This document shows, one piece after another, positions 1 to 64,000 of a DNA stretch of 64,000 nt. The first letter of the stretch is position 1. Every line of letters starts with the position of its first letter. The translations under genes were made by a program, and so were the position numbers. Under the pieces are notes generated by a model that was not told the DNA's origin, did not search any database, and saw only the letters and a program-made list of their open reading frames with translations. The stretch is from an uncultured Candidatus Saccharibacteria bacterium (lineage in GTDB: Bacteria; Patescibacteriota; Minisyncoccia; Minisyncoccales; GWA2-46-15), in NCBI GenBank assembly GCA_964437545.1, contig CAYTHH010000001.1, positions 14,381 through 78,380 on the forward strand, read 5' to 3'.

Positions 1-650
1 TATTATCTCGTGCCACCAAAGATCTTTATCTTCTTTCCAGGCAATATTATTGCCAGCTCTTTTAACTACAACTACCTTTTCGATTTTAGTATCTGTAATC
101 CCCTGGTCAGCAGCGTTCTTAAGATCAATAACCTGACCTGCTCGATAATAGCCGTCAGTAGTAATCAAAACCTTAGCTTTAGTATCTTGAAGTCTGGCTT
201 TTAAAGCGTGGGGAGAAAAAGCTGAGAAAACAACGCTGTGAACTGCGCCGATTCTAGCGCAAGCAAGCATAGCGATAGCGCTTTCTGGGATCATGGGCAT
301 GTAAACAGCTACCCGATCCCCTTTCTTAACCCCTAATTTTTTAAGCGCATTACCAAAACGACAAACTTCAGTAAATAGTTCTTCGTAAGTAATCTTTTTT
401 GCTTTTTCTCCAACTGGTTCTGGCTCCCAGATTAATGCTATTTTGTTCTTGTCTGAAGCTAAGCTTCGCACAAAGATAGTTTCAGTAATATTTAGCTTTC
501 CATTAACAAACCATTGGAAATAAGGAGGATTATGGAGAAAGGCCTTGTCCCATTTTTTATCCCATGAAATGTCTTCAGCTAATTCTTCCCAAAACTTGAT
601 TGGATCTTGAGATGCTTTCTCGTATATTGATTTGTCTTTTTTTATATTCA
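1..650 (-). CDS. acs: acetyl-CoA synthetase, N-terminal part (C-terminus runs off the window start)
   Basis: Reverse-strand translation from the ATG at 650 reads MNIKKDKSIYEKASQDPIKFWEEL...YMPMIPESAIAMLACARIGAVHSVVF. This is the typical Acs N-terminus through the adenylate-forming core, and the frame stays open to position 1. It is absent from the ORF track because it is partial. Confidence 0.8.
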
Positions 651-699
651 TGTCCTTATTATACCTTAAAAAAAAGAAATTCCAAATCTAATCTATAAT

Positions 700-725
700 A
701 AAAAACCTACTTTTCAAGGTAGGGT
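700..725 (-). terminator. putative intrinsic terminator after gap
   Basis: Minus-strand RNA forms a 5-bp stem (ccuac/guagg) followed by UUUUUUAUU, directly downstream of the gap stop. Confidence 0.35.
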
Positions 726-740
726 TTTTAGTATTAGAGA

Positions 741-1781
741 TTAAGGCTTTCTTCCAATAAATTCCGCTAATTCAGCTAGCCGGCAAGCATAGCCATACTC
801 ATTATCATACCAGGCCACGACTTTAATCAGGTTTTTATCTTTAATATCGGGAACATTCATCACTTCGGTTAAGGGCATATCAACAATGGCTGAAAAGCTG
901 TTGCCAATAATATCAGAAGAGACTAATGGTTCCTGAGAAACACTCATAATTCCCTTCAAACTTCTTTTTGAAGCTTTTTCTAAGGCCTTGTTTACCTCCT
1001 GAACACTGGTCTCTCTTTTAATTTGGGCAACAATTTCTAAAACTGAACCAGACAGAACCGGAACCCTGAAAGCTGATCCGGAAATCTTTTTTGCAAGATT
1101 TGGCAAGACCCTTTCTACGGCCTTGGCAGCTCCAGTTGAGGTGGGAATGATATTTGAAAAAGCAGCCCTCCCCTCTCTTAAATCTTTTTTAGGAGAGTCA
1201 ATTAGGCTTTGTGTTCCGGTAACAGCATGAACGGTGACAAGCTGGACTTTTTCAATCCCAAAATCTTTATCCAGAATTTTTATTACTGGAGCGGCGCAGT
1301 TGGTGGTGCAGGAGCAATTGGCAATGATCCGATGCTTCTTTTGATCATAATCTTTCTCATTAACTCCAAGTACGACCGATAAGTCAGCATCTTTAGAATT
1401 AGCAGAAATGACGACTCTTTTGGCGCCAGCTTCAAGATGCTTGCTAGCCTCTTTATGGCTGGTAAATCTGCCCGTTGCTTCAAGAACAATCTCAACGCCC
1501 AATTCTTCCCAAGGCAGGTTTAAAGGGTCTGATTCAGCAAAAACCAAGATAAGGCTTTCTCCAACCTTAATTGAACCAATAGCTCCCTTGGCCCCTGATC
1601 TTAAGGAGATTTCTTTTCCAAAATCCTTATAAATAGAGTCGTGCTTTAAGAGGTAGGCAATAGTTTCCAGATCAGCCAAATCATTAATCGCCACTACCTG
1701 AAGATCTGGAATGTATTCAAGAATTCTTCTCAGGGTTAGCCGGCCGATTCGGCCGAAACCATTGATAGCTATTCTTGTCAT
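741..1781 (-). CDS. gap: glyceraldehyde-3-phosphate dehydrogenase (type I)
   Basis: N-terminus INGFGRIGR (NAD Rossmann motif) and a catalytic-region motif SCTTNC, 346 aa. Confidence 0.9.
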   Translation of the reverse strand: MTRIAINGFGRIGRLTLRRILEYIPDLQVVAINDLADLETIAYLLKHDSIYKDFGKEISLRSGAKGAIGSIKVGESLILVFAESDPLNLPWEELGVEIVLEATGRFTSHKEASKHLEAGAKRVVISANSKDADLSVVLGVNEKDYDQKKHRIIANCSCTTNCAAPVIKILDKDFGIEKVQLVTVHAVTGTQSLIDSPKKDLREGRAAFSNIIPTSTGAAKAVERVLPNLAKKISGSAFRVPVLSGSVLEIVAQIKRETSVQEVNKALEKASKRSLKGIMSVSQEPLVSSDIIGNSFSAIVDMPLTEVMNVPDIKDKNLIKVVAWYDNEYGYACRLAELAEFIGRKP

Positions 1782-1847
1782 GGATTTTAAGTTAATTGCT
1801 TATCTTGGATCAATAAAAGGAAAAATACATTGGTAGAGAAAAAAACT

Positions 1848-2105
1848 TCATTCTTTGATGTCGAGAAGTTGACAGATTTTTTCTCTGTCAAAACCGACCA
1901 CCCATTGGTCATCAACATTAAAAACCGGAACGCCAAATTGCTCAGTTTTTTTAACCATTTCCTCAAGAGCTTTTTCATCCTTGGAAACGTCAATGTCTTC
2001 AAACTCAAAGCCTTTTTCTTTTAGAAACTCTTTTAGAGTAACGCAGTAGGGGCAAGTTGGAGTGCTGAAAATGCGAATTTTAAAGTTTTTTAATTCTTCT
2101 GTCAT
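1848..2105 (-). CDS. glutaredoxin-like small redox protein
   Basis: 85 aa with a CPYC active-site motif and thioredoxin-fold spacing (TCPYCVTLKEFL...GVPVFNVDDQWVVGFD). Confidence 0.7.
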   Translation of the reverse strand: MTEELKNFKIRIFSTPTCPYCVTLKEFLKEKGFEFEDIDVSKDEKALEEMVKKTEQFGVPVFNVDDQWVVGFDREKICQLLDIKE

Positions 2106-2221
2106 TGGTTTTTATTTTTTTATAACAGTTAGTAAACTGATATATCATACTCGCTATAGCAGGTATATCTATTCGCTGTTAGATTATTAAATACATTGAC
2201 TGAGAAAACAGCTAGAGGATG

Positions 2222-3217
2222 TTATTGTTCACAGCTAGCATCTCCGGTGCCGGTGGTAATTCCAGCTCCAATCCCGGCCTCAGGGATATCAGTTGAAAGA
2301 ACTTGGGAGCATTCTGCCGGTGGATTATTAAAGGCTTTACAGATTAGGTTTTTGAAGGCTTCTGGCGAACGTTCATTGGCGGCCACTTCCTGATCATTAA
2401 TAATTGTTGTTGGCGATCCCTGGATACTATACTGTTCATTTAATGGCTGGTGAATACCAAACTTAGGATATTGCCCGTTCATCCAGGTGCTTTGATCGTT
2501 ATACTGCTCGGTAATATTGAATTGGTTGTCAGTTGAAGCAATGCATTCAGAAAGTTCATTTTGATTAATATTGGTCTGACTCAGACAAGAATCAACCTCT
2601 CCGGTTTTACTAAAGCAATCTAAATATTCGGCAAACTCTTCTTTGCTTTGATTTTGGATGCAGTATTGTCTTAAATTTTCATCTATTTCCGGTTTGTCAT
2701 GCATAATATAGTCAACAAAATAAATTCCAAAGTCAGCCTTGTCTTTTAAAAGCTGGTAAACCGGTAAGTAAACTTTTTCCATTTGCAATCCATAAGAACA
2801 ATAACTCATGACAAAAAGCTTGATATCTGGTCTGTCTGCTTTTGGCGGTTCTTGTTCTTGAATTTGGCTTTCAGGGGTTTCAACTGGGGTCATTTCAAAG
2901 GCAGCAGTAAACAGAAACTGGCCGTCTTTAGAAACATAAACATCTGGTTCATCGGCGCCGATTTTAATTTTGACCTTATAGACCGTGCCCTCATTAGTAA
3001 CTTCCACTAAGCTGGCAGTAGTTCCCGGCGGCAATAAATTAGCGTTAATATAATCAATCGCTGCTTTTCCTAACTTATCTGCCTTAGAAGTGATTGATAG
3101 AATTGGCAGATTAATGTTTCCCTGGCGAGCTTGCCAAAAAACAAAAAGGCCTCCAGCCACGACGATAACTAAGGCGACAGCAATAATGTATTTTATTTTC
3201 TTATTCATTTTATACAT
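2222..3217 (-). CDS. membrane-anchored, Cys-rich secreted protein of unknown function (possibly a degenerate thioredoxin/DsbA-like fold)
   Basis: N-terminal TM helix, 331 aa, multiple Cys. The segment IKLFVMSYCSYG sits where DsbA/BdbD proteins carry CxxC, but the second Cys is missing. Confidence 0.4.
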   Translation of the reverse strand: MYKMNKKIKYIIAVALVIVVAGGLFVFWQARQGNINLPILSITSKADKLGKAAIDYINANLLPPGTTASLVEVTNEGTVYKVKIKIGADEPDVYVSKDGQFLFTAAFEMTPVETPESQIQEQEPPKADRPDIKLFVMSYCSYGLQMEKVYLPVYQLLKDKADFGIYFVDYIMHDKPEIDENLRQYCIQNQSKEEFAEYLDCFSKTGEVDSCLSQTNINQNELSECIASTDNQFNITEQYNDQSTWMNGQYPKFGIHQPLNEQYSIQGSPTTIINDQEVAANERSPEAFKNLICKAFNNPPAECSQVLSTDIPEAGIGAGITTGTGDASCEQ

Positions 3218-3355
3218 TTTAATCCTGTTAAATAATTAATTCCGGGCAATCAGACTCAGGATTGACGCCATGACACCCAAGCTTTTTATTTCTCTATTCG
3301 ACTATATAAATAAATACTATTTTTTTGTTCTTTTATCAAGTCTTAAAATACAGAA

Positions 3356-4033
3356 CTAGAGGATTTTTTTAGTTTTCATTGCTAAAACATTATCAAATTC
3401 ATATTCTATTAAGCCGGCATAAGGAATTTCTAGATCAACAATATTATTATTAGAGATCTTTTCAAGATATTTTACAATTGATCTTAAAGAATTATGGCTG
3501 GCTACGATTAAAACATTTTCACCTTGGCTTAAATCTTTTTCAACGTATTTGCGGTAAAAAGGAATAACTCTTTTATAGACGCCAGCCAGGCTTTCACCGC
3601 CTGGCGGAGCAATATTATAACTTCTTCGCCAAAGTTGGACCTTTTCTTTCCCGTATTTTTTCATCATTTTGACCTTGTTTTCTCCCTGAAGTTTTCCGTA
3701 ATATCTCTCGTTTAGATTTTCAGTGACAAAAACAGGAATGTCATCGGTTGAAATGTCAGTGAAATTCCCCCACTCTCTCATTTTTCCCTTGTCCAAATGA
3801 ACAAAAATAGGATATTTTTTATTATTGCTCTCAAGAATTCTAGCAACTGTATCTTTATTTCTAAATAAAGGCGAAGAGTAGATTTTATTAATTTTAAATA
3901 AAGGAATTCTTTTGGCCAGTTCTTTGGCTTTTTGGACTTCTTTTCTGTCTAAAGGAACATCTATCCATCCCGTAAACCTGTTTTCTTTGTTCCATTGAGA
4001 TTTAATATGCCTTAATAAAAATAATTTTGCCAT
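3356..4033 (-). CDS. gpmA: histidine phosphatase superfamily protein, 2,3-bisphosphoglycerate-dependent phosphoglycerate mutase-like
   Basis: N-terminal LFLLRHIKSQWN matches the dPGM catalytic His motif (LxRHGxSxWN), 225 aa. Confidence 0.6.
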   Translation of the reverse strand: MAKLFLLRHIKSQWNKENRFTGWIDVPLDRKEVQKAKELAKRIPLFKINKIYSSPLFRNKDTVARILESNNKKYPIFVHLDKGKMREWGNFTDISTDDIPVFVTENLNERYYGKLQGENKVKMMKKYGKEKVQLWRRSYNIAPPGGESLAGVYKRVIPFYRKYVEKDLSQGENVLIVASHNSLRSIVKYLEKISNNNIVDLEIPYAGLIEYEFDNVLAMKTKKIL

Positions 4034-4138
4034 TTGATTTTATACTTTATATTTTATTGTACCGCATTGAGGGAAAAGAACAAGAAAGGCCATCGACAAA
4101 ACAAAAAGGAGCTAAGATCCTTAAGGTTATAGAAATCA

Positions 4139-4167
4139 TTGACAAAATGAAAGTATTATGTTAGAAT
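4139..4167 (+). promoter_or_regulatory. putative sigma-70 promoter for the 4237 ORF
   Basis: TTGACA (4139-4144), 17-nt spacer, TAGAAT (4162-4167), about 70 nt upstream of the ATG. Confidence 0.4.
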
Positions 4168-4236
4168 AAACACATTAAGTTCATTTTATCGTCCCCTGAC
4201 TCGAATAGAGCCGGAGGACAAAAAAGGAGAAATATC

Positions 4237-4869
4237 ATGTTTGATGTTAAAGAGCCCGGGTGGATTATGATACCAGTATTATTGGTTCTACTGGGCTGCT
4301 GCTGTTGCTCTACATTCTTTATGGCAGTAGTGGCACAAAAAAACTTGTCAAGCCGCGTAAATGCTGTAATAAGCTCGATTGCCGAGTCTGAGCCGGCTCC
4401 GGCCGAGCCAGCTGTGACAGAAGAGCCGACTAGCCCAATTGATCCTTTGCCATTAGCAGCGGCAACGGGTCAGTACGAAATTGTCGATGCCAAAGGAAAA
4501 AATCCCGTTGGCACGATCGACTATTCCACCGCCTACACTTGTGTGGGTGGATGCGGATCTTATTCAGCGAAAATCACGCTAAAAAATATCCGTATAGTTG
4601 ATGACAGTTCTTTCGTCCTTGATCTCGAGGTAGAGGTGTTAGAGGTCAAGGGAGATCCATGGCTCTTGTCGCCGAAACTTGAAGAGGTTTCGGTCATAAT
4701 AAACGACCAGAACTTTAAGGCGACTGGATCCAGTTTTTCCGCAATTGCCATTGCGGGGACGCAAATTGGATTCTTGACAATAGCGGGAGCAATTCCCGCG
4801 GACGCAAATTATTTGCGTCTTCAGATTCTTTATCATCTCAGTGAGCCGCTTGAGGGGCGGCTTAAATGA
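4237..4869 (+). CDS. hypothetical membrane-anchored protein
   Basis: 210 aa, N-terminal TM with a CCCC run, Pro/Glu/Ala-rich linker, no recognisable domain. Confidence 0.4.
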   Translation: MFDVKEPGWIMIPVLLVLLGCCCCSTFFMAVVAQKNLSSRVNAVISSIAESEPAPAEPAVTEEPTSPIDPLPLAAATGQYEIVDAKGKNPVGTIDYSTAYTCVGGCGSYSAKITLKNIRIVDDSSFVLDLEVEVLEVKGDPWLLSPKLEEVSVIINDQNFKATGSSFSAIAIAGTQIGFLTIAGAIPADANYLRLQILYHLSEPLEGRLK

Positions 4870-4905
4870 GAAAAAAGGCACCTTTGGAAACTTGGGTGCC
4901 TTTTA

Positions 4906-5280
4906 TTATTCTACTGGCAGATTCCCGGGAGGCTCTGGCTCTTTTGGAGATAGCATTATCGGTTCTGGCTCTAAGGGCAGAGAAACGGGTTCTGGTTTTA
5001 ATAATGGTGGTTCGACGACTATTGGTTCTGGAGCTGGAATTGGAATATCTGGCTCAGGGCTAGGTTTAGGAACAGGCGGTATTATCGGTTCTTTTGGTTG
5101 GGCTATTATTGGTTCTGGAGCTGATTGGGTAGGGGTTACCGGTAAAATCTGTTCTAGCTGATCTTCTTCAATCTTAGGCAAAGAGGGTTTAATGGTTAGT
5201 TTTCTTTGCTTTCTTCGAAAGCGCTGAAAACCAAAAACTGCCAGAGAAACAGTTAATAATATTAAGAAAAAAAGTGTCAT
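4906..5280 (-). CDS. proline-rich membrane-anchored protein
   Basis: 124 aa, N-terminal TM then PEP/PKP-type proline repeats. The opposite-strand glycine-rich ORF 4841..5161 is its antisense artefact. Confidence 0.4.
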   Translation of the reverse strand: MTLFFLILLTVSLAVFGFQRFRRKQRKLTIKPSLPKIEEDQLEQILPVTPTQSAPEPIIAQPKEPIIPPVPKPSPEPDIPIPAPEPIVVEPPLLKPEPVSLPLEPEPIMLSPKEPEPPGNLPVE

Positions 5281-5295
5281 TATTTTATCTTTTGT

Positions 5296-5318
5296 CTAAA
5301 GGAGCTTAGCTCCTTTAG
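5296..5318. repeat. palindromic hairpin CTAAAGGAGCTTAGCTCCTTTAG (member of a dispersed family)
   Basis: Perfect inverted repeat with a TTA loop. The same core AAAGGAGCTTAGCTCCTTT recurs at 35390-35409 and 35558-35576, and in a related form at 51438-51458. Confidence 0.6.
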
Positions 5319-5335
5319 ATTTGAAAATTACTATC

Positions 5336-6760
5336 TTATTTAATTTTCGCTTTTCTTTGCTTTTCTGTCAATAATTCTTCTAAATTATAAACATTCCCAG
5401 CCCCCATTATTATTAGAATTTCATTGCTTTTTAGATTTTTTTTCAGGTATTGCGTTGTTTCTTTGAGTGTCGGGATATACAGTGTTTTTGTATTTTGTAT
5501 CTTGTATTTAGTATTCTGTTTTTTTGAGATGGCCGAAACCAGTTTTTTAGAGCTAACTTTCTTTTTTAATTCAGCGCTTTCCCGGCCTGAAACGCTATAA
5601 ATATCAGTTAAAATAAGCTGGTCAATTTGAGCTTTAGCTAAAACTTTGACAAAATCTTTGAATAAGTAAAAGGTTCTTTGGTATTGGTGAGGCTGGTAAA
5701 CACAAGTGATCTTTTGTTTGGGGTATTTTTGCCTGGCAGCTTTTAAAGTAACTTCAATCTCGGTTGGGTGATGGGCATAGTCATTGATGAGATTAATTGT
5801 TTTCCCATTCGCTCCGCTTATTTTAATCTTTTTCTGCTCAAATCTTCGCCAAGCTCCCTGATATTCAGATAAAGCTTTAAAAGAAACTTTGTCTTTTATC
5901 TTTAGAATTCTAGCTAAAGTTAAAGCCGCTAAGGCATCGGCTAGGATGTGGTTACCGGGCAGTTTTAGGATTTGTTTCAGCTCGATAATGTCTTTTTGCG
6001 CGGTTGGGTAAAATTTAGTCTGGTATTTTGTTTCTGGTATTTTGTATTTATCATTTAATGTTTTCTTTGTGTTAACATCCTTTTTATTTGCGATCAAGGT
6101 GCCATTTTTCGGCAAGTGGTTAATGAATTTTCTAAATGTTTTAATGATATTTGTAAGGTTTTTAAAATAGTCTAAGTGGTCTTTATCAATGCAGGTTAAG
6201 ACAATGATTGTTGGGCAGTAATTTAAAAAAGAACTTTTGTATTCGTCAGCTTCAATAACGAGTATCTTGTATTTAGTATTTTGTATCTTGTATCCGAATT
6301 TTTTACCAAGGCGGAAATTACTATTACCGAATTCTTTTAATTTAGTGCCGATGATCACGGTTGGATCCAGTTTGGCTTTGATTAAGATTAAAGAGATCAT
6401 TGCTGTAGTTGTTCCTTTGCCATGAGTGCCGGCAACGGCAATAGTAAAATGGTCTTTAGTCAGCTGGCCTAAGTTCTCTGGATAGCTTTGACAGGGAATA
6501 TTTTCTTTAAAGGCCATTACAAGCTCAGGGTTATCATTAGTGATGGCTGGGCTATAAACGACTAAATTGGTATCTTTGGGAAGATTTTGTGATTGATGTT
6601 TGCCAATATTAATTTTAGTCCCTAATTTTTCTAAGGATTTAGTGATTTCAGATTCAGTTAAATCTGATCCAGAGACTTGATGGCTTTCTGCCTGTGAAAG
6701 ATAATATCTGGCCAGAGCCGAAACCCCGATCCCGCCAATGCCGATAAAATGTATTTTCAT
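5336..6760 (-). CDS. murC: UDP-N-acetylmuramate--L-alanine ligase
   Basis: MKIHFIGIGGIGVSALARYY N-terminus, Mur-ligase central and C-terminal domains, 474 aa. Contains three in-frame YKIQNTKYKI-type low-complexity inserts. Confidence 0.85.
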   Translation of the reverse strand: MKIHFIGIGGIGVSALARYYLSQAESHQVSGSDLTESEITKSLEKLGTKINIGKHQSQNLPKDTNLVVYSPAITNDNPELVMAFKENIPCQSYPENLGQLTKDHFTIAVAGTHGKGTTTAMISLILIKAKLDPTVIIGTKLKEFGNSNFRLGKKFGYKIQNTKYKILVIEADEYKSSFLNYCPTIIVLTCIDKDHLDYFKNLTNIIKTFRKFINHLPKNGTLIANKKDVNTKKTLNDKYKIPETKYQTKFYPTAQKDIIELKQILKLPGNHILADALAALTLARILKIKDKVSFKALSEYQGAWRRFEQKKIKISGANGKTINLINDYAHHPTEIEVTLKAARQKYPKQKITCVYQPHQYQRTFYLFKDFVKVLAKAQIDQLILTDIYSVSGRESAELKKKVSSKKLVSAISKKQNTKYKIQNTKTLYIPTLKETTQYLKKNLKSNEILIIMGAGNVYNLEELLTEKQRKAKIK

Positions 6761-8337
6761 CTTATGGGAAGTTCAATGAAAAAGGTTGAACCCTTGTTCG
6801 TACCTCTTGATTCAAACCAAACTTTGCCTTGGTGCATTTCAATAAACTTTTTAGCTACACAAAGTCCCAATCCTACCCCTTCGGTCCATAAAAGAGAACC
6901 CTTTTTACCTCGGGAAAAACTCTTGATTTGCTCCAAATCTTCTTCTTCCAAGCCAATTCCCGTATCTTTAACCTTAATAATTATATTTTTTTGGCTTTTT
7001 TCTATGCTAATGACAATACCGCCGTCTTTAGTGTAGTGGATAGCATTATCAACCAAATTCAAGATAGTTTGGCTAATTTTTTCCTTATCAACAATTATTT
7101 CCGGAATTATTTCTTTTGGTTTTTTAAACTTTAAGTAAAGGTTTTTTTCTTTAGCCCTTATCTTCATTGTTGTAACAATATTCACGATAATTTTTTCAAT
7201 CGAGGATTTTTCTAAATCAAGTTTGATTTTATTACTCTCAATCCTAGAGACATTAAGAAGGTGGTTGACCATGGTGATTAGTCTTTCATTTGCCTGGTAA
7301 ATATTTTTTAGAGGGGCTTTGGCCTTATCTTCAATATTGCCGTAAGTATTCTCCAATAAAAGAGATATATAACCTTTAATGGCTGATAAGGGGGTTCTTA
7401 ATTGATGAGAAGCAATGGAAATGAATTCGGACTTTGATTCATCAAGCTTTTTTAATTCTTCATATGCCAACTCAAGTTTTTTCCGATAGTCAATTTCGTT
7501 AATGACACTTCTGATTAAAAAATACCCAAAAAGTAGAAATAATAAAAAGGCAAACAAACTAACTACTCTCAGAGCAGAAAAAGAAAGAATTACTTCGGTG
7601 AGAAGAATAATTCCCATAATTCCGACGAAAAACTCAGATGCCAAAACCTTTATATCGAAAAGATAGTATTTTGAAATTGAATAAGCAGTAATTCCGCTGA
7701 AAATTATTGTTGCCAGCGGTCCGTAATAAGCAGTCTGCTGAACCCCAAAAAGCGGTAAGAGAATATTACTTAAAAAACCAAGAAAAAGAGCAGAAGAGAT
7801 TCCTCCTATAAAATAAATCAATTGGTATTTTTCCAATTTATTCGTAATTCTTTTGAGTTTTTTTGAAATTAAATAAATTCCTCCTCCAGCGAAAACAAGA
7901 TAATGAAGAATATAAAGAGAATAAAATGTTCCATAGATAGTTTCTCTTTCAGCCGGTCCAGTGATAATTTCCGCTTTATCTACTAGGGGCGTAAAAAGAG
8001 TTAATGCAAAAAAGACTATCATCCACAAAGAAATAGCCCAAAGTAACTTTTTAGATACTTTAAATGTTTCACTTGGAAAAATTAGAGAAAATTTTAAAAG
8101 ATAAAAAAGCATTACTAAAACGATTGCAAAATTGAATCTTCCTATCCAAAGAATTATTATCGGAGACTCAATGATATAAAAAAACAATAAAGAGACTTGC
8201 CATCCGATTACCGACAAAATGAGAGCAAAGAAGGTAGAGTTTATTTTTTCTTTAGTGTTTCTGAGTAAAACAAAAAACCCGAGTAAAAAATTGCCAGCAA
8301 TTGAAATTAAATAAAAAGCTAAAGTTAATTCGGACAT
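6757..8337 (-). CDS. sensor histidine kinase (multi-TM sensor, HisKA + HATPase_c)
   Basis: About 7 N-terminal TM helices, H-box ASHQLRTPLSAIKGY, and N/G boxes (LVDNAIHYT, DTGIGL, GVGLGL). Confidence 0.85.
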   Translation of the reverse strand: MSELTLAFYLISIAGNFLLGFFVLLRNTKEKINSTFFALILSVIGWQVSLLFFYIIESPIIILWIGRFNFAIVLVMLFYLLKFSLIFPSETFKVSKKLLWAISLWMIVFFALTLFTPLVDKAEIITGPAERETIYGTFYSLYILHYLVFAGGGIYLISKKLKRITNKLEKYQLIYFIGGISSALFLGFLSNILLPLFGVQQTAYYGPLATIIFSGITAYSISKYYLFDIKVLASEFFVGIMGIILLTEVILSFSALRVVSLFAFLLFLLFGYFLIRSVINEIDYRKKLELAYEELKKLDESKSEFISIASHQLRTPLSAIKGYISLLLENTYGNIEDKAKAPLKNIYQANERLITMVNHLLNVSRIESNKIKLDLEKSSIEKIIVNIVTTMKIRAKEKNLYLKFKKPKEIIPEIIVDKEKISQTILNLVDNAIHYTKDGGIVISIEKSQKNIIIKVKDTGIGLEEEDLEQIKSFSRGKKGSLLWTEGVGLGLCVAKKFIEMHQGKVWFESRGTNKGSTFFIELPIR

Positions 8338-8340
8338 TAA

Positions 8341-9180
8341 TTAAGCCTTAAAATATTTTGCCTTTAAGGAAACCCATTCTTTCAAGTTTAGATTGGGTAG
8401 ATTTTCAGCGTAAGCGTTTTTGGCTAAGTGAAAATATGGCATGGCTACTAAAGCGCAGCCAATATCTCCTGCTTTTATTTCTTCGGCAATTAAATCAATA
8501 AAGATCTCTTTAAATTTTACATTCTGGTTTTTAGAAATTTCTAAAACGCTATGTAAAGAATTTAAACTTATCTTTTGTCTGGCTGAGGTGCTGATACCCT
8601 CTAAACTTAGAATTTGACCGACATCTTCCATTAAAAGACAGGCATATTTACTGCGATCTTCAGGAATACCAATAGCCAGAGTAGTGTAGAGTGCGGTTGG
8701 GCCAGGGGCGAATTGGAATCTGCCGGCGCAAGGTACGTGCGAACCAGGCAACAAGGGAAAATGCTTCTCGTCTCTGGTTCCGAAAAGGGCTAATGATGCT
8801 TTTCTTAGGTTTTCACCGTTTCTAATGGTTATGCCATCAAAATCTTTGCCTAAAGATTTTGGTGAAAGATACTGGGGGAGCTCAATTTCATCAGTTCTGG
8901 CCAAGTCATAACCCCAAATCAAGCCACGGGAGCCGATAAAAGAAGAAACAATTATCATATTAATCTGACCGATAAAAGTTCCGTTGATTTCGGCGCGGTC
9001 ATAAGCGATAATTGAATCCAGCACTTTTGAGCCAACATGACTGAAGGTTTCCCTTGAGATGCCAATACTTAAAACTGGAGCGGTGATGTAACCGTTTTCA
9101 TAGGGATAGCCAATACAGTGATTATCATATGGGCTAAGAGAGGAACTGAGTATTTTATCCTTTAAAAATAGTGGTTCCAT
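8341..9180 (-). CDS. pyruvoyl-dependent histidine decarboxylase family proenzyme (HdcA-like)
   Basis: Motifs ISPY, AYDRAE, FIGQINMIIVSSFIGS (compare Lactobacillus 30a HdcA YIGQINMTTAS-SFTG, Ser-Ser self-cleavage site), GYDL, HFPLLPGSHVPCA (compare HYPAPGSFIVCA), LLMEDVG (compare MFVEDAG). 279 aa matches the roughly 310-aa proenzyme size. Confidence 0.7.
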   Translation of the reverse strand: MEPLFLKDKILSSSLSPYDNHCIGYPYENGYITAPVLSIGISRETFSHVGSKVLDSIIAYDRAEINGTFIGQINMIIVSSFIGSRGLIWGYDLARTDEIELPQYLSPKSLGKDFDGITIRNGENLRKASLALFGTRDEKHFPLLPGSHVPCAGRFQFAPGPTALYTTLAIGIPEDRSKYACLLMEDVGQILSLEGISTSARQKISLNSLHSVLEISKNQNVKFKEIFIDLIAEEIKAGDIGCALVAMPYFHLAKNAYAENLPNLNLKEWVSLKAKYFKA

Positions 9181-9250
9181 ATTCCATTATTTTACAACAC
9201 TTATTATCAAAATGCAAAGACTCCACCTTGTTTGGCGGAGCCCTTATGTT

Positions 9251-10018
9251 TTACTCTTTCCCCCTCTTTTTTTTGTGGCCGAGAATTTTTTCGACGACAA
9301 TGATCAACCTAATACCTCTTCTTGTGTCCAGATTTTGACAGATTTTTAGAAGCGGCCTGAAATCCTTGTTGAAGATAAAAACGATGTCTTTTTCTTCAAC
9401 TTGGGTTCGGAAGATTGGTTCAAAACCCATATATAAGCCAAGCTTGTAAATGGGTGAAGCAGGTGTTGTCCAGAAAAGGCAAGAAATAACTTGTCTCTCG
9501 AGCCATGCCCACTCCAGCCATGGCTGCAACAGCCCCCTTATAGGTTCGATGCCGTTTCGGAACCCGGCGACAATAGCAAACTCGTCTGCGTAAACGAATC
9601 TATTGACGTTTCGTCGCAAGAGCTGATTTGTGAGTTGATTAAAGTCAGTTGGCGACTTTCCTAATGATTTTGAGATTCTATTTTCAAGTTGATATGGATT
9701 CAGAATCTCACCCCAAGCAAAACCGACCACCGGCATTTTCTCGTTTCCTGCCATAGTGACTAGAAAGGAGGTTTTACGCCCTACTTCCATTTCTAGTTTT
9801 TGCTGGACAGTTTCTTGGCTCCAGTCTTCGACCCAGTAAGAAGCTTCTTTAAAGACCTTTTGATAGGCCTTTATCAAAGCTTGAAGGATTGCCCCGACAG
9901 GTGGTTGATGAGCTAGTATAAATCTTTCTGGAACCTTGATTGGCGCCATATTAGGTTTGTAAATTTTCATCAGCCTGGTCGCCAACTCCAAAATCCAACG
10001 AACAATCTTGTACTTCAT
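9251..10018 (-). CDS. hypothetical protein (possibly acyltransferase-fold); candidate accessory partner of the HdcA-like gene
   Basis: 255 aa. No motif confidently recognised. An acyl-CoA N-acyltransferase-like strand-helix pattern is only a guess. Confidence 0.3.
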   Translation of the reverse strand: MKYKIVRWILELATRLMKIYKPNMAPIKVPERFILAHQPPVGAILQALIKAYQKVFKEASYWVEDWSQETVQQKLEMEVGRKTSFLVTMAGNEKMPVVGFAWGEILNPYQLENRISKSLGKSPTDFNQLTNQLLRRNVNRFVYADEFAIVAGFRNGIEPIRGLLQPWLEWAWLERQVISCLFWTTPASPIYKLGLYMGFEPIFRTQVEEKDIVFIFNKDFRPLLKICQNLDTRRGIRLIIVVEKILGHKKKRGKE

Positions 10019-10144
10019 CTTAACCTCCTTTATAAAATAGTTTTGAATTTACTGGTTTTATTATAACACAAATATAAAAAAAGAAAAGATCCGATTTAAT
10101 TTAAACCAGGAAATTTTAAATCTTAAGCAAGAGAAAGACCAATG

Positions 10145-10195
10145 CTGGCCAGAGCCGAAACCCCGATCCCGCCAATGCCGATAAAATGTATTTTC
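10145..10195 (-). pseudogene. murC 5' remnant (MKIHFIGIGGIGVSALA...) created by the duplication
   Basis: Reverse translation gives the exact murC N-terminus, followed by unrelated sequence and an early stop. Confidence 0.7.
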
Positions 10196-10232
10196 ATCTT
10201 ATGGGAAGTTCAATGAAAAAGGTTGAACCCTT
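10145..10232. repeat. 88-bp perfect direct repeat, second copy (first copy 6708-6795)
   Basis: Identical 88-mer ctggccagagccgaaaccccgatcccgccaatgccgataaaatgtattttcatcttatgggaagttcaatgaaaaaggttgaaccctt. It spans the HK 3' end, the intergenic region and the first 17 codons of murC. Confidence 0.9.
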
Positions 10233-11798
10233 ATCAATGCCGTCTGATTCTGCCCAAATTCTACCCGAATGCATTTCAACAAAGTGTTTAGCAATATATA
10301 ACCCAAGACCAGCTCCTTCGGGATGAGATTGAGATCCGATCACTCCCCGAGAAAAACTTCCAAATAGCTTAGCTAAATCTTTTTTACTCATTCCACCTCC
10401 AGTATCTTTTATTGTAATTTGAAATTTGGAATCTATAGTTTTAATATTAACCATTATCCCTCCTTTTTGTGTGTATTTTATGGCATTATCCACTAAGTTT
10501 AAAATAACCTGTCGTATTTTATTTTTATCTAACGTGGTTTTAGGAAGAGACTCAGTTGGTTTTTCAAGTTTTAAATAAAGTTTTTTCTTTTCTGCTGTAA
10601 TCTTTAAATCATTAATCACTCTCATGACTATTTCTTCTATTAAACATTCCTCTAGCTCAAGCTCTACTTTTCCTGATTCAATCCGAGAAATGCTTAAAAG
10701 ATCATTCACTAATTTAATTAATTTTTCATTGGAATTATATACATTTTCCAATGGCGTTTTAACTTTATCGACTAATTTTCCATAATAACCTTCAAGGATC
10801 ATTGAAATGTATCCCTTGATCGCAGTCAACGGTGTTCTGATTTGGTGAGAAGCGATGGAAATGAATTCCGATTTTGCACTGCTTAATTTTTCAACCTCTT
10901 TATAAGCGATTTGAAGTTTTTCGTTTAATATTGCTAATGTTTTGCGTTGTTCTATTTCGCTAAGAACACTTTTAATGAGTAGATAACCGAAAATGCAAAA
11001 GAGAGCTAAAATAATACCATATGATATTCTCCATAATAAAGTTTGAGCAGTAAGTATTTGAGAGAATAAAATTACTAAAATTATTCCTATTAATGTTTCT
11101 GTCAAAATAATTTTAATTCCAAATAACTGTTTAGCTATTATCGCATAAGCAGTGTAGCCTAAGAAAAAAATAATGGAAAAATTTCCAAATTGATAAAACT
11201 CATAACTGCCCCGGATGGCAGGAAAAACTACGTTAAAAACAATATTCATTATGAAGAATATTGAAAAGCCAAAGAAAAAATATTGTGTCTGAATTTTTTC
11301 TTTTGACGATAGCTTTAGAAATCTTATGAAGAGAATTATTAAAGATAATAACCAGATTATTCCCAGCATGGCAAAAGTCGGGAAAAAATTACCCAAAATA
11401 AGGTTTGTTCCCCAATCTTTCGATTCTATATCTTTAATAACCAAGGGCGTGAAAAGCGAGACAAGGGCGATGGTAACCGAAATAAAAAATATTATTTTTT
11501 CAAGAACAAGATATCTTTTTTGTTCTTTTGGGAATAAAAACGAAAAAAGAAATGTTGTGAAAAAGAATAAGGATAAAATAAAATATACAAGCCTATTCCA
11601 GATTAAAGAATTTGGTAACTGAGATGGAATGTCTGAAATAAATGCAAAAGTAATCCAAAGTAATGCTAAAAAGGTCATTACACAGAAAAGTTGATTTAAT
11701 TGGCTTTTTTTATTCGAAAAATAAACCAACAGGATTAATAAAATCCCTATGAAATCAATTAAAATTATGAGTATTGTTGAGATAAAAAGAATATCCAT
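10194..11798 (-). CDS. sensor histidine kinase, paralog of 6757..8337
   Basis: Same architecture. H-box ASHQIRTPLTAIKGY. C-terminus identical to the first kinase (KGSTFFIELPIR). Confidence 0.85.
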   Translation of the reverse strand: MDILFISTILIILIDFIGILLILLVYFSNKKSQLNQLFCVMTFLALLWITFAFISDIPSQLPNSLIWNRLVYFILSLFFFTTFLFSFLFPKEQKRYLVLEKIIFFISVTIALVSLFTPLVIKDIESKDWGTNLILGNFFPTFAMLGIIWLLSLIILFIRFLKLSSKEKIQTQYFFFGFSIFFIMNIVFNVVFPAIRGSYEFYQFGNFSIIFFLGYTAYAIIAKQLFGIKIILTETLIGIILVILFSQILTAQTLLWRISYGIILALFCIFGYLLIKSVLSEIEQRKTLAILNEKLQIAYKEVEKLSSAKSEFISIASHQIRTPLTAIKGYISMILEGYYGKLVDKVKTPLENVYNSNEKLIKLVNDLLSISRIESGKVELELEECLIEEIVMRVINDLKITAEKKKLYLKLEKPTESLPKTTLDKNKIRQVILNLVDNAIKYTQKGGIMVNIKTIDSKFQITIKDTGGGMSKKDLAKLFGSFSRGVIGSQSHPEGAGLGLYIAKHFVEMHSGRIWAESDGIDKGSTFFIELPIR

Positions 11799-11806
11799 TA
11801 AATATC

Positions 11807-13336
11807 TTATATAATGAATTTCATCTTACCACTTTTTGATAACTTAAACTCATTCTGCCCAAATTTTCGAATTTCAATCCTTGGGATACAAAGTTCAGAA
11901 TTATCTTCATAAGACCGTTTAAAATCATGGTTCCGTGTTAAAAGCGTATTCAAAATTAGGTGCTTATAATCTTCTTTTAACTTAATTTCTTCTTCTTGGG
12001 TTATGTTTTTATCTTTTTTTAACTCTAAGTAGATATAAAATCGCCAATCGCCATTCTCATCAGTTTTTTTAGATAACTTAAAGTTAGTAAAATTTGAGCT
12101 TTTATCAATTATATCTTGGATTGTCATGGGAAAAACATTTGCTCCGTCTAAAGAAATACAGCTTTCTCTCCCTTCTACAAATAAGAATGGCTGCGCATAT
12201 GGTTTAAAATAGGGAGCTTTTTCTTTAAGCTCACCCAGAAGGTCTATGCCCTCTTCCTTAAAAATTTCTAAAACCTTTTTGAATGAGATCATGCCGCCAA
12301 TATCTCGAATATTGTATCTTATTAACGGTATTGATCCTCTGAAAGTAATAATTAAATTCTCATCTTCTTCTTCGACAAAATAAGCAGAAGTATTCAACTG
12401 TGTTAAGCTTACAACATTTCTTTTTTTCCCCAAAATTTTTGCTTGAATGTTTTTATTACTGACAATAAAATCTTGTATTAAAGCTGTCAGGCAATTACCA
12501 TAACTTATTCCTCCTGCATCCGCTGTTCCGTAAACATCAACAATATTATTCAATTCTTTTGGTTCTTTGGCAAATTTATTTATTAGATTTTGTCGAAAAT
12601 CATAGGACATTCCCTCGCCGCCATAGTAAAATTTAATATTATGTTTTTTCCAATCTATCCCATCTTTTTCTCCAGTATCTAAAAATAATTTGAAAAAATA
12701 AGGATATCCGCCAAAAATTATTTGATCATACTTATTAATGAACTTTTTGATAATTGCTAATGTTCCTTCCAAATCAGACCCGGGAGTTGCTATAGTTAAT
12801 AAGCCTTTATTGCGTAATGCAATATCTTTCCAGAACCAAGTATTTAGTTCTCCTGCTATATAGTTGCCCAAAGAGAAACAAACAATGATAAGAGTGGATT
12901 TTTTTTGGGTTTGCCAAATGTTTCTTGCCATCATTTCAAAATAAAGAGAAATCATTTTGTCTTGAAATGAGTTCCTTGGCCAAAATACCGGTTCTCCAGT
13001 TGTGCCAGAAGTAGTTGCTAGCGTAAAGAGATCTGAATATGGTTCAAGAAGCCGTTCATCCAAATCATAATGAAAGATATAATTTTCTTTAGTTGTAACT
13101 GGCACATACTTTTTAAAATCTTCAATCGTTTGTATTTTTTCATGATTTTCAACCCCATTTTTCTTTAAAAAATCCTTATAAGCCGAAACTTTTTCTGCTA
13201 CTTCGTGAAAAGTGTTTAATGCCTTTTTTTCTCCTTGTTTTTCCCACCACTCTGCTGGTCTCGATGCAAAAAACTTATTCGCCCTATCAGGGTTAGATGT
13301 TATAAATTTTCGCATTATATTTCCTATTTTTGACAT
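11807..13336 (-). CDS. adenylate-forming enzyme of the PaaK / coenzyme F390 synthetase / CapK family
   Basis: LATTSGTTGEPVFWPR AMP-binding motif, 509 aa. Confidence 0.6.
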   Translation of the reverse strand: MSKIGNIMRKFITSNPDRANKFFASRPAEWWEKQGEKKALNTFHEVAEKVSAYKDFLKKNGVENHEKIQTIEDFKKYVPVTTKENYIFHYDLDERLLEPYSDLFTLATTSGTTGEPVFWPRNSFQDKMISLYFEMMARNIWQTQKKSTLIIVCFSLGNYIAGELNTWFWKDIALRNKGLLTIATPGSDLEGTLAIIKKFINKYDQIIFGGYPYFFKLFLDTGEKDGIDWKKHNIKFYYGGEGMSYDFRQNLINKFAKEPKELNNIVDVYGTADAGGISYGNCLTALIQDFIVSNKNIQAKILGKKRNVVSLTQLNTSAYFVEEEDENLIITFRGSIPLIRYNIRDIGGMISFKKVLEIFKEEGIDLLGELKEKAPYFKPYAQPFLFVEGRESCISLDGANVFPMTIQDIIDKSSNFTNFKLSKKTDENGDWRFYIYLELKKDKNITQEEEIKLKEDYKHLILNTLLTRNHDFKRSYEDNSELCIPRIEIRKFGQNEFKLSKSGKMKFII

Positions 13337-13365
13337 AGTTTTATTTTTCTATTAATAAAAAACTC

Positions 13366-13395
13366 CATTTTTAATGGAGTTCTGCAAATTTTAAG
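13366..13395 (-). terminator. intrinsic terminator
   Basis: Minus-strand RNA aacuccauu-aaaa-auggaguu followed by UUUUUUA. Confidence 0.5.
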
Positions 13396-13530
13396 ACATC
13401 AATTTTTACTTGAAGAAAAAATATTAGTATTTTTCTCATATGATATAGAGGATTCATATATTATTTTATCTTAAAATATTAGAAGTTGTCAACAAATCGC
13501 ATGGATCTATAATATATTGTAAAAAAACAG

Positions 13531-13560
13531 GGTAGCACCTAAGTGCTACCCCTTTCGACT
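13531..13560 (-). terminator. intrinsic terminator overlapping the stop codon of the ThiF-like gene
   Basis: Minus-strand RNA gggguagcac-uuag-gugcuaccc followed by UGUUUUUUU. Confidence 0.55.
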
Positions 13561-14315
13561 GGATCAAACTGCGTGACGAGCTGTGGAGTTTCATTTTTCA
13601 CCATTTTTATAATGGCGGAAACTCCCAGCATTGCTGCTGTGAAGGCGGCAATGATTGGTTGTGGATAGTGCCTTAATTCTCCCGTTTCCATCTGCTTCAA
13701 GATGGGGTAGAGATAAGGAGGGATATTGACACTTTCCATGATGTGATTCAGTGGTTCCATTGCAGGAATCTTTTCGAATTCCTTTAGGGTCATAGTGACT
13801 GGAATTCCCAAAAGGTTTTCAAAGACATTTTCTTTCTTAGGATCAAAAGAGAAAATGGCAGCCCCCCATCCTATATCAATAGGATAAAGGAACCACTTTC
13901 TTTGCTCTCGGCAAACCCTTGCCAGAGCAAGTGAAACTACGATTCCGGGCATTGGATCGATACAATCGATTACCACATTAACTAGAGAAGCGAAATCAAG
14001 GGCATTATTCTGGGTTACAAAATCTGCCCATGTCTCGATTACTGCTTCTGGATTGATGTTCAAAATGTGGTTTGACAAAGCAACAGCTTTGTTTTCACCG
14101 ACATCCTTAACACCATATGCCTGATGGTTGAGGTTTGCTACTTCAACTAAATCAGGATCAGCGAACAGGAATCGTTCAACTCCGACGCGGCATAATACTT
14201 CGGCGATGAAAGATCCCATTCCACAGCCGGCGATTCCGACACGGATTCGCCGTAGGTTTTCCTGCTCTTCTTTCGAGAGAAGCGGGAAATTCCTGGATAC
14301 CAATTCTTCGTACAT
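13539..14315 (-). CDS. ThiF/MoeB/HesA family E1-like adenylyltransferase
   Basis: Rossmann motif VGIAGCGMGSFIAEVL...FLFADPDLVEVANLNHQ, 258 aa. Confidence 0.7.
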   Translation of the reverse strand: MYEELVSRNFPLLSKEEQENLRRIRVGIAGCGMGSFIAEVLCRVGVERFLFADPDLVEVANLNHQAYGVKDVGENKAVALSNHILNINPEAVIETWADFVTQNNALDFASLVNVVIDCIDPMPGIVVSLALARVCREQRKWFLYPIDIGWGAAIFSFDPKKENVFENLLGIPVTMTLKEFEKIPAMEPLNHIMESVNIPPYLYPILKQMETGELRHYPQPIIAAFTAAMLGVSAIIKMVKNETPQLVTQFDPVERGST

Positions 14316-14568
14316 TTTGACTCCTTCCTTTTTAGATTGACAAGATACTATTTTAGTATTTCTATTATAATATTAAATTCTATAAATGTCAAATGGAGAT
14401 ATAAGACTACATGGCTTAATTACAGGGTTTGTTAAAACTAAAAAAAAGAAAACCCAATGTATTCTCATAATATCAAGTTTTTCTTTTCACAAGGGTTAAA
14501 ACCAAAATACTAACAGGTATCGTAATTTATAGACTGTCTATAATAACCTTTAAAATACGAAAAGAGGT

Positions 14569-15141
14569 TTAAGTGAACGAAAGACCGACGCTTGCCAAAA
14601 CAGTATATTCAGGACCTTCTTTCTTTAACTCGCTAGCCATTACCTCAATTGATGAGACTGGGATTTTTAAATCAATATTTTTATCTACTAATGGCACTTC
14701 TTCTATTTCCATTTGCCTGAGCTGCCATTCTTTTATCCTGGCCAAAGTGACATGGGGAGAAAAAGGATGATTTTCTTCATTCATCTCTGCCGGCACTTTT
14801 TCGTACAAAGAGTTTTCCAGATCATTTTTTAAGGATGTTAACTCTTTTGAGGGCAAGCCATTGGCCCAAACCATTCTTGGCGGTATTTTCTTTGGCGGCC
14901 CAAAAGAAATATTATTCAGTTCTAAAGTAAACGGAGAATGTTTTTGGCCGATTTCTTCAACTGCCCGACAAGTGGTTAAAACCTCTTCATCATTCAAATT
15001 TCCCAAGAAAAAAAGCGTCAGATGAAGATTGTCCCTTCTAGTCCATTTGCAAGGCAGATCCAAGTATTCATCTTTTGTCCGGTATAGCTTTTCTCTGATG
15101 TTTTTAGGAAAGTTTATGGCAATAAAAATTCTATTTCTCAC
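14569..15141 (-). CDS. thpR: RNA 2',3'-cyclic phosphodiesterase (2H phosphoesterase, LigT/ThpR family)
   Basis: Two H-x-T-x motifs (HLTLFFLG and HVTLARI), 190 aa. Confidence 0.75.
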   Translation of the reverse strand: MRNRIFIAINFPKNIREKLYRTKDEYLDLPCKWTRRDNLHLTLFFLGNLNDEEVLTTCRAVEEIGQKHSPFTLELNNISFGPPKKIPPRMVWANGLPSKELTSLKNDLENSLYEKVPAEMNEENHPFSPHVTLARIKEWQLRQMEIEEVPLVDKNIDLKIPVSSIEVMASELKKEGPEYTVLASVGLSFT

Positions 15142-15203
15142 GTTACCTATTAGATTAATTATAGGGTTATGTTGTATATTGAATTAATTGCAGGATCATA
15201 TGA

Positions 15204-15491
15204 TTGAATTGTAGCAGAAATCAGAATATAATTAAACAAATGGATAAAAAATCAGAGACAAGGCCATTCACCAAATCCCCAGAAAGGAAAATAAGTATTA
15301 GAAAGTCAGAACCGGAATTAAAAAGATTCAAGCTTTCTTTTAAAGAGATTGTAATTAGTATTGGTGTTGTTTTGGGCGGCATTTTAGGAATATTGATGGT
15401 AATAGCTCTTTTAATCAGTATTGTTGTTGTAATTGTTTCTAATATAAAAGCTATTATTTATATGTTGAACTCATATATGAACGATGTTTAA
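15204..15491 (+). CDS. hypothetical small protein with C-terminal TM helix
   Basis: 95 aa with a hydrophobic C-terminal stretch. Confidence 0.35.
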   Translation: MNCSRNQNIIKQMDKKSETRPFTKSPERKISIRKSEPELKRFKLSFKEIVISIGVVLGGILGILMVIALLISIVVVIVSNIKAIIYMLNSYMNDV

Positions 15492-15571
15492 AAAATCAGA
15501 AAAATAGCTTTAAGAATTTCCCAAAGCAAGGCGACTACTCATGACGTATTGCTGATTCTTAATAAACGAAT

Positions 15572-15722
15572 GCTTCGCGGAAACGTAAAATGAAGATTCT
15601 TTCAGAATCTACAGACATATTTACGAGCAATGTATAAGCAAAGCTTAGCCTTTCCGCTTCGCGGAAACGTAAAATGAAGATTCTTTCAGAATCTACAGAT
15701 ATATTTCATAATTAATGTATAA
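15572..15722 (+). repeat. tandem repeat of about 85 bp (1.8 copies); a third partial copy lies at 16167-16206
   Basis: The unit gcaaagcttagcctttccgcttcgcggaaacgtaaaatgaagattctttcagaatctacagayatattt...aatgtataa contains two small hairpins (ttccgc-ttc-gcggaa and gattc-tttca-gaatc). Confidence 0.8.
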
Positions 15723-16166
15723 ATGAAAAAAATATCTAAAAAGAAGAAAAAAGAAGAAACAGATATCCAAAAAATCGTTAACTACTACTTTTGCAGCAAG
15801 GGATTGTCTTTAGATCAGATCAAAAAAGACGCTAAAAAGAAAAAAATCATTTATTCAAGGTTTACCAGGCCAGCTAAACAACTTTTGGTTTTGGCAGGAT
15901 CGTCTAAAAAAGCTACGGCGGCTATTGATAAAGTGGCTAAATGGGCTAATTCAAGAAAACTGGATTATGCTATTGAAACTGTTTTTAAGAAGTGGTTGGA
16001 ATTAGACAGATTAAAACCCAAAGAAATAGTTAAAAAGCCTTATTTTCAGGGAGATCCTTTGATCTGGTCAGAGTCTAAGAAAAAATGGTATGTAGTTACT
16101 AAATATGGCGACTGGCTGGAATTTGTCGGCAAAGAAGAAGAAGTTGAGTGGCGAATTTCAAAGTAA
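15723..16166 (+). CDS. hypothetical lysine-rich protein
   Basis: 147 aa, bracketed exactly by repeat copies. Confidence 0.45.
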   Translation: MKKISKKKKKEETDIQKIVNYYFCSKGLSLDQIKKDAKKKKIIYSRFTRPAKQLLVLAGSSKKATAAIDKVAKWANSRKLDYAIETVFKKWLELDRLKPKEIVKKPYFQGDPLIWSESKKKWYVVTKYGDWLEFVGKEEEVEWRISK

Positions 16167-16201
16167 GCAAAGCTTAGCCTTTCCCTTCGCGGAAACGTAA
16201 A

Positions 16202-17125
16202 ATGAAAATAGTTTTTTTCGGTACTCCAAAATTTTCAACTATAATTCTTGAAGCATTAATTGTTAGCGGTTATGCTCCGGTTTTAGTAGTGACGGCCGGT
16301 AACAAGCCAGTGGGCAGAAATAAAGTCATTACTCCCCCACCCGTAAAGGTTTTGGCCCTAGAGCATCAGATAAGAATATTGCAACCCCAAGATCTTGAAA
16401 GCATTGAACCAGATCTTAAAGCTCTTAATCCCGATCTGGTTATTGTCGCTGCCTACGGCCCGCCTTTTCTAACTCAGAATATCCTTCAATACAATTGTTT
16501 AAATGTTCATCCCTCTTTGCTGCCAAAATACCGAGGAGCATCGCCAATTCCAGGCGCTATTCTTAGCGGTGAAGGACAGACAGGAGTAACGATTATTAAA
16601 ATGACGGACAAAATAGATCATGGCGATATTGTTGCTCAAGAAAAACTGGCTATTGAATCTCAAGATACTGCCATATCTCTAACAGAAAAACTAGCTCAGC
16701 TTGCAGCCCAACTTTTAGTTAAAACTATTCCCTTATGGATTAAGGAAGAAATTGTGTCCCGATCCCAGGGTCAATCGCCAACGCCCTACTGCCCTCAATT
16801 GAAAAAACAAGATGGCCGAATAAATTGGCAAAACAACTCAGAATATATTGAAAGGCAAATTCGCGCTTATCATCCTTGGCCAGGCACTTTTACTCTTTTT
16901 AAGGGTCAGATCTTGAAAATTTTAAAGGGTTATGTTACAGAAAAAGAAGAAACCAAACTGAATCCAGGTTTTGTTTTTTTAACCAAGGCCGAGAAAAAGC
17001 TGGCTGTTCAAACTAAAAAGGGCGTTTTAGTGATTGAGATGCTACAGCTTGAAGGCGGTAAACCGCTTTCAGCTGAAGATTTTTTTAGAGGTCATCGGGA
17101 AATCATCGGCGCAATTCTTCAATAA
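16202..17125 (+). CDS. fmt: methionyl-tRNA formyltransferase
   Basis: MKIVFFGTPKFS N-terminus, formyltransferase core, C-terminal domain, 307 aa. Confidence 0.9.
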   Translation: MKIVFFGTPKFSTIILEALIVSGYAPVLVVTAGNKPVGRNKVITPPPVKVLALEHQIRILQPQDLESIEPDLKALNPDLVIVAAYGPPFLTQNILQYNCLNVHPSLLPKYRGASPIPGAILSGEGQTGVTIIKMTDKIDHGDIVAQEKLAIESQDTAISLTEKLAQLAAQLLVKTIPLWIKEEIVSRSQGQSPTPYCPQLKKQDGRINWQNNSEYIERQIRAYHPWPGTFTLFKGQILKILKGYVTEKEETKLNPGFVFLTKAEKKLAVQTKKGVLVIEMLQLEGGKPLSAEDFFRGHREIIGAILQ

Positions 17126-17163
17126 TTTTTATACTAAATACAAGATACTATATACTATAATTT

Positions 17164-17727
17164 ATGTTGGGTTATTTTGATTTAAGAAGAGGCGTTAGAT
17201 TTATTTACGACGGTCAGCCCTGGGAGGTTTTAGATTTTAACCACATGAAGAAAGCTCAGCGAGAAGGCATCGCCCAAATTAAAATGAAGAATTTGATTAC
17301 CGGCAAAGTTATAGAACAAAGTTTTCATTCCAGCGATAACTTTGAAGATGCTGATATTAAAAAACTGCCTTCTAAATTTCTTTACAACCACAAGGATAAA
17401 TTTTTCTTTTGCGAGGCAGATGATGCTTCAAAAAGATTTGATTTAACTCAAAAGCAAATTGGTTCCGGATTCCAATTTCTAAAAGCTGGAGAAATAATCG
17501 ATGCTTTTCTATTTGAAGACAAGATTATTAGTGTTGGCTTGCCAATCAAAATTAAATTAAAAGTTACTGAAGCTCCTCCTGGAATCAAAGGAGATCGGGC
17601 CCAGGGTGGCATGAAAACAGTGGTTTTAGAAACAGGAGCTATTATTAACGCTCCCCTATTTATCAACGAGGGTGATATTATTGAGATCAATACTGAGACA
17701 GGAGAATATGTTAGAAGGGCTGAGTAA
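17164..17727 (+). CDS. efp: elongation factor P
   Basis: 187 aa with an EF-P KOW/OB pattern (RRGVRFIYDGQPWEV...). Confidence 0.9.
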   Translation: MLGYFDLRRGVRFIYDGQPWEVLDFNHMKKAQREGIAQIKMKNLITGKVIEQSFHSSDNFEDADIKKLPSKFLYNHKDKFFFCEADDASKRFDLTQKQIGSGFQFLKAGEIIDAFLFEDKIISVGLPIKIKLKVTEAPPGIKGDRAQGGMKTVVLETGAIINAPLFINEGDIIEINTETGEYVRRAE

Positions 17728-17740
17728 TAAATAAATCAAA

Positions 17741-17772
17741 AAACCGCTAGAATTTCAGCGGCTTTTTTATTA
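17741..17772 (+). terminator. intrinsic terminator after efp
   Basis: ccgcuagaauuucagcgg stem followed by CUUUUUUAUU. Confidence 0.6.
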
Positions 17773-17827
17773 CAAGATAAGGATTAATTCCTTCTGAAAA
17801 GTCGTTTCGCTCTAAGCGGAACGAAGC

Positions 17828-17868
17828 GTAAAATAGTCCCACGGGCTTGCCCGTGGGACTCTATTTTT
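17828..17868. terminator. bidirectional hairpin between convergent efp and the GT2 gene
   Basis: agtcccacgggc-ttgc-ccgtgggact with T/A-rich flanks on both strands. Confidence 0.5.
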
Positions 17869-18562
17869 CTCTTATATTGTCAAATTCGTAGAATAAAACC
17901 TTTTTAAACAAGATTAAGCATAGATTATTAATGAGGCCTTTTAATATATAACTTATACTAGCTAGGTTACTAAAACGTCGGCTTGAAGTAATCACAAAAT
18001 TATCTTTTAAGAAAACAGTTTTCCCAAGTTCTTTAGCTTTTATTTGTAAATAAGAGTCGACGTTAAGGTTTATATTTTGATCAAATCCACCAAAGGCAAA
18101 ATATGTTTTTTTTCTGATTGAGAAATTAAAACCACAAACTAGACCAGTAGTTAACCCGGCAAGGTATAAAAATGGTTCGACCAACAGAGTTGTTTGCCAA
18201 ATGGTTGGCCTGAATTTTCCCGGTCCCCCAACCCCGACAACTTTTTCATTCTGATAAGCTTGCCAATAATTTTCAAGCCAATTTTTAGGAACAATAGTAT
18301 CCCCATCTGTAAAAACAAAGATTTTTCCTTGAGCTTCTTTGCAACCGCGGATTAAAGCATGACCATAACCCTGTTTTGGCTCGTCAATAATCTTTATTTG
18401 CTTAAAGCCCAAAGCGATTTCCTTGGTTTTATCAGTAGAGTTATTATTAACCAGAATAATCTCATATTCTTTCTTGTCAAAATCTTGATTAACCAAAGAT
18501 TCAAGGCATTGTTTAATGTTCTTTTCCTCGTTATAGGCCGGAACAATTACAGATATTTTCAT
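17861..18562 (-). CDS. glycosyltransferase family 2
   Basis: ISVIVPAYNEE...DGD pattern, 233 aa. Confidence 0.8.
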   Translation of the reverse strand: MKISVIVPAYNEEKNIKQCLESLVNQDFDKKEYEIILVNNNSTDKTKEIALGFKQIKIIDEPKQGYGHALIRGCKEAQGKIFVFTDGDTIVPKNWLENYWQAYQNEKVVGVGGPGKFRPTIWQTTLLVEPFLYLAGLTTGLVCGFNFSIRKKTYFAFGGFDQNINLNVDSYLQIKAKELGKTVFLKDNFVITSSRRFSNLASISYILKGLINNLCLILFKKVLFYEFDNIREK

Positions 18563-19836
18563 ATTCTACGAAATAGAACATTTTTAGCAGCGCTTTCTCC
18601 GGCCAGATAGCCCGTACTCCAGCAATTCTGCAAATTAAATCCTCCGGTTGGGCCATCAATGTCAATGATTTCTCCGGCAAAATATAAATTGTTAATTAGT
18701 TTTGATTTCATGGTTTTATGATCAATCTCTTCTAAAGAGATTCCCCCGCTAGTGACAATGGCTATCCCAAACCCTAAAAGTTCTTTAACAGTCATTTTTA
18801 ATCCTTTTAATAGTTTTGCTAAATCCTGCCTTTCTTTTTTGGTGATGCTGTTTGTTTTTTTCTCAGGATCAATTTGAGACAGATCAATAATGACTGGAAT
18901 CAGCTTTTGAGGCAAAAGATCATTCAAGCTATTTTTGAACAACTTTCTCTGGTATTTAATAAAATCTCTTTGCAATCTTTGATCTAGTTTGGCAAAGTTT
19001 AGGGCTGGTTTTAAATCAAGGAATAGATCGACTCCTCCTTTCTTTAAAAGTTTGCCAACGACCTTACTAATATCTAAAATAATCGGGCCAGTGATGCCAA
19101 AATGGGCGAATAAACATTCTCCGAATTTACTATATTCTTTTTTGTTTTTTTGGATAACGCTTATCTCAACATTTTTTAAACTCAAGCCCTGGAGCTCTTT
19201 AATCCAGCTTTCTTTTAAGGCAATTGGCACTAGAGCAGGGTCTAGCTCTTTTATTTTATGGCCGAGCTTTTTAGCCCATTCAAAGCCATCTCCGGTTGAG
19301 CCTGTTGTGGCGTAAGATTTGCCGCCAGTGCAAAAGATATAGTTTTTGGCAATAATTTCTTTCTTTTTCAAGATTAACTTTTCAATTCTACTACCTTGGC
19401 GCTTAATTTTAAGAACCTTGGCGTCATAGGTGATATTAGCCTTACTTTTATCCAGATACTTTACCAGAGATCTTAAAACATCAATTGAGCCGTCGCTAAT
19501 CGGGAAGACTCTCTGTCCCCTCTCAATTTTGATTTCTAATCCTAACTGATTAAAAAAATCAATAACTTGTTCTGGTCCGAACATAGAAAAAGCATGGAAA
19601 AGAAACTTGCCGTTCTGACCGTAGTTTTTTACCAGCTTTTTCAAATTAAACTCAGCATTAGTGATATTGCACCTGCCCTTTCCTGTTAAAAGCAATTTTT
19701 TGCCTAAAGTGTCATTCTTTTCTAAAAGAATCGTTCTAGCACCAAGCTCAGCAGCCCGGCCTGCGGCTATCATACCAGCCGGTCCACCGCCAATAACAGC
19801 CACGTCAAAAATGTCTTCTTCTCTTATATTTGTCAT
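18559..19836 (-). CDS. NAD(P)/FAD-dependent oxidoreductase, HI0933/aminoacetone-oxidase family
   Basis: DVAVIGGGPAGMIAAGRAAE dinucleotide-binding motif plus family-typical TGKGRCNITN, 425 aa. Confidence 0.8.
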   Translation of the reverse strand: MTNIREEDIFDVAVIGGGPAGMIAAGRAAELGARTILLEKNDTLGKKLLLTGKGRCNITNAEFNLKKLVKNYGQNGKFLFHAFSMFGPEQVIDFFNQLGLEIKIERGQRVFPISDGSIDVLRSLVKYLDKSKANITYDAKVLKIKRQGSRIEKLILKKKEIIAKNYIFCTGGKSYATTGSTGDGFEWAKKLGHKIKELDPALVPIALKESWIKELQGLSLKNVEISVIQKNKKEYSKFGECLFAHFGITGPIILDISKVVGKLLKKGGVDLFLDLKPALNFAKLDQRLQRDFIKYQRKLFKNSLNDLLPQKLIPVIIDLSQIDPEKKTNSITKKERQDLAKLLKGLKMTVKELLGFGIAIVTSGGISLEEIDHKTMKSKLINNLYFAGEIIDIDGPTGGFNLQNCWSTGYLAGESAAKNVLFRRI

Positions 19837-19942
19837 TTTTTAATCTTAGCAAAAAATCGCTAATTTAGCATTAACTATTCAAAAACTGGAGTTAGCAATA
19901 ACTCTTTAATTATTGATTAGTAGATAGATTTGAACCAATTTA

Positions 19943-20374
19943 TTATCTTGAAGGTATATTCATTCCCGCTGACCTGATTTGAATTGATGTGGCGGTTAGG
20001 CTGCCATCTTGGTTTGCTGTCCCATTTACGGTTACGCTTTTACCGGTTTCTAAATCAGCCAAAGAGCCGCTAGTGAATGCATCAATAGTTGTTGTTTCGG
20101 AGAGAAAAATAATCTTTGAACCACCATCCTGGCTTTTTATAGTAATGCTTTTATCGTCTTGCGAAAGAATTTCTCCGGAAACAAAATTAACACCCGCAGC
20201 TCCATTTCTAAATCCTCCAGTTACATTAGCTTGGGGCACAGATCCATTCATTTGAGCTAGTCTTTGACTGAAACCAGCCGGCAGTTTGCTTTGCTCGTAT
20301 TTAATGCCGCCATAAAAGGCTCCGCCGCCGATTAAAACTATTGCTAGAGAAAATATCAATAATGTTTTTTTCAT
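19943..20374 (-). CDS. secreted hypothetical protein
   Basis: Signal peptide/TM at the N-terminus, 143 aa, no domain call. Confidence 0.4.
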   Translation of the reverse strand: MKKTLLIFSLAIVLIGGGAFYGGIKYEQSKLPAGFSQRLAQMNGSVPQANVTGGFRNGAAGVNFVSGEILSQDDKSITIKSQDGGSKIIFLSETTTIDAFTSGSLADLETGKSVTVNGTANQDGSLTATSIQIRSAGMNIPSR

Positions 20375-20407
20375 AATTTATTTATTATTTATTTTATGTT
20401 TTTATAG

Positions 20408-21634
20408 TTACTCATATCTTAGAGCTTCTATTGGTTTCAGCGAGGCAGCTCTTTTGGCTGGATAATAACCAAAGATAATACCGATAGCAGCTGAAAATAC
20501 GAAAGCTAAAAGAATCGAACCAGAAGAAATTTTAGTGGTAATAGATCCGAAATGAGAAACTAGGATTGATGCCAGCCAGCCCAGCAAGATTCCGAATATC
20601 CCGCCGATAAAAGTTAAAAGAACTGCTTCAGCCAAAAACTGCATATTAACATCTTTTTTTTGGGCGCCAAGAGCTTTTCTTAAGCCGATTTCTCTGGTTC
20701 TTTCTGTGACCGTTGTTAGCATCATATTCATAATGCCAATACCCCCGACCAATAAAGAAATACCTGCTATTGAACCAAGTAAGATTGTCAGAGTTTGAGT
20801 AATTGATGAAGCGCTGGCAACTATGTCAGCCTGATTCATAATGCTGAAATCAGCCAAGGTCGGATCAGTGATATGATGTCGTTCCAAAAGCAAGAAAGTG
20901 ATTTCTTCTTGGACTGCGGTCATGGATTCTTGACTAGCTGCTTCGATATAAGCGCTAGTTAAATAATCTTTGCCCGCTAAAAAGCGTTGAGCGGTAGAAA
21001 GAGGGATAAAGATAATATCGTCTTGGTTACTAAAACCAGAACCGCCCTTTGATTCGGTTATACCGACAACCTTAAATTCTATGCCCTTAATGCGAATTTT
21101 ATTTCCTACAGCATTAGTAGTATTTTCTCCGAATAAGTCGTCGCGCGTTGAAGGTCCTAAAACTGCTATCTTGGATAAGTTTTGCAGGCTTTGCTCGGTG
21201 ATAAAACTGCCTTCAGCAATTTGAATATTCCTTACTTCTGTATAATCCGAAGTTGTGCCGACAATTTGAGTATTGGTGTTAGTTCCTTTAGCTGTTACTT
21301 GGTAGCGGCCAGCTAGTTCCGGAGCGACTGCTTTAACTAGACTAATTTCGTTTGCAATGGCAATAGCGTCAGCTGAAGTCATTGTTTGGGCCGAGCCCCG
21401 TCCACTACTAGCCTGATAACCAATCCCCCTTTGGGCTCCAGGAGAGACTATAAGCAAATTAGATCCTAATGACTGAATATTAGCTTGGATTGAACCAGTG
21501 GCGCCTTGACCAATGGAAACCATAGCAATAACTGATCCGATACCAATAACAATTCCAAGAACCGTCAAACCCGAACGAGTTTTATTTAAAAGCAGAGCAG
21601 AATATGTTTCTTCAAATAAATCTCCAATAGTCAT
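20408..21634 (-). CDS. ABC transporter permease (MacB/FtsX-like)
   Basis: N-terminal TM, large periplasmic domain, 3 C-terminal TM helices, 408 aa. Confidence 0.8.
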   Translation of the reverse strand: MTIGDLFEETYSALLLNKTRSGLTVLGIVIGIGSVIAMVSIGQGATGSIQANIQSLGSNLLIVSPGAQRGIGYQASSGRGSAQTMTSADAIAIANEISLVKAVAPELAGRYQVTAKGTNTNTQIVGTTSDYTEVRNIQIAEGSFITEQSLQNLSKIAVLGPSTRDDLFGENTTNAVGNKIRIKGIEFKVVGITESKGGSGFSNQDDIIFIPLSTAQRFLAGKDYLTSAYIEAASQESMTAVQEEITFLLLERHHITDPTLADFSIMNQADIVASASSITQTLTILLGSIAGISLLVGGIGIMNMMLTTVTERTREIGLRKALGAQKKDVNMQFLAEAVLLTFIGGIFGILLGWLASILVSHFGSITTKISSGSILLAFVFSAAIGIIFGYYPAKRAASLKPIEALRYE

Positions 21635-21636
21635 GG

Positions 21637-22353
21637 CTATTCTTTAATTTCCCGAGTTATTTTTTCTTTAGTCCAATTACCAATACTGTCTTCAATAATC
21701 TGGCCATCTTTGATAGCAATGACTCTTTTAGCGTGGTTAGCAATGTATTTTTCATGAGTGATTAGAATAATGGTTCTGCCTTGCTCGTGTAGTTTTTGGA
21801 AAGTTTGCAGAACAACTTCTCCGGTTTTACTATCTAAATTTCCAGTCGGCTCATCAGCTAGTATTAAAGCTGGATCATTAACTAGGGCTCTAGCTATGGC
21901 TACTCTTTGCATTTGTCCGCCTGACAATTGATTGGAAAGATGATGGAATAGCTCATCTTCCAAGCCAGCATTTTGAAGAGAGGCACGCGCTAAATTTTCT
22001 CTTTTATCTTTAGGAAAGCCGGCATAGACTAAGGGTAAAATTACGTTCTTCAAGACTGTGGTTCGAGGCAAAAGATTATAGGATTGGAAAACAAAACCAA
22101 TTTTGTCTCGACGGACATTAGCTAATTGATCGTCGGAAAGCTTGGCCACATCCCGACCATTTAAAAAATAATCACCGCTGCTAGGCGTATCTAAGCAGCC
22201 TAAAATATGCATTAAAGTTGACTTGCCCGAACCAGACGGCCCAATAATAGCTACAAATTCTCCGTCTTTAATGGCAAAAGAAATGTTTTTTAAGGCCTGG
22301 GTTTCTCCAGCTTCGGTTTTATAAATTTTACTGATATTTTTACATTCAATCAT
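21637..22353 (-). CDS. ABC transporter ATP-binding protein (MacB/LolD-type)
   Basis: Walker [10 protein letters not shown], signature [15 protein letters not shown], Walker [12 protein letters not shown]. Confidence 0.9.
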
Positions 22354-22366
22354 TTCTGTCTAAGAT

Positions 22367-24145
22367 TTAAAATCCCGGCATTCTAAAACCGCCATCCGTT
22401 TGAACCCTATTAGAGGTAGTAGGCGCAGAGCTAGTTGTACCCGAAGCGATTTTGCCGGTGATAATAATATCTCCTTCTTGCAGGCCAGAAATTATCTGGG
22501 TGTAGTCGTCGTTGGCTGAGCCAATCTCTATTGGTTGGTTTTTGGGCGTTTCTGATAGAATTATGCCTACTGAAGCAGTTGATAGACTTTTTGCGGTTTG
22601 ATCTGTTGGCATCTGAACATAATATGAATCATCTTGGTATTTGACGCCAGCATTGGGCACCATTAAAACGTCTGTTTTAACATCAATAATAATATTAACC
22701 GAAGCGCTCATTCCCGGTTTAATCCTTTCATCTTGAGTGTCAAAGCTAATTTTAACGTTATAGGCAACAATTCCTTGATTGACGGTGCCGATGGCATCAA
22801 CTTCAATAACTTTACCGCTAAGGCTTAAATCTTCAATAGCGTCAAAAGTCAAGCTGGCTTTTTGACCGGTTTTGATTTTAGCAACATCAATTTCATTGAA
22901 CGAAACTTCAGCAATTCTTTGTTTAGTGACAATAGTTGCCAAAGAGTTTCCGGACGAGGCAGAATCCCCTTTTTTGGCTAAAACCGCGGCGATAACACCG
23001 TTAAAAGGAACGCGGACATAATGATTATTAAAAGTTTCGTTGGCCGCAGTTAAGGCGTCTTCTTTTTGCTGAATAGAGATTTTCTTTGCCCTGACATCAA
23101 GATCGTCCGGTCCCTCTTTCATCTTCTCTAGAGACAAAGTTTTTTCTTTAATAGATTGTTCGGCGTTTAAGATGGCATTTTTAGAATCTTCAATAACTCT
23201 TTGAGTCGACAATAAGCTTAAAAGATTGCTATTAGTTGTACTAGTATAGCTGTTTAAGCTTGAAAGGTGGGTGTTGGAAAGCGAGGCAGGTCTTAAGCCA
23301 TGCTCGATGAGTTTGTCCTGATAGAATTGAACCAGATTATTGGTATCCTTGACGGCCTGGGAGATATCTTTCACAGTATTATAAGTTTGATTGGTTAGAG
23401 ATTCAATGGTCGCCTTGTCAGAAAACCGGCTGACAGACTTGTAATCAGCGAAATTCTTATCATAAGCAGTTCGAGCGGCTCGATAACTGTCATAAGCGTC
23501 TTGTTTATATGCAATTACTTTTTCGTCATAGTTTTTAGTGGAATCTGCATAAAAATCAATGTTCCATTGGCCAACATTTAAACTGGTGCTAAAAATCATG
23601 TCATCTAAGCCCGCCATTAAGGCCGGGAGTTGAAGAAAAGTATTGGCGACTGTGTTAAGGCCGTCTTCGTAATCTTTTTCCAGAGAGTCTTCAGAATTTT
23701 TCTTTGATTGATAGGCCTGATTTAAAGAATTTTCAGCCTGGAGAAGAGATAATTCATCTACTGGGTCATAAAGCTTGTCCAGTTCAAGTTTTGCTGTTTC
23801 CAGATTTGTTCGGGCATCATAGAGATTCCGTTCTGCTTCGCTGGTATCTATTTTAGCGATCAGGGCTCCGGAAGCAACTTCTTGCCCTTGAGTTATATAG
23901 ATAGCGGTAATTTCTCCGCTTACTTTAGGTTTGACATCTAACTGATTTAGGGCAGAAACTTGGCCGGTTCCGGAAACCGAAGTAATAATAGTTCCTTTTT
24001 CTACTTGAGCTAAGGCATAACGAGTTGAGTCTCCGGACGACGTTATTGATCTTATTCCGAAATAACTGATAATAATGATTGCAGCAAAAATAAAACCAGA
24101 GATGGCTTTGTGCCCTAATGCGAAGATCTTTATTTTTTGAAACAT
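22367..24145 (-). CDS. periplasmic adaptor (membrane fusion, HlyD/MacA-like) subunit
   Basis: N-terminal TM, long coiled coil, lipoyl/beta-barrel segments, 592 aa. Adjacent to the ABC pair. Confidence 0.75.
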   Translation of the reverse strand: MFQKIKIFALGHKAISGFIFAAIIIISYFGIRSITSSGDSTRYALAQVEKGTIITSVSGTGQVSALNQLDVKPKVSGEITAIYITQGQEVASGALIAKIDTSEAERNLYDARTNLETAKLELDKLYDPVDELSLLQAENSLNQAYQSKKNSEDSLEKDYEDGLNTVANTFLQLPALMAGLDDMIFSTSLNVGQWNIDFYADSTKNYDEKVIAYKQDAYDSYRAARTAYDKNFADYKSVSRFSDKATIESLTNQTYNTVKDISQAVKDTNNLVQFYQDKLIEHGLRPASLSNTHLSSLNSYTSTTNSNLLSLLSTQRVIEDSKNAILNAEQSIKEKTLSLEKMKEGPDDLDVRAKKISIQQKEDALTAANETFNNHYVRVPFNGVIAAVLAKKGDSASSGNSLATIVTKQRIAEVSFNEIDVAKIKTGQKASLTFDAIEDLSLSGKVIEVDAIGTVNQGIVAYNVKISFDTQDERIKPGMSASVNIIIDVKTDVLMVPNAGVKYQDDSYYVQMPTDQTAKSLSTASVGIILSETPKNQPIEIGSANDDYTQIISGLQEGDIIITGKIASGTTSSAPTTSNRVQTDGGFRMPGF

Positions 24146-24251
24146 ATTTCTACTTTTATTTTTAAATTAAAGAAAGGCTCAGGCCTCTATTCCTTTTTTA
24201 GAAATAGAGAGTCTGAAACCTCCTTTTAAGATCTGGAAGATATCATTTTTC

Positions 24252-24758
24252 TTATTGTTTTGGCCAAAAACCTTTATTGCCTGGACCTTTAAATCCTAGA
24301 TGTGACATATCACCTATGAATCCCCTTCCCATAAATCCAAAGTTAATATTATTGTCTTGTCTCCATATTTTCATGTCATCCATAATCTTTTCCATTTCAG
24401 CCTGTTTTTCTTCTCGAGAAAGGTCTTTTAAGGAATCCATTTTTTGTTTCAGTTCTTCTTGTTTTGCCAAAATTAAGATTTTTTGGTCTTCAGTGATTTT
24501 TCCTTCTGCAATGGCTTTATCCAGTATTTCATTATACCTGACTTGATTTTGAGCTTGTTTCTCCTGTCTATTTTCATCTAGAACTTGCTGAACTTGGACA
24601 GTATCAAGGTTAAATTTTTCTACCAGTTTTTGGATAACGGGTGGAAAATTACCATTGGTTGACTGAGCCTTGACGATACCAATGCTGGAAATTCCAGCCA
24701 TGGCTAGAGCGCCAACTATTGCCGTTAAAGCCATCAGGGCTTTTGTTTTATTTTTCAT
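24252..24758 (-). CDS. secreted coiled-coil hypothetical protein
   Basis: Signal peptide, 168 aa. Confidence 0.4.
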   Translation of the reverse strand: MKNKTKALMALTAIVGALAMAGISSIGIVKAQSTNGNFPPVIQKLVEKFNLDTVQVQQVLDENRQEKQAQNQVRYNEILDKAIAEGKITEDQKILILAKQEELKQKMDSLKDLSREEKQAEMEKIMDDMKIWRQDNNINFGFMGRGFIGDMSHLGFKGPGNKGFWPKQ

Positions 24759-24825
24759 ATGTTATTTTATATTTTAATTTTTACCGACCTTTCACTAATT
24801 ACTACAACTAGGAAAGGTTTTTGTT

Positions 24826-25593
24826 TCATTTTTTTAAAAACATTATTGGTTTTGGAGAGAAATTAGGCCTATATTCAAAATCTTTAGGGAAATTTTCAGG
24901 CAATTTTTTAATGCCGTCAGCCTTAATAATACCATCTTTTATTTTTCCAATAACCATAATATAATCTCCTTTTTCGATTTCCCTTTGTCTTGGGGAAATA
25001 GTTCCGGGAACTATGTTCACGGTCAGGATTTTTCCTTCAGGAGTTTCAAAAGTGAAATTATTTTCAGAAGTTTCCAGAACAATTCCGTATAGTACATTTT
25101 CAGGCCTGCCAAAATCAAGATCTCTGTAAAGGGGTCTAGCAAAGGGCATGCGTCCTGCCTGGACTTGTTGGAACATTCTTTTATGCAAAGGTGTTTGACC
25201 AACAATAAAACTTATAGTTATGACTAATCCGATAATGGCTAAAGCTGAATATAGGAGAGGATTTCGATAGGCAAAGGAATATCTCTTTACTAGTGTTTCT
25301 AAAATAGCGATGAAAACAATGGCAATTATAATTAGGGTCCACGGAAAAGCTCCGAAAAGCATTCTTAATCCTCCAAAACCGAATTCAGGCAAAAATTGCA
25401 GAGGAGATTTTCTAAAAGCAAAAAGCATAAAGCTTATAATATATAAAGTTGCCCCAAAAGTAATGATTATTCCCGTAATTATTAAAATTGCTTTCAAGAC
25501 AAAGTGAGATCTGGGGAGTATCTTAATTTCTCCCCTTTTTATCTTATCCAGTAAGTTTTGCTTTATTGATTCTTTATTTTGTTCTTGGTTCAT
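24826..25593 (-). CDS. membrane protein; anti-sigma-factor role guessed from position
   Basis: Immediately downstream of the ECF sigma gene. 255 aa with TM helices. No sequence motif supports the anti-sigma role. Confidence 0.35.
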   Translation of the reverse strand: MNQEQNKESIKQNLLDKIKRGEIKILPRSHFVLKAILIITGIIITFGATLYIISFMLFAFRKSPLQFLPEFGFGGLRMLFGAFPWTLIIIAIVFIAILETLVKRYSFAYRNPLLYSALAIIGLVITISFIVGQTPLHKRMFQQVQAGRMPFARPLYRDLDFGRPENVLYGIVLETSENNFTFETPEGKILTVNIVPGTISPRQREIEKGDYIMVIGKIKDGIIKADGIKKLPENFPKDFEYRPNFSPKPIMFLKK

Positions 25594-25633
25594 AGCAGTT
25601 AATATAGAACTGATATATCGGGCATCCTGCCCG

Positions 25634-26200
25634 TTATAGGCTATAGTTTGACTTTTTAAAGACTTCCGCCATTAATTTCTTTCCTCTTTTTAGTCTGATG
25701 CCTACGGTTGAAACTGGGATTTGCATAATATCAGCAATTTCTTCATAGCTGAGTTCTTCAAGATAGAAAAGGATTAATGGTTCTTTATATTTTAGATCAA
25801 GCTTATTTAAACAAGCTTCAATCATGGTTTTTATGTCTTTTTTGTCTATTTCTTCTTTTAAAGTATTGTCTGAAAAACTATGGGGGAAAAGCGCATCAAG
25901 GCCAAAAAGAAACAAAGGTTTTTTCTTTTTTAAGGCGTTGATCAGTTCATTGTGAGCGATTCGGTAAAGCCAGGAAGAGAATTTTCTTTTTGAATCAAAA
26001 CTTTGGATATTAACGTAGGTTTTAATAAAGATGTTTTGAACTACGTCATTAATATCTTCTTGATCTGATAAGAATTTTCTGGAGTACCTTTTAATTTTTT
26101 CTTCGTATCTTTCAATTAAAATGCCGAAAAGCTCAATTTTTCCAGATTGGATTAATTTTGCAATTTCTTCATCTTTTTGAATAAACACAATCTGCCTCAT
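25634..26200 (-). CDS. RNA polymerase sigma factor, ECF (sigma-70 group 4) family
   Basis: Region 2 (VVQNIFIKTY...WLYRIAHNELINALK) and region 4 HTH (LSYEEIADIMQIPVSTVGIRLKRG). Confidence 0.85.
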   Translation of the reverse strand: MRQIVFIQKDEEIAKLIQSGKIELFGILIERYEEKIKRYSRKFLSDQEDINDVVQNIFIKTYVNIQSFDSKRKFSSWLYRIAHNELINALKKKKPLFLFGLDALFPHSFSDNTLKEEIDKKDIKTMIEACLNKLDLKYKEPLILFYLEELSYEEIADIMQIPVSTVGIRLKRGKKLMAEVFKKSNYSL

Positions 26201-26226
26201 AGTATTAATACAAGCGAAGAGCTCTT

Positions 26227-26373
26227 TTTATTTCATTAGAATCGAGCTTGCTCATTTCGAGTAAAGCGAGAATCAAACTTGTTTATTTCATTAGAATCGA
26301 GCTTGTTCATTTCGAGTAAAGCGAGAATCAAACTTGTTTATTTCGTTAGAATCGAGCTTACTCATTTCATTTG
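26227..26373. repeat. 56-bp tandem repeat, about 2.6 copies
   Basis: tttatttcattagaatcgagcttgCtcatttcgagtaaagcgagaatcaaacttg appears as copies 1 and 2, with a partial copy 3. No spacers, so not CRISPR. Confidence 0.85.
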
Positions 26374-26382
26374 CAAGGTTGC

Positions 26383-26457
26383 AAGGTGACTGTCACCTTT
26401 TCTCCCCCGAACAAACTTAGGAACAAATTTGACAAATGGCGTGATTTTGAAAGATTT
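26383..26457 (-). promoter_or_regulatory. conserved ~75-nt leader/promoter element upstream of the ECF sigma gene; paralogous copy upstream of dnaB
   Basis: About 85% identical to 35477-35550 in the same orientation relative to the downstream gene. Contains the perfect palindrome AAGGTGACAGTCACCTT and repeated ATTTGTTCG motifs. Confidence 0.6.
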
Positions 26458-26493
26458 CATTCAAAGCTTTTTCAGCAAACAATCTCAACGTCT

Positions 26494-28935
26494 TTATCGA
26501 TACTTTTTTCTTCTTAAATTTGTCTTAGTGAGTTCAATGATAATAATGGCAATAGCCGCTGAAGCCAAGAGTAAAGCCCAGTGATCTAAGTGCAAAGGAA
26601 CAATCCCCAACAGCTTTTGGGTTATGGGAATATAGGTAATGGTAATTTGCAAGACTAAACTAGAAATCACGGCCAAAAACAGCCATTTATTCTTCCAGAA
26701 GTTTTCATATCTCCAAAAAGGTTTTCTAAAAGTCCGACAGGAAAAGATGTATAAGACCGAATCAAAAGAAATAGCCATGAAGGCCATGGTTCTTCCCAGA
26801 TTAAGCATATTGAGATGAAGGCCAAAATACCAAAATAATCCTAAAGCAAAACCTCCGGAAAGGAAAGATATTAGGAATATAAGAGAAATTCCGAATCTAT
26901 TTAAAATCGGTTCGTTAACGCTTTTAGGGCCCTCGGCCATGACTTCTTTTTCCATGGGCTCAAAACCAAGGACAATGTCTTCCGGGCCGTCGCATAATAA
27001 ATGGATCCAAAGAATTTGAACAATAGTTAAAGGCATTGGCCAGCCCATAATAATTGATCCTAAGATCAGGAATATTTCAGCAAAAGAATCAGACAACATG
27101 AAAAAAATGACCTTTTTTAGATTTTCAAAAACAACTCTTCCCTCCTCAATAGCCGAGACAATGGTTTTAAAGTTGCTGTCTAAAAGAATTAAATCAGCTG
27201 TTTCTTTGGCAACTTCGGAAGCTTCGTTAACGACAATGCCGATATTTGATTTTTTCAAGGCAAGAGCATCATTAACGCCATCGCCAGTCATGGCCACGAC
27301 TTCCCCTTGTTCTTGGAGAATTCTGACGATTCTTAATTTTTGGTCTGGGGTTACTCGAGAAAATAAAAGTATGTTACCAATCACGGCTTTAAGTTGGTCG
27401 TCATTAAGCTCTTTAAGTTGTTTGCCTTCCAGGGCTTGGTCTGAAAAGATTTTCATTCCTAAATGTTCCATAATTTTTTCGGCCGTGCCACGATAATCTC
27501 CAGTAACTACTTTTACTGTGATGCCAGCCTGCCTGGCAATTAAAAGAGCTTCTTTAACCTCCTGGCGAGGCGGATCCCAAAGCCCGATCATACCGCCCCA
27601 TTTAAGTTGAGGCATTTTTTTAATACTAATCTTATCAATATTAACTTTTTTAAAACCTAAACCTAATATTTTTAAGCCTTGGCTAGCCCATTCATCCATT
27701 CTTGCTAGAATTTCTTGACGCTGGTTATCGGGTAAGTCGGTCATGTTCATAATGGTTTCCGGGGCGCCCTTAACCAAAAGTAAATTCCCAACCGGCAGAG
27801 GATTAACGGCATTAATCGTTGCCATAAATTTATAATTGCTGCTGAAAGTAATTTCAGCTAACCGTTGGTATTTATCAACAGCTTCCTGGGGGTCAAAATC
27901 TTTTTGATCTCTTAAATATTGCCAAAGGGCAGTTTCAGTCGGGTCAGAAAAGTTATTACATAGAGACATTACTAAAAAGCCATTTTCCTTGTTTTGAAAA
28001 TCTGTTTTATCAACCCTCATTTCTCCATGAGTCAGGGTGCCAGTTTTATCAGTGCAGATGACAGTCACTGATCCCAAAGTTTCTACCGCCAAAAGCTTTC
28101 TGATTAAAGCTTTTTTCTTTAGGGTTTTTTGCATGGCAATCACTAAAATTATTGTAGTGACAATAATTAAAGCCTCAGGGATAATAGCTACCATAATTAC
28201 TGACGAAGTCTGAAGCATTTGCCAAAAATCTTTGCCAACGATTACTCCAGAAATTAGAATCAGCAAAGAAAGGGCTATAGAAAGATAAGTGATTCCTTTG
28301 GTAAACTTTTTTAGCCTTAATTGCAAAGTAGTTAAGGGCTGGGAAGTTTCCTTTAAAGATAGGGCGATTTTCCCCATTTTTGTATTCAGTCCCGTACTAG
28401 TTACTTTAATAACAGCCCGACCGCCAGCTACGATTGTGCCCATGAAGACATCTTGATCTGAGTTTTTTTCCAAAGGCTCGCTTTCACCAGTTAAAACAGC
28501 TTCATTAATAAAGAAAGAAACAGCTTCTAAAACAATGCCGTCAGCTGGGACCTTATCTCCAGTAGCAAGAAAAACAATATCGCCAGGAACCAGTTCTGAA
28601 ACTGGTATTTCTTGGCGCTGACTATCTCGTTCTACCCGAATAAAAGGCTTAATAAGCTTTTTTAAAGCTAACAGAGTTTTTTGGGCCTTATATTCTTGGA
28701 AAAAACCAAATAAAGAGTTCAAAAGTAGAACTGAGAAAATGAAAATTATTTCAAAATATTCTCTAGAGAATACAGAAATTAAGCCGGCAAACAAGAGCAG
28801 AAAGATCAAGGGATTAGAAAACTGGGCCAGAAAAATCTTTAAGGCCGTAGCTTTTTTTTCTTCGGGTAAAACATTCCTGCCGTATTGAATTCGAAGTTCT
28901 TTTGTTTGTTCTAGGGTTAATCCAGTATATTTCAT
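26494..28935 (-). CDS. cation-transporting P-type ATPase (P2-type, Ca2+/Mg2+ family)
   Basis: DKTGTLT phosphorylation motif (ICTDKTGTLT), hinge MTGDGVNDALAL, TM4 PEAL, 813 aa. Confidence 0.85.
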   Translation of the reverse strand: MKYTGLTLEQTKELRIQYGRNVLPEEKKATALKIFLAQFSNPLIFLLLFAGLISVFSREYFEIIFIFSVLLLNSLFGFFQEYKAQKTLLALKKLIKPFIRVERDSQRQEIPVSELVPGDIVFLATGDKVPADGIVLEAVSFFINEAVLTGESEPLEKNSDQDVFMGTIVAGGRAVIKVTSTGLNTKMGKIALSLKETSQPLTTLQLRLKKFTKGITYLSIALSLLILISGVIVGKDFWQMLQTSSVIMVAIIPEALIIVTTIILVIAMQKTLKKKALIRKLLAVETLGSVTVICTDKTGTLTHGEMRVDKTDFQNKENGFLVMSLCNNFSDPTETALWQYLRDQKDFDPQEAVDKYQRLAEITFSSNYKFMATINAVNPLPVGNLLLVKGAPETIMNMTDLPDNQRQEILARMDEWASQGLKILGLGFKKVNIDKISIKKMPQLKWGGMIGLWDPPRQEVKEALLIARQAGITVKVVTGDYRGTAEKIMEHLGMKIFSDQALEGKQLKELNDDQLKAVIGNILLFSRVTPDQKLRIVRILQEQGEVVAMTGDGVNDALALKKSNIGIVVNEASEVAKETADLILLDSNFKTIVSAIEEGRVVFENLKKVIFFMLSDSFAEIFLILGSIIMGWPMPLTIVQILWIHLLCDGPEDIVLGFEPMEKEVMAEGPKSVNEPILNRFGISLIFLISFLSGGFALGLFWYFGLHLNMLNLGRTMAFMAISFDSVLYIFSCRTFRKPFWRYENFWKNKWLFLAVISSLVLQITITYIPITQKLLGIVPLHLDHWALLLASAAIAIIIIELTKTNLRRKKYR

Positions 28936-29354
28936 AGATTTTTTTCATTATATTGATATACCAGCTTGTTAGCTATTATAGCATAAATGATATTCTGGCA
29001 CCTCGGGAACAACTTACTAGCTGCTATATTAATTTACTTGATTCAAAAACAAAACTCGGATATTTTTTCCGAGTCTTGGAATTATCTTGAGCAGTCCCAA
29101 GTAAATATTAGGGACTGCTCAGGGTCTAGGAAGTTTCAGCACCATTTGCACCGGGTCATCAGGGTGATACGGCCATGCCCGTCCTGGGCTGAAACTTCTT
29201 GAGCTAGGATTGGCAATCAGCATGACATCCTCCTTTGCCCTTGAAGTTTCTAATTTGAATGTTAGAACAAAATTAAAAATTAGTCAATAGTTATAGCTGG
29301 GGGTTTAGTTATGAGGTAATATTGAATCTATTTAATATAGATTATTTAGGATTA

Positions 29355-29400
29355 TTAAAAACTGGCGGCTGAAGATGTTAATCATCTGTCGAGCCGCCAG
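29355..29400 (-). terminator. intrinsic terminator after the island membrane-protein gene
   Basis: 9-bp stem ctggcggct/agccgccag followed on the minus strand by UUUUUAAUAAUC. Confidence 0.55.
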
Positions 29401-29416
29401 TCAGGTTGAGGCGTTA

Positions 29417-30286
29417 TTACGCCATAGTGCCGTTAACCGACACATGAAAAATTCTTTTGGAAACGATCTCCCAGTTCACCACGCCAATTGCGGCACCGAG
29501 AAATCCGCCAAATATTACGAGCAATGCTTGCTGAACGAAAGATGTGGATGTCTGGACAAGCCAGATGTAGCATATTGTGCCGCCAAGCGTTCCGTCAATC
29601 GCACAGAGTATTCGCTTATGTGAATGAATTAGCCTGAATAGGTGCCAGGCGAATTGGACTGAAAAACGGAGTATCTCCCCTACAATAATAGCAAGATACA
29701 TCCACAAATCCCACAGAAGGAATTTTATTACTCTGAAAGTTCCTTGCAGAATCCATTTTGCGGCATTGACATAGGTAAGGGGAACTTCTTCGCAGTCGTG
29801 GAGCTGTCCCAAATAATCCCAACAACGATGGTCTACAAGCATTGCGCCAATACAAGCAAGAAGAACAAAAAGGCCACTAAAAGCTATGACTGTTAAACAA
29901 TAGCACAAGATGAGCAGTAAGGTTTCTGTGATTATTATTCTCATCTCTCCCATACTTGTTGGTAATGCCGATACGTCTATAGCAATTGCAATGATAAGGG
30001 GCAGAGCACAAAGCATACCGAAGTATAAAAATGGATGTGGCCTGGGAAACCATTCCCTTACTAAAACGATCATGTTCTTCCACATATCTGCACTCTTTCT
30101 CCCGAGAGTGCGCAGAAAAGCAATGGGAATCGCCCAGCAAATTTCGCGGAACTCATAACTAACATATCCGCCAGCGAGTCCAGCGATGAAGCCAAGCCAC
30201 CAATAGCTTGGCGTGAATATGAGCGCCATTATGCAAAAGCTGGCGCCACCGATAAAACAAGCAACCGCAATTTTTCTTGTTTCCAT
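29417..30286 (-). CDS. hypothetical multi-TM membrane protein in a higher-GC island
   Basis: 289 aa, at least 7 hydrophobic segments. Local GC is clearly above the flanking sequence. Confidence 0.5.
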   Translation of the reverse strand: METRKIAVACFIGGASFCIMALIFTPSYWWLGFIAGLAGGYVSYEFREICWAIPIAFLRTLGRKSADMWKNMIVLVREWFPRPHPFLYFGMLCALPLIIAIAIDVSALPTSMGEMRIIITETLLLILCYCLTVIAFSGLFVLLACIGAMLVDHRCWDYLGQLHDCEEVPLTYVNAAKWILQGTFRVIKFLLWDLWMYLAIIVGEILRFSVQFAWHLFRLIHSHKRILCAIDGTLGGTICYIWLVQTSTSFVQQALLVIFGGFLGAAIGVVNWEIVSKRIFHVSVNGTMA

Positions 30287-30581
30287 GAGAAACTCCTTTC
30301 AAGTTTCAAGGTACAACTTTCCCGCGAAACTCCGCGGAGAGACTATCGAGCATAATCCCGATATTATTAATATTAATACACATTATAATACAGTAGTCAA
30401 GATTCGCGATACAAGGCAATACTTCAATAATTTAGCAACGCTGATTAAAAACCGCCTTAATAAAAAGGCGATATTTCTTTGCAGTGTTCCTTGGTCTAGA
30501 ACCAATGTTTCAAAGGAAGATTTGGGTTTTTTGCTAACCCATCTCGGCCTGATCTAACATTGGTTGCTGGAGACGACTTAC

Positions 30582-30809
30582 TTAAACTATTTGATAACTC
30601 TCTCCTTTCCCAACTGCATATCTGACAAATTTCAGAGAGTGAGCAAAAACTTCAGGATTAGCAGGTTGATTCACAGAGATAGAAATATCCAGACGTTCTT
30701 GCCAGCAAAAGTTTATTAACGATATCCATTGAGGGTCGAGATTGGATTTCGCCCACTCAATTCCTGCGAGTTTAGAGTTGACTTCTCCTTTATGTAAACC
30801 GTAAAGCAT
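30582..30809 (-). pseudogene. C-terminal fragment of an ANT(3'')/AadA-like aminoglycoside nucleotidyltransferase
   Basis: YGLHKGEVNSKLAGIEWAKSNLDPQWISLINFCWQ...FVRYAVGKGE aligns with AadA YSAVTGKIAPKDVAADWAMERLPAQYQPVILEARQ...FVHYVKGEITK. The N-terminal nucleotidyltransferase domain is absent. Confidence 0.5.
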
Positions 30810-30924
30810 ACGGCTTTACAGCTATTCCGAAGTTTTGGCGAATGATAGTCCATTTGCCTAGGCTCATTTTTAGTATAACAAAAGAAAGTTTGGTTTGAAA
30901 TATATATCATTTTAAAAAAGAAGA

Positions 30925-30962
30925 AGGGGTTATCCGCGAGATGCGAATAACCCCTTTTTTGT
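30925..30962 (+). terminator. intrinsic terminator
   Basis: ggggttat-ccgcgagatgcga-ataacccc followed by TTTTTTGTGG. Confidence 0.5.
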
Positions 30963-31265
30963 GGCGGACGCAAGACTTTAAAATATTAAAAAGTTTAAGT
31001 GTCCAAGTTTTCAAGGCTCTACTTATTACTGCGGGAGAAACCCAGACGCCGAGCCACAGTGCGAATTCTTATCGCCAAACCAGCCCGTTTCAAACTCGAT
31101 GTAGCCAGAGTCAAAGGAGAAAAAGAGCACGCCCGAGAAAAAGCAGTCAGCATTAAAAGAATATTCGTTGCCCGCGCAGTCAATCCACAGGTCATAGTAG
31201 TTCTGCAGTCGTCGGGGATGCGTCAGTAACACCAACCCTTAATATCAAGGCAGTTATTTGACAGA

Positions 31266-31953
31266 GTGCAGGAAGTTTTTAAGGGCTACGATAAAAAGCC
31301 GTTTAGATACGCCTGTAAACCTTTCGCCTTCAGGGGTTTAATAAAGTGTGCCGATTGCGGTTGCACCATTACGGCGGAAACATCAAAACATAAATATAAT
31401 TATTACAGTTGCACCAATTTCAAAAAAGCACATACCAAAAGGCTCTATATCAACGAAGAAAGGCTATTAGAGCCAGTCTATAGCGTTTTGAGGCATATAA
31501 GGCTCACAGACGGGCAAATGCCGTTTAATAGCGGGTTTGAAGCAGACTGACGAAGCGAAAGATAAGTTCTTTGAGGCTTCAATGGAAAGCCTACGGGGAG
31601 ATTATGATAAATATGAAAAGAGAAAAAGCAACTTACTTGATAGATTGGCTGACGAAGAAATAACCAAAGAAGATTATGATAAAAAATTAAATGAATATCA
31701 GATAAAACAATCTCTGATAAATACCGAGATGGCAAAGCACCACAAGGCTGATAATGAGTATTACATTACGGTTGCTATGATTTTAAGCCTTGCTAAAAGG
31801 GCTTATAAGATATTCAAAAGTTCTGAACCAATGGAGAAAAGGGCGTTTCTTAATTTCTTACTTCAGAACTCCAAATTACAGGGCAGAAAGTTCACTTTTG
31901 AACTTAAAAAGCCGTTCAATGCGGCTCTTGTTGCTCACGAGCGTTCAAACTTG
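31266..31953 (+). pseudogene. large serine recombinase, C-terminal remnant (frameshifted; catalytic resolvase domain missing)
   Basis: Zinc-ribbon recombinase motif LIKCADCGCTITAETSKHKYNYYSC, then a coiled-coil segment in a second frame (31537 onward). Ends against tRNA-Gln. Confidence 0.65.
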
Positions 31954-32024
31954 CTGCGGGGCTTGGATTCGAACCAAGATAGTCACCTTCAAAGGGTGAT
32001 GTCCTACCATTAGACGACCCCGCA
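31954..32024 (-). tRNA. tRNA-Gln (anticodon TTG)
   Basis: Cloverleaf: acceptor TGCGGGG/CCCCGCA, anticodon loop CTTTGAA, T-loop TTCGAAT, discriminator G. Confidence 0.8.
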
Positions 32025-32028
32025 ATAT

Positions 32029-33129
32029 TTAAATTCCACAGTACTCAGCAATAGCCAATTCCAAAGGAAGCTGCAAGATGGGCGAAGATTTCATTCTGTT
32101 CTGGGCATCAAGGAAAAGATCCAAAAGCTTTCTTAAATCCTCTTCCTGAAACTTATCAGTCTGGTTTTTTAATTTTCCAAACTCTTCGTCAGATAAGCCG
32201 TCGGTCAAAGGATTGTGCAAGTCTTTGCCGCCAATCTTAAACATTAAGCTGGCATGAAGATAATTAATAACTTCAGACACAAACTGGATCAGGTCATTGC
32301 CTTCTTCGAAAATCTGTCCTAAAAGACTAATAGCAGCTTTGGCATCTTTAGCCAATAAAGCATCAACCAGTTCAGCTGCTTTTTGCAGCCCTACAATTCC
32401 CAGCAGTTCTCTCAAGTCTTTTAAAGTGATCTTGTCTTTTGAGCAAAAGGTAGCTGATTGGTCAAGAATGGTTTCTGCATCTCTTAAAGATCCTCCGGAA
32501 CTCAGAGCAATCAGTTCCAAGGCTGGCTTTTCTATCTGAAGCTTTTCTTTTTTGGCTACAATTTCCAGCCTCTTGATGACTTCGGCCATTTTCAGCCTTT
32601 TAAAGTCAAATCTTTGACATCTAGAAATAATGGTCGGGATCATTTTGTGAATTTCAGTTGTTGCCAGGATAAAGATGGCGTGGTCGGGCGGCTCTTCAAG
32701 AGTTTTTAAAAGCGCATTTGAAGCTTCTTTGGTAAGCTGGTGACTTTCATCAATAATAAAGACTTTGTATTTTGACTTAGCTGGGGCAAATTTAATTCCT
32801 TCTTTTAGCTCTCTAATTTCATCAATGCCTCGATGGGAAGCAGCGTCAATTTCAATCAAATCAATACTCCTGCTGTCGTTAATTTCCAAACAGCTCGAGC
32901 ATTTATTACAGGGCTCAAATTCCTCCTTTTTCCTGCCGGTACAGTTTAAGGATTTGGCAAAAAGTCTGGCAATAGTGGTTTTACCGCTACCTCTGGGGCC
33001 GGAAAATAAATAGCCCTGAGAAAGAATGTCTAAACTCAAAGCATTAGTCAGAGTTTTGACAATGTGCTCTTGGGCAATGATTTCAGCAAAAAGCTTGGGT
33101 CGATATTTCCTGTAAAAGACTTTAGACAT
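32029..33129 (-). CDS. dnaX: DNA polymerase III subunit gamma/tau (short form)
   Basis: Walker A GPRGSGKTT, Zn-module CNKCSSC, clamp-loader domains, 366 aa. Confidence 0.85.
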   Translation of the reverse strand: MSKVFYRKYRPKLFAEIIAQEHIVKTLTNALSLDILSQGYLFSGPRGSGKTTIARLFAKSLNCTGRKKEEFEPCNKCSSCLEINDSRSIDLIEIDAASHRGIDEIRELKEGIKFAPAKSKYKVFIIDESHQLTKEASNALLKTLEEPPDHAIFILATTEIHKMIPTIISRCQRFDFKRLKMAEVIKRLEIVAKKEKLQIEKPALELIALSSGGSLRDAETILDQSATFCSKDKITLKDLRELLGIVGLQKAAELVDALLAKDAKAAISLLGQIFEEGNDLIQFVSEVINYLHASLMFKIGGKDLHNPLTDGLSDEEFGKLKNQTDKFQEEDLRKLLDLFLDAQNRMKSSPILQLPLELAIAEYCGI

Positions 33130-33535
33130 TTTCTTTAAAAACTATAAGTTTATAACCAAGAAAGTTCCAAAAGAGTCCGATAAAACTTCCCTTTATAGCT
33201 CCGATAATAGCCCAAGTTTTAGAGCTAAGTCCGAGCCAGGGGCTGATAGAATTAACTACTAAGGATGCAACTCCGACATTAATAAAAAATCCAATAATAC
33301 TTATTAATAGAAACAAACTAAACTTTCTTTTTTTCGATTCAAAAGTCCAAGCTTTATTCAGGAAGTAGGAATTTACAGTGGCAATAAAGAAAGAAAATCC
33401 CTTAAAAACAGAATATTGCCATCCTTTATCTATTCCGGAAGCAGAGATCAGTAAAAAGAGAATACCCAAGTCAATTAAAAAGTTTAAGCTGCCGACTAAA
33501 AAGAACTTTGCAAACTGCAATAAGTTTTCTTTCAT
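33122..33535 (-). CDS. GtrA-family membrane protein
   Basis: 137 aa, 4 TM helices, GtrA-like FLVGSLNFLIDL N-terminus. Confidence 0.65.
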   Translation of the reverse strand: MKENLLQFAKFFLVGSLNFLIDLGILFLLISASGIDKGWQYSVFKGFSFFIATVNSYFLNKAWTFESKKRKFSLFLLISIIGFFINVGVASLVVNSISPWLGLSSKTWAIIGAIKGSFIGLFWNFLGYKLIVFKENV

Positions 33536-33635
33536 TCATTTAATTTAACATGGAGTGATTAAAAGAGCAAAGTCGTTTAGTTGAAACAAAAAAGAGCTCC
33601 GTTTGCACGGGCTCTTTTCGTTGGGTGGGAAGTTT

Positions 33636-33863
33636 TCAAGGGCTGGCTTCCAGTATTGCTTCAGTAGTTTTTCTCAGTAACGGATATAACCACATCCGCC
33701 ACTTGTCCCTTATCAGTGCGATAATAAGGGCAATTAAAACCTCTGGGAGATACAATACAGCGATGATTGCCCAGAGCAGGATTACCGCGATGAAGGCACC
33801 GATAAGTTGGATGCCCAGCCAAAGCCCGTTTACAAACTTGATCCGAAAACCTTCTTGTTTCAT
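33636..33863 (-). CDS. small two-TM membrane protein, hypothetical
   Basis: 75 aa with elevated GC. The overlapping plus-strand ORF was judged less likely. Confidence 0.35.
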   Translation of the reverse strand: MKQEGFRIKFVNGLWLGIQLIGAFIAVILLWAIIAVLYLPEVLIALIIALIRDKWRMWLYPLLRKTTEAILEASP

Positions 33864-33972
33864 TTTCTGCCTCCTTGCAGTAAATTTTGAACTATAAATA
33901 TTATAATAAGGATTATTGTGAATGTCAAGACGAGAGGATTTTATTTAAACTAATTTGTGCTAAAATAAATAA

Positions 33973-35352
33973 ATGATTAAATTTTATAATACCCTTACTA
34001 GAAAAATACAGGACTTCAAGCCCATTAAAAAAGGCTTAGTTGGTATTTATTCCTGCGGTCCAACTGTTTACTGGAATCAGCACATTGGTCATATGTATTG
34101 CTATGTTCAATGGGATGTTTTAGTCAGGTTTTTAAAATATTCTGGCTATAAAACAAAGTGGGTAATGAACATTACTGATGTTGGCCATATGACTTCTGAC
34201 CAGGACTTCGGGGAAGACAAAATGGAAAAAGGAGCTAAAAGAGAAGGTCTGACGGTCTGGCAGATAGCTGAAAAATATACCCAGCAGTTTTTAAATAGCC
34301 TGGATTTGCTTAATATTAACCGACCCAATATTCTTTGCCGAGCTACCGATCATATTCAAGAGCAAATTGATTTAGCTAAAAAGATAGAAAAGAATAGTTT
34401 TGCTTATTTGACCAAAACAGGCTTGGTTTTTGATACTTCAAAGTTTCCTGGTTACGCTAGCTTTGCCAAGCTTAACTTAAAAAAACAGGTTTCGGGCTCT
34501 AGAGTTGAAATAGACCCTGAGAAAAAAAAGCCCTGGGATTTTCTTTTATGGGTGACTAATCAGCCGGACCATATTATGCTTTGGGATAGTCCTTGGGGCA
34601 AAGGCTATCCAGGTTGGCATATTGAATGCACAGCCATGTCTGTTAAATATCTGGGTAAGAGATTTGATATTCATACTGGCGGCAAAGAGCATATTCCGGT
34701 TCATCATACTAATGAAATTGCTCAAAGTTATGGCGCTTTCGGCAAGCAAACTGCCAATTACTGGCTTCATAACGAATGGCTGACCTTAGAGGGAGAAAAG
34801 ATGTCAAAGAGTTTGGGTAATAATGTTTTAATCACTGATTTAGTCTCTAAGGGCTTTAACCCCCTTTCTTTAAGATATTTAATCCTGACCTCCAATTACC
34901 GCCAGGGCATAAATTTTACCTGGAAAGGGCTAGAAGCTTCTGAAACAGCTCTTAAAAATCTTTACGGTAAAGCCCTAGAATTAAAGAACGCAAAAGGAAA
35001 ATTAAGAAAAGCAGTTATTGATAAATATCGCCAAAGTTTTAAAAAAGCTGTTGGTAATGACCTAAATATTTCTCAAGCTTTAGGGTTAACCTGGAAAATG
35101 CTCAAGAACAAGGAGCTCTCCGATAAAGAAAAATATCGTCTGCTAGCTGATTTTGACAAGGTTTTCGGTTTTAATTTAAAAGAGGTAAGGGCAGAAACAG
35201 CTTCAAAACAGGTTTTAGATTTAATTGAAAAAAGAGAAGCTTTGAGAAAAGGAAGACAATGGCAGTCAGCAGACCGTATTAGAAAGAAGATAGAAAACCT
35301 TGGCTGGCAGGTGGAAGATACTGAGATCGGACCAAAGCATAAAAAGATTTAA
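33973..35352 (+). CDS. cysS: cysteine--tRNA ligase
   Basis: HIGH-type motif NQHIGHM, KMSKS motif, Cys-binding GWHIEC. Confidence 0.9.
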   Translation: MIKFYNTLTRKIQDFKPIKKGLVGIYSCGPTVYWNQHIGHMYCYVQWDVLVRFLKYSGYKTKWVMNITDVGHMTSDQDFGEDKMEKGAKREGLTVWQIAEKYTQQFLNSLDLLNINRPNILCRATDHIQEQIDLAKKIEKNSFAYLTKTGLVFDTSKFPGYASFAKLNLKKQVSGSRVEIDPEKKKPWDFLLWVTNQPDHIMLWDSPWGKGYPGWHIECTAMSVKYLGKRFDIHTGGKEHIPVHHTNEIAQSYGAFGKQTANYWLHNEWLTLEGEKMSKSLGNNVLITDLVSKGFNPLSLRYLILTSNYRQGINFTWKGLEASETALKNLYGKALELKNAKGKLRKAVIDKYRQSFKKAVGNDLNISQALGLTWKMLKNKELSDKEKYRLLADFDKVFGFNLKEVRAETASKQVLDLIEKREALRKGRQWQSADRIRKKIENLGWQVEDTEIGPKHKKI

Positions 35353-35476
35353 AGAATACAAAACCCTGTCATGATTCAATTAAAAATCGAAAAGGAGCTA
35401 AGCTCCTTTACATAAATTAAGAAGAAAGTTGGATATCGCATGTCTAATTGAATTGGGGCTAAGCATATTTTTTCAA

Positions 35477-35550
35477 AAATCTGCAAAATTACGCCATTTG
35501 TCAGATTTGTTCGTAAATTTGTTCGGGTTATGAAAGGTGACAGTCACCTT
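35477..35550 (+). promoter_or_regulatory. conserved ~75-nt leader/promoter element upstream of dnaB (paralog of 26383-26457)
   Basis: See the 26383 entry. Followed by the AAAGGAGCTTAGCTCCTTT hairpin at 35558-35576. Confidence 0.6.
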
Positions 35551-35667
35551 TCAAAAAAAGGAGCTTAGCTCCTTTTCGGTATTTGATCTTGTTATTAAAC
35601 TCTTAATATCTCTTAAAGTTAAGGGATTGCTCCCCCCTTTGGTTTTTGTTAGAGTAAAGGAAATAAC

Positions 35668-37029
35668 ATGGCAGAAACAATTCCTGAAAAACTTCCTCCG
35701 CAGAATATAGAGGCCGAACAATCAGCTCTAGGCTGTCTTTTAATTGATAAGAACGCCATTCTCAAGGTGGTTGATTTTTTAAAACCTAAAGATTTTTATA
35801 AGCCTGATCATCAGCAAATTTATCAGGCAATGATGGATCTTTTTGAGAAGAACGATCCCATTGATATGCTGTCTATCTCTAGCCGCTTGAAAGAAAAGGA
35901 TCAGTTTGAGAAAATTGGCAGCAATGCTTACTTGACCCAGCTGGTTAATTCAGTAGCAACAGCAGCTCACGTAGCCAGTTATGCCAAAATTATTCAAAGA
36001 AAAAGAATTTTAAGGGATTTGATTGATGCCAGTCATGACATTAGTCGGATGGGATATAACGAATCTGAAGATACCGAGATCCTTCTTGATCAGGCCGAGA
36101 GAACAATCTTTAGCATTACCCAGAAATCTTTAACTCAGAAATTCCTTTCTATTAAAGGGAGCTTAGAAGAAGCCTTTGAAAGGATTGATAGACTGTCCAA
36201 GCACGAAGGCGGTCCTAGGGGAGTTCCAACTGGCTTTATTGACTTGGATAGCATGCTCTCTGGACTTCAAAAAACAGACTTAGTGATTCTGGCTGCCCGT
36301 CCCTCAATGGGAAAATCAGCTCTGGCTCTAGACTTTGCCAGAAATGTGGCCGTTAATCAAAAGTTACCAGTTGGCATTTTTTCTCTTGAAATGTCAATGG
36401 ATCAGGTAGTTGATAGGTTAATTTCATCTCAGTCTGGAGTTGATCTTTGGAAAATCAGAACAGGAAAACTTTCTTCCAAAGGAGAAGACAATGATTTTTC
36501 CAATATTCAGGAAGCTTTGGGGGTTTTAGCTGAGACTCCGATTTTTATTGATGACGCGGCTACTTCAAACATTTTACAGATGAGAGCTATGGCCAGGAGA
36601 CTTCAAGCAGATCAGGGGTTAGGATTATTGATAATTGACTATTTGCAATTGGTTGAACCAAGGACTACCTCAGAAAGTCTTGTTCAGCAGATTACCGAGA
36701 TTTCCAGGTCTTTAAAAGGTTTGGGTCGAGAATTAAATGTTCCCATTTTAGCCGTATCTCAGTTATCTAGAGCCGTTGAACAAAGGTCTCCGCAAATACC
36801 AAGATTGTCTGACTTGAGAGATTCGGGCTCACTTGAACAAGATGCTGACGTGGTTTTATTCATTTATCGGGAAGACCGATATCGCCAGGATATTGAAAGG
36901 AAAAACATTGCTGATATTATTGTCGCCAAACACAGAAACGGGCCGGTTGGCAAGGTCAGCCTTTACTTTAACGAGCAAGTTGTCAGTTTTAGGAACTTAG
37001 CCAAAGAAGAAAGAGAGTATTTGACATAA
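35668..37029 (+). CDS. dnaB: replicative DNA helicase
   Basis: N-terminal domain PPQNIEAEQSALG, Walker A ARPSMGKSA, RecA-like core, 453 aa. Confidence 0.9.
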   Translation: MAETIPEKLPPQNIEAEQSALGCLLIDKNAILKVVDFLKPKDFYKPDHQQIYQAMMDLFEKNDPIDMLSISSRLKEKDQFEKIGSNAYLTQLVNSVATAAHVASYAKIIQRKRILRDLIDASHDISRMGYNESEDTEILLDQAERTIFSITQKSLTQKFLSIKGSLEEAFERIDRLSKHEGGPRGVPTGFIDLDSMLSGLQKTDLVILAARPSMGKSALALDFARNVAVNQKLPVGIFSLEMSMDQVVDRLISSQSGVDLWKIRTGKLSSKGEDNDFSNIQEALGVLAETPIFIDDAATSNILQMRAMARRLQADQGLGLLIIDYLQLVEPRTTSESLVQQITEISRSLKGLGRELNVPILAVSQLSRAVEQRSPQIPRLSDLRDSGSLEQDADVVLFIYREDRYRQDIERKNIADIIVAKHRNGPVGKVSLYFNEQVVSFRNLAKEEREYLT

Positions 37030-37044
37030 TGAGATAACAAAGTA

Positions 37045-37674
37045 ATGAGATATCCGCCGCGAATCCAAAAATTAATTGATCTTTTTTCAAAATTTCCGGG
37101 GGTTGGTCCAAAAACCGCTTCCCGGTTTGTTTTTTATCTTTTAAGAAAACAAGATTCTCAAATCAATGAGTTTTTAGAAGTTGTTGCCGATTTAAAAAAA
37201 TTTACCAGTCTTTGCAAATTTTGCCGCAATCCTTTTGAATCAAATACTAAGCAACCTCTTTGTTCTATTTGCAGCAATCCTTTAAGAGATAAAGCCATAC
37301 TTTGTTTAGTTGAGAAAGAAACTGACTTAATGCAACTGGAAAAAACTAACAAATACTCCGGCATTTACTTTATTCTTGGCAGTCTCTTAACCCCCTTAAA
37401 AAAGAAAGAGACCGAAACAATAATTATTAGCAATTTATTAAAAAGGGTTAATAATCCTTTAAGCTTTGGCCTTCAGGCTGACTTTAAAGAAGTCATTATT
37501 GCCATTAGCGATACCACTGAGGGTCAGGCTACGGCTCTTTATCTTGAGAGAGCATTGTCTTCCTTAAAATTAAAAATCAGCCGCTTAGGACGAGGTTTAC
37601 CTCTAGGGGCAGAGATAGAATATGCTGATGAAGAAACTTTATCTTCAGCTTTAGAATCTAGAAAAGAAGTTTAG
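37045..37674 (+). CDS. recR: recombination protein RecR
   Basis: HhH FPGVGPKTASR, C4 zinc finger CKFC...CSIC, Toprim domain, 209 aa. Confidence 0.85.
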   Translation: MRYPPRIQKLIDLFSKFPGVGPKTASRFVFYLLRKQDSQINEFLEVVADLKKFTSLCKFCRNPFESNTKQPLCSICSNPLRDKAILCLVEKETDLMQLEKTNKYSGIYFILGSLLTPLKKKETETIIISNLLKRVNNPLSFGLQADFKEVIIAISDTTEGQATALYLERALSSLKLKISRLGRGLPLGAEIEYADEETLSSALESRKEV

Positions 37675-37982
37675 CTAATACTTTTAATCTCAATTTCAGT
37701 ATAAGGTTGGCGGTGGCCAATCTTTTTTCTATATCTGATTCTCGGCTTAAACTTGATAGTGGTCACCTTTTTAGCTCTGTCTTGAGAAATAACTTTGGCT
37801 TTGACAACTGCTTTGGCTAGATAAGGGCTGCCAAGTTCTGTTTTTTTGTTTTGGTTAACTAAAAGTACTTCGTCAAAAACGATTTCTTCTCCAACCTTTT
37901 TCTCTATTTTCTCTATTTTTAGTTTTTGTCCGGGCGAAACGACATATTGTTTACCTCCGGTTTTAATAACTGCAATGTCCAT
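37671..37982 (-). CDS. rplU: 50S ribosomal protein L21
   Basis: MDIAVIKTGGKQYVVSPGQKLKIEKI, 103 aa. Confidence 0.85.
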   Translation of the reverse strand: MDIAVIKTGGKQYVVSPGQKLKIEKIEKKVGEEIVFDEVLLVNQNKKTELGSPYLAKAVVKAKVISQDRAKKVTTIKFKPRIRYRKKIGHRQPYTEIEIKSIS

Positions 37983-38042
37983 ATTGTTAAAGAGATGATA
38001 TATTAGTTAATCAAATACATTGATTAAGACAGATGGAATCTG

Positions 38043-39053
38043 TCATTTTCCTGATTCTAATTTTTTAGTTTTAGCTTCGTCGATTTCAATGAGTTTTTCG
38101 ACTTTTTCTTCAAATAAAGTTAATCTTTTTTCTGAATCCTGATATGCTGAACTGGCATTTTTAAGGTGACCTCCCAGTTTTCTAAAATCATTCATTAGTT
38201 TTTCAGCATCTTGATAGATTTTACCTAATTTTTTGAGGATATTCTGAGTTTGCTTTGAAATCTGGGTATCCCTAAACCAATGTTCAATGGTTCTTAGGGT
38301 TAGGTAAATAGTGTTTGGCGAGGTAATGATGATTTTCTTTGTTTCGGCAAAAGCAAAGATATCAACTTCCTTGGCAATATTATTAATGATTTCGTAATAA
38401 ATAGCTTCAGCGGGAATAAACATTAAAGCGAAGTCAGTTGTTCCCTCCCCTGGTATAATATACTTTTGGGAAATAGACAAGACCTGGGCCTTAATGTCTT
38501 CTAAAAAAGATTTCTTAAAAAACTCTTTTTCTGTTTCAGTACTGGCAGTTACCATTTTCTGGAAGTTCTCAGCTGAAAATTTAGAATCAATTGGAACTAC
38601 TTTACCATTCGGTAGTTTGAGGATAAAATCAACTGCTTCTCCTGAAGCAAAAAAGTATTGGCTTTGGTAAAGTTCTTTGGGAAAATGCTGCGCCAGAATG
38701 TGTTCCAGTTGGGCTTCTCCCCAGGCGCCTCTTAATTTCGGAGACTTGAAAATGTCCTGAAAATTAGAAACGTCAGAAACTTTAGTATGAATTTGCTTGA
38801 TGTTTTCCCTGATTTCTGTAGCTTCTTTTGTAAAGGACCTGATCTGGTTATTCATTTCCTTGGAAGTGTTGTCAACACTGCCCCGGATTTCTTTTAACTG
38901 TTGACTCATCAAATCAGTTAATCTTCTTTCAAGGTTTAAAATTGATTCAGACTGATTTTTGTCAGTTTGAGAATTCTTAATAAAAAGAAAAACCACACTA
39001 AAAATGGCAATGGCTACTAAGGCTATATATAAGGCTAAATAAGGGGCTGTCAT
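38043..39053 (-). CDS. rmuC: DNA recombination protein RmuC
   Basis: N-terminal TM, long coiled coil, C-terminal RmuC nuclease-like region (RGAWGEAQLEHIL, MFIPAEAIYYEI). Confidence 0.7.
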   Translation of the reverse strand: MTAPYLALYIALVAIAIFSVVFLFIKNSQTDKNQSESILNLERRLTDLMSQQLKEIRGSVDNTSKEMNNQIRSFTKEATEIRENIKQIHTKVSDVSNFQDIFKSPKLRGAWGEAQLEHILAQHFPKELYQSQYFFASGEAVDFILKLPNGKVVPIDSKFSAENFQKMVTASTETEKEFFKKSFLEDIKAQVLSISQKYIIPGEGTTDFALMFIPAEAIYYEIINNIAKEVDIFAFAETKKIIITSPNTIYLTLRTIEHWFRDTQISKQTQNILKKLGKIYQDAEKLMNDFRKLGGHLKNASSAYQDSEKRLTLFEEKVEKLIEIDEAKTKKLESGK

Positions 39054-39141
39054 GGACTTATTTTAGCAGAGTTTACTCTAGATTTCAAGAAAGAGTATGA
39101 CAATCTAAAATGCTCAACCATTTAGCTGAGCATTTTATCTT

Positions 39142-39819
39142 TTATCTGATGATTTGCATTTTAATAAACCTCCTTATGTCTTGCGGTAAATCATCGATGT
39201 TTTTTATCTTGGAATCAATTATTCTTTCGAGCGCCAAGCGCCTCAAGAATGCGTCAATACTTTCGGTTAAACTGATTTCAACTATGCATTGTGTTTCCTC
39301 ACTGTCGCTTTCTAAAAGCTCTGTCAGAATGTCTTTTCTTTGTTCTTTCCATTTTCTGAGGCTGTTTTTGACAGCTTCAATAGCTTCTTCAAGGGCTTGA
39401 GCCAGATCTTTAATCGAAGCGCTTGCTTCAGCCTCGATTATATCTGAGTTAGCTTGGGAAAAAACTCGTTCTAGCGCGTCAATTATCTCTTGATCAGCGC
39501 CAATAGTTTTAGAGAATTGAAGCGCAGCTGTTTTAGCCTTAAGCATAGAAACATTTGATATTTCTTTTGGAGGTTGGCTTATTCCAATGAAAAGAGTCAA
39601 TGCTTCAAACCTTGCCAAAGATACTTCAAGGCGATCTTTAAATACAGCTTCGACCTCTTCAAAGAGACATCCGACTTCTCCAAAGACTTCATCAATGGCC
39701 TTTGAATTATTTTCTAGTGTTTCGATAGCGTCTTTTAAAAACCTGGGAGCTAGTAATTCTATTAAAAGCTTCTCAATACAACTCAGCGGAACATACCGAT
39801 CCAGTTTTTTGGTTTTCAT
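39142..39819 (-). CDS. hypothetical acidic helical protein
   Basis: 225 aa, no motif. Confidence 0.4.
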   Translation of the reverse strand: MKTKKLDRYVPLSCIEKLLIELLAPRFLKDAIETLENNSKAIDEVFGEVGCLFEEVEAVFKDRLEVSLARFEALTLFIGISQPPKEISNVSMLKAKTAALQFSKTIGADQEIIDALERVFSQANSDIIEAEASASIKDLAQALEEAIEAVKNSLRKWKEQRKDILTELLESDSEETQCIVEISLTESIDAFLRRLALERIIDSKIKNIDDLPQDIRRFIKMQIIR

Positions 39820-39906
39820 CTTAGCCTCCTTTGGCTTATTTTGTGTAAGAAAATTGGGAAAGTCCTAACTCGATACTAGTACAGGAGACTGAAACTGTCA
39901 AAGAGA

Positions 39907-40854
39907 TTATTTTAAGCGTCTTAAAAAAATCTCAGAAATTAAAAAGGTAATGTAAATGCCAAGGAGGAAAAAAGCTTCCTTTTTGGTTATTTTCTTGTCT
40001 GACTTTATAAATATTAAAAAGAAAATAGCTGAAATAATCAGGAATATTCGCGCCATTAAATAGGGAGAAAAGTCAGTGATGGTAATCGGACAAATCAGAA
40101 CAACTATTCCTAATACCAAGGTAGCGGAATTGATAACACTACCCATTAGATCTCCCAAAACTAACCATGACTCCCCCTTTTTAGTAGAAACAATCCCAAA
40201 ATATATTTCCGGTAAAGCATTTCCCAAACCGACAATTAAAATACCAATCATGCCTATGGGTAACCCTAGAGTTTTGGCAAAGAAGAAAGATGAGCTGACA
40301 ACTCCCTGAGATCCAGCTATTAACAAAATAATGCTTAAAACTAGCAAGGAAAGGCTTTTCCATAATTTTATTGGTCTTTGTTTTTCTCTATAGGTTTTAT
40401 GGAACCTATCTTCAGTAGCAAATAACCAAACCGCATAGATTAAAAAAGCTAGGATTAAAACCAAGCCATCAGCTTGTCCCAGTTTTCCATCCAAAGAAAG
40501 CAGGATCGGTAAAATTGCAATTAATAAAGTAAACCAAGAGCTTGATTGAACCATTTTACTATCAGCTTTAATGCCGTTTCCTATCAAAGCAGCCAGGGCA
40601 ATGGCTAAAGTTAAATCAACAACGTTGCCTCCGACCACGTCGCCAAAAGAAAGTTCAGGAATTCCTCTTAAAGCAGCGTTAATGCCGACAAAAAGGTTTG
40701 GAGCTGAGGTGGCCACGGCCATGATGAAAAAACCAACTACGAATTCTCGCCACTTTAATTTTTTAGCAATACTAATCAGACTATCAACAACCATGGTACC
40801 AGAAAAGGCCAGCAAGCAGGAAGAAGCAATAAAAAGAAAGATATAGAAAGGCAT
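39907..40854 (-). CDS. Ca2+/cation antiporter (CaCA family, YrbG-like)
   Basis: Two alpha-repeat signatures (GDVVGGNVVDLTLAIA and GLGNALPEIYFGIVS), about 10 TM helices. Confidence 0.75.
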   Translation of the reverse strand: MPFYIFLFIASSCLLAFSGTMVVDSLISIAKKLKWREFVVGFFIMAVATSAPNLFVGINAALRGIPELSFGDVVGGNVVDLTLAIALAALIGNGIKADSKMVQSSSWFTLLIAILPILLSLDGKLGQADGLVLILAFLIYAVWLFATEDRFHKTYREKQRPIKLWKSLSLLVLSIILLIAGSQGVVSSSFFFAKTLGLPIGMIGILIVGLGNALPEIYFGIVSTKKGESWLVLGDLMGSVINSATLVLGIVVLICPITITDFSPYLMARIFLIISAIFFLIFIKSDKKITKKEAFFLLGIYITFLISEIFLRRLK

Positions 40855-41969
40855 TATCTTAAAAAGCTGGTTATTTCATATAAGATTCCTCCCAAAAATA
40901 CCAGAATCAAGGGATAGATTAGGATTCTTTTTTCAGGTTTAACTTTTTTATACATTAGCAGAATCAAGGTGCCTTCAACTCCGAGCATGACGCCGCCAAC
41001 CAAGCTGATGGTTTTGAGAAAGTCCTGAAAGCCAAGTAAAAAAAGAATTAGCGGAATACTAACGCTCAAAATAAAAGCCATAAAAGGCTTAATTTTAAAG
41101 TCATAAGCAAAGACTTTCTTTATTGTCAGACCCAAAGCAATGAAAGAAGTAAAAGTGGTCACAATCCCCAAAAACAAGCCCAGACTGAGGATTTTATCAC
41201 TAATAAAGCCTTTGAGGCCGGAAATGGCATCCTCTGATGTCTGGGAGCCGGAAATACCAACAACTAAGAGCATGAAAACAAGGTAAATTACAGCCGTAAA
41301 CAACAACGAAGCAATAATTACTTTTTTAAGAGCTTTTTTATTTTTGCCAAGCATTTCTTCAATTTCTGGAATCATTGACACTCCCCATAAAGAAAACAAG
41401 ATCGGGCCGTAGGGCAAAAAGATTTTGCTAAAATTAGCAGTTAAAGAAAGATTTTCTATTTTAAAGCTTGGTGCTCCGCTGATTAGAATAATTACAAAAA
41501 CCAAAATCATTAAGATTAATGACCAAAAATCAATCTTGGCAATGGGATTAATACCGAAATAGATTAAAACTGTTCCTAGAGCAAAATATAATAAAGTAGC
41601 TAAGAATTCATTATTATTGATTAAAGGTAAATTAAGTCCGGCAATGAATTTGCCGCCAATAATAAGATAAGCCAGAAGCGATCCGTAAGTTCCCAAAATC
41701 ATGGTAGCTAGCGCAACCTTTTTGCCCTTTTCGCCAAGATGAACTTTAGCGTATCCCGGCAGTCTGAGAAAATCCGGAGTTGCCAGAGCGACTTCTCCGA
41801 ATAGAAGATGAATTAATAGAGTCAAACCGCCAAGAATGATAAAATAGCCGATTATGATTCCCCATCCCACCATATTAGTCACCTGGGGTAATGAAAAAAA
41901 ACCGACGCCGATAATGGTGCCAGCTAAAATCGAAACGGTTAGAATGAATTTTTTAAAATCTTCTTTCAT
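40854..41969 (-). CDS. amino acid permease (aromatic/hydroxy amino acid transporter-like)
   Basis: 371 aa, about 11 TM helices, N-terminal GVGFFSLPQV motif typical of the Trp/Tyr-permease/SdaC family. Confidence 0.5.
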   Translation of the reverse strand: MKEDFKKFILTVSILAGTIIGVGFFSLPQVTNMVGWGIIIGYFIILGGLTLLIHLLFGEVALATPDFLRLPGYAKVHLGEKGKKVALATMILGTYGSLLAYLIIGGKFIAGLNLPLINNNEFLATLLYFALGTVLIYFGINPIAKIDFWSLILMILVFVIILISGAPSFKIENLSLTANFSKIFLPYGPILFSLWGVSMIPEIEEMLGKNKKALKKVIIASLLFTAVIYLVFMLLVVGISGSQTSEDAISGLKGFISDKILSLGLFLGIVTTFTSFIALGLTIKKVFAYDFKIKPFMAFILSVSIPLILFLLGFQDFLKTISLVGGVMLGVEGTLILLMYKKVKPEKRILIYPLILVFLGGILYEITSFLR

Positions 41970-42062
41970 GAATTAATTAACTATCCTAAAAGAGTAATTA
42001 ATTACATTAATTGTACCATGTAATGGTATATCGAGCATCTTGCCCGCCATAGCATAGATAAA

Positions 42063-42872
42063 TTATTTCTGGCACTTTGGACAAAAGAAAGTTCCTCGGC
42101 CACTCAAGTTGATTCTTTTGATAACAGTTTTGCACTTCTGGCATTTTTGGCCATCTTTCTGATAAACTCTAAAATATTGCTGGTAAGAACCAGAACTGGA
42201 ATCTGGTCTAAGATATAATTGATCAGCAGCTGAAGAACCGTTGTATTTAATCCCCTCTTTTAAAACCAACTGAATTGCTTCTCTTAGTTTTTTAATCTCT
42301 TGAGTTTTCAATTGATTAGCAGGTTTTTGAGGATTAATTTGGGCCTTAGCCAAGATTTCATTAGCATAAATATTACCAATACCAGCTATTTTGGTTTGGT
42401 CAAGCAAAATAATTTTAATAGCTCGTCTAGTTTGTTTTAGGGTTTTCCCTAAATAATTATCAGAAAAGTTTTTAGTTAATGGCTCTGGACCGAATCTTGC
42501 CAGCGCTAAATCAAGTTGATCTTTATTTAAAACCTTGATCCAGCCAAATTTTCTCATGTCGTTGAAGAATAATTGATTTTTGACAAAAGAAATGATTACG
42601 CGAGTTGACTTTGTCGGAGTTTTTAAAATCCCAGGCTGCCATAGCAGCTGGCCAGACATTTTCAAATGAACTAATAGAGCTTGGCCATTCGAAAGCTTAA
42701 AGATTAAGTTTTTAGCCCGTCTTTCAACAGATAAAATCTTTTTGCCGATTACTTTCTTGGATTGACCAGCAAATTGTTTTTTGGAAAGGATCTTAATGCC
42801 AATAATCTTTTTACCGGAAACAGTTTTATCTAGATATTTTTTAATTGTCTCAACTTCGGGTAATTCTGGCAT
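42063..42872 (-). CDS. mutM: formamidopyrimidine-DNA glycosylase
   Basis: MPELPEVE N-terminus (catalytic Pro2/Glu3), C-terminal zinc finger CQKCKT...CPKCQ. Confidence 0.9.
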   Translation of the reverse strand: MPELPEVETIKKYLDKTVSGKKIIGIKILSKKQFAGQSKKVIGKKILSVERRAKNLIFKLSNGQALLVHLKMSGQLLWQPGILKTPTKSTRVIISFVKNQLFFNDMRKFGWIKVLNKDQLDLALARFGPEPLTKNFSDNYLGKTLKQTRRAIKIILLDQTKIAGIGNIYANEILAKAQINPQKPANQLKTQEIKKLREAIQLVLKEGIKYNGSSAADQLYLRPDSSSGSYQQYFRVYQKDGQKCQKCKTVIKRINLSGRGTFFCPKCQK

Positions 42873-43494
42873 GAATAAAATAAGAATAAATGAATAAGAA
42901 TAAAGATATGGATACAGTTGGAATAATGATAAGTAAAAAACCGTAATCTGGCATAAAAAATCCTATTAATCCAATAACCCCAGCTATTTTAAATAGCTTT
43001 GATCCTAATTCATGGGTTTTGTCCCAAACCAAGTCGTTATTTAATGTCCAGGGAGTTCTGATGCCGCAAAACCAATTTTTTTTGAGGTTTTTGAGAAGAA
43101 CGCCAATATAAAAGAATAATATACTCATGGCTGGCATTATCATTTTCCCCATATTAAATCTGAATCCATAATTCCAAAGAATAGTTAAAGAATAAATATA
43201 AAAGAAAAAAGTAATGATAACGAGTATAAAGCCATCATAGTATTTTTTAAACCCCAGGTAGTTTTCTTTTAAAGGATCTATCTTGGGTAAAAAGATAAAA
43301 AGTAAAAATAAAAACACTGAAACAATTGGCATTAAAAACACTCCCAAGAATTTTGGCATATAATTATCAACTTGGCCCTGAAGATTCCAATGAGAAGCAA
43401 ATTTATCTGGTAGGTAAGGACTAGCATAAAGAGAAAAAGCGATGATAAAGAATAATCCGATTATTCCCAAAATAACAGCTTGAGTTTTATTCAT
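42850..43494 (-). CDS. hypothetical polytopic membrane protein
   Basis: 214 aa, 6 TM helices. Confidence 0.4.
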   Translation of the reverse strand: MNKTQAVILGIIGLFFIIAFSLYASPYLPDKFASHWNLQGQVDNYMPKFLGVFLMPIVSVFLFLLFIFLPKIDPLKENYLGFKKYYDGFILVIITFFFYIYSLTILWNYGFRFNMGKMIMPAMSILFFYIGVLLKNLKKNWFCGIRTPWTLNNDLVWDKTHELGSKLFKIAGVIGLIGFFMPDYGFLLIIIPTVSISLFLFIYSYFIHARITRS

Positions 43495-43685
43495 AGAATG
43501 TTAATTAATTTTTCAAAAACCAAATAATATTCTTTTTTACTAATATATTCTTTAGCTTGTCGTTTAATTCGGATATTTTCTAAAAAAATAGCGAAGATAA
43601 TTAAAAGAACCAAGATAATAATTGGGATTAACAGGCGTTTTAGAAGCTTCATAACGATTTGGATTTTATTAAAGCTTGTTGGCAA
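43491..43685 (-). CDS. small membrane protein
   Basis: 64 aa with a single TM. Confidence 0.3.
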   Translation of the reverse strand: MPTSFNKIQIVMKLLKRLLIPIIILVLLIIFAIFLENIRIKRQAKEYISKKEYYLVFEKLINIL

Positions 43686-45199
43686 AATTCTTTATGCCCG
43701 GGAAAAATCTTTTTATCAGCCATATCTGCTAGTTTTAAGAATTTTATTCTTTGGCCCTCAAGGCAAGTAAGTTCTTGATTTTCATCATATTCAGTCCAAA
43801 AAATGTGGCGGGTTATTTTTTGGCCGCTTGGTAAAGAATAAGTTTCTTCTGCTAAAAGATTTAAAGATTGAGCCCGATAACCCGTTTCTTCGGTTAATTC
43901 GCGGTGAGCAGCAGTTTGCGGGGTTTCTCCAATTTCAACTTTTCCCCCAGGCATACACCAATGATTGGGGAAAGAAATGTCTTTTTTGCTATCTCTAAGA
44001 ATCATTAAAGTTGAGCCGTCTTTTCTAATTAAAACTACGCCGGCAGACTTCATCCCCTCTTCTTTAGCAAAGCCTAGTTGTAAAATGAATAAAAGACTTA
44101 AAGCGCTTAAGGTAAAAGCCATGGGCCAATTTAAACCAAAAAGTCCAAGGCTAAAGATTAATATCATCGTAGCGACAAATGAGCCAAAATGAATTGCCAG
44201 TTCTCGGCTCAGAAAATATTCTAGTTTTTTAGTTTGAACAGCAGTTTGGTAAGCCAACCGATCAAATGGTACCCAGATAAAAATAGATACTAGTTGATAA
44301 GCCAAATCAACTAAAAATAAGGAAAGCTGACCACTAATGATAAAGATTCTAGAGAGCCAGTTTAGGATATTAATAGGGACACTGATTTTTAGAATTTTAC
44401 CGCCGAATCTATTGGCTAAGTTCCTGACAATAACCAGAAGAATAAAAGAAGCCAGCAAGCTGATTGAGGTAATGGTGCCCAGGAATTGATACGAGCTGGC
44501 TAGCAAGAAAACATAAATCGGCCAAACTATACTTTGGAATCGGTCAATTAAACCAACGCCAAAAAATCCCAAGAATAATCTCGGCATTTGCTTAATGGGC
44601 AAATTATTTCCCAGGGTTTTTAGGGTAATTTCTGGAAATTTGAATTCATAACGATCAAAAAAAAGTGGTAAGCCGGAGATAATAACAAAAGCAAGGCTGA
44701 CTACATAAAGACTATTAAAGCTAAGGGTCTGAATAATGATTCCACCCAGGATTGGACCGGCAATCGAGCCAACTTTGCCAGTAAAACTGATTTTGGCAAC
44801 ATCTTTGCCAAAGGATAGAGTGTGATCAGTTCCAACAACGCTTAAATGGAAGGGCAACCAGCAAAATGGCACAGCTAAGCCCCAAAAAAAGACAGCCGGG
44901 ATTAGAAAAAAAAGTTCTCGGCCAGCCAGAATTAATAGGACTAAGAAAATAGATCTTAAAATTGCTCCAGTAAAATATATTTTATCCGAACCAAATTTAG
45001 CTATTAATCTGGCTGTTGGTAAAGTGAAAATAATAATAATTAAATCTAGCAAGAGAAAAAAACCAAGGATCCAAAAAAAGCTATGGGTGATCTTATAGAT
45101 GTAAAGAGGAACAAAAATTCCAACCATAGAAAAACCAAACTGGAGTAAAAAATTACTCAAAAGAAGGCCGTTGATTCCAAATAATGAAGGTTTTTTCAT
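43649..45199 (-). CDS. MFS transporter fused to a C-terminal NUDIX hydrolase domain
   Basis: About 12 TM helices, then a Nudix box GGKVEIGETPQTAAHRELTEETGY (Gx5Ex7REUxEExGU). Confidence 0.7.
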   Translation of the reverse strand: MKKPSLFGINGLLLSNFLLQFGFSMVGIFVPLYIYKITHSFFWILGFFLLLDLIIIIFTLPTARLIAKFGSDKIYFTGAILRSIFLVLLILAGRELFFLIPAVFFWGLAVPFCWLPFHLSVVGTDHTLSFGKDVAKISFTGKVGSIAGPILGGIIIQTLSFNSLYVVSLAFVIISGLPLFFDRYEFKFPEITLKTLGNNLPIKQMPRLFLGFFGVGLIDRFQSIVWPIYVFLLASSYQFLGTITSISLLASFILLVIVRNLANRFGGKILKISVPINILNWLSRIFIISGQLSLFLVDLAYQLVSIFIWVPFDRLAYQTAVQTKKLEYFLSRELAIHFGSFVATMILIFSLGLFGLNWPMAFTLSALSLLFILQLGFAKEEGMKSAGVVLIRKDGSTLMILRDSKKDISFPNHWCMPGGKVEIGETPQTAAHRELTEETGYRAQSLNLLAEETYSLPSGQKITRHIFWTEYDENQELTCLEGQRIKFLKLADMADKKIFPGHKEFCQQALIKSKSL

Positions 45200-45208
45200 A
45201 TTTTATTT

Positions 45209-45296
45209 TAGCATAAAACCGAAGGATTTTAGCATAAAACTGAAAGATTTTAGCATAAAACTGAAGGATTTTAGCATAAAACTGAAGGATTTTACT
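45209..45296. repeat. 22-bp tandem repeat x4 (tagcataaaacYgaaRgatttt) in the promoter region of the MFS-NUDIX gene
   Basis: Four head-to-tail copies with 1-2 substitutions, directly upstream of the 45199 start. Confidence 0.85.
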
Positions 45297-45312
45297 ACAA
45301 AAAACTAGGAAA

Positions 45313-45837
45313 TTATTTATTAATCCTGGAATTTTTATAGTTTATTCCTAGTATTAACAGAGCCGCGCCAAAGAGAATGATTTCCAATAAAACATTGGCC
45401 CAGGCGTTATTCAGGTAGAGCCAAATAAAAGAGCCGATTGAACAAAAAGACGAGGGAACAGATCGGTTAAAAAGAGGTTTTAAGGGATAAAGCCAGCTGA
45501 TTTGTGGCTGGTTGACGATAGTTTGGAACTTTAAAACATAAAACCAATATCCGATCTCATCAAGAATAAGGTGTAAGATTAGAGAGGTCAGCGTTAAAAG
45601 TTTTGCAAAAGAGGATATGTTTTTAAAGATAAGAACCAGGATAAGCCAAACAATAATAGCTCCAAAAGGAGTATGGGTTATTAAATCATGATGTGATTTG
45701 TCAAGAGCAACGCCAATGAAAATATCAAAATCCAGAACAAAACCAGCAAAGACAATTAGCAAAATTTCTTTTAAAGAAAGTTTCTTAGAAAGCTTTGTTA
45801 AAAGATAACTGGCACTTAAATGTCCAAGTGGCAACAT
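45313..45837 (-). CDS. membrane-bound metal-dependent hydrolase, DUF457/YdjM-like
   Basis: MLPLGHLSASYLL start and HDLITHTPFG motif resemble YdjM, 174 aa. Confidence 0.5.
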   Translation of the reverse strand: MLPLGHLSASYLLTKLSKKLSLKEILLIVFAGFVLDFDIFIGVALDKSHHDLITHTPFGAIIVWLILVLIFKNISSFAKLLTLTSLILHLILDEIGYWFYVLKFQTIVNQPQISWLYPLKPLFNRSVPSSFCSIGSFIWLYLNNAWANVLLEIILFGAALLILGINYKNSRINK

Positions 45838-45838
45838 A

Positions 45839-46675
45839 TTATTTTTTAGCTGCGTGTCCCCTATTAAAATAAATAGTGGTCGGCAAGTGATATTTTTTTG
45901 ATAATTTTTCTATTTTTTGTTTTTCCAGATTATAAAATTCAAGAAACTTTTTCGAATCAAAAAGAATTTCTTTCATTGGCAAAAGCAACTTTGGATATTT
46001 TTCTTTTAAAATATTTTCAACTCCAATCCAATTGCCGCCAATTGTATTTAAGCTTTCGGTAAAAACCTGTTTTATTCCAGCTTGCTTAAACTCCTTAAAA
46101 AGAACTTCAGGATCTGTGAAGAATGGCCAGTAGGGGCCCATCATGGCAAAAACAACAATTTTTTCTTGGCTAAGCTTTTTAGCCGTTATTAGTCTTTGAT
46201 CGAGAGTTGAAGAACCGGGTTCGGTTAATTTTTTCCACACCTCATTATTAGTGGCAATGGTAAAATTAACATCAACCTTTTTCATTTTTTTAAGCAGATC
46301 AAGGTCTCTTAAAACTAAAGAAGATTTAGTTAGAATACTGACTGGATTATTATAATTTACCAATACCTCAAGAATTTTTCTGGTTAATTTATACTTTCCC
46401 TCAATTGGTTGATATGGATCAGTGACCGTGCCAATATAGATTTGTTCATTAGGTTTTACAGATTTCATTTGTTTTTGCAGGACTTCGGCAATATTAATTC
46501 TGGCATCAACAAAACTACCCCATTCTTCAGTATGTCCCGTGAATCTTTTCATAAAACGGGCATAACAATAAACACAGGCGTGCGAGCAACCAACATAGGA
46601 ATTAATGGCCAAGCCACCGCCGGGAAAACCGCATTTGCCAATTGCTGATTTACAGATGATTTCTTTTATTCTCAT
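45839..46675 (-). CDS. radical SAM protein, spore-photoproduct-lyase/SplB-like (COG1533)
   Basis: CSHACVYC (CxxxCxxC) cluster near the N-terminus, 278 aa. Confidence 0.7.
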   Translation of the reverse strand: MRIKEIICKSAIGKCGFPGGGLAINSYVGCSHACVYCYARFMKRFTGHTEEWGSFVDARINIAEVLQKQMKSVKPNEQIYIGTVTDPYQPIEGKYKLTRKILEVLVNYNNPVSILTKSSLVLRDLDLLKKMKKVDVNFTIATNNEVWKKLTEPGSSTLDQRLITAKKLSQEKIVVFAMMGPYWPFFTDPEVLFKEFKQAGIKQVFTESLNTIGGNWIGVENILKEKYPKLLLPMKEILFDSKKFLEFYNLEKQKIEKLSKKYHLPTTIYFNRGHAAKK

Positions 46676-46678
46676 AAG

Positions 46679-47422
46679 CTAGCCGATTAAGGTTAGGGCG
46701 GCCATAATGGCAATTCCCAAGATCATTAACAGCATTTGCCAGAAAGAAGTACTGAGTTTTATTTCGTGATGAAGTTCGGGCAAGAGATCTGAGCCAGCAA
46801 TATATAGAAAGCCACCAGCAGTGATTGGCAGTAAAAACAGAGAAAAATCATTGATCTTGGAACCGATGACCAAAACAATAATAGTCCCCAAAATTGCAGT
46901 TAAGCCGCTTAAAAAATTATATAAAAGAGCTTTTTTAATAGTGAAGCCTGAGTGGATTAGGACGCCAAATTCTCCTATTTCATTTGGAATTTCATGAAAG
47001 ACAACGGCAATGGTGGTGGCCAGGCCCAAAGGAATACTGACCATGAAGCTGCCAGCAATGATCATACCATCAATTAAGTTATGGGCGGCATCACCAATTA
47101 AGATCATACTGGCAACAGTTTTTCTATGATCTAAACAATCAATATCGTGGCAATGACGCCATCTTAAAAATCTTTCTAAAGAAAAGAATAGTAAGATACC
47201 GACAATAACTAGGAATGACGGTAGTAGTCCAAAGCCAAGATTTTCAAAGGTTTCGGGTAAAAGATGGATGACAGCATCACCAAACAAGGCGCCGACCGCA
47301 AAACTGACAAAAAATAACGAAGCTTTTTTTACTTTATCTATTCCAAACGATAAGCTAAAAACTCCAACTAAAGAAATTAAGCTGATAATAACAACACTGA
47401 TTAAAGAGTAAACCCAAATCAT
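46679..47422 (-). CDS. ZIP family metal transporter (ZupT-like)
   Basis: 8 TM helices, HEIPNEIGEF metal-binding motif, His-rich loop. Confidence 0.7.
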   Translation of the reverse strand: MIWVYSLISVVIISLISLVGVFSLSFGIDKVKKASLFFVSFAVGALFGDAVIHLLPETFENLGFGLLPSFLVIVGILLFFSLERFLRWRHCHDIDCLDHRKTVASMILIGDAAHNLIDGMIIAGSFMVSIPLGLATTIAVVFHEIPNEIGEFGVLIHSGFTIKKALLYNFLSGLTAILGTIIVLVIGSKINDFSLFLLPITAGGFLYIAGSDLLPELHHEIKLSTSFWQMLLMILGIAIMAALTLIG

Positions 47423-47542
47423 AATAATTATATTTTAACAGGTTTTCTTTACTAATGCACCTTTTATAACGGCTAGTAAGCCGATATATCATTCTGCTAT
47501 GAAAGAAAAGAGGGGGCGGATTTATTTCCGTCCCCTGCTTTT

Positions 47543-47803
47543 TTATTCAATAGATCCTTTGGGGATTTTTTCCCCACAGTTCGGGCAATTAATTACTATC
47601 CCCCTTATTTTTCTTCCACAATTCGGACATTTAGTACTACTTCCTTTTTTAGAAGAATGCCTGATCTTTACGGTTCCCTGGACAGTTTCTACGGGCGGAG
47701 TACTAATACAATTCTCACATCCGCTGGGTGCGAGATTACATCCGATACAGATATTAGTGAAAAACATTGTTGTTCCTCCAATTGGTCTATGTCCTTCCAA
47801 CAT
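47543..47803 (-). CDS. double zinc-ribbon protein
   Basis: CPNCGRKIRGIVINCPNCGEKI and CIGCNLAPSGCENC, 86 aa. Confidence 0.5.
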   Translation of the reverse strand: MLEGHRPIGGTTMFFTNICIGCNLAPSGCENCISTPPVETVQGTVKIRHSSKKGSSTKCPNCGRKIRGIVINCPNCGEKIPKGSIE

Positions 47804-47867
47804 AATGGAAGGTTAATGAAAGAGCTGAAAGGTTTAGAGCGTTCCCTACCGGAGTCGAACCAGCTTG

Positions 47868-47939
47868 CGGCCTTGACGGGAGTCGAACCCGTGTGCCATG
47901 GTTGAGAACCATGTATCCTAACCACTAGATGACAAGGCC
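47868..47939 (-). tRNA. tRNA-Glu (anticodon CTC)
   Basis: Acceptor GGCCTTG/CAAGGCC, D-loop AGTGGTTAG, anticodon loop TTCTCAA, T-loop TTCGACT. Confidence 0.7.
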
Positions 47940-47944
47940 TTTAT

Positions 47945-47985
47945 TGCCGCAAGCCTGATGTCCTAACCACTAGACGATGGGGGCA
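47945..47985 (-). other. tRNA-Glu-like 5' half (positions 1 to about 34), no matching 3' half adjacent
   Basis: GCCCCCATCGTCTAGTGGTTAGGACATCAGGCTT closely matches a tRNA-Glu 5' half. A T-arm/acceptor-like fragment lies on the other side of tRNA-Glu at 47841-47867. Confidence 0.5.
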
Positions 47986-48073
47986 CTTTTTGGATGCCAA
48001 GTAAACTGTTATAGTTTGCATTTTTAGCTCTCCTTTCTACCCCTTTTTTAACACTAACTGTTGATAAAGTCAA

Positions 48074-49768
48074 TTATTCGGTTTGGTAGTCAGGCGGAAT
48101 TTGCCAGAGATCAATAATGTATTTGGCTAAGTCATGAAAAATAGGCATAGCAGAGTATTCGGCAGTATTAGTTTCGGGATTATCAAGCTTGACCAGGATC
48201 AGGAACTCAGGATTAAAAGCCGGAGCAAAGCCGGCGAAAGACTGAATAGTTTTGTCAGAATAACCAGACTTGTTAATTCCTAGCGCTGGCCAGGAAACCT
48301 GAGCAGTGCCGGTTTTACCGGCAATCAAATATCCTGGGATCTTGGCTTTTTTGCTATAACCATTTTCGATAACACTAATCATCATTGAAGTTACTTCAGC
48401 GCTTGTTTTAGAAGAAATAATGTTTTGAGATAGCTCGGGTTGGATTTCTTGAACCAAACGATTGCCGTTAATTTCATTAACTATTTCTTTAATTAAATGG
48501 GGTTTTGGCATTTTGCCATTATTAGCAATGGCGCAATATGCTTGGATCAACTGGATAGGAGTGATCTCAATGCCTTGACCAAAGCTGGCAGTGGCAAAGT
48601 TGATTTCATAACCTTTTTTAAATTCCTGGTTTTTAGAATAAACCTCTCCTCCGGTATCAATATTGGTTTTTTCAAAGAAGCCGAACTTATCCAGGTATTC
48701 CAAGAAAAGACTGGAGCCCAGTTGTTGCTCAGCAAAAACAGCTCCGGTATTGATTGATTTCTCCAAAACCTGGGTCATGGTTTGCTCGCCATGAGTTCTT
48801 TTTGAATAGTTATAGATTGGGATTTCACCGATTCTGACAATGCCTTCGTCAATATAAGTGGTTTCCGGAGTTATTTTCCCTTCTTCAAGGGCAGCGGCCA
48901 TGGTAAATGGTTTAAAAACAGATCCTGGTTCAAAAATGCTTTGAATGGCTTGGTTTTGGAAAACAGCCATATCTTTTTCTTGTTCGTAATTGTTAGGATT
49001 AAAATTAGGAAAGCTGGCTAAAGCGATGATTTCTCCAGAACTAGGCTTAATAACAATAATTGTGCCCGACTCAATATTTAAATTTTCCTTAGCTTGTATT
49101 AATAGTTTTTCAGCTTCGAATTGAACCTGATGATCAAGTGTTAGGATAAGGGTGCTACCTCTCTTTATCTCTTCCATAGGGTCAGAAGAGATCAATAAGC
49201 CGCTCAAACCTTTTTCTCCCCTAACAATGCCTTGATCTCCCTTTAAAATTTCTTGGTAATAGCTTTCAAGACCATATTGACCCTGCTCTTCAGAGTCGAC
49301 AAAACCAACTAGACTTGAAGCCATTGTTCCTTGGGGGAAAATTCTGGAATCTTCCTGACCGATATGAATTCCGGGAAAATTGATTCTCTGCAGTTTATCA
49401 ACCTGATCTACACTTGCTTTGGTTTCTAATAATTCATAAAAGCTGTCATTATTAACTTTTTCTTCAATAAAACCTTCTTCCAGATCTAGAATCTGTTTTA
49501 AGGCTTCTTTAGTTTTTTCTTTATCTTCAATTTCCCCTGGCGAGATGTAAACAAAATATCGGATTTTGTTAGTAGCCAATTTTTCTCCGTTGGCAAAAAG
49601 AATTTCTCCTCTGGCGCCGGTAACATTCTCAAAAAATCTTTGTTGGCCTTGAGCCATAGCTTTGTAAAACTTGCCATTTAGTACTTGAATCCAAAACAAG
49701 CGGCCAATAATGGCCGCTCCGATTAAGAATAACAGAAAAATGATCAGGTTTAATCTTTTATTATTCAT
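48074..49768 (-). CDS. ftsI: peptidoglycan D,D-transpeptidase (class B PBP) FtsI
   Basis: SVFKPF (SxxK), SIN (SxN), KTGTAQ (KTG) motifs, N-terminal TM. Sits in the dcw cluster. Confidence 0.85.
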   Translation of the reverse strand: MNNKRLNLIIFLLFLIGAAIIGRLFWIQVLNGKFYKAMAQGQQRFFENVTGARGEILFANGEKLATNKIRYFVYISPGEIEDKEKTKEALKQILDLEEGFIEEKVNNDSFYELLETKASVDQVDKLQRINFPGIHIGQEDSRIFPQGTMASSLVGFVDSEEQGQYGLESYYQEILKGDQGIVRGEKGLSGLLISSDPMEEIKRGSTLILTLDHQVQFEAEKLLIQAKENLNIESGTIIVIKPSSGEIIALASFPNFNPNNYEQEKDMAVFQNQAIQSIFEPGSVFKPFTMAAALEEGKITPETTYIDEGIVRIGEIPIYNYSKRTHGEQTMTQVLEKSINTGAVFAEQQLGSSLFLEYLDKFGFFEKTNIDTGGEVYSKNQEFKKGYEINFATASFGQGIEITPIQLIQAYCAIANNGKMPKPHLIKEIVNEINGNRLVQEIQPELSQNIISSKTSAEVTSMMISVIENGYSKKAKIPGYLIAGKTGTAQVSWPALGINKSGYSDKTIQSFAGFAPAFNPEFLILVKLDNPETNTAEYSAMPIFHDLAKYIIDLWQIPPDYQTE

Positions 49769-49787
49769 CTCCCCCTACCTATGCTTT

Positions 49788-50108
49788 TTACCTGGCAACA
49801 ACACTTTTTTCCATAGCTTGGATAAAGCTGACACTTTGGGCCTTTTCCAGTCCTAGGTTACTGATTAGCTCTTCAAGATTAGAGAGAGAATTTTCTTGGG
49901 TTGCGCTGGCTTCTAAAAACTGGTTTTCTTCTTTCAAGTTAGTTAATTTTTCCTGGAGATGTTGTAATTGGTAGGTTCTGGCAATGATTTGATTATTTTG
50001 CCAGAAAAAAATTGAAGCTAAGGTTATTAAGAGAGCAATGCTAGTTAAGCTAGCTAGCAACCAGAATTTCTGGTTTGTTTTCGTCGGAGCGTAAACTAAA
50101 ACATTCAT
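49788..50108 (-). CDS. ftsL: cell division protein FtsL-like
   Basis: 106 aa, TM then coiled coil, located between rsmH and ftsI. Confidence 0.6.
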   Translation of the reverse strand: MNVLVYAPTKTNQKFWLLASLTSIALLITLASIFFWQNNQIIARTYQLQHLQEKLTNLKEENQFLEASATQENSLSNLEELISNLGLEKAQSVSFIQAMEKSVVAR

Positions 50109-50986
50109 ATTATTTTTTGCACCACTCTTAATTTTGCTGATCTTGATCGTTGGTTAGTTTGTAATTCTTGGGCACTGGCCACGATTGGTTTTTTGGTCAG
50201 GACCTTAACCCTTTCTTCTGTTTTAAAAAAATGTTTGACTATTCTATCTTCTAAAGAATGGAAAGAGATAACAGCTAGCTTGCCTCCTTTATCCATAATG
50301 TCAATCGCTTGAGGCAGAGCAATCTGCAGGTTTTCCAGTTCGTTGTTGACGGCAATTCTCAAGGCCATAAAAGTTCTGGTGGCTGGATTTATTCTCCCCT
50401 TTTCGTAGTTTGCCGGCACTGATTTTTTAATGATCTCAACCAGCTCTAGGGTTGTCTTGATTTGTTTAGTTTTTCTTCTCAAGACAATGTTTTCAGCAAT
50501 CTTTTTAGCGAATCTTTCCTGACCGAACTCTTTAAAAATTCTTTCCAGTTCCGGTTTGCTCCAGTAATTAACGATTTTATCTGCGGTTAAGCCTTCTTTT
50601 CCCGCTAAGGACATAATCAAGGGTTCGTCTCTTAAAAAGCTGAAACCCCGACCCGATTCCTGTAACTGCCAGCTGGAAATACCCAGATCCATAACAATTC
50701 CTTTTATTTTTGAAAAATTCCTATTGGCAACAATCCTTTTTAAATTTACAAAGTTATCATTAACCAGAATTATTCTCTTGTCATATTTGAAGTCCTTTAA
50801 GATCTTGGCTGTCGTTGCTAGAATTTCTTGGTCTTGCTCAATACCCAAGACTTTTCCTTTGGGGCCGTTTCTCTTTAATATTTCCAGGCTGTGACCGGCT
50901 TGTCCCAGAGTGGCATCAACAAAGTTTTCGTTTTCTTTTGGATTTAGCCAGTCAGCTACTTCTTTTAAAAGGACGGGAATGTGCAT
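50105..50986 (-). CDS. rsmH: 16S rRNA (cytosine1402-N4)-methyltransferase
   Basis: MHIPVLLKEV start, SAM motif DATLGQAGHS. Confidence 0.9.
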   Translation of the reverse strand: MHIPVLLKEVADWLNPKENENFVDATLGQAGHSLEILKRNGPKGKVLGIEQDQEILATTAKILKDFKYDKRIILVNDNFVNLKRIVANRNFSKIKGIVMDLGISSWQLQESGRGFSFLRDEPLIMSLAGKEGLTADKIVNYWSKPELERIFKEFGQERFAKKIAENIVLRRKTKQIKTTLELVEIIKKSVPANYEKGRINPATRTFMALRIAVNNELENLQIALPQAIDIMDKGGKLAVISFHSLEDRIVKHFFKTEERVKVLTKKPIVASAQELQTNQRSRSAKLRVVQKII

Positions 50987-50987
50987 C

Positions 50988-51419
50988 TTAAATTCCTAAT
51001 TCTTTCAGTCTTTCGGCAATGTCGCCGCCAGCGCTTTCAGTTTTTCTTTTGTATTCTTGCCATTTAGTTTCATCCCAAATTTCAAGACGATTACTGACGC
51101 CGGCAATAACTACCTTCTTTTTCAAACTGGCATATTCTTTAAGAAAGTCAGGAACCAGAATTCTGCCTAAGTTATCAAGATTAACTTCCATGGCTCCAGT
51201 TAACATCAACCTTGAGAATCCCCTAGCATCAGCTCCAGATAAAGGAAGATTGTTTATCTTTTCTGCAAGTTTGACCCATTCTTTCATTGGATATAGAGAT
51301 AAACAATTATCTAATCCCCTGGTAATAACAGCTTTTTTTCCTAGTAATTGACGAAGCTTGGCTGGAATGGCCAATCTTTTCTTGTCGTCTATTGAATATG
51401 AGTATTCTCCTATGAACAT
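50988..51419 (-). CDS. mraZ: transcriptional regulator MraZ
   Basis: MFIGEYSYSIDDKKRLAIPAKLR N-terminus and duplicated MraZ domains. Confidence 0.9.
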   Translation of the reverse strand: MFIGEYSYSIDDKKRLAIPAKLRQLLGKKAVITRGLDNCLSLYPMKEWVKLAEKINNLPLSGADARGFSRLMLTGAMEVNLDNLGRILVPDFLKEYASLKKKVVIAGVSNRLEIWDETKWQEYKRKTESAGGDIAERLKELGI

Positions 51420-51471
51420 GTCCCTATGTATGTTCGAGAGTAAAGCTTAGCTTTACTCATAAACATGTTAG

Positions 51472-51595
51472 TTATCCCCAGTTTGGGGTGTTTTTCCCAT
51501 TGTTATCCACAATTATCCACTGTTCTCCTCGCTAATTCCACTATATCCCACTAAGAACCCTTAGTCAATCACTCAAAACCACTGTCTTTTCCACA
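51472..51595. promoter_or_regulatory. cluster of DnaA-box-like 9-mers upstream of mraZ
   Basis: TTATCCACA (51503-51511, perfect consensus), TTATCCACT (51513-51521), TTTTCCACA (51587-51595), TTATCCCCA (51472-51480). Confidence 0.5.
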
Positions 51596-51728
51596 GTTTG
51601 TACACGATTCTTGGGGGAAATGAAAAAACCGCTTTTAGGCGGATTTTGGCATGATTAACGTTTATGTTAGGGTTTAGGTTTCAATGAAGATGAGTCGGAT
51701 ATGATGGTTACGATCAGAATGAATTAGT

Positions 51729-52319
51729 TTAAATCCTAATCGAATGATTTTTAAGTTCTTTTTTGAGCTGATCGATCTCTTTGAAAACAATCGATTTTAT
51801 ACCTAATTTTTCAGCTGCTTTTATATTTCTCTCCATATTATCAACAAAGAGAGTATTTTCAGGTTTTGATTTTATTCTATCCAGAATCAATTCATAGGAT
51901 TTTGGATCAGGCTTTGCGGTTTTTAGGTCTGCTGAAGAATAAACAACGTCAAATATTTTGCCGAGATTCCCCTTATTGCGCTTAATGTCCATCCATTCGA
52001 GAGATTCATTGGCGAGAATTCCTAACTTATAATTATTATTTTTTAACTTTCTACAAAGATCCAAAATATTTTCGTCAACAGCAATAGCATCATTATATTC
52101 GTTAATTATTTTAGAAATACTTACTTCTGTTTTCTCTGCAACTGTTTTCCAAAAAGTATCAATTTTTTCTAAGCCTACTTTTAGATTTGGCCAATGGAGT
52201 CTCCAGATTTCTTTAGCTTTTTCTATAGTAAAACCATTATTTTTAAGAGTTTCGATGAAAATTGTGTCCGAGTCTGTTCCAATAACTCCTCCAAAGTCAA
52301 TAATTATTGTATCTATCAT
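51729..52319 (-). CDS. HAD-superfamily hydrolase
   Basis: Motif I IIDFGGVI at the N-terminus, 196 aa. Confidence 0.7.
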   Translation of the reverse strand: MIDTIIIDFGGVIGTDSDTIFIETLKNNGFTIEKAKEIWRLHWPNLKVGLEKIDTFWKTVAEKTEVSISKIINEYNDAIAVDENILDLCRKLKNNNYKLGILANESLEWMDIKRNKGNLGKIFDVVYSSADLKTAKPDPKSYELILDRIKSKPENTLFVDNMERNIKAAEKLGIKSIVFKEIDQLKKELKNHSIRI

Positions 52320-52360
52320 GTTTTTAGAAAAAGAATTGAAGTCTAAATAACTATATTTTT

Positions 52361-54895
52361 CTAATTAATTTTCATCCTAAAATCAGGCACTTCGATTTCA
52401 ACCCTGGCGCCTCTTTTGAGTTCTCCGGATAACAAGCCTGAGGCCAGGATATTTTCTACTTTATTCTGGATGACTCTTCTCATCTGTCTGGCTCCGAAAA
52501 TAGGATCATATCCCAACTCAACAATCTTTTCTTTTAATGGTTCGGTAATTACTAATTCAACTCCTTTTTCAATCAGATTCTTTTTTAGCTTTTGTAAAAG
52601 CAGATTAGCAATTCCCAAAAGATTTTCTTTGGTTAAAGATTTGAAGACAACCACGGCGTCAAATCTGTTAATAAATTCCGGTCTGAAAGTTCCGGTTTCA
52701 AAAACATTATTTAAAAGTTTTTCTTTTATTTTTGGCATGGCCAGATTTTCGGCAATCGCTTCAAGAATGATCTGGTAGCCGGCGTTAGAAGTGGCAATAA
52801 TAACCGTGTTTAAAAAATTAATTTTGCGGCCTAAGCCGTCAGTCATAAAACCCTCGTCTAAAATTCTCAAGAACAAATTTAAGACATTGGGATTAGCTTT
52901 TTCAATTTCATCCAAGAGTACCAGGGAAAAAGGAGTTTCTCTGACCTGGTTAACAAAAAAGCTTTGTTCCTGATTAGTTCCGATTAACCTATCCAGATCC
53001 TTAGGATTTTGGTATTCAGAAAGATCCAATCTAACAATTCTTTTTTCATCGCCAAAGTAAGTAGCCGCCAAGGCCTTGGCGGTTTCTGTTTTACCTACAC
53101 CCGTTGGTCCTAAGAATAAAAAAGTGCCCATAGGTCCTTTTCTAACCGAAATGTCAGACCTAGCTCTTCTTAATGATGAAGCCACTTCCTTAACAGCTTC
53201 TTCCTGGTTAATGATTCTTTGGTGTAAAAGGCTTTCAAGATTTAAGAGAACTTCTTTTTCTTGGCCAGATAACTGTCCGACAGGGACTTCTGTTTTCTCG
53301 GAAATGATTTCAGCGACATGCCTGGGCAATAAAACCTCTTCTTTGCTTCGAGAAACTGAAATCAAGACCTCTTCCATTAAATCAGTAGCTTTTTTAGGAA
53401 AAGGCAGAGCCGGCATATAGCGATCAGCTTTAGAAACCAGCTCTTTAATAGCCGGATAACTAATGAATTTCTTGTACTTTGCTTCCCAGTCGGGGACAAA
53501 AAGTTCCAAGAGCATAATAGTCTCATTTTGGGATATCTGGGAGATTTCCACTTTTTCAAAAAAAGGCGCTACCGGGCTATTATCAACAATCCGATGAAAG
53601 TCGGCGAAGCTAGTAATGGCCAGTATCTTAAATGTCGGGGTTTGGAGATAATTAGTAATGATACCAGAGATATCAATGGTGCCAGGGCCAGTGTGGCCGC
53701 CACCAACAAAATTATGGAGATCTTGGATTATTAAAATAATATTACTAGCAGAAAAGGCTTCATGAAATACCGCTTCTAAAACTCGGCCAGCATCATCTCT
53801 GCCTTGACAGCGGCTAATAAGTACCGGTAAATCCAGCTCAACCACTCTTTTATAGTTTAACTCCGGAACGCTTTCACCAAATAAGATTCTTTGTGTTAAG
53901 GCTTGGATAATAGCGCCTCGGCCTGATCCCGGATCTCCAACCATGAGGACATTACTGTATTCGCCTCGTGCCAAGGATCTTTCAATCTGGTCAATTTCTT
54001 TTTTGTGGCCGATAATTTCTTTAAAACCTCTTTGTGCGACAATATCAGTCCAGTCAATTGAATATTTATCAAGGTTAATAGTATAGCCGGCCGACCACTC
54101 TTTAGCCATAGATCCCATTCTGACCAAGTTTTTATATTCCCAGAATTTTTTCCTTTCCTCAATCTTTCTTTCATGGTTCTCCCACCACCAGGTTAGATTT
54201 TCAACATCTTCGGTTTTTAAGTCAGCTTCAATCAGAACCCTTTTAAATAAAGGATCGTTCTTTGACAAAGAAGTCAGGAGATTACCAGGACTGACAACTT
54301 CATATCCTCTTTCATCTGCTTTCTTTAGAGAATCAATATAAAAATCATTAAGATTTTCGTCTTTATCTCGGGGGGGGGTTTCTAATTTTTCTTGGAGAAA
54401 TTGTTTAAGGTCGCCTCGGTTAAGTAGAAGTCTTGAAAAGACAAAAGAAACCAAGGGAGAATCTTCGTAAAGCAGAGAGTAGAAAAAAATAGCCGTGTTG
54501 GGCGGAGCTTTTCTTTTCCGACAAAAGTCTTCAGTTCTTTTGACTGCTATTGAGGCCCTAAAGTCTAAGAAGCTGGCAAAATTAAAGTTTTTCGGAGCCT
54601 GCAAAACCTCTTTAATGGAAACTAAGGGTTTTGGTTTTTTGAGCTTTGAGTTAAAGAAAAGATCAAGTTCCCCAAAAATAGCAGCCAGAGATAATGATAT
54701 TATAAAAACGCCAAAAAGTTTGGCCAAAGAAGAATTGTTAAGAACGTTTGTAAAGAAGCCAAAACCAAAAGTAGCTAGCAACAAAAAAGCTAAGACAAAA
54801 AAGATTATTTTAAAAACCCCAGCGTTTTTTAAAAATGGCCATTTAGAAAAACTAATCGCTTTAGATATTTTTGATTGAGAAACATTTAATAACAT
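52361..54895 (-). CDS. Clp/Hsp100-type AAA+ ATPase (ClpC/ClpB-like) with N-terminal TM segment
   Basis: NBD2 Walker A GPTGVGKTETAKALA and Walker B LLDEIEKA. NBD1 P-loop is degenerate (GDPGSGRGAI). Two hydrophobic helices at the N-terminus. Confidence 0.75.
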   Translation of the reverse strand: MLLNVSQSKISKAISFSKWPFLKNAGVFKIIFFVLAFLLLATFGFGFFTNVLNNSSLAKLFGVFIISLSLAAIFGELDLFFNSKLKKPKPLVSIKEVLQAPKNFNFASFLDFRASIAVKRTEDFCRKRKAPPNTAIFFYSLLYEDSPLVSFVFSRLLLNRGDLKQFLQEKLETPPRDKDENLNDFYIDSLKKADERGYEVVSPGNLLTSLSKNDPLFKRVLIEADLKTEDVENLTWWWENHERKIEERKKFWEYKNLVRMGSMAKEWSAGYTINLDKYSIDWTDIVAQRGFKEIIGHKKEIDQIERSLARGEYSNVLMVGDPGSGRGAIIQALTQRILFGESVPELNYKRVVELDLPVLISRCQGRDDAGRVLEAVFHEAFSASNIILIIQDLHNFVGGGHTGPGTIDISGIITNYLQTPTFKILAITSFADFHRIVDNSPVAPFFEKVEISQISQNETIMLLELFVPDWEAKYKKFISYPAIKELVSKADRYMPALPFPKKATDLMEEVLISVSRSKEEVLLPRHVAEIISEKTEVPVGQLSGQEKEVLLNLESLLHQRIINQEEAVKEVASSLRRARSDISVRKGPMGTFLFLGPTGVGKTETAKALAATYFGDEKRIVRLDLSEYQNPKDLDRLIGTNQEQSFFVNQVRETPFSLVLLDEIEKANPNVLNLFLRILDEGFMTDGLGRKINFLNTVIIATSNAGYQIILEAIAENLAMPKIKEKLLNNVFETGTFRPEFINRFDAVVVFKSLTKENLLGIANLLLQKLKKNLIEKGVELVITEPLKEKIVELGYDPIFGARQMRRVIQNKVENILASGLLSGELKRGARVEIEVPDFRMKIN

Positions 54896-54924
54896 GGGTT
54901 TAAAATCAGGTGTTTTTTTGATGG

Positions 54925-55320
54925 CTAAAATAGCAGGCTAATACTCTTAAGAATGCTCAGGACAATTAGTAATGGCATGGCTAGCCAGATAACAATAGTG
55001 AATAGCCCGACAACAAAAATGCCAAGTTGGACAATAATGCCAAAAGAGATCATAAAAATTCTCATGATTGCTCCCAGAATTCGGGAAATCATATTTGAAA
55101 AGAAAACTTCAAAGTATTTGCCAATATCAAAACCCCGAGGATAATTCCAACGATATTGGTGCCAATAAGCAAAAAGAGTTTTAAAAAGTAAAGTGACTGA
55201 AAAATAGTTCCAGCTAAAAGCTAAAATATTCTTCCAACTCCTGAAAATTTGTTTTGGCGCCTCGATAAAGTGCCAATAAAGCCATAATAGAATAATGTTT
55301 TGGTTCAAAGTGTTTCCCAT
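54925..55320 (-). CDS. hypothetical membrane protein
   Basis: 131 aa, 3-4 TM helices. Confidence 0.35.
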   Translation of the reverse strand: MGNTLNQNIILLWLYWHFIEAPKQIFRSWKNILAFSWNYFSVTLLFKTLFAYWHQYRWNYPRGFDIGKYFEVFFSNMISRILGAIMRIFMISFGIIVQLGIFVVGLFTIVIWLAMPLLIVLSILKSISLLF

Positions 55321-55431
55321 AACTTTATTTTAGCACATTAAAATATGGGGTGGTATATATTAGGCAGCCAAGAAAAGTTGAAACTAGCTTGGGAAAAATG
55401 CAGCGCAAACAAATTAACAAACTGCGAAAGA

Positions 55432-55716
55432 TTAAATTTTTTTTAGATATACTATTTTATAAAAATCTTTATAAGTTAGGCCTTGAAAAATTAACCCGAT
55501 AAGAATGCCATAAATTAAATCATTGTAAAATTTTAAAATAACAAAAGAAATAAAGATTACAGACGAGAGAAACCAATGATGCAGGTGAATAGTGTATTTT
55601 TTAACATTAAATTTTAATGATTTTATTTTTCCCGGTCTATCATTCCTTTTTCCTGAAAGGAAAACTCCAATGCAAAAACTAATCACTACTCCGAATATAA
55701 CGATATAAATATTCAT
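55432..55716 (-). CDS. hypothetical small membrane protein
   Basis: 94 aa, 3 TM helices. Confidence 0.35.
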   Translation of the reverse strand: MNIYIVIFGVVISFCIGVFLSGKRNDRPGKIKSLKFNVKKYTIHLHHWFLSSVIFISFVILKFYNDLIYGILIGLIFQGLTYKDFYKIVYLKKI

Positions 55717-55790
55717 AAATAACTTTTTATTTAGTATGTGGGCGGTATAGGGTTCGAATCAGGGGTTAGCGTTGAATTTGAGATAAAATG

Positions 55791-55862
55791 TGGGTATTGC
55801 TGGATTCGAACCAGCGACCTTCCCGATGTGAACGGGATGCTCTACCACTGAGCTAAACACCC
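55791..55862 (-). tRNA. tRNA-Val (anticodon CAC)
   Basis: Acceptor GGGTGTT/AATACCC (one GU pair), D-arm GCTCAGTGGTAGAGC, anticodon loop TTCACAT, T-loop TTCGAAT. Confidence 0.75.
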
Positions 55863-56119
55863 AATTCTGTTAAAAGCATTATTCTTTTAACCCGCCCTTA
55901 TTATTAGTTTTTACCTTTTCAGAATACAAATGTCTAGCTTTTATCAAAAGCTAAAATCATTTATAGCAATCGAAGATTCGATATATCGGGTATTTTACCC
56001 GTTATAGCTGCTGGTATACCAGACCTCCAGTCTGTTATAATTAATTTAAGAATTAAATTAATTTCCTATTGGATATAATTAACAAAGTTAATTACTCTTT
56101 CCAGAGAGTTAATTAACCA

Positions 56120-58090
56120 ATGAAAATATTTGAGTTTCATTTTAACCCTAACCACCAAGAAGATCATATTTTTGACAGCTTTTGCTATGAGCCAAGCAGT
56201 TATAAGGAAAAGAAGCTTGGCAGTCTTTATGTTATCGGTGAGCTTAAAAACGCCATTCCCCAGAATTCAAAATTGATTAGCAACGTCGCTTTGTTATTAA
56301 AAAGAGAGTATTATTCAGCCTCTTCTCCAGAGCAAGGAATTAAAAAGGCTCTTAAAAAGGCTAATGACTTCTTTTCTGATCGGACCAAGACCGGCAATGT
56401 CAGTTGGTTGGGCAATCTATCTCTAACCGTTATAAGCTTGCACGACTTTGATTTGAATTTCAGTAAAGATGGCAAGATAAAAATGTTACTCTTAAGGCCG
56501 GGTCAGGTGACTGATATTGGCAGGAATTTTGAGATCGAAGAGTTTGAGCCTTACCCGTTAAAGATCTTTACTAATATTGTTAATGGCAGATTTTTAGAAA
56601 ATGACAAGGTTCTTGTTTTAACTGATCGGGTTTTTGAGATTTTTTCTAAGAACGACCTTTTAGAAAAGCTTTCCTTGATTCAAGATCAAAAGAGTTTGAA
56701 AGAGTTTTTCCGATCCAGAGAAAAAGATTTTGTTGAAATTTCCGGAATTTGTTTTCTTCTCTTTTTAAGCAAAGAAAATCTGCCTAAAAGCGCTTTGACC
56801 TTTAAAAAAGTAGTTCCCCCCATTTCTTTAAAAGAGATTATTGCTCCCCTAGTTAAAGTTTTCTCAATTAGGTTCAAAAGGAAGCCTCGGCCAAAATTAA
56901 ATCTCAAAATGCCAAAGATTTCTTTACCCAAGAAAGCCAAACAGAAGATGGCTTTAGATTTCTCCAGTTTTGGTAAGCAGATTTCAAAACTGAAAATTCT
57001 CTTTAATTTTAAAGACAAAAAAGTAAGAAAGAATTCGTTGTTAATCTTTTTTCTGCTTTTACTGATGATGATTGGATTTCTTTTTTCAAAAAGAGAGACA
57101 GAAACCAGATTGGCTGTTTCTCGCAACCAGTTAATTTCTGTCCAGGAAAAAATAGTCAGGGCTCAGGGCTATTTATCTTTAAACCAAAGCACCCGAGCCA
57201 ATTCTCTTTTTAGAGAAGTCCTTAAAGATGTTTTGCCTTTAATTAAAAATAATAGCCCTGTTCAGAAGGAGGCTGATATTCTGAAGGACTTGATTGAAAG
57301 AAATTTGACTCAATTAAATAAGGTTGAAGAAATTGCTGAGCCAAATCTGATTTTTAATTTTGCCGACAAAGGTTTTGCTCCACAAAGAGTGGCTCTTTAC
57401 AATGACTCTTTGTATTTTTTTACTCCGTTTCAGAAAGGAATTGTCAAACTGTCCGGTCAAGATTTAGAAAAAATTGATATTGATAAAAGTTTTAGTCTGG
57501 TCGCTCTTCTTGGTAACGATTTAGCTCTTTTTACCAAGCCCGATCAAATCTCTATTTTCGACGGCGTTCAAATTAAAGAAACCGTTACTTTAGAGCTTTT
57601 AAGCCCAAATGGTTTTGTTTCAATGGCCTCTTTTAACGATAATCTTTATTTTCTAGAAAAAGACAGTGGCCGAGTGGTAAAATATGCTCAACCTTTCTTA
57701 AAAAATGCCGATAGACCTAGTTATTGGATCAAGGCAAGAGAAAACAAAGCCCTAGAAGCTGAATCAATCAAGGTAACTGGCTTGGTCTATATCTTGGCTA
57801 AAGATAATACTATCTGGCGCTATCAAGACGGATCTTTTGACAAATCAATCGAATTATCATTTTTCCCTTTTGTTAATAACTTAATGAAATTAGTTTATTC
57901 CCCATCATTCCCTGGTTTTGCGATCTTGGAGCCTGTTGAGAAAAGAATCGTCTTAATTGATAACCAAGGACTTTTAATCAAACAGTTCCGAAGTGATAAA
58001 TTTATTAATCTCAAAGACGCAGTTTTCTCTTCAGATGGAAAATTCCTTTATGTTCTTAGTGGTTCTGAGGTTTACGAAATTAGTATTTAA
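56120..58090 (+). CDS. large hypothetical bitopic membrane protein
   Basis: 656 aa. About 300 cytoplasmic residues, a TM helix (LLIFFLLLLMMIGFLF), then an extracytoplasmic beta-rich domain of about 330 aa. Confidence 0.5.
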   Translation: MKIFEFHFNPNHQEDHIFDSFCYEPSSYKEKKLGSLYVIGELKNAIPQNSKLISNVALLLKREYYSASSPEQGIKKALKKANDFFSDRTKTGNVSWLGNLSLTVISLHDFDLNFSKDGKIKMLLLRPGQVTDIGRNFEIEEFEPYPLKIFTNIVNGRFLENDKVLVLTDRVFEIFSKNDLLEKLSLIQDQKSLKEFFRSREKDFVEISGICFLLFLSKENLPKSALTFKKVVPPISLKEIIAPLVKVFSIRFKRKPRPKLNLKMPKISLPKKAKQKMALDFSSFGKQISKLKILFNFKDKKVRKNSLLIFFLLLLMMIGFLFSKRETETRLAVSRNQLISVQEKIVRAQGYLSLNQSTRANSLFREVLKDVLPLIKNNSPVQKEADILKDLIERNLTQLNKVEEIAEPNLIFNFADKGFAPQRVALYNDSLYFFTPFQKGIVKLSGQDLEKIDIDKSFSLVALLGNDLALFTKPDQISIFDGVQIKETVTLELLSPNGFVSMASFNDNLYFLEKDSGRVVKYAQPFLKNADRPSYWIKARENKALEAESIKVTGLVYILAKDNTIWRYQDGSFDKSIELSFFPFVNNLMKLVYSPSFPGFAILEPVEKRIVLIDNQGLLIKQFRSDKFINLKDAVFSSDGKFLYVLSGSEVYEISI

Positions 58091-58166
58091 CTAAAAAACG
58101 CTCTTTTTAAAAAAGAGCGTTTTCTCAGCAGATTTAATTTCGAGTAAAACGAGAAATTTAAGCCTA

Positions 58167-58598
58167 TTACTTTAACTCAATTTTAGCACCTGCCAATTCG
58201 AATTTCTTCTGGATTTCCTGAGCTTCTTCTTTCTTAACATTTTCCTTGATCATTTGCGGGGCCGAAACAGCAGCGTCAACCAAATCTTTGGCCTCTTTTA
58301 AGCCTTTTTGAGTCACATCTCTAACTGTTTTAATGACTTCAATTTTTTTGTCGCCGATTGTTTTTAACTCAATATTAAAGATACTCTTCTCTTCGGCTGG
58401 CTCAGCGCCAACTGTTGCTTCAGCCGTTGAAGCAGCCATAACTTGAGCTTGAGCCGAGACACCGAACTTTTTCTCTAACAATTTGACTAATTCAGCCAGA
58501 TCCAGTACCGACATGCCCTCTATTGCCTTGACCAAGTCTTTAAATTTTGCCGGTATGCTAACTTTCTCGGTTTCAGGAGTGTTTTTTTCTTCTGCCAT
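58167..58598 (-). CDS. rplL: 50S ribosomal protein L7/L12
   Basis: Ala-rich hinge plus C-terminal domain KIEVIKTVRDVTQKGLKEAKDLVD. Confidence 0.9.
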   Translation of the reverse strand: MAEEKNTPETEKVSIPAKFKDLVKAIEGMSVLDLAELVKLLEKKFGVSAQAQVMAASTAEATVGAEPAEEKSIFNIELKTIGDKKIEVIKTVRDVTQKGLKEAKDLVDAAVSAPQMIKENVKKEEAQEIQKKFELAGAKIELK

Positions 58599-58645
58599 GT
58601 TATTTAAATTATTTGATTAATTTATATTTATAAATCGACGGAACA

Positions 58646-59167
58646 TCATTTTTTAATGTTTACTAAGACATAAACCAGACCTTTAATATTTCCCCGCAGA
58701 ACATTAGCAAAACCTGAAATCGGGCTTTTAAAAGTGGAAAACAGCTGGCTCAGCAATTCTTGTTTTGAAGGCAATTGAGCCACTGCCATGACTTCTTCTC
58801 TATTAAGAAGATTATCATCCAGGATTCCAGCGATAAACCTTAGGTTTTCGTTTGTTTTGGCAAAATCATAAAAAGATTTCAAGGGCTTGATCGGATCTTC
58901 AAAACCGAACAAAACAGCTATTTCTCCAGACATAGTTTTGGCATTAATCTTGTCGCCGATCTCTTTCTTGCTTTTTATAGCCAGATCAATCAAGGTTTTT
59001 TTGGCAACCTTAAGATTACCCATGGCTTGCTTAGCTTTTTTTCTTAAGCTGACAATTTCTTTGACTTTTAAGCCTTGAATATCAACAAAGACAATCGATT
59101 TTGCCTTAGCTAGGCTCTCGCTTAGTTCTTGAACTGTTTTTGTTTTTTGTTCTTTTGTTTTTGGCAT
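58646..59167 (-). CDS. rplJ: 50S ribosomal protein L10
   Basis: 173 aa, directly upstream of rplL. Confidence 0.85.
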   Translation of the reverse strand: MPKTKEQKTKTVQELSESLAKAKSIVFVDIQGLKVKEIVSLRKKAKQAMGNLKVAKKTLIDLAIKSKKEIGDKINAKTMSGEIAVLFGFEDPIKPLKSFYDFAKTNENLRFIAGILDDNLLNREEVMAVAQLPSKQELLSQLFSTFKSPISGFANVLRGNIKGLVYVLVNIKK

Positions 59168-59340
59168 GTTTTTGGATTAAAAAACTGCGGTTTTGCCGCA
59201 GAGAGGCTCCCAATCATTTAAAATTTTGGGTTTTGCCTCGGCAGGTTTTATTTGTCCGCTATAGTTTTAACGAAGGCGGATACTACTTTATGCCAATACC
59301 TGCTGTCTGCAGCTTTAATGATTATATCCTATCAAGGCCT
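59168..59340 (-). promoter_or_regulatory. possible L10 (rplJ) leader
   Basis: 170-nt untranslated region upstream of rplJ with several GC-rich stems (gcggttttgccgc, gcctcggcagg). The assignment is positional only. Confidence 0.25.
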
Positions 59341-59868
59341 TTAGAGCTTGTCAATGATTTCAGCAGCAAAAAGTTTGGCAGTAATCGGACTTGAGGCAGT
59401 AATAATTTTATTGTCAGTCACGACAGGTTTGGCAAAATACTCTGCCCCTTCTTTTTTTAAAACATTAACAAAGCTTTTATCAAGATTTGAAGACCAGACC
59501 GTAGCTTTTCTGTTTTTAAGGACGCCGGCTTTAGCTAAGATGGCTGGGGCAATGCAGATAGCTGCAAGAAGTTTTTTATTTAGGACTGCTTCCAGGGCAA
59601 GACGATGGGCGCTCGGGTCTTCAAGATATTGGGATGATCCTGAACCGCCGATGAAAATAATGGCGTCAAAATTCTTGACTTTCAGGTCTTGCATTAACAG
59701 CTCTACCTCGGCTTCATTTCCATAAGCTCCAACAGCTTTTCCCAGTCTATTGCTAACAGTGGTTGTTTTGAACCCAGCTTTTTCAAAGGCTTGTTTTGGA
59801 ACCAGATATTCTTCATCGTTAAAATCTCGGAAAGCAATCACTAGGGCGATTTTCTTTTCAGACGGCAT
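59341..59868 (-). CDS. DJ-1/PfpI family protein
   Basis: Nucleophile-elbow Cys in AICIAPAILA, 175 aa. Confidence 0.75.
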   Translation of the reverse strand: MPSEKKIALVIAFRDFNDEEYLVPKQAFEKAGFKTTTVSNRLGKAVGAYGNEAEVELLMQDLKVKNFDAIIFIGGSGSSQYLEDPSAHRLALEAVLNKKLLAAICIAPAILAKAGVLKNRKATVWSSNLDKSFVNVLKKEGAEYFAKPVVTDNKIITASSPITAKLFAAEIIDKL

Positions 59869-59872
59869 CTTA

Positions 59873-60856
59873 TTACTTTAGATATTTAATAACAGCACGG
59901 TTATGTTCTTCAAGAGTTTTACTGAAAATGGTTTCATTGTTCGGAGCTGACAAATAGTACAGGTATGGGCTTGTTTCAGGATAAATAGCAGCTAAAATGC
60001 TATCTAGGCCTGGATTTGAGATAGGTCCAGGAGGCAACCCCTTGTGCTTGTAAGTATTGTAGGGAAAATCTATTTTTGTGTCTGCTCCTGATATTTTTTT
60101 GTCCAAACCGTAAACCAGAGAGGCGTCGATATTAAGCAACATGTCGAGCTCTATCCTTTTCCACAGAATACCAGCAACAATCTTTTTGTCTGCGGTGCTT
60201 AACACCTCTTTTTCCAATAAAGAAGCCATATTAATAATTTCAAAAATGGTCTTGTTTTGTCTATTGATTTCTGATCTTAAGTCAGGATTTAATTTTTGAT
60301 CAAGGTTGCCAAGCATTTTTCTGATCAGAACTTCTGAACCGTCGGTTATCTTTAAATAATAGGTGTCGGGAAAAAGATAGCCTTCAAGATTAAGACCATC
60401 GGGTTTATCCTTTAAAAAAGAAAAATCAATTGAATAATCTTTAGATAAAGCATCAAAAAATTCATTATCTTTAATCAGATTCTCGGCTTTCAGATAATCA
60501 TTAATATCTTTAATGGTCCAGCCTTCGGGAATGATCAAAGTTTTTTTGGCAACATCACCATTCATGATTTTAGCGGCAATTACTAACGGGGACATAGTCT
60601 GAGATAAGTAATAATTTCCGGTCTGAAGCCGGTTAAGCCCTCCTTTTAGAGTTACGGCTATTTCAAAGAATAAATGATTTTTAATTAATTCTTGCTGTTC
60701 AAGATTTTTAGCAATGACAAAAACATCTTCTCCGTTTGAAACCGAAAAAAGTTTTTCATTTCCCGGAACTTGGCAATAAGAGCTGCAAATACTGACAAAG
60801 ATAATAACAGAGATAACCAGAATAATTGTCAGCCCGCCGATTAAAATTTTTTTCAT
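59873..60856 (-). CDS. mltG: endolytic murein transglycosylase MltG (YceG family)
   Basis: N-terminal TM plus YceG-like domain, 327 aa. Confidence 0.7.
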   Translation of the reverse strand: MKKILIGGLTIILVISVIIFVSICSSYCQVPGNEKLFSVSNGEDVFVIAKNLEQQELIKNHLFFEIAVTLKGGLNRLQTGNYYLSQTMSPLVIAAKIMNGDVAKKTLIIPEGWTIKDINDYLKAENLIKDNEFFDALSKDYSIDFSFLKDKPDGLNLEGYLFPDTYYLKITDGSEVLIRKMLGNLDQKLNPDLRSEINRQNKTIFEIINMASLLEKEVLSTADKKIVAGILWKRIELDMLLNIDASLVYGLDKKISGADTKIDFPYNTYKHKGLPPGPISNPGLDSILAAIYPETSPYLYYLSAPNNETIFSKTLEEHNRAVIKYLK

Positions 60857-60865
60857 ATTTTGTTT

Positions 60866-61498
60866 CTATATAAAAGGCACGAAGATAAATCCTGGATATT
60901 CTTTTTCTTCAAATTCTCCATTGACTAATTTTTTAAAAGTCCAAATAGAGTTTTTTATGGGAGTGACAATAACGCCGTTGGTTGCAAGTTGCTCTTTCCA
61001 TGCCAAAGGCAGATCTTTTTCCTGCAAGCTGGCTGAGGCCATGATCCGATCAAAAGGAGCTTCTTTGGGGTAGCCTTTTGATCCGTCAGTACAAACAAAC
61101 TTTATATTACCTTGGTATTTGATGGCATTGTTTTTTCCGAATTCCTTGAGCTCAGGAATAATTTCTATAGCAATAACTTTGCCTTGCTTGCCGACAATAT
61201 CAGCCAAAAGCGCGCTAGTCCAGCCAGATCCGGAACCGATATCTAAGATTTTGTGTCCTGGCTGAGGGCAAAGTAACTCTAGCATAAAAGCAACTACCAG
61301 GGGTTGGGAGATTGTCTGGCCAAGGCCGATTGGTAAAGCTTCGTCCAGTTCGGCCAGATTTTTAATATCCTCAGGCAAACTCGCCTTCGCTAAGGCTTCG
61401 GCGGGTAAGAAATCAACCCTCTTTATCTTTTTAAAAGCCTCAATAATTTGCGGTGTCTTTAACCAATTTTCAGCAATAAGAAAATCAATTAGATTCAT
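60866..61498 (-). CDS. pcm: protein-L-isoaspartate O-methyltransferase
   Basis: ISQPLVVAFMLELL and SAM motif ILDIGSGSGWTSALLA. Confidence 0.8.
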   Translation of the reverse strand: MNLIDFLIAENWLKTPQIIEAFKKIKRVDFLPAEALAKASLPEDIKNLAELDEALPIGLGQTISQPLVVAFMLELLCPQPGHKILDIGSGSGWTSALLADIVGKQGKVIAIEIIPELKEFGKNNAIKYQGNIKFVCTDGSKGYPKEAPFDRIMASASLQEKDLPLAWKEQLATNGVIVTPIKNSIWTFKKLVNGEFEEKEYPGFIFVPFI

Positions 61499-61974
61499 GA
61501 TTTATTCAGATCTTGTTTTACCTTTATTTTTTGAAAGAACCCCAATCTTTCAATGAACAAAATACCATTAAGATGATCGATTTCGTGTTGAAAAACCCGA
61601 GCTGAAAAATCCTTAGCTTTTAATGAAATTTCCTTGCCATTTTCGTTTAAGGCCTTAACCTTAATTTCTTTAGATCTTTTTATATCAAGCCAAAGTCCCG
61701 GGAAGCTCAGGCAACCTTCTTTGTCCTTAGTTTTTTTAAGGCTTTTTGATGTGATTTGAGGATTAATAAAAGCAGTTTGACCGTGTTGGGTATTAATAAT
61801 AATAACTTTTTTGGAAACGTTAACCTGGGGAGCAGCCAGGCCTGCGCCTTGCTCTGCCGTCAAGGTCTCTTTCATATTAAAAATCAACTCTTTAATTTCA
61901 GAAGTTATTTCCTTTACTTTTTCAGTTCTTTTCTTAAGAACTGGATCTGGATATTTTTTGATTTCAAGAATCAT
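61495..61974 (-). CDS. def: peptide deformylase
   Basis: GxGxAAxQ (GAGLAAPQV), EGCLSFPG and HEIDHLNG motifs. Start placed at MILEIKK because the longer ORF would overlap tRNA-Trp. Confidence 0.85.
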   Translation of the reverse strand: MILEIKKYPDPVLKKRTEKVKEITSEIKELIFNMKETLTAEQGAGLAAPQVNVSKKVIIINTQHGQTAFINPQITSKSLKKTKDKEGCLSFPGLWLDIKRSKEIKVKALNENGKEISLKAKDFSARVFQHEIDHLNGILFIERLGFFQKIKVKQDLNKS

Positions 61975-62015
61975 ATTTGTGCGGGGATGCCTGGATTCGC
62001 CCCCCACCAATTTAG

Positions 62016-62086
62016 CGGGGACACTCCGACTTGAACGGAGATCAGCGGTTTTGGAGACCGCCATTCTGCCATTGAACTATGTCCCC
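62016..62086 (-). tRNA. tRNA-Trp (anticodon CCA)
   Basis: Acceptor GGGGACA/TGTCCCC, anticodon loop CTCCAAA, T-loop TTCAAGT. Confidence 0.75.
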
Positions 62087-62093
62087 ATATTTT

Positions 62094-62137
62094 GGCGGGG
62101 GGTTAGAGACGCCATTTTACCATTGAACCACCTCCCC
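62094..62137 (-). other. tRNA-Trp-like 5' fragment with an aberrant 12-nt anticodon loop
   Basis: GGGGAGGTGGTTCAATGGTAAAATGGCGTCTCTAACCCCCCGCC parallels the tRNA-Trp 5' half. A G-rich complement lies on the other side of tRNA-Trp at 61981-62015. Confidence 0.45.
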
Positions 62138-62170
62138 TCTTTAATAATTATAATACACTAAAAAAGTTTT

Positions 62171-63136
62171 TCAATGTTTTTCTTCTATTAGCTGATTCAG
62201 AACTTTTTTTACTAAACCAAGGCTTTCTTCATCAATAACCGAGATAGCCATTACTTGCTTATTGGCTTTTTTCAATTGTTTTAACTTTTCGTTTACCTCT
62301 TTGGGCTTCAGCAAATCAGCTTTGGCTAAAAGAACATATTCAGGCTTTGATAATAGCTTGGGATTGTAGGCAGCCAGCTCATCCCTAATTACTTGATAGT
62401 CTTTGGCTAAATCTAAAGACTCAGCTGAAACCAAATGAAAAAGGGTTTTGGTCCTTTCGATATGGCGCAAGAACTTAATTCCCAACCCCTTGCCGCCTGA
62501 AGCTCCTTCAATCAAACCAGGAATATCAGCCAGGATTAATTCATAATAGGTTCCTAGATTTGGATCAAGAGTGGTAAAAGGATAATTAGCCACTTTGCTT
62601 TTAGCATTAGTTAATTCGTTGAGCAAGCTTGATTTGCCGGCATTAGGTAGGCCAATCAGACCAACGTCAGCGATTAGCTTTAATTCAAGCCTTAATTCAA
62701 ATTCCTGGCCCATTGTGCCTTCCTGGAATTGTTTCGGAGTAGTATTAGTTGAAGATCTGAATTTAAAGTTGCCCTTGCCACCCCGTCCCCCTTTAGCTAT
62801 TAAAAGGCGCTGGCCAAGACTGATAATTTCTTGTCCTTCATTGGTAGTTAGATTGTATATAACGGTTCCGACTGGCACTCTGAGGGTTAAGTCATCAGCA
62901 TCTTGGCCGTCGTTAAATTGGGCTTTGCCGTTTTTACCATCTTCAGCTGTGACTACTTTTTTATAACGGAATTGATTAAGACTGCTTAAATTAGAAATTC
63001 CTTCAAGGTAAATACTGCCACCCTTGCCGCCATCTGCTCCGGTTGGTCCCAAAGACATTTGATTCTTATTAAAAGCCACGGCGCCATCCCCACCTTTACC
63101 AGCTTTAACTGTAATTTTAATGTTGTCAATTAGCAT
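62171..63136 (-). CDS. obg: GTPase Obg
   Basis: Obg fold N-terminus (KAGKGGDGAVAF), G1 GLPNAGKSSL, G3 DIPG. Short form of 321 aa. Confidence 0.85.
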   Translation of the reverse strand: MLIDNIKITVKAGKGGDGAVAFNKNQMSLGPTGADGGKGGSIYLEGISNLSSLNQFRYKKVVTAEDGKNGKAQFNDGQDADDLTLRVPVGTVIYNLTTNEGQEIISLGQRLLIAKGGRGGKGNFKFRSSTNTTPKQFQEGTMGQEFELRLELKLIADVGLIGLPNAGKSSLLNELTNAKSKVANYPFTTLDPNLGTYYELILADIPGLIEGASGGKGLGIKFLRHIERTKTLFHLVSAESLDLAKDYQVIRDELAAYNPKLLSKPEYVLLAKADLLKPKEVNEKLKQLKKANKQVMAISVIDEESLGLVKKVLNQLIEEKH

Positions 63137-63282
63137 TGATTTACTCTAGCAGAGAATTGCCTTTCTGGCGATAAACTAAAAAGCAGTTCGAGGTCAGACC
63201 TCGGGACACTTTTCTATTGTTTTGACGATAAAATAAAGGCAGGCTCCAAAAGGAGTCTGCTGGGAATAACCAAAAACTTGGT

Positions 63283-63444
63283 TTAACGTTTTACTTCTTT
63301 GTGAAGGGTATGGGCTTTACACCACTTGCAATACTTTTTCATTTCCAGCTTTTTTTCAGCTGCGCCTTTTGACTTTTTGGTAAAATAGTTTACCCGTTTG
63401 CACTCTGAACACTGAATTTTGAGGTGAGGTTTTTTAACTGCCAT
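63283..63444 (-). CDS. rpmG: 50S ribosomal protein L33
   Basis: Translates to MAVKKPHLKIQCSECKRVNYFTKKSKGAAEKKLEMKKYCKWCKAHTLHKEVKR. L33 Cys4 ribbon and KKYC...HTLHKE signature. Missed by the ORF track because it is under 60 aa. Confidence 0.8.
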   Translation of the reverse strand: MAVKKPHLKIQCSECKRVNYFTKKSKGAAEKKLEMKKYCKWCKAHTLHKEVKR

Positions 63445-63488
63445 AAAATTTCCTACGAATTACGAATAATTACGAATATACGAATTTG

Positions 63489-63561
63489 AGCCCGAGCGCA
63501 GATTTGCACTGCGGACCTCATTCTTACCAAGAATGTGCTCTGCTACCTGAGCTACTCGGGC
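63489..63561 (-). tRNA. tRNA-Thr (anticodon GGT)
   Basis: Acceptor GCCCGAG/CTCGGGC, anticodon loop TTGGTAA, T-arm CGCAGTGCAAATCTGCG. Confidence 0.75.
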
Positions 63562-63602
63562 GATGTTTTATTCTAAGTCATGGCAGTGATAAAATCAAGC
63601 CC

Positions 63603-63659
63603 TTGACATGGTTTTAATTATTAATTAAACTGTTTAAATCAGACCTTATTAGTCTGATT
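63603..63659 (+). promoter_or_regulatory. putative promoter (TTGACA...TAAACT) and perfect 8-7-8 palindrome AATCAGAC-N7-GTCTGATT upstream of the Rrf2 gene
   Basis: Palindrome at 63637-63659, about 30 nt before the GTG start. Rrf2 regulators typically autoregulate through such inverted repeats. Confidence 0.4.
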
Positions 63660-63689
63660 AGTTATAAATCCATTAATAAAAATATAGTC

Positions 63690-64000
63690 GTGAAACTATC
63701 AACAAAAACATATTATGGCTTAAGGGCAATCATTTGTCTTGCCGAAGAGGAAAAACCTTGCTCGGTAAGGGAAATAAGTGCCAAAGAAAAGATTCCAAGA
63801 AAGTACTTGGAAAAGATTTTTCAAGAACTTAGAAGTGACGGTTTTTTAATTTCCCACAAAGGCAGCAGCGGTGGTTATTCTTTAGCCAGACCATCTACAA
63901 AGATTAAAGCTGGTGATATTATCATGGCGCTTGAAAAAGAAGCATTTTTAACTAAATGCCAAACAAGTTGTCCCATGGCTGGTCAGTGTACCGCTAAAAC
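63690..64000 (+). CDS. Rrf2 family transcriptional regulator (N-terminal part, continues past window end)
   Basis: GTG start, VKLSTKTYYGLRAIICLA wHTH N-terminus, C-terminal Cys residues begin to appear (CQTSCPMAGQC). Confidence 0.75.
   Translation, partial: MKLSTKTYYGLRAIICLAEEEKPCSVREISAKEKIPRKYLEKIFQELRSDGFLISHKGSSGGYSLARPSTKIKAGDIIMALEKEAFLTKCQTSCPMAGQCTAK

What the first reader, a model, noticed from the sequence alone, without database searches (positions are those of the whole stretch)
47841..47985. Complete tRNAs flanked by half-tRNA-like fragments with complementary junctions (three loci)
Around tRNA-Glu(CTC) there is an upstream Glu-like 5' half ending inside the anticodon loop (positions 1 to about 34), and a downstream T-arm/acceptor-like piece (CTGGTTCGACTCCGGTAGGGAAC). 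The junction sequences CTTGCGGC and GCCGCAAG are reverse complements. The same layout recurs at tRNA-Trp (62016-62086): a Trp-like 5' fragment with a 12-nt anticodon loop at 62094-62137, a G-rich piece at 61981-62015, and CCCCCCGCCAA pairing with TTGGTGGGGGG across the embedded tRNA. An inverted T-arm-like fragment also lies 16 bp from tRNA-Val (55749-55763). Possible explanations are fossil att-site duplications from integrase activity, processing stems, or something more exotic such as split or permuted tRNA precursors. The coordinates of this entry cover the tRNA-Glu locus only.
Basis: seen in the sequence. Interest (0 to 1): 0.55.

Follow-up and report, generated by a model that had tools for sequence, protein, structure and literature searches.

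The report
Relics of replaced tRNA genes
Three tRNA genes of this candidate-phyla-radiation bacterium sit inside the broken remains of the older tRNA genes they replaced, probably as footprints of a small endonuclease-linked cassette that swaps tRNA genes in this group of bacteria.

Summary
The window is a Parcubacteria (CPR) chromosome. tRNA-Glu(CTC), tRNA-Trp and tRNA-Val are each complete and are flanked on the same strand by pieces of a second tRNA of the same identity.

Close relatives carry one intact tRNA at each site, and its sequence and downstream flank match the outer pieces. So the outer pieces are the resident tRNA gene, split by insertion of a roughly 85-100-bp cassette that carries a different, complete tRNA with the same anticodon. 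They are not split, permuted or intron-containing tRNAs, not integrase att repeats, and not scars of a tandem array.

The 10-11-bp complementary junctions are significant (Glu p<0.0005, Trp p=0.0025). The same leader-trailer helix occurs around other tRNAs of the clade.

In related CPR genomes the same layout still holds an 80-aa GIY-YIG nuclease gene between the old 5' part and the new tRNA. The old copy is cut at GTTC|GAATC in the T-loop by a GC-rich double hairpin. Nine of ten such ORFs are followed by a tRNA starting within about 35 nt of the stop codon.

I infer that the window's loci are nuclease-less end products of this process. The closest known analogue is phage T4 SegB. No description of this arrangement was found in the literature searched.

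The parts
47951..47984 (-). Glu outer 5' relic: positions 1 to about 34 of the resident (ancestral) tRNA-Glu(CTC), GCCCCCATCGTCTAGTGGTTAGGACATCAGGCTT.
   Evidence: 30/34 identical to the single tRNA-Glu of relative L001, against 26/34 for the inner tRNA. Local alignment score 52 against a shuffle maximum of 19.
47940..47955 (-). Glu junction and leader: 5' arm of the flanking helix (GGCTTGCGGC, 47946-47955) plus the AATAAA spacer. The reading frame TTG CGG CAA TAA ends 1 nt before the tRNA.
47868..47939 (-). Inner, live tRNA-Glu(CTC). Acceptor GGCCTTG/CAAGGCC; the D-stem carries a compensated A-T pair. It is a different tRNA from the resident one (52/72 identical to L001's).
47862..47871 (-). 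3' arm of the Glu flanking helix (GCCGCAAGCT). It overlaps the last 4 nt of the inner tRNA.
47840..47864 (-). Glu outer 3' relic: T-arm plus acceptor 3' strand plus discriminator of the resident tRNA-Glu (GCTGGTTCGACTCCGGTAGGGAACG). Three acceptor positions have mutated.
   Evidence: It is followed by the same downstream flank (CTCT....CTTTCAGCTCTTTCATTAACC) that follows the intact tRNA in L001. Score 31 against a shuffle maximum of 22.
62147..62174 (-). Promoter-like site TTGAAA-16-TATAAT (11 of 12), about 10 nt upstream of the Trp outer 5' relic. It would transcribe the relic, the inner tRNA and the 3' relic as one precursor.
   Evidence: This is a consensus match only.
62092..62137 (-). Trp outer 5' relic: acceptor 5' strand GGGGAGG, D-arm and a decayed anticodon arm. 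Its last 11 nt (62092-62102, CCCCCCGCCAA) form the 5' arm of the flanking helix.
62016..62086 (-). Inner, live tRNA-Trp(CCA).
61982..62010 (-). Trp outer 3' relic. TTGGT[GGGGGG]CGAATCCAGGCATCCCCG is a T-arm with a G6 run in the T-loop, followed by the acceptor 3' strand. Positions 62000-62010 form the 3' arm of the helix. It ends 7 nt before the def start codon.
   Evidence: CGAATCCAGGCA..CCCG matches the 3' end of the single tRNA-Trp of L027, L028 and L030 at 17 of 19 positions.
55891..55897 (-). Val outer 5' remnant (GGGCGG, start of the acceptor of an older tRNA-Val). The rest of the 5' part has been deleted in this lineage.
   Evidence: Alignment A3 with L002, L001 and L030, which keep GGGCGGTTAGCTCAGTGG in the same upstream context.
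55869..55891 (-). Conserved leader hairpin (GTTAAAAG-loop-CTTTTAAC). In relatives it is the first of two hairpins inserted in the D-loop of the old tRNA-Val copy.
   Evidence: 8 pairs, 24 of 24 cells paired and 2 pairs changed on both sides across three lineages (row 'slide +1'; my structure string was one column off).
55791..55862 (-). Inner, live tRNA-Val(CAC), GGGTGTT type.
   Evidence: (72.8 bits).
55739..55765 (-). Val outer 3' relic: decayed T-loop plus acceptor 3' strand ACCGCCC plus A of the older GGGCGGT-type tRNA-Val.
   Evidence: 19 of 21 positions match the 3' end of the intact tRNA-Val of L015. The same relic is present in L001 and L030.

Best explanation
Each locus is a resident tRNA gene that was split by the insertion of a short cassette carrying a complete, different tRNA with the same anticodon. 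The inner tRNA is the working gene. The outer pieces are the decaying halves of the gene it replaced.

Shown:
- Relatives carry one intact tRNA of the outer type at the same position, with the same downstream flank.
- The outer pieces cannot form a tRNA.
- At the Val locus the process has happened more than once.

Inferred, about 50% likely:
- The cassette arrived through the activity of a small free-standing GIY-YIG nuclease element that targets the T-psi-C loop of tRNA genes and brings its own tRNA copy. Related CPR genomes still show [old tRNA cut at GTTC|GAATC by a double hairpin]-[80-aa GIY-YIG ORF]-[complete tRNA, often bracketed by an inverted repeat]-[old 3' piece].
- In the window, the nuclease gene and the adjacent part of the old gene have since been deleted. 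That would explain why the 3' relics always start at or in the T-arm while the 5' relics end at variable points.

Inferred, about 30% likely:
- The complementary junctions are the cassette's leader-trailer helix. In a precursor transcribed from the old gene's promoter, this helix would bracket the new tRNA. It might serve as a double-strand-specific processing site, or it might keep the new tRNA from mispairing with the homologous old halves.
For: Organism and synteny:
- The neighbouring genes are bacterial (PBP2/FtsI, RsmH, ClpB-like, MltG, Obg, Def), and the relatives are Patescibacteria/Parcubacteria MAGs.
- A tRNA-Glu(CTC) was called at 18 of the 19 related PBP loci, in most right after the PBP gene.

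Outer pieces are the resident gene:
- L001 (PBP 88% identical) and L002 (79%) have a single tRNA-Glu, GCCCCTATCGTCTAGTGGTTAGGACATCGGG...CCGGTTCGACTCCGGTTGGGGGCG. The window's outer 5' piece matches L001's at 30 of 34 positions, including the diagnostic acceptor, D-stem and anticodon-stem positions.
- The outer 3' piece, not the inner tRNA, is followed by the orthologous downstream flank.
- Trp: L027, L028 and L030 have a single tRNA-Trp whose 3' end matches the window's outer 3' piece.
- Val: window, L002, L001 and L030 share the same outer 5' start and context and, except L002, the same outer 3' relic. The inner tRNA is GGGTGTT-type in the window and L002 but GCGCGCA-type in L001 and L030. 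This is serial replacement.

Not an artefact: the locus is identical in four independent assemblies.

Link to a nuclease element:
- 10 small GIY-YIG ORFs were seen in related CPR loci (Pfam PF01541, E=1.4e-12). Nine are followed by a full tRNA (Gln, Ser, Tyr or Leu) starting within about 35 nt of the stop codon.
- In 7 of 9 ORFs examined, the sequence just upstream reads GTTC[30-31-nt GC double hairpin]GAATC, which is a T-loop split in two. In six of these the T-loop belongs to an old copy of the tRNA that follows the ORF. In L082 it is a fragment of a neighbouring tRNA-Gln(CTG).
- L041 and L043 are fully nested, with an old 3' piece downstream of the new tRNA.
- An identical nuclease protein with an identical hairpin and UTR occurs in at least three genomic contexts.
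- At the Trp locus itself, L022 has a GIY-YIG ORF just downstream of an old-type tRNA-Trp, and L031 has a new-type tRNA-Trp plus an old-type 3' relic abutting def.

Flanking helix:
- The new tRNAs next to nuclease genes are bracketed by inverted repeats: L043 12 bp, L041 about 20 bp, L082 11 of 13.
- 5 of 51 tRNA contexts have p<0.01, where 0.5 would be expected. They include window Glu, window Trp, L041 and L043.
- The old Val copy in L001, L002 and L030 carries a double hairpin in its D-loop, as do the old copies in L047 and L075.

Precedent: T4 SegB is a GIY-YIG homing endonuclease. Its 27-bp site contains the 11-bp T-psi-C stem-loop motif, and it spreads itself together with neighbouring tRNA genes (PMC2330249).
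Against: - No GIY-YIG ORF or remnant is detectable in the window (phmmer on all six-frame ORFs of at least 40 aa). The GC-rich double hairpin is also absent. The link to the nuclease element therefore rests on shared architecture in other genomes.
- No nuclease-bearing allele was found at the Glu or Val loci.
- The window's 5' breakpoints lie in or near the anticodon loop (Glu, Trp), not at GTTC|GAATC, so a secondary deletion has to be assumed. The Glu outer 3' relic keeps an intact T-loop.
- The 80-aa proteins have only a catalytic domain. Their closest solved relatives are UPF0213 proteins of unknown function. No cleavage activity has been shown.
- Flanking helices also occur at tRNAs with no visible relics (L010, L055). 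They may be a general pre-tRNA feature of the clade rather than a cassette hallmark.
- The overall Glu fold is not more stable than shuffles (z=-0.93).
Confidence: 0.7

Rival explanations
1. Nuclease-independent replacement. DNA taken up from another Parcubacterium, carrying its tRNA with short flanks, was inserted into the resident tRNA gene by illegitimate or microhomology-mediated recombination. tRNA genes are the only stretches similar enough between species to anchor such events. The inverted repeats came along as the donor's own leader-trailer helix.
For: There is no nuclease gene or double hairpin in the window. The breakpoints differ between loci. Leader-trailer helices occur at ordinary tRNAs of the clade. 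The inner tRNAs resemble tRNAs of other Parcubacteria; for example, the Glu T-arm ACACGGGTTCGACTCCCGT is also found in L004.
Against: Three of five tRNAs in 64 kb are affected, always by a tRNA with the same anticodon and always in the same orientation. Related genomes show the same nested layout with a tRNA-linked nuclease gene in place.
Confidence: 0.2
2. Fossil att sites. A tyrosine-integrase element integrated into the tRNA gene, duplicating part of it, and was later almost entirely deleted.
For: The 3' relics start in or at the T-arm, and the 5' relics end in the anticodon loop. These are the two classical crossover sublocations of tRNA-targeting integrases (my own knowledge: Williams 2002, Nucleic Acids Res). 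L005 shows a 15-nt exact repeat of a tRNA-Glu 3' end 90 nt downstream. An archaeal precedent of a tRNA fragment next to a tRNA with a mobile element in between is PMC3293823.
Against: Integrase events duplicate only the segment shared by attP and attB and yield a chimeric tRNA. Here the live tRNA is new in both halves, with perfectly self-complementary new acceptor strands. A 5' relic exists. The 3' relic is not a copy of the live tRNA's own 3' end (about 15 of 25 positions by eye) and is followed by the resident downstream flank; its similarity to the relatives' tRNA (20/25) is about the same as the live tRNA's own 3' end (19/25). None of the neighbouring proteins scanned has an integrase domain.
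Confidence: 0.06
3. Functional disrupted tRNA. The outer halves are exons of a split, permuted or intron-containing tRNA whose 'intron' is another tRNA, and they are joined after the inner tRNA is excised.
For: A stable helix brings the two junctions together, as in the Nanoarchaeum split tRNAs (my own knowledge). The outer 5' half would be co-transcribed.
Against: The outer Glu lacks positions 35 to about 49, including the anticodon. Its acceptor strands pair at 4 of 7 positions. The outer Trp has a decayed anticodon (CTA/TAA context) and a disrupted T-loop. No tRNA is called when the two Glu outer pieces are joined with the insert removed or in intron mode. The junction helix is continuous, without a bulge-helix-bulge. 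The organism is a bacterium. Relatives have plain, uninterrupted genes.
Confidence: 0.02
4. Deletion scars of a tandem array of isoacceptor genes that predates the species.
For: The nuclease-linked loci in other CPR genomes are effectively tandem copies (old copy, ORF, new copy).
Against: At the Glu and Trp sites every relative examined has a single tRNA. The outer pieces flank the inner gene on both sides rather than lying in series.
Confidence: 0.02

Closest known systems
Phage T4 SegB, a free-standing GIY-YIG homing endonuclease in the T4 tRNA gene cluster (PMC2330249)
   Same: It is a GIY-YIG nuclease gene embedded among tRNA genes. Its recognition site includes the conserved T-psi-C stem-loop motif, and it spreads together with the adjacent tRNA genes without an intron. 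The CPR ORFs found here sit at a T-loop split at GTTC|GAATC and are followed directly by a tRNA.
   Different: SegB is a phage protein; as I recall it is roughly 200 aa and, like other Seg/I-TevI-type enzymes, is thought to have a DNA-binding region beyond the catalytic domain (own knowledge, not checked here). The CPR proteins are 77-83 aa, consist of the catalytic domain only, are chromosomal, are accompanied by a GC-rich double hairpin, and come with a duplicated copy of the very tRNA they interrupt. The window has no nuclease gene at all. Activity is untested.
Integrative elements that target tRNA genes and leave partial tRNA repeats (att sites)
   Same: tRNA fragments lie next to an intact tRNA. 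Breakpoints are in the anticodon loop or the T-loop. The element restores tRNA function.
   Different: Here a whole new tRNA is supplied instead of a matching 3' segment. Both a 5' and a 3' relic remain. The insert is only about 85-100 bp. There is no integrase.
tRNA-Thr fragment plus mobile element in Caldiarchaeum subterraneum (PMC3293823)
   Same: A 5' fragment of one tRNA allele lies upstream of a second, live allele of the same isoacceptor. The authors attribute this to a mobile element.
   Different: That case is archaeal, with a 1.8-kb recombinase-bearing element between the two, and the outcome is linked to intron gain and gene splitting. Here the case is bacterial, the insert is tiny, and the old gene is simply dead.
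Split tRNA genes of Nanoarchaeum equitans (my own knowledge)
   Same: A 5' half ends near the anticodon loop and is followed by a GC-rich sequence complementary to a sequence preceding a 3' piece.
   Different: In Nanoarchaeum the halves are complete and complementary and are joined by the archaeal splicing machinery. Here the halves are incomplete, mutually mismatched, and orthologous to an ordinary uninterrupted gene in relatives.
Group I introns in bacterial tRNA anticodon loops
   Same: An insertion in the anticodon loop of a bacterial tRNA gene.
   Different: The insert is a tRNA, not a ribozyme. There is no Intron_gpI match, and the flanking exons are incomplete.

Membership tests
Split or intron-containing (BHB) tRNA | The two outer pieces together give a complete cloverleaf with an anticodon and a paired acceptor stem. 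| tested here: not met
   Positions 35 to about 49 are absent. The Glu acceptor pairs at 4 of 7 positions. ARAGORN finds nothing when the two Glu outer pieces are joined with the insert removed, or in intron mode.
Split or intron-containing (BHB) tRNA | A bulge-helix-bulge motif at the junctions. | tested here: not met
   The predicted junction helices are continuous 10-11-bp stems without 3-nt bulges.
Split or intron-containing (BHB) tRNA | A splicing endonuclease and ligase encoded by the organism. | not testable with these tools
   Only 64 kb of the genome is available. The gene content is bacterial.
Permuted tRNA | The 3' half is encoded upstream of the 5' half. | tested here: not met
   The order is 5' piece, inner tRNA, 3' piece at all three loci.
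Integrase att-site duplication at a tRNA gene | The repeat is a copy of the live tRNA's own 3' segment. | tested here: not met
   The Glu outer 3' piece is not a copy of the inner tRNA's own 3' end (about 15 of 25 positions by eye). It is followed by the resident downstream flank, although its identity to the relatives' tRNA (20/25) is about the same as the inner 3' end's (19/25).
Integrase att-site duplication at a tRNA gene | An integrase-bearing element lies between the tRNA and the repeat. | tested here: not met
   The live tRNA and the relics are 0-31 nt apart. The neighbouring proteins have no integrase domain.
Free-standing GIY-YIG homing endonuclease cassette (SegB-like) | A GIY-YIG ORF lies adjacent to the target gene. 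| tested here: not met
   None in the window. Met in related CPR loci L018, L022, L041, L043, L047, L055, L063, L064, L075 and L082.
Free-standing GIY-YIG homing endonuclease cassette (SegB-like) | Presence/absence polymorphism at the same site among relatives, with the target sequence disrupted in the occupied allele. | tested here: inconclusive
   Empty sites exist (L001 and L002 for Glu; L027 and L030 for Trp) alongside occupied sites (the window). Within the species, all four assemblies are occupied. In the nuclease-bearing loci the T-loop is split.
Free-standing GIY-YIG homing endonuclease cassette (SegB-like) | Site-specific cleavage of the empty allele. | not testable with these tools
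   This needs an enzyme assay.
Group I intron in tRNA | A ribozyme core recognised by the Rfam Intron_gpI model. | tested here: not met
   There is no such match at the gathering threshold or at E<=10.

The most novel reading that the evidence does not exclude
CPR/Parcubacteria chromosomes host a family of miniature mobile cassettes: an 80-aa GIY-YIG nuclease, a GC-rich double hairpin, and a spare tRNA bracketed by a leader-trailer helix. These cassettes home into the T-psi-C loop of tRNA genes and replace the resident tRNA with their own copy. The effect is serial, xenologous turnover of tRNA genes. The window's Glu, Trp and Val loci would be the nuclease-less end products. The old 5' halves are still transcribed as leaders, so tRNA-half-like RNAs would be made as a by-product.
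Probability: 0.4. Interest if true: 0.75.

Novelty: new variant of a known kind. Interest (0 to 1): 0.6.

Why it matters
tRNA genes are usually treated as stable, vertically inherited landmarks. They are also seen as passive landing pads for integrases. Here three of the five tRNA genes in 64 kb have been physically replaced by foreign copies with the same anticodon, and at the Val site this happened more than once.

If the link to the tRNA-associated GIY-YIG genes holds, it describes a cellular counterpart of T4 SegB. Such an element solves the problem of attacking an essential gene by carrying a spare copy of it. That would bear on three things:
- tRNA phylogenies and codon-reassignment studies in CPR bacteria;
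- tRNA annotation, because relics and hairpin-interrupted copies confuse gene finders;
- how selfish nucleases persist in very small genomes.

It also predicts abundant tRNA-half-like leader RNAs that could be mistaken for regulated tRNA fragments.

Tried and rejected
- ARAGORN with introns of 0-300 nt and a lowered threshold found no intron-containing or split tRNA at the three loci. It returned only scattered low-score calls elsewhere.
- Rfam at E<=10 on 261-nt slices did not score the fragments and found no intron, ribozyme or other family.
- Looking for a phage origin of the inner tRNA-Glu gave nothing. An exact 37-mer had no match in IMG/VR, and blastn against GenBank phages returned only generic tRNA-Glu similarity of 83-85%.
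- A search of the window for a GIY-YIG ORF and for the GC-rich hairpin motif CGCC-N3-5-GGCG found neither.
- The metagenome scan with MltG gave only three loci. Two of them carried no tRNA.
- Seven literature searches found no description of nested tRNAs or tRNA-linked GIY-YIG cassettes in CPR bacteria.
- I considered target-site duplications at the insert ends. None is convincing (Glu CAGG/CTGG; Trp none).
- I considered that the G6 run in the Trp relic's T-loop is a footprint of the double-hairpin site. It lies 1-2 nt from GTTC|GAATC, so this is not claimed.
- I considered that TTG CGG CAA TAA upstream of the inner tRNA-Glu is the tail of a lost nuclease ORF. Three codons are too few to test.
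Full report
**What is there**

The window is a stretch of a Patescibacteria/Parcubacteria (CPR) chromosome of about 37% G+C. Its genes include PBP2/FtsI, RsmH, a ClpB-like ATPase, MltG/YceG, Obg and peptide deformylase. The best matches to its PBP are Parcubacteria, Nealsonbacteria and Staskawiczbacteria MAGs.

ARAGORN finds five tRNA genes, all on the minus strand and none with an encoded CCA: Gln, Glu(CTC), Val(CAC), Trp and Thr(GGT).

- Glu locus: GCCCCCATCGTCTAGTGGTTAGGACATCAGGCTT | GCGGCAATAAA | complete tRNA-Glu | (GCC G)C AAG | CTGGTTCGACTCCGGTAGGGAACG.
- Trp locus: GGGGAGGTGGTTCAATGGTAAAATGGCGTCTCTAA CCCCCCGCCAA | AATAT | complete tRNA-Trp | CTAAA | TTGGTGGGGGG CGAATCCAGGCATCCCCG.

The pieces are tRNA-derived well beyond chance, and the junction complementarity is significant (Glu p<0.0005, Trp p=0.0025). 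Both helices appear in the minimum-free-energy folds. The Glu locus is identical in four independent assemblies from different samples.

The piece at 55739-55765 is a same-strand 3' end of an older tRNA-Val, and a matching 5' remnant (GGGCGG) lies upstream at 55891-55897.

**What the outer pieces are**

Nineteen related loci were fetched with the adjacent PBP gene. A tRNA-Glu(CTC) was called at 18 of them, in most right after the PBP gene and always a single gene.

In the two closest relatives (L001, PBP 88% identical; L002, 79%) that tRNA is GCCCCTATCGTCTAGTGGTTAGGACATCGGGTTCTCAA...ACACCGGTTCGACTCCGGTTGGGGGCG. This is the window's outer type, not its inner tRNA (GGCCTTGTCATC...CAAGGCCG). The outer 5' piece matches L001 at 30 of 34 positions, against 26 of 34 for the inner tRNA. 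The differences fall in the diagnostic acceptor, D-stem and anticodon-stem positions.

The sequence that follows the intact tRNA in L001 (CTCTGGGGCTTTTCAGCTCTTTTATCAACC) follows the outer 3' piece in the window (CTCTAAACCTTTCAGCTCTTTCATTAACC), not the inner tRNA. So the outer pieces are the resident gene. An insert of about 87 bp (linker plus a complete foreign tRNA-Glu with the same anticodon) has replaced positions 35 to about 49 of it.

The same holds for Trp. L027, L028 and L030 (Def 81-72% identical) have a single tRNA-Trp ending ...CGAATCCAGGCAGACCCG, which matches the window's outer 3' piece.

For Val, the window, L002, L001 and L030 share the same outer 5' start and upstream context (alignment A3). 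The window, L001 and L030 also share the outer 3' relic. The live inner gene is GGGTGTT-type in the window and L002 but GCGCGCA-type in L001 and L030. The site has therefore been overwritten at least twice.

**What the outer pieces are not**

- Not a split, permuted or intron-containing tRNA. The anticodon and the 3' strand of the anticodon stem are missing. The Glu acceptor strands pair at only 4 of 7 positions. The Trp relic has a decayed anticodon loop and a G6 run in its T-loop. Joining the two Glu outer pieces, with the insert removed, gives no tRNA call. The junction helices have no bulge-helix-bulge.
- No Rfam family other than tRNA matches the region.
- Not att repeats of an integrase. 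The live gene is new in both halves, a 5' relic exists, the 3' relic is not a copy of the live gene's 3' end, and there is no integrase or room for one.
- Not scars of a tandem array, because relatives have one gene.

**A mechanism lead from relatives**

A screen of all fetched loci for tRNA fragments turned up L018. There a tRNA-Gln copy breaks off at GGTTC in its T-loop. It is followed by GC-rich hairpins, an 83-aa ORF with a GIY-YIG domain (Pfam E=1.4e-12), and then an intact copy of the same tRNA.

I then looked up seven homologues of that ORF from different CPR genomes. Every one is followed by a full tRNA starting within about 35 nt of the stop codon:

| Protein | tRNA that follows |
|---|---|
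| P0242 | Gln |
| P0256 | Gln |
| P0276 | Ser(TGA) |
| P0249 | Tyr |
| P0274 | Tyr |
| P0336 | Leu(CAA) |
| P0277 | Gln(TTG) |

With L018 and a second ORF in L082, that makes nine of the ten ORFs seen. The exception, L022, has the ORF just downstream of a tRNA-Trp.

In seven of nine ORFs examined, the sequence just upstream reads GTTC[30-31-nt double hairpin]GAATC, a T-loop split in two. In six of them it belongs to an old copy of the very tRNA that follows the ORF. Old copies often carry further hairpins in the D-loop or the anticodon loop.

L041 and L043 are fully nested: old 5' part, hairpins, nuclease gene, complete tRNA, old 3' piece. One identical nuclease protein (P0277), with identical hairpins and leader, occurs in at least three genomic contexts, which argues for mobility.

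The complete tRNA next to the nuclease gene is bracketed by an inverted repeat in L043 (12 bp), L041 (about 20 bp) and L082 (11 of 13). Among 51 distinct tRNA contexts, the five with p<0.01 flank complementarity are these L041 and L043 tRNAs, the window's Glu and Trp, and one more.

At the Trp locus itself, L022 has an old-type tRNA-Trp followed by a GIY-YIG ORF. L031 has a new-type tRNA-Trp followed by an old-type 3' relic beginning at C56 and abutting def, as in the window.

The old tRNA-Val copy of L001, L002 and L030 carries a double hairpin in its D-loop. The first of these hairpins survives in the window and is kept through two compensatory changes.

**How it most likely works**

Shown: a resident tRNA gene was split by a cassette carrying a complete tRNA with the same anticodon, and the old halves are decaying.

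Inferred, about even odds: the cassette was delivered by a small free-standing GIY-YIG nuclease element that cuts tRNA genes in the T-psi-C loop and carries its own tRNA copy, so that killing the resident gene is harmless. The nuclease gene lies 5' of the new tRNA. It and the adjoining part of the old gene were later deleted. This would explain why all 3' relics begin at or in the T-arm (Glu position 49/50, Val about 49-52, Trp 49-56) while the 5' relics end at different points: Glu 34, Trp about 36-44, and Val 6 in the window against 33 in L001.

The precedent is T4 SegB, a GIY-YIG homing endonuclease. Its 27-bp site contains the 11-bp T-psi-C stem-loop motif, and it spreads with the neighbouring tRNA genes (PMC2330249).

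Inferred, weaker: the complementary junctions are the cassette's leader-trailer helix.
- At the Trp locus a strong promoter-like site (TTGAAA-16-TATAAT) lies just upstream of the old 5' half. The precursor would then be old half, helix arm, new tRNA, helix arm, old 3' piece.
- Both helices contain a G-U pair that would be a C-A mismatch on the other strand. This fits an RNA-level role, such as a double-strand-specific processing site or insulation of the new tRNA from the homologous old halves.
- Similar helices flank some tRNAs without relics. The helix may therefore be a general pre-tRNA feature of the clade that came in with the donor gene.

**Weak points**

- The window has no GIY-YIG ORF or GC-rich double hairpin.
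- No nuclease-bearing allele of the Glu or Val loci was found.
- The 80-aa proteins have only a catalytic domain. Their nearest solved relatives are UPF0213 proteins of unknown function. No activity is known.
- A nuclease-independent route, uptake of foreign DNA followed by illegitimate recombination anchored on tRNA similarity, remains a serious rival.

**Comparison and novelty**

Partial tRNA copies next to tRNA genes are familiar as integrase footprints (my own knowledge). An archaeal case of a tRNA fragment upstream of a live allele has been tied to a mobile element (PMC3293823). SegB shows that a GIY-YIG enzyme can target the T-psi-C motif.

Seven searches found no description of the following:
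- a complete same-anticodon tRNA nested inside the two halves of the gene it replaced;
- repeated occurrence of this in one small bacterial genome;
- the associated family of minimal GIY-YIG, hairpin and tRNA cassettes in CPR chromosomes.

I rate it a new variant of a known kind (endonuclease- or mobile-element-driven turnover at tRNA genes), with moderate to high interest. The window's loci themselves are best described as fossils with a possibly functional leader-trailer helix.

Noticed in passing
window 63488-63561 (-): tRNA-Thr(GGT) called by ARAGORN has a clean cloverleaf but a non-canonical T-loop, UGCAAAU (G at position 55). The Rfam tRNA model misses it at the gathering threshold and even at E<=10 on a 221-nt slice. 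The same 74 nt are 100% identical in L030, a different species whose Def is 72% identical, so the gene is probably functional.
   Followed up: partly
L018 19496-19967; L041 1105-1567; L043 1103-1697; L047 1045-1533; L055 1052-1546; L075 about 1040-1548; L082 562-1225: A family of 77-83-aa GIY-YIG ORFs in CPR genomes. Each is followed directly by a tRNA and usually preceded by an old copy of that tRNA split at GTTC|GAATC by a conserved 30-31-nt GC-rich double hairpin. Further hairpins sit in the D-loop or anticodon loop of the old copies. No description was found in the literature searched.
   Followed up: partly
L012 12209-12281, L013 8536-8613, L014 13421-13493, L015 11832-11905, L018 11850-11925: In five relatives the tRNA-Glu(CTC) downstream of the PBP gene is on the opposite strand to the PBP gene. 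In the window and 12 other relatives it is co-oriented. The tRNA unit has therefore been inverted or re-inserted at this site.
   Followed up: no
L005 9455-9635: tRNA-Glu is followed, 90 nt downstream, by an exact 15-nt repeat of its own 3' end (TCCCGTCAGGGCTGC). A long perfect hairpin lies in between. This looks like a small insertion with a target duplication, or an att-type scar.
   Followed up: no
window 55869-55891 (-), with L001, L002 and L030: The AT-rich hairpin in the leader of tRNA-Val is kept through two compensatory base-pair changes across three lineages, although it lies inside a dead tRNA copy. It is therefore under selection for a role that is unknown.
   Followed up: partly
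L037 and L040 (Logan assemblies of the window's species): Two independent Logan contigs end at exactly the same base inside the inner tRNA-Glu (after ...CATGGTTCT, in the anticodon loop). This suggests an assembly-graph branch there, caused by a repeat or a population variant.
   Followed up: no
window 47543-47803 (-): A small Cys-rich ORF of 86 aa with weak zinc-ribbon matches lies directly downstream of the Glu locus. Its upstream region is conserved in L001.
   Followed up: no
51 tRNA contexts in the window and fetched loci: Leader-trailer complementarity around tRNA genes is more common than expected in this clade: 9 of 51 at p<0.05 and 5 of 51 at p<0.01. It includes tRNAs without visible relics (L010 Glu, L055 Trp and Thr).
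   Followed up: partly
L030 15590-15715 compared with L001 90-110: L001 and L030 share a nearly identical nested Val locus, but the acceptor 5' strand of the old copy differs at two of seven bases (GGGTGTT against GGGCGGT). L001's version equals the 5' end of the window's live tRNA-Val, which suggests gene conversion. L030 also has an extra insert of about 130 nt upstream.
   Followed up: no
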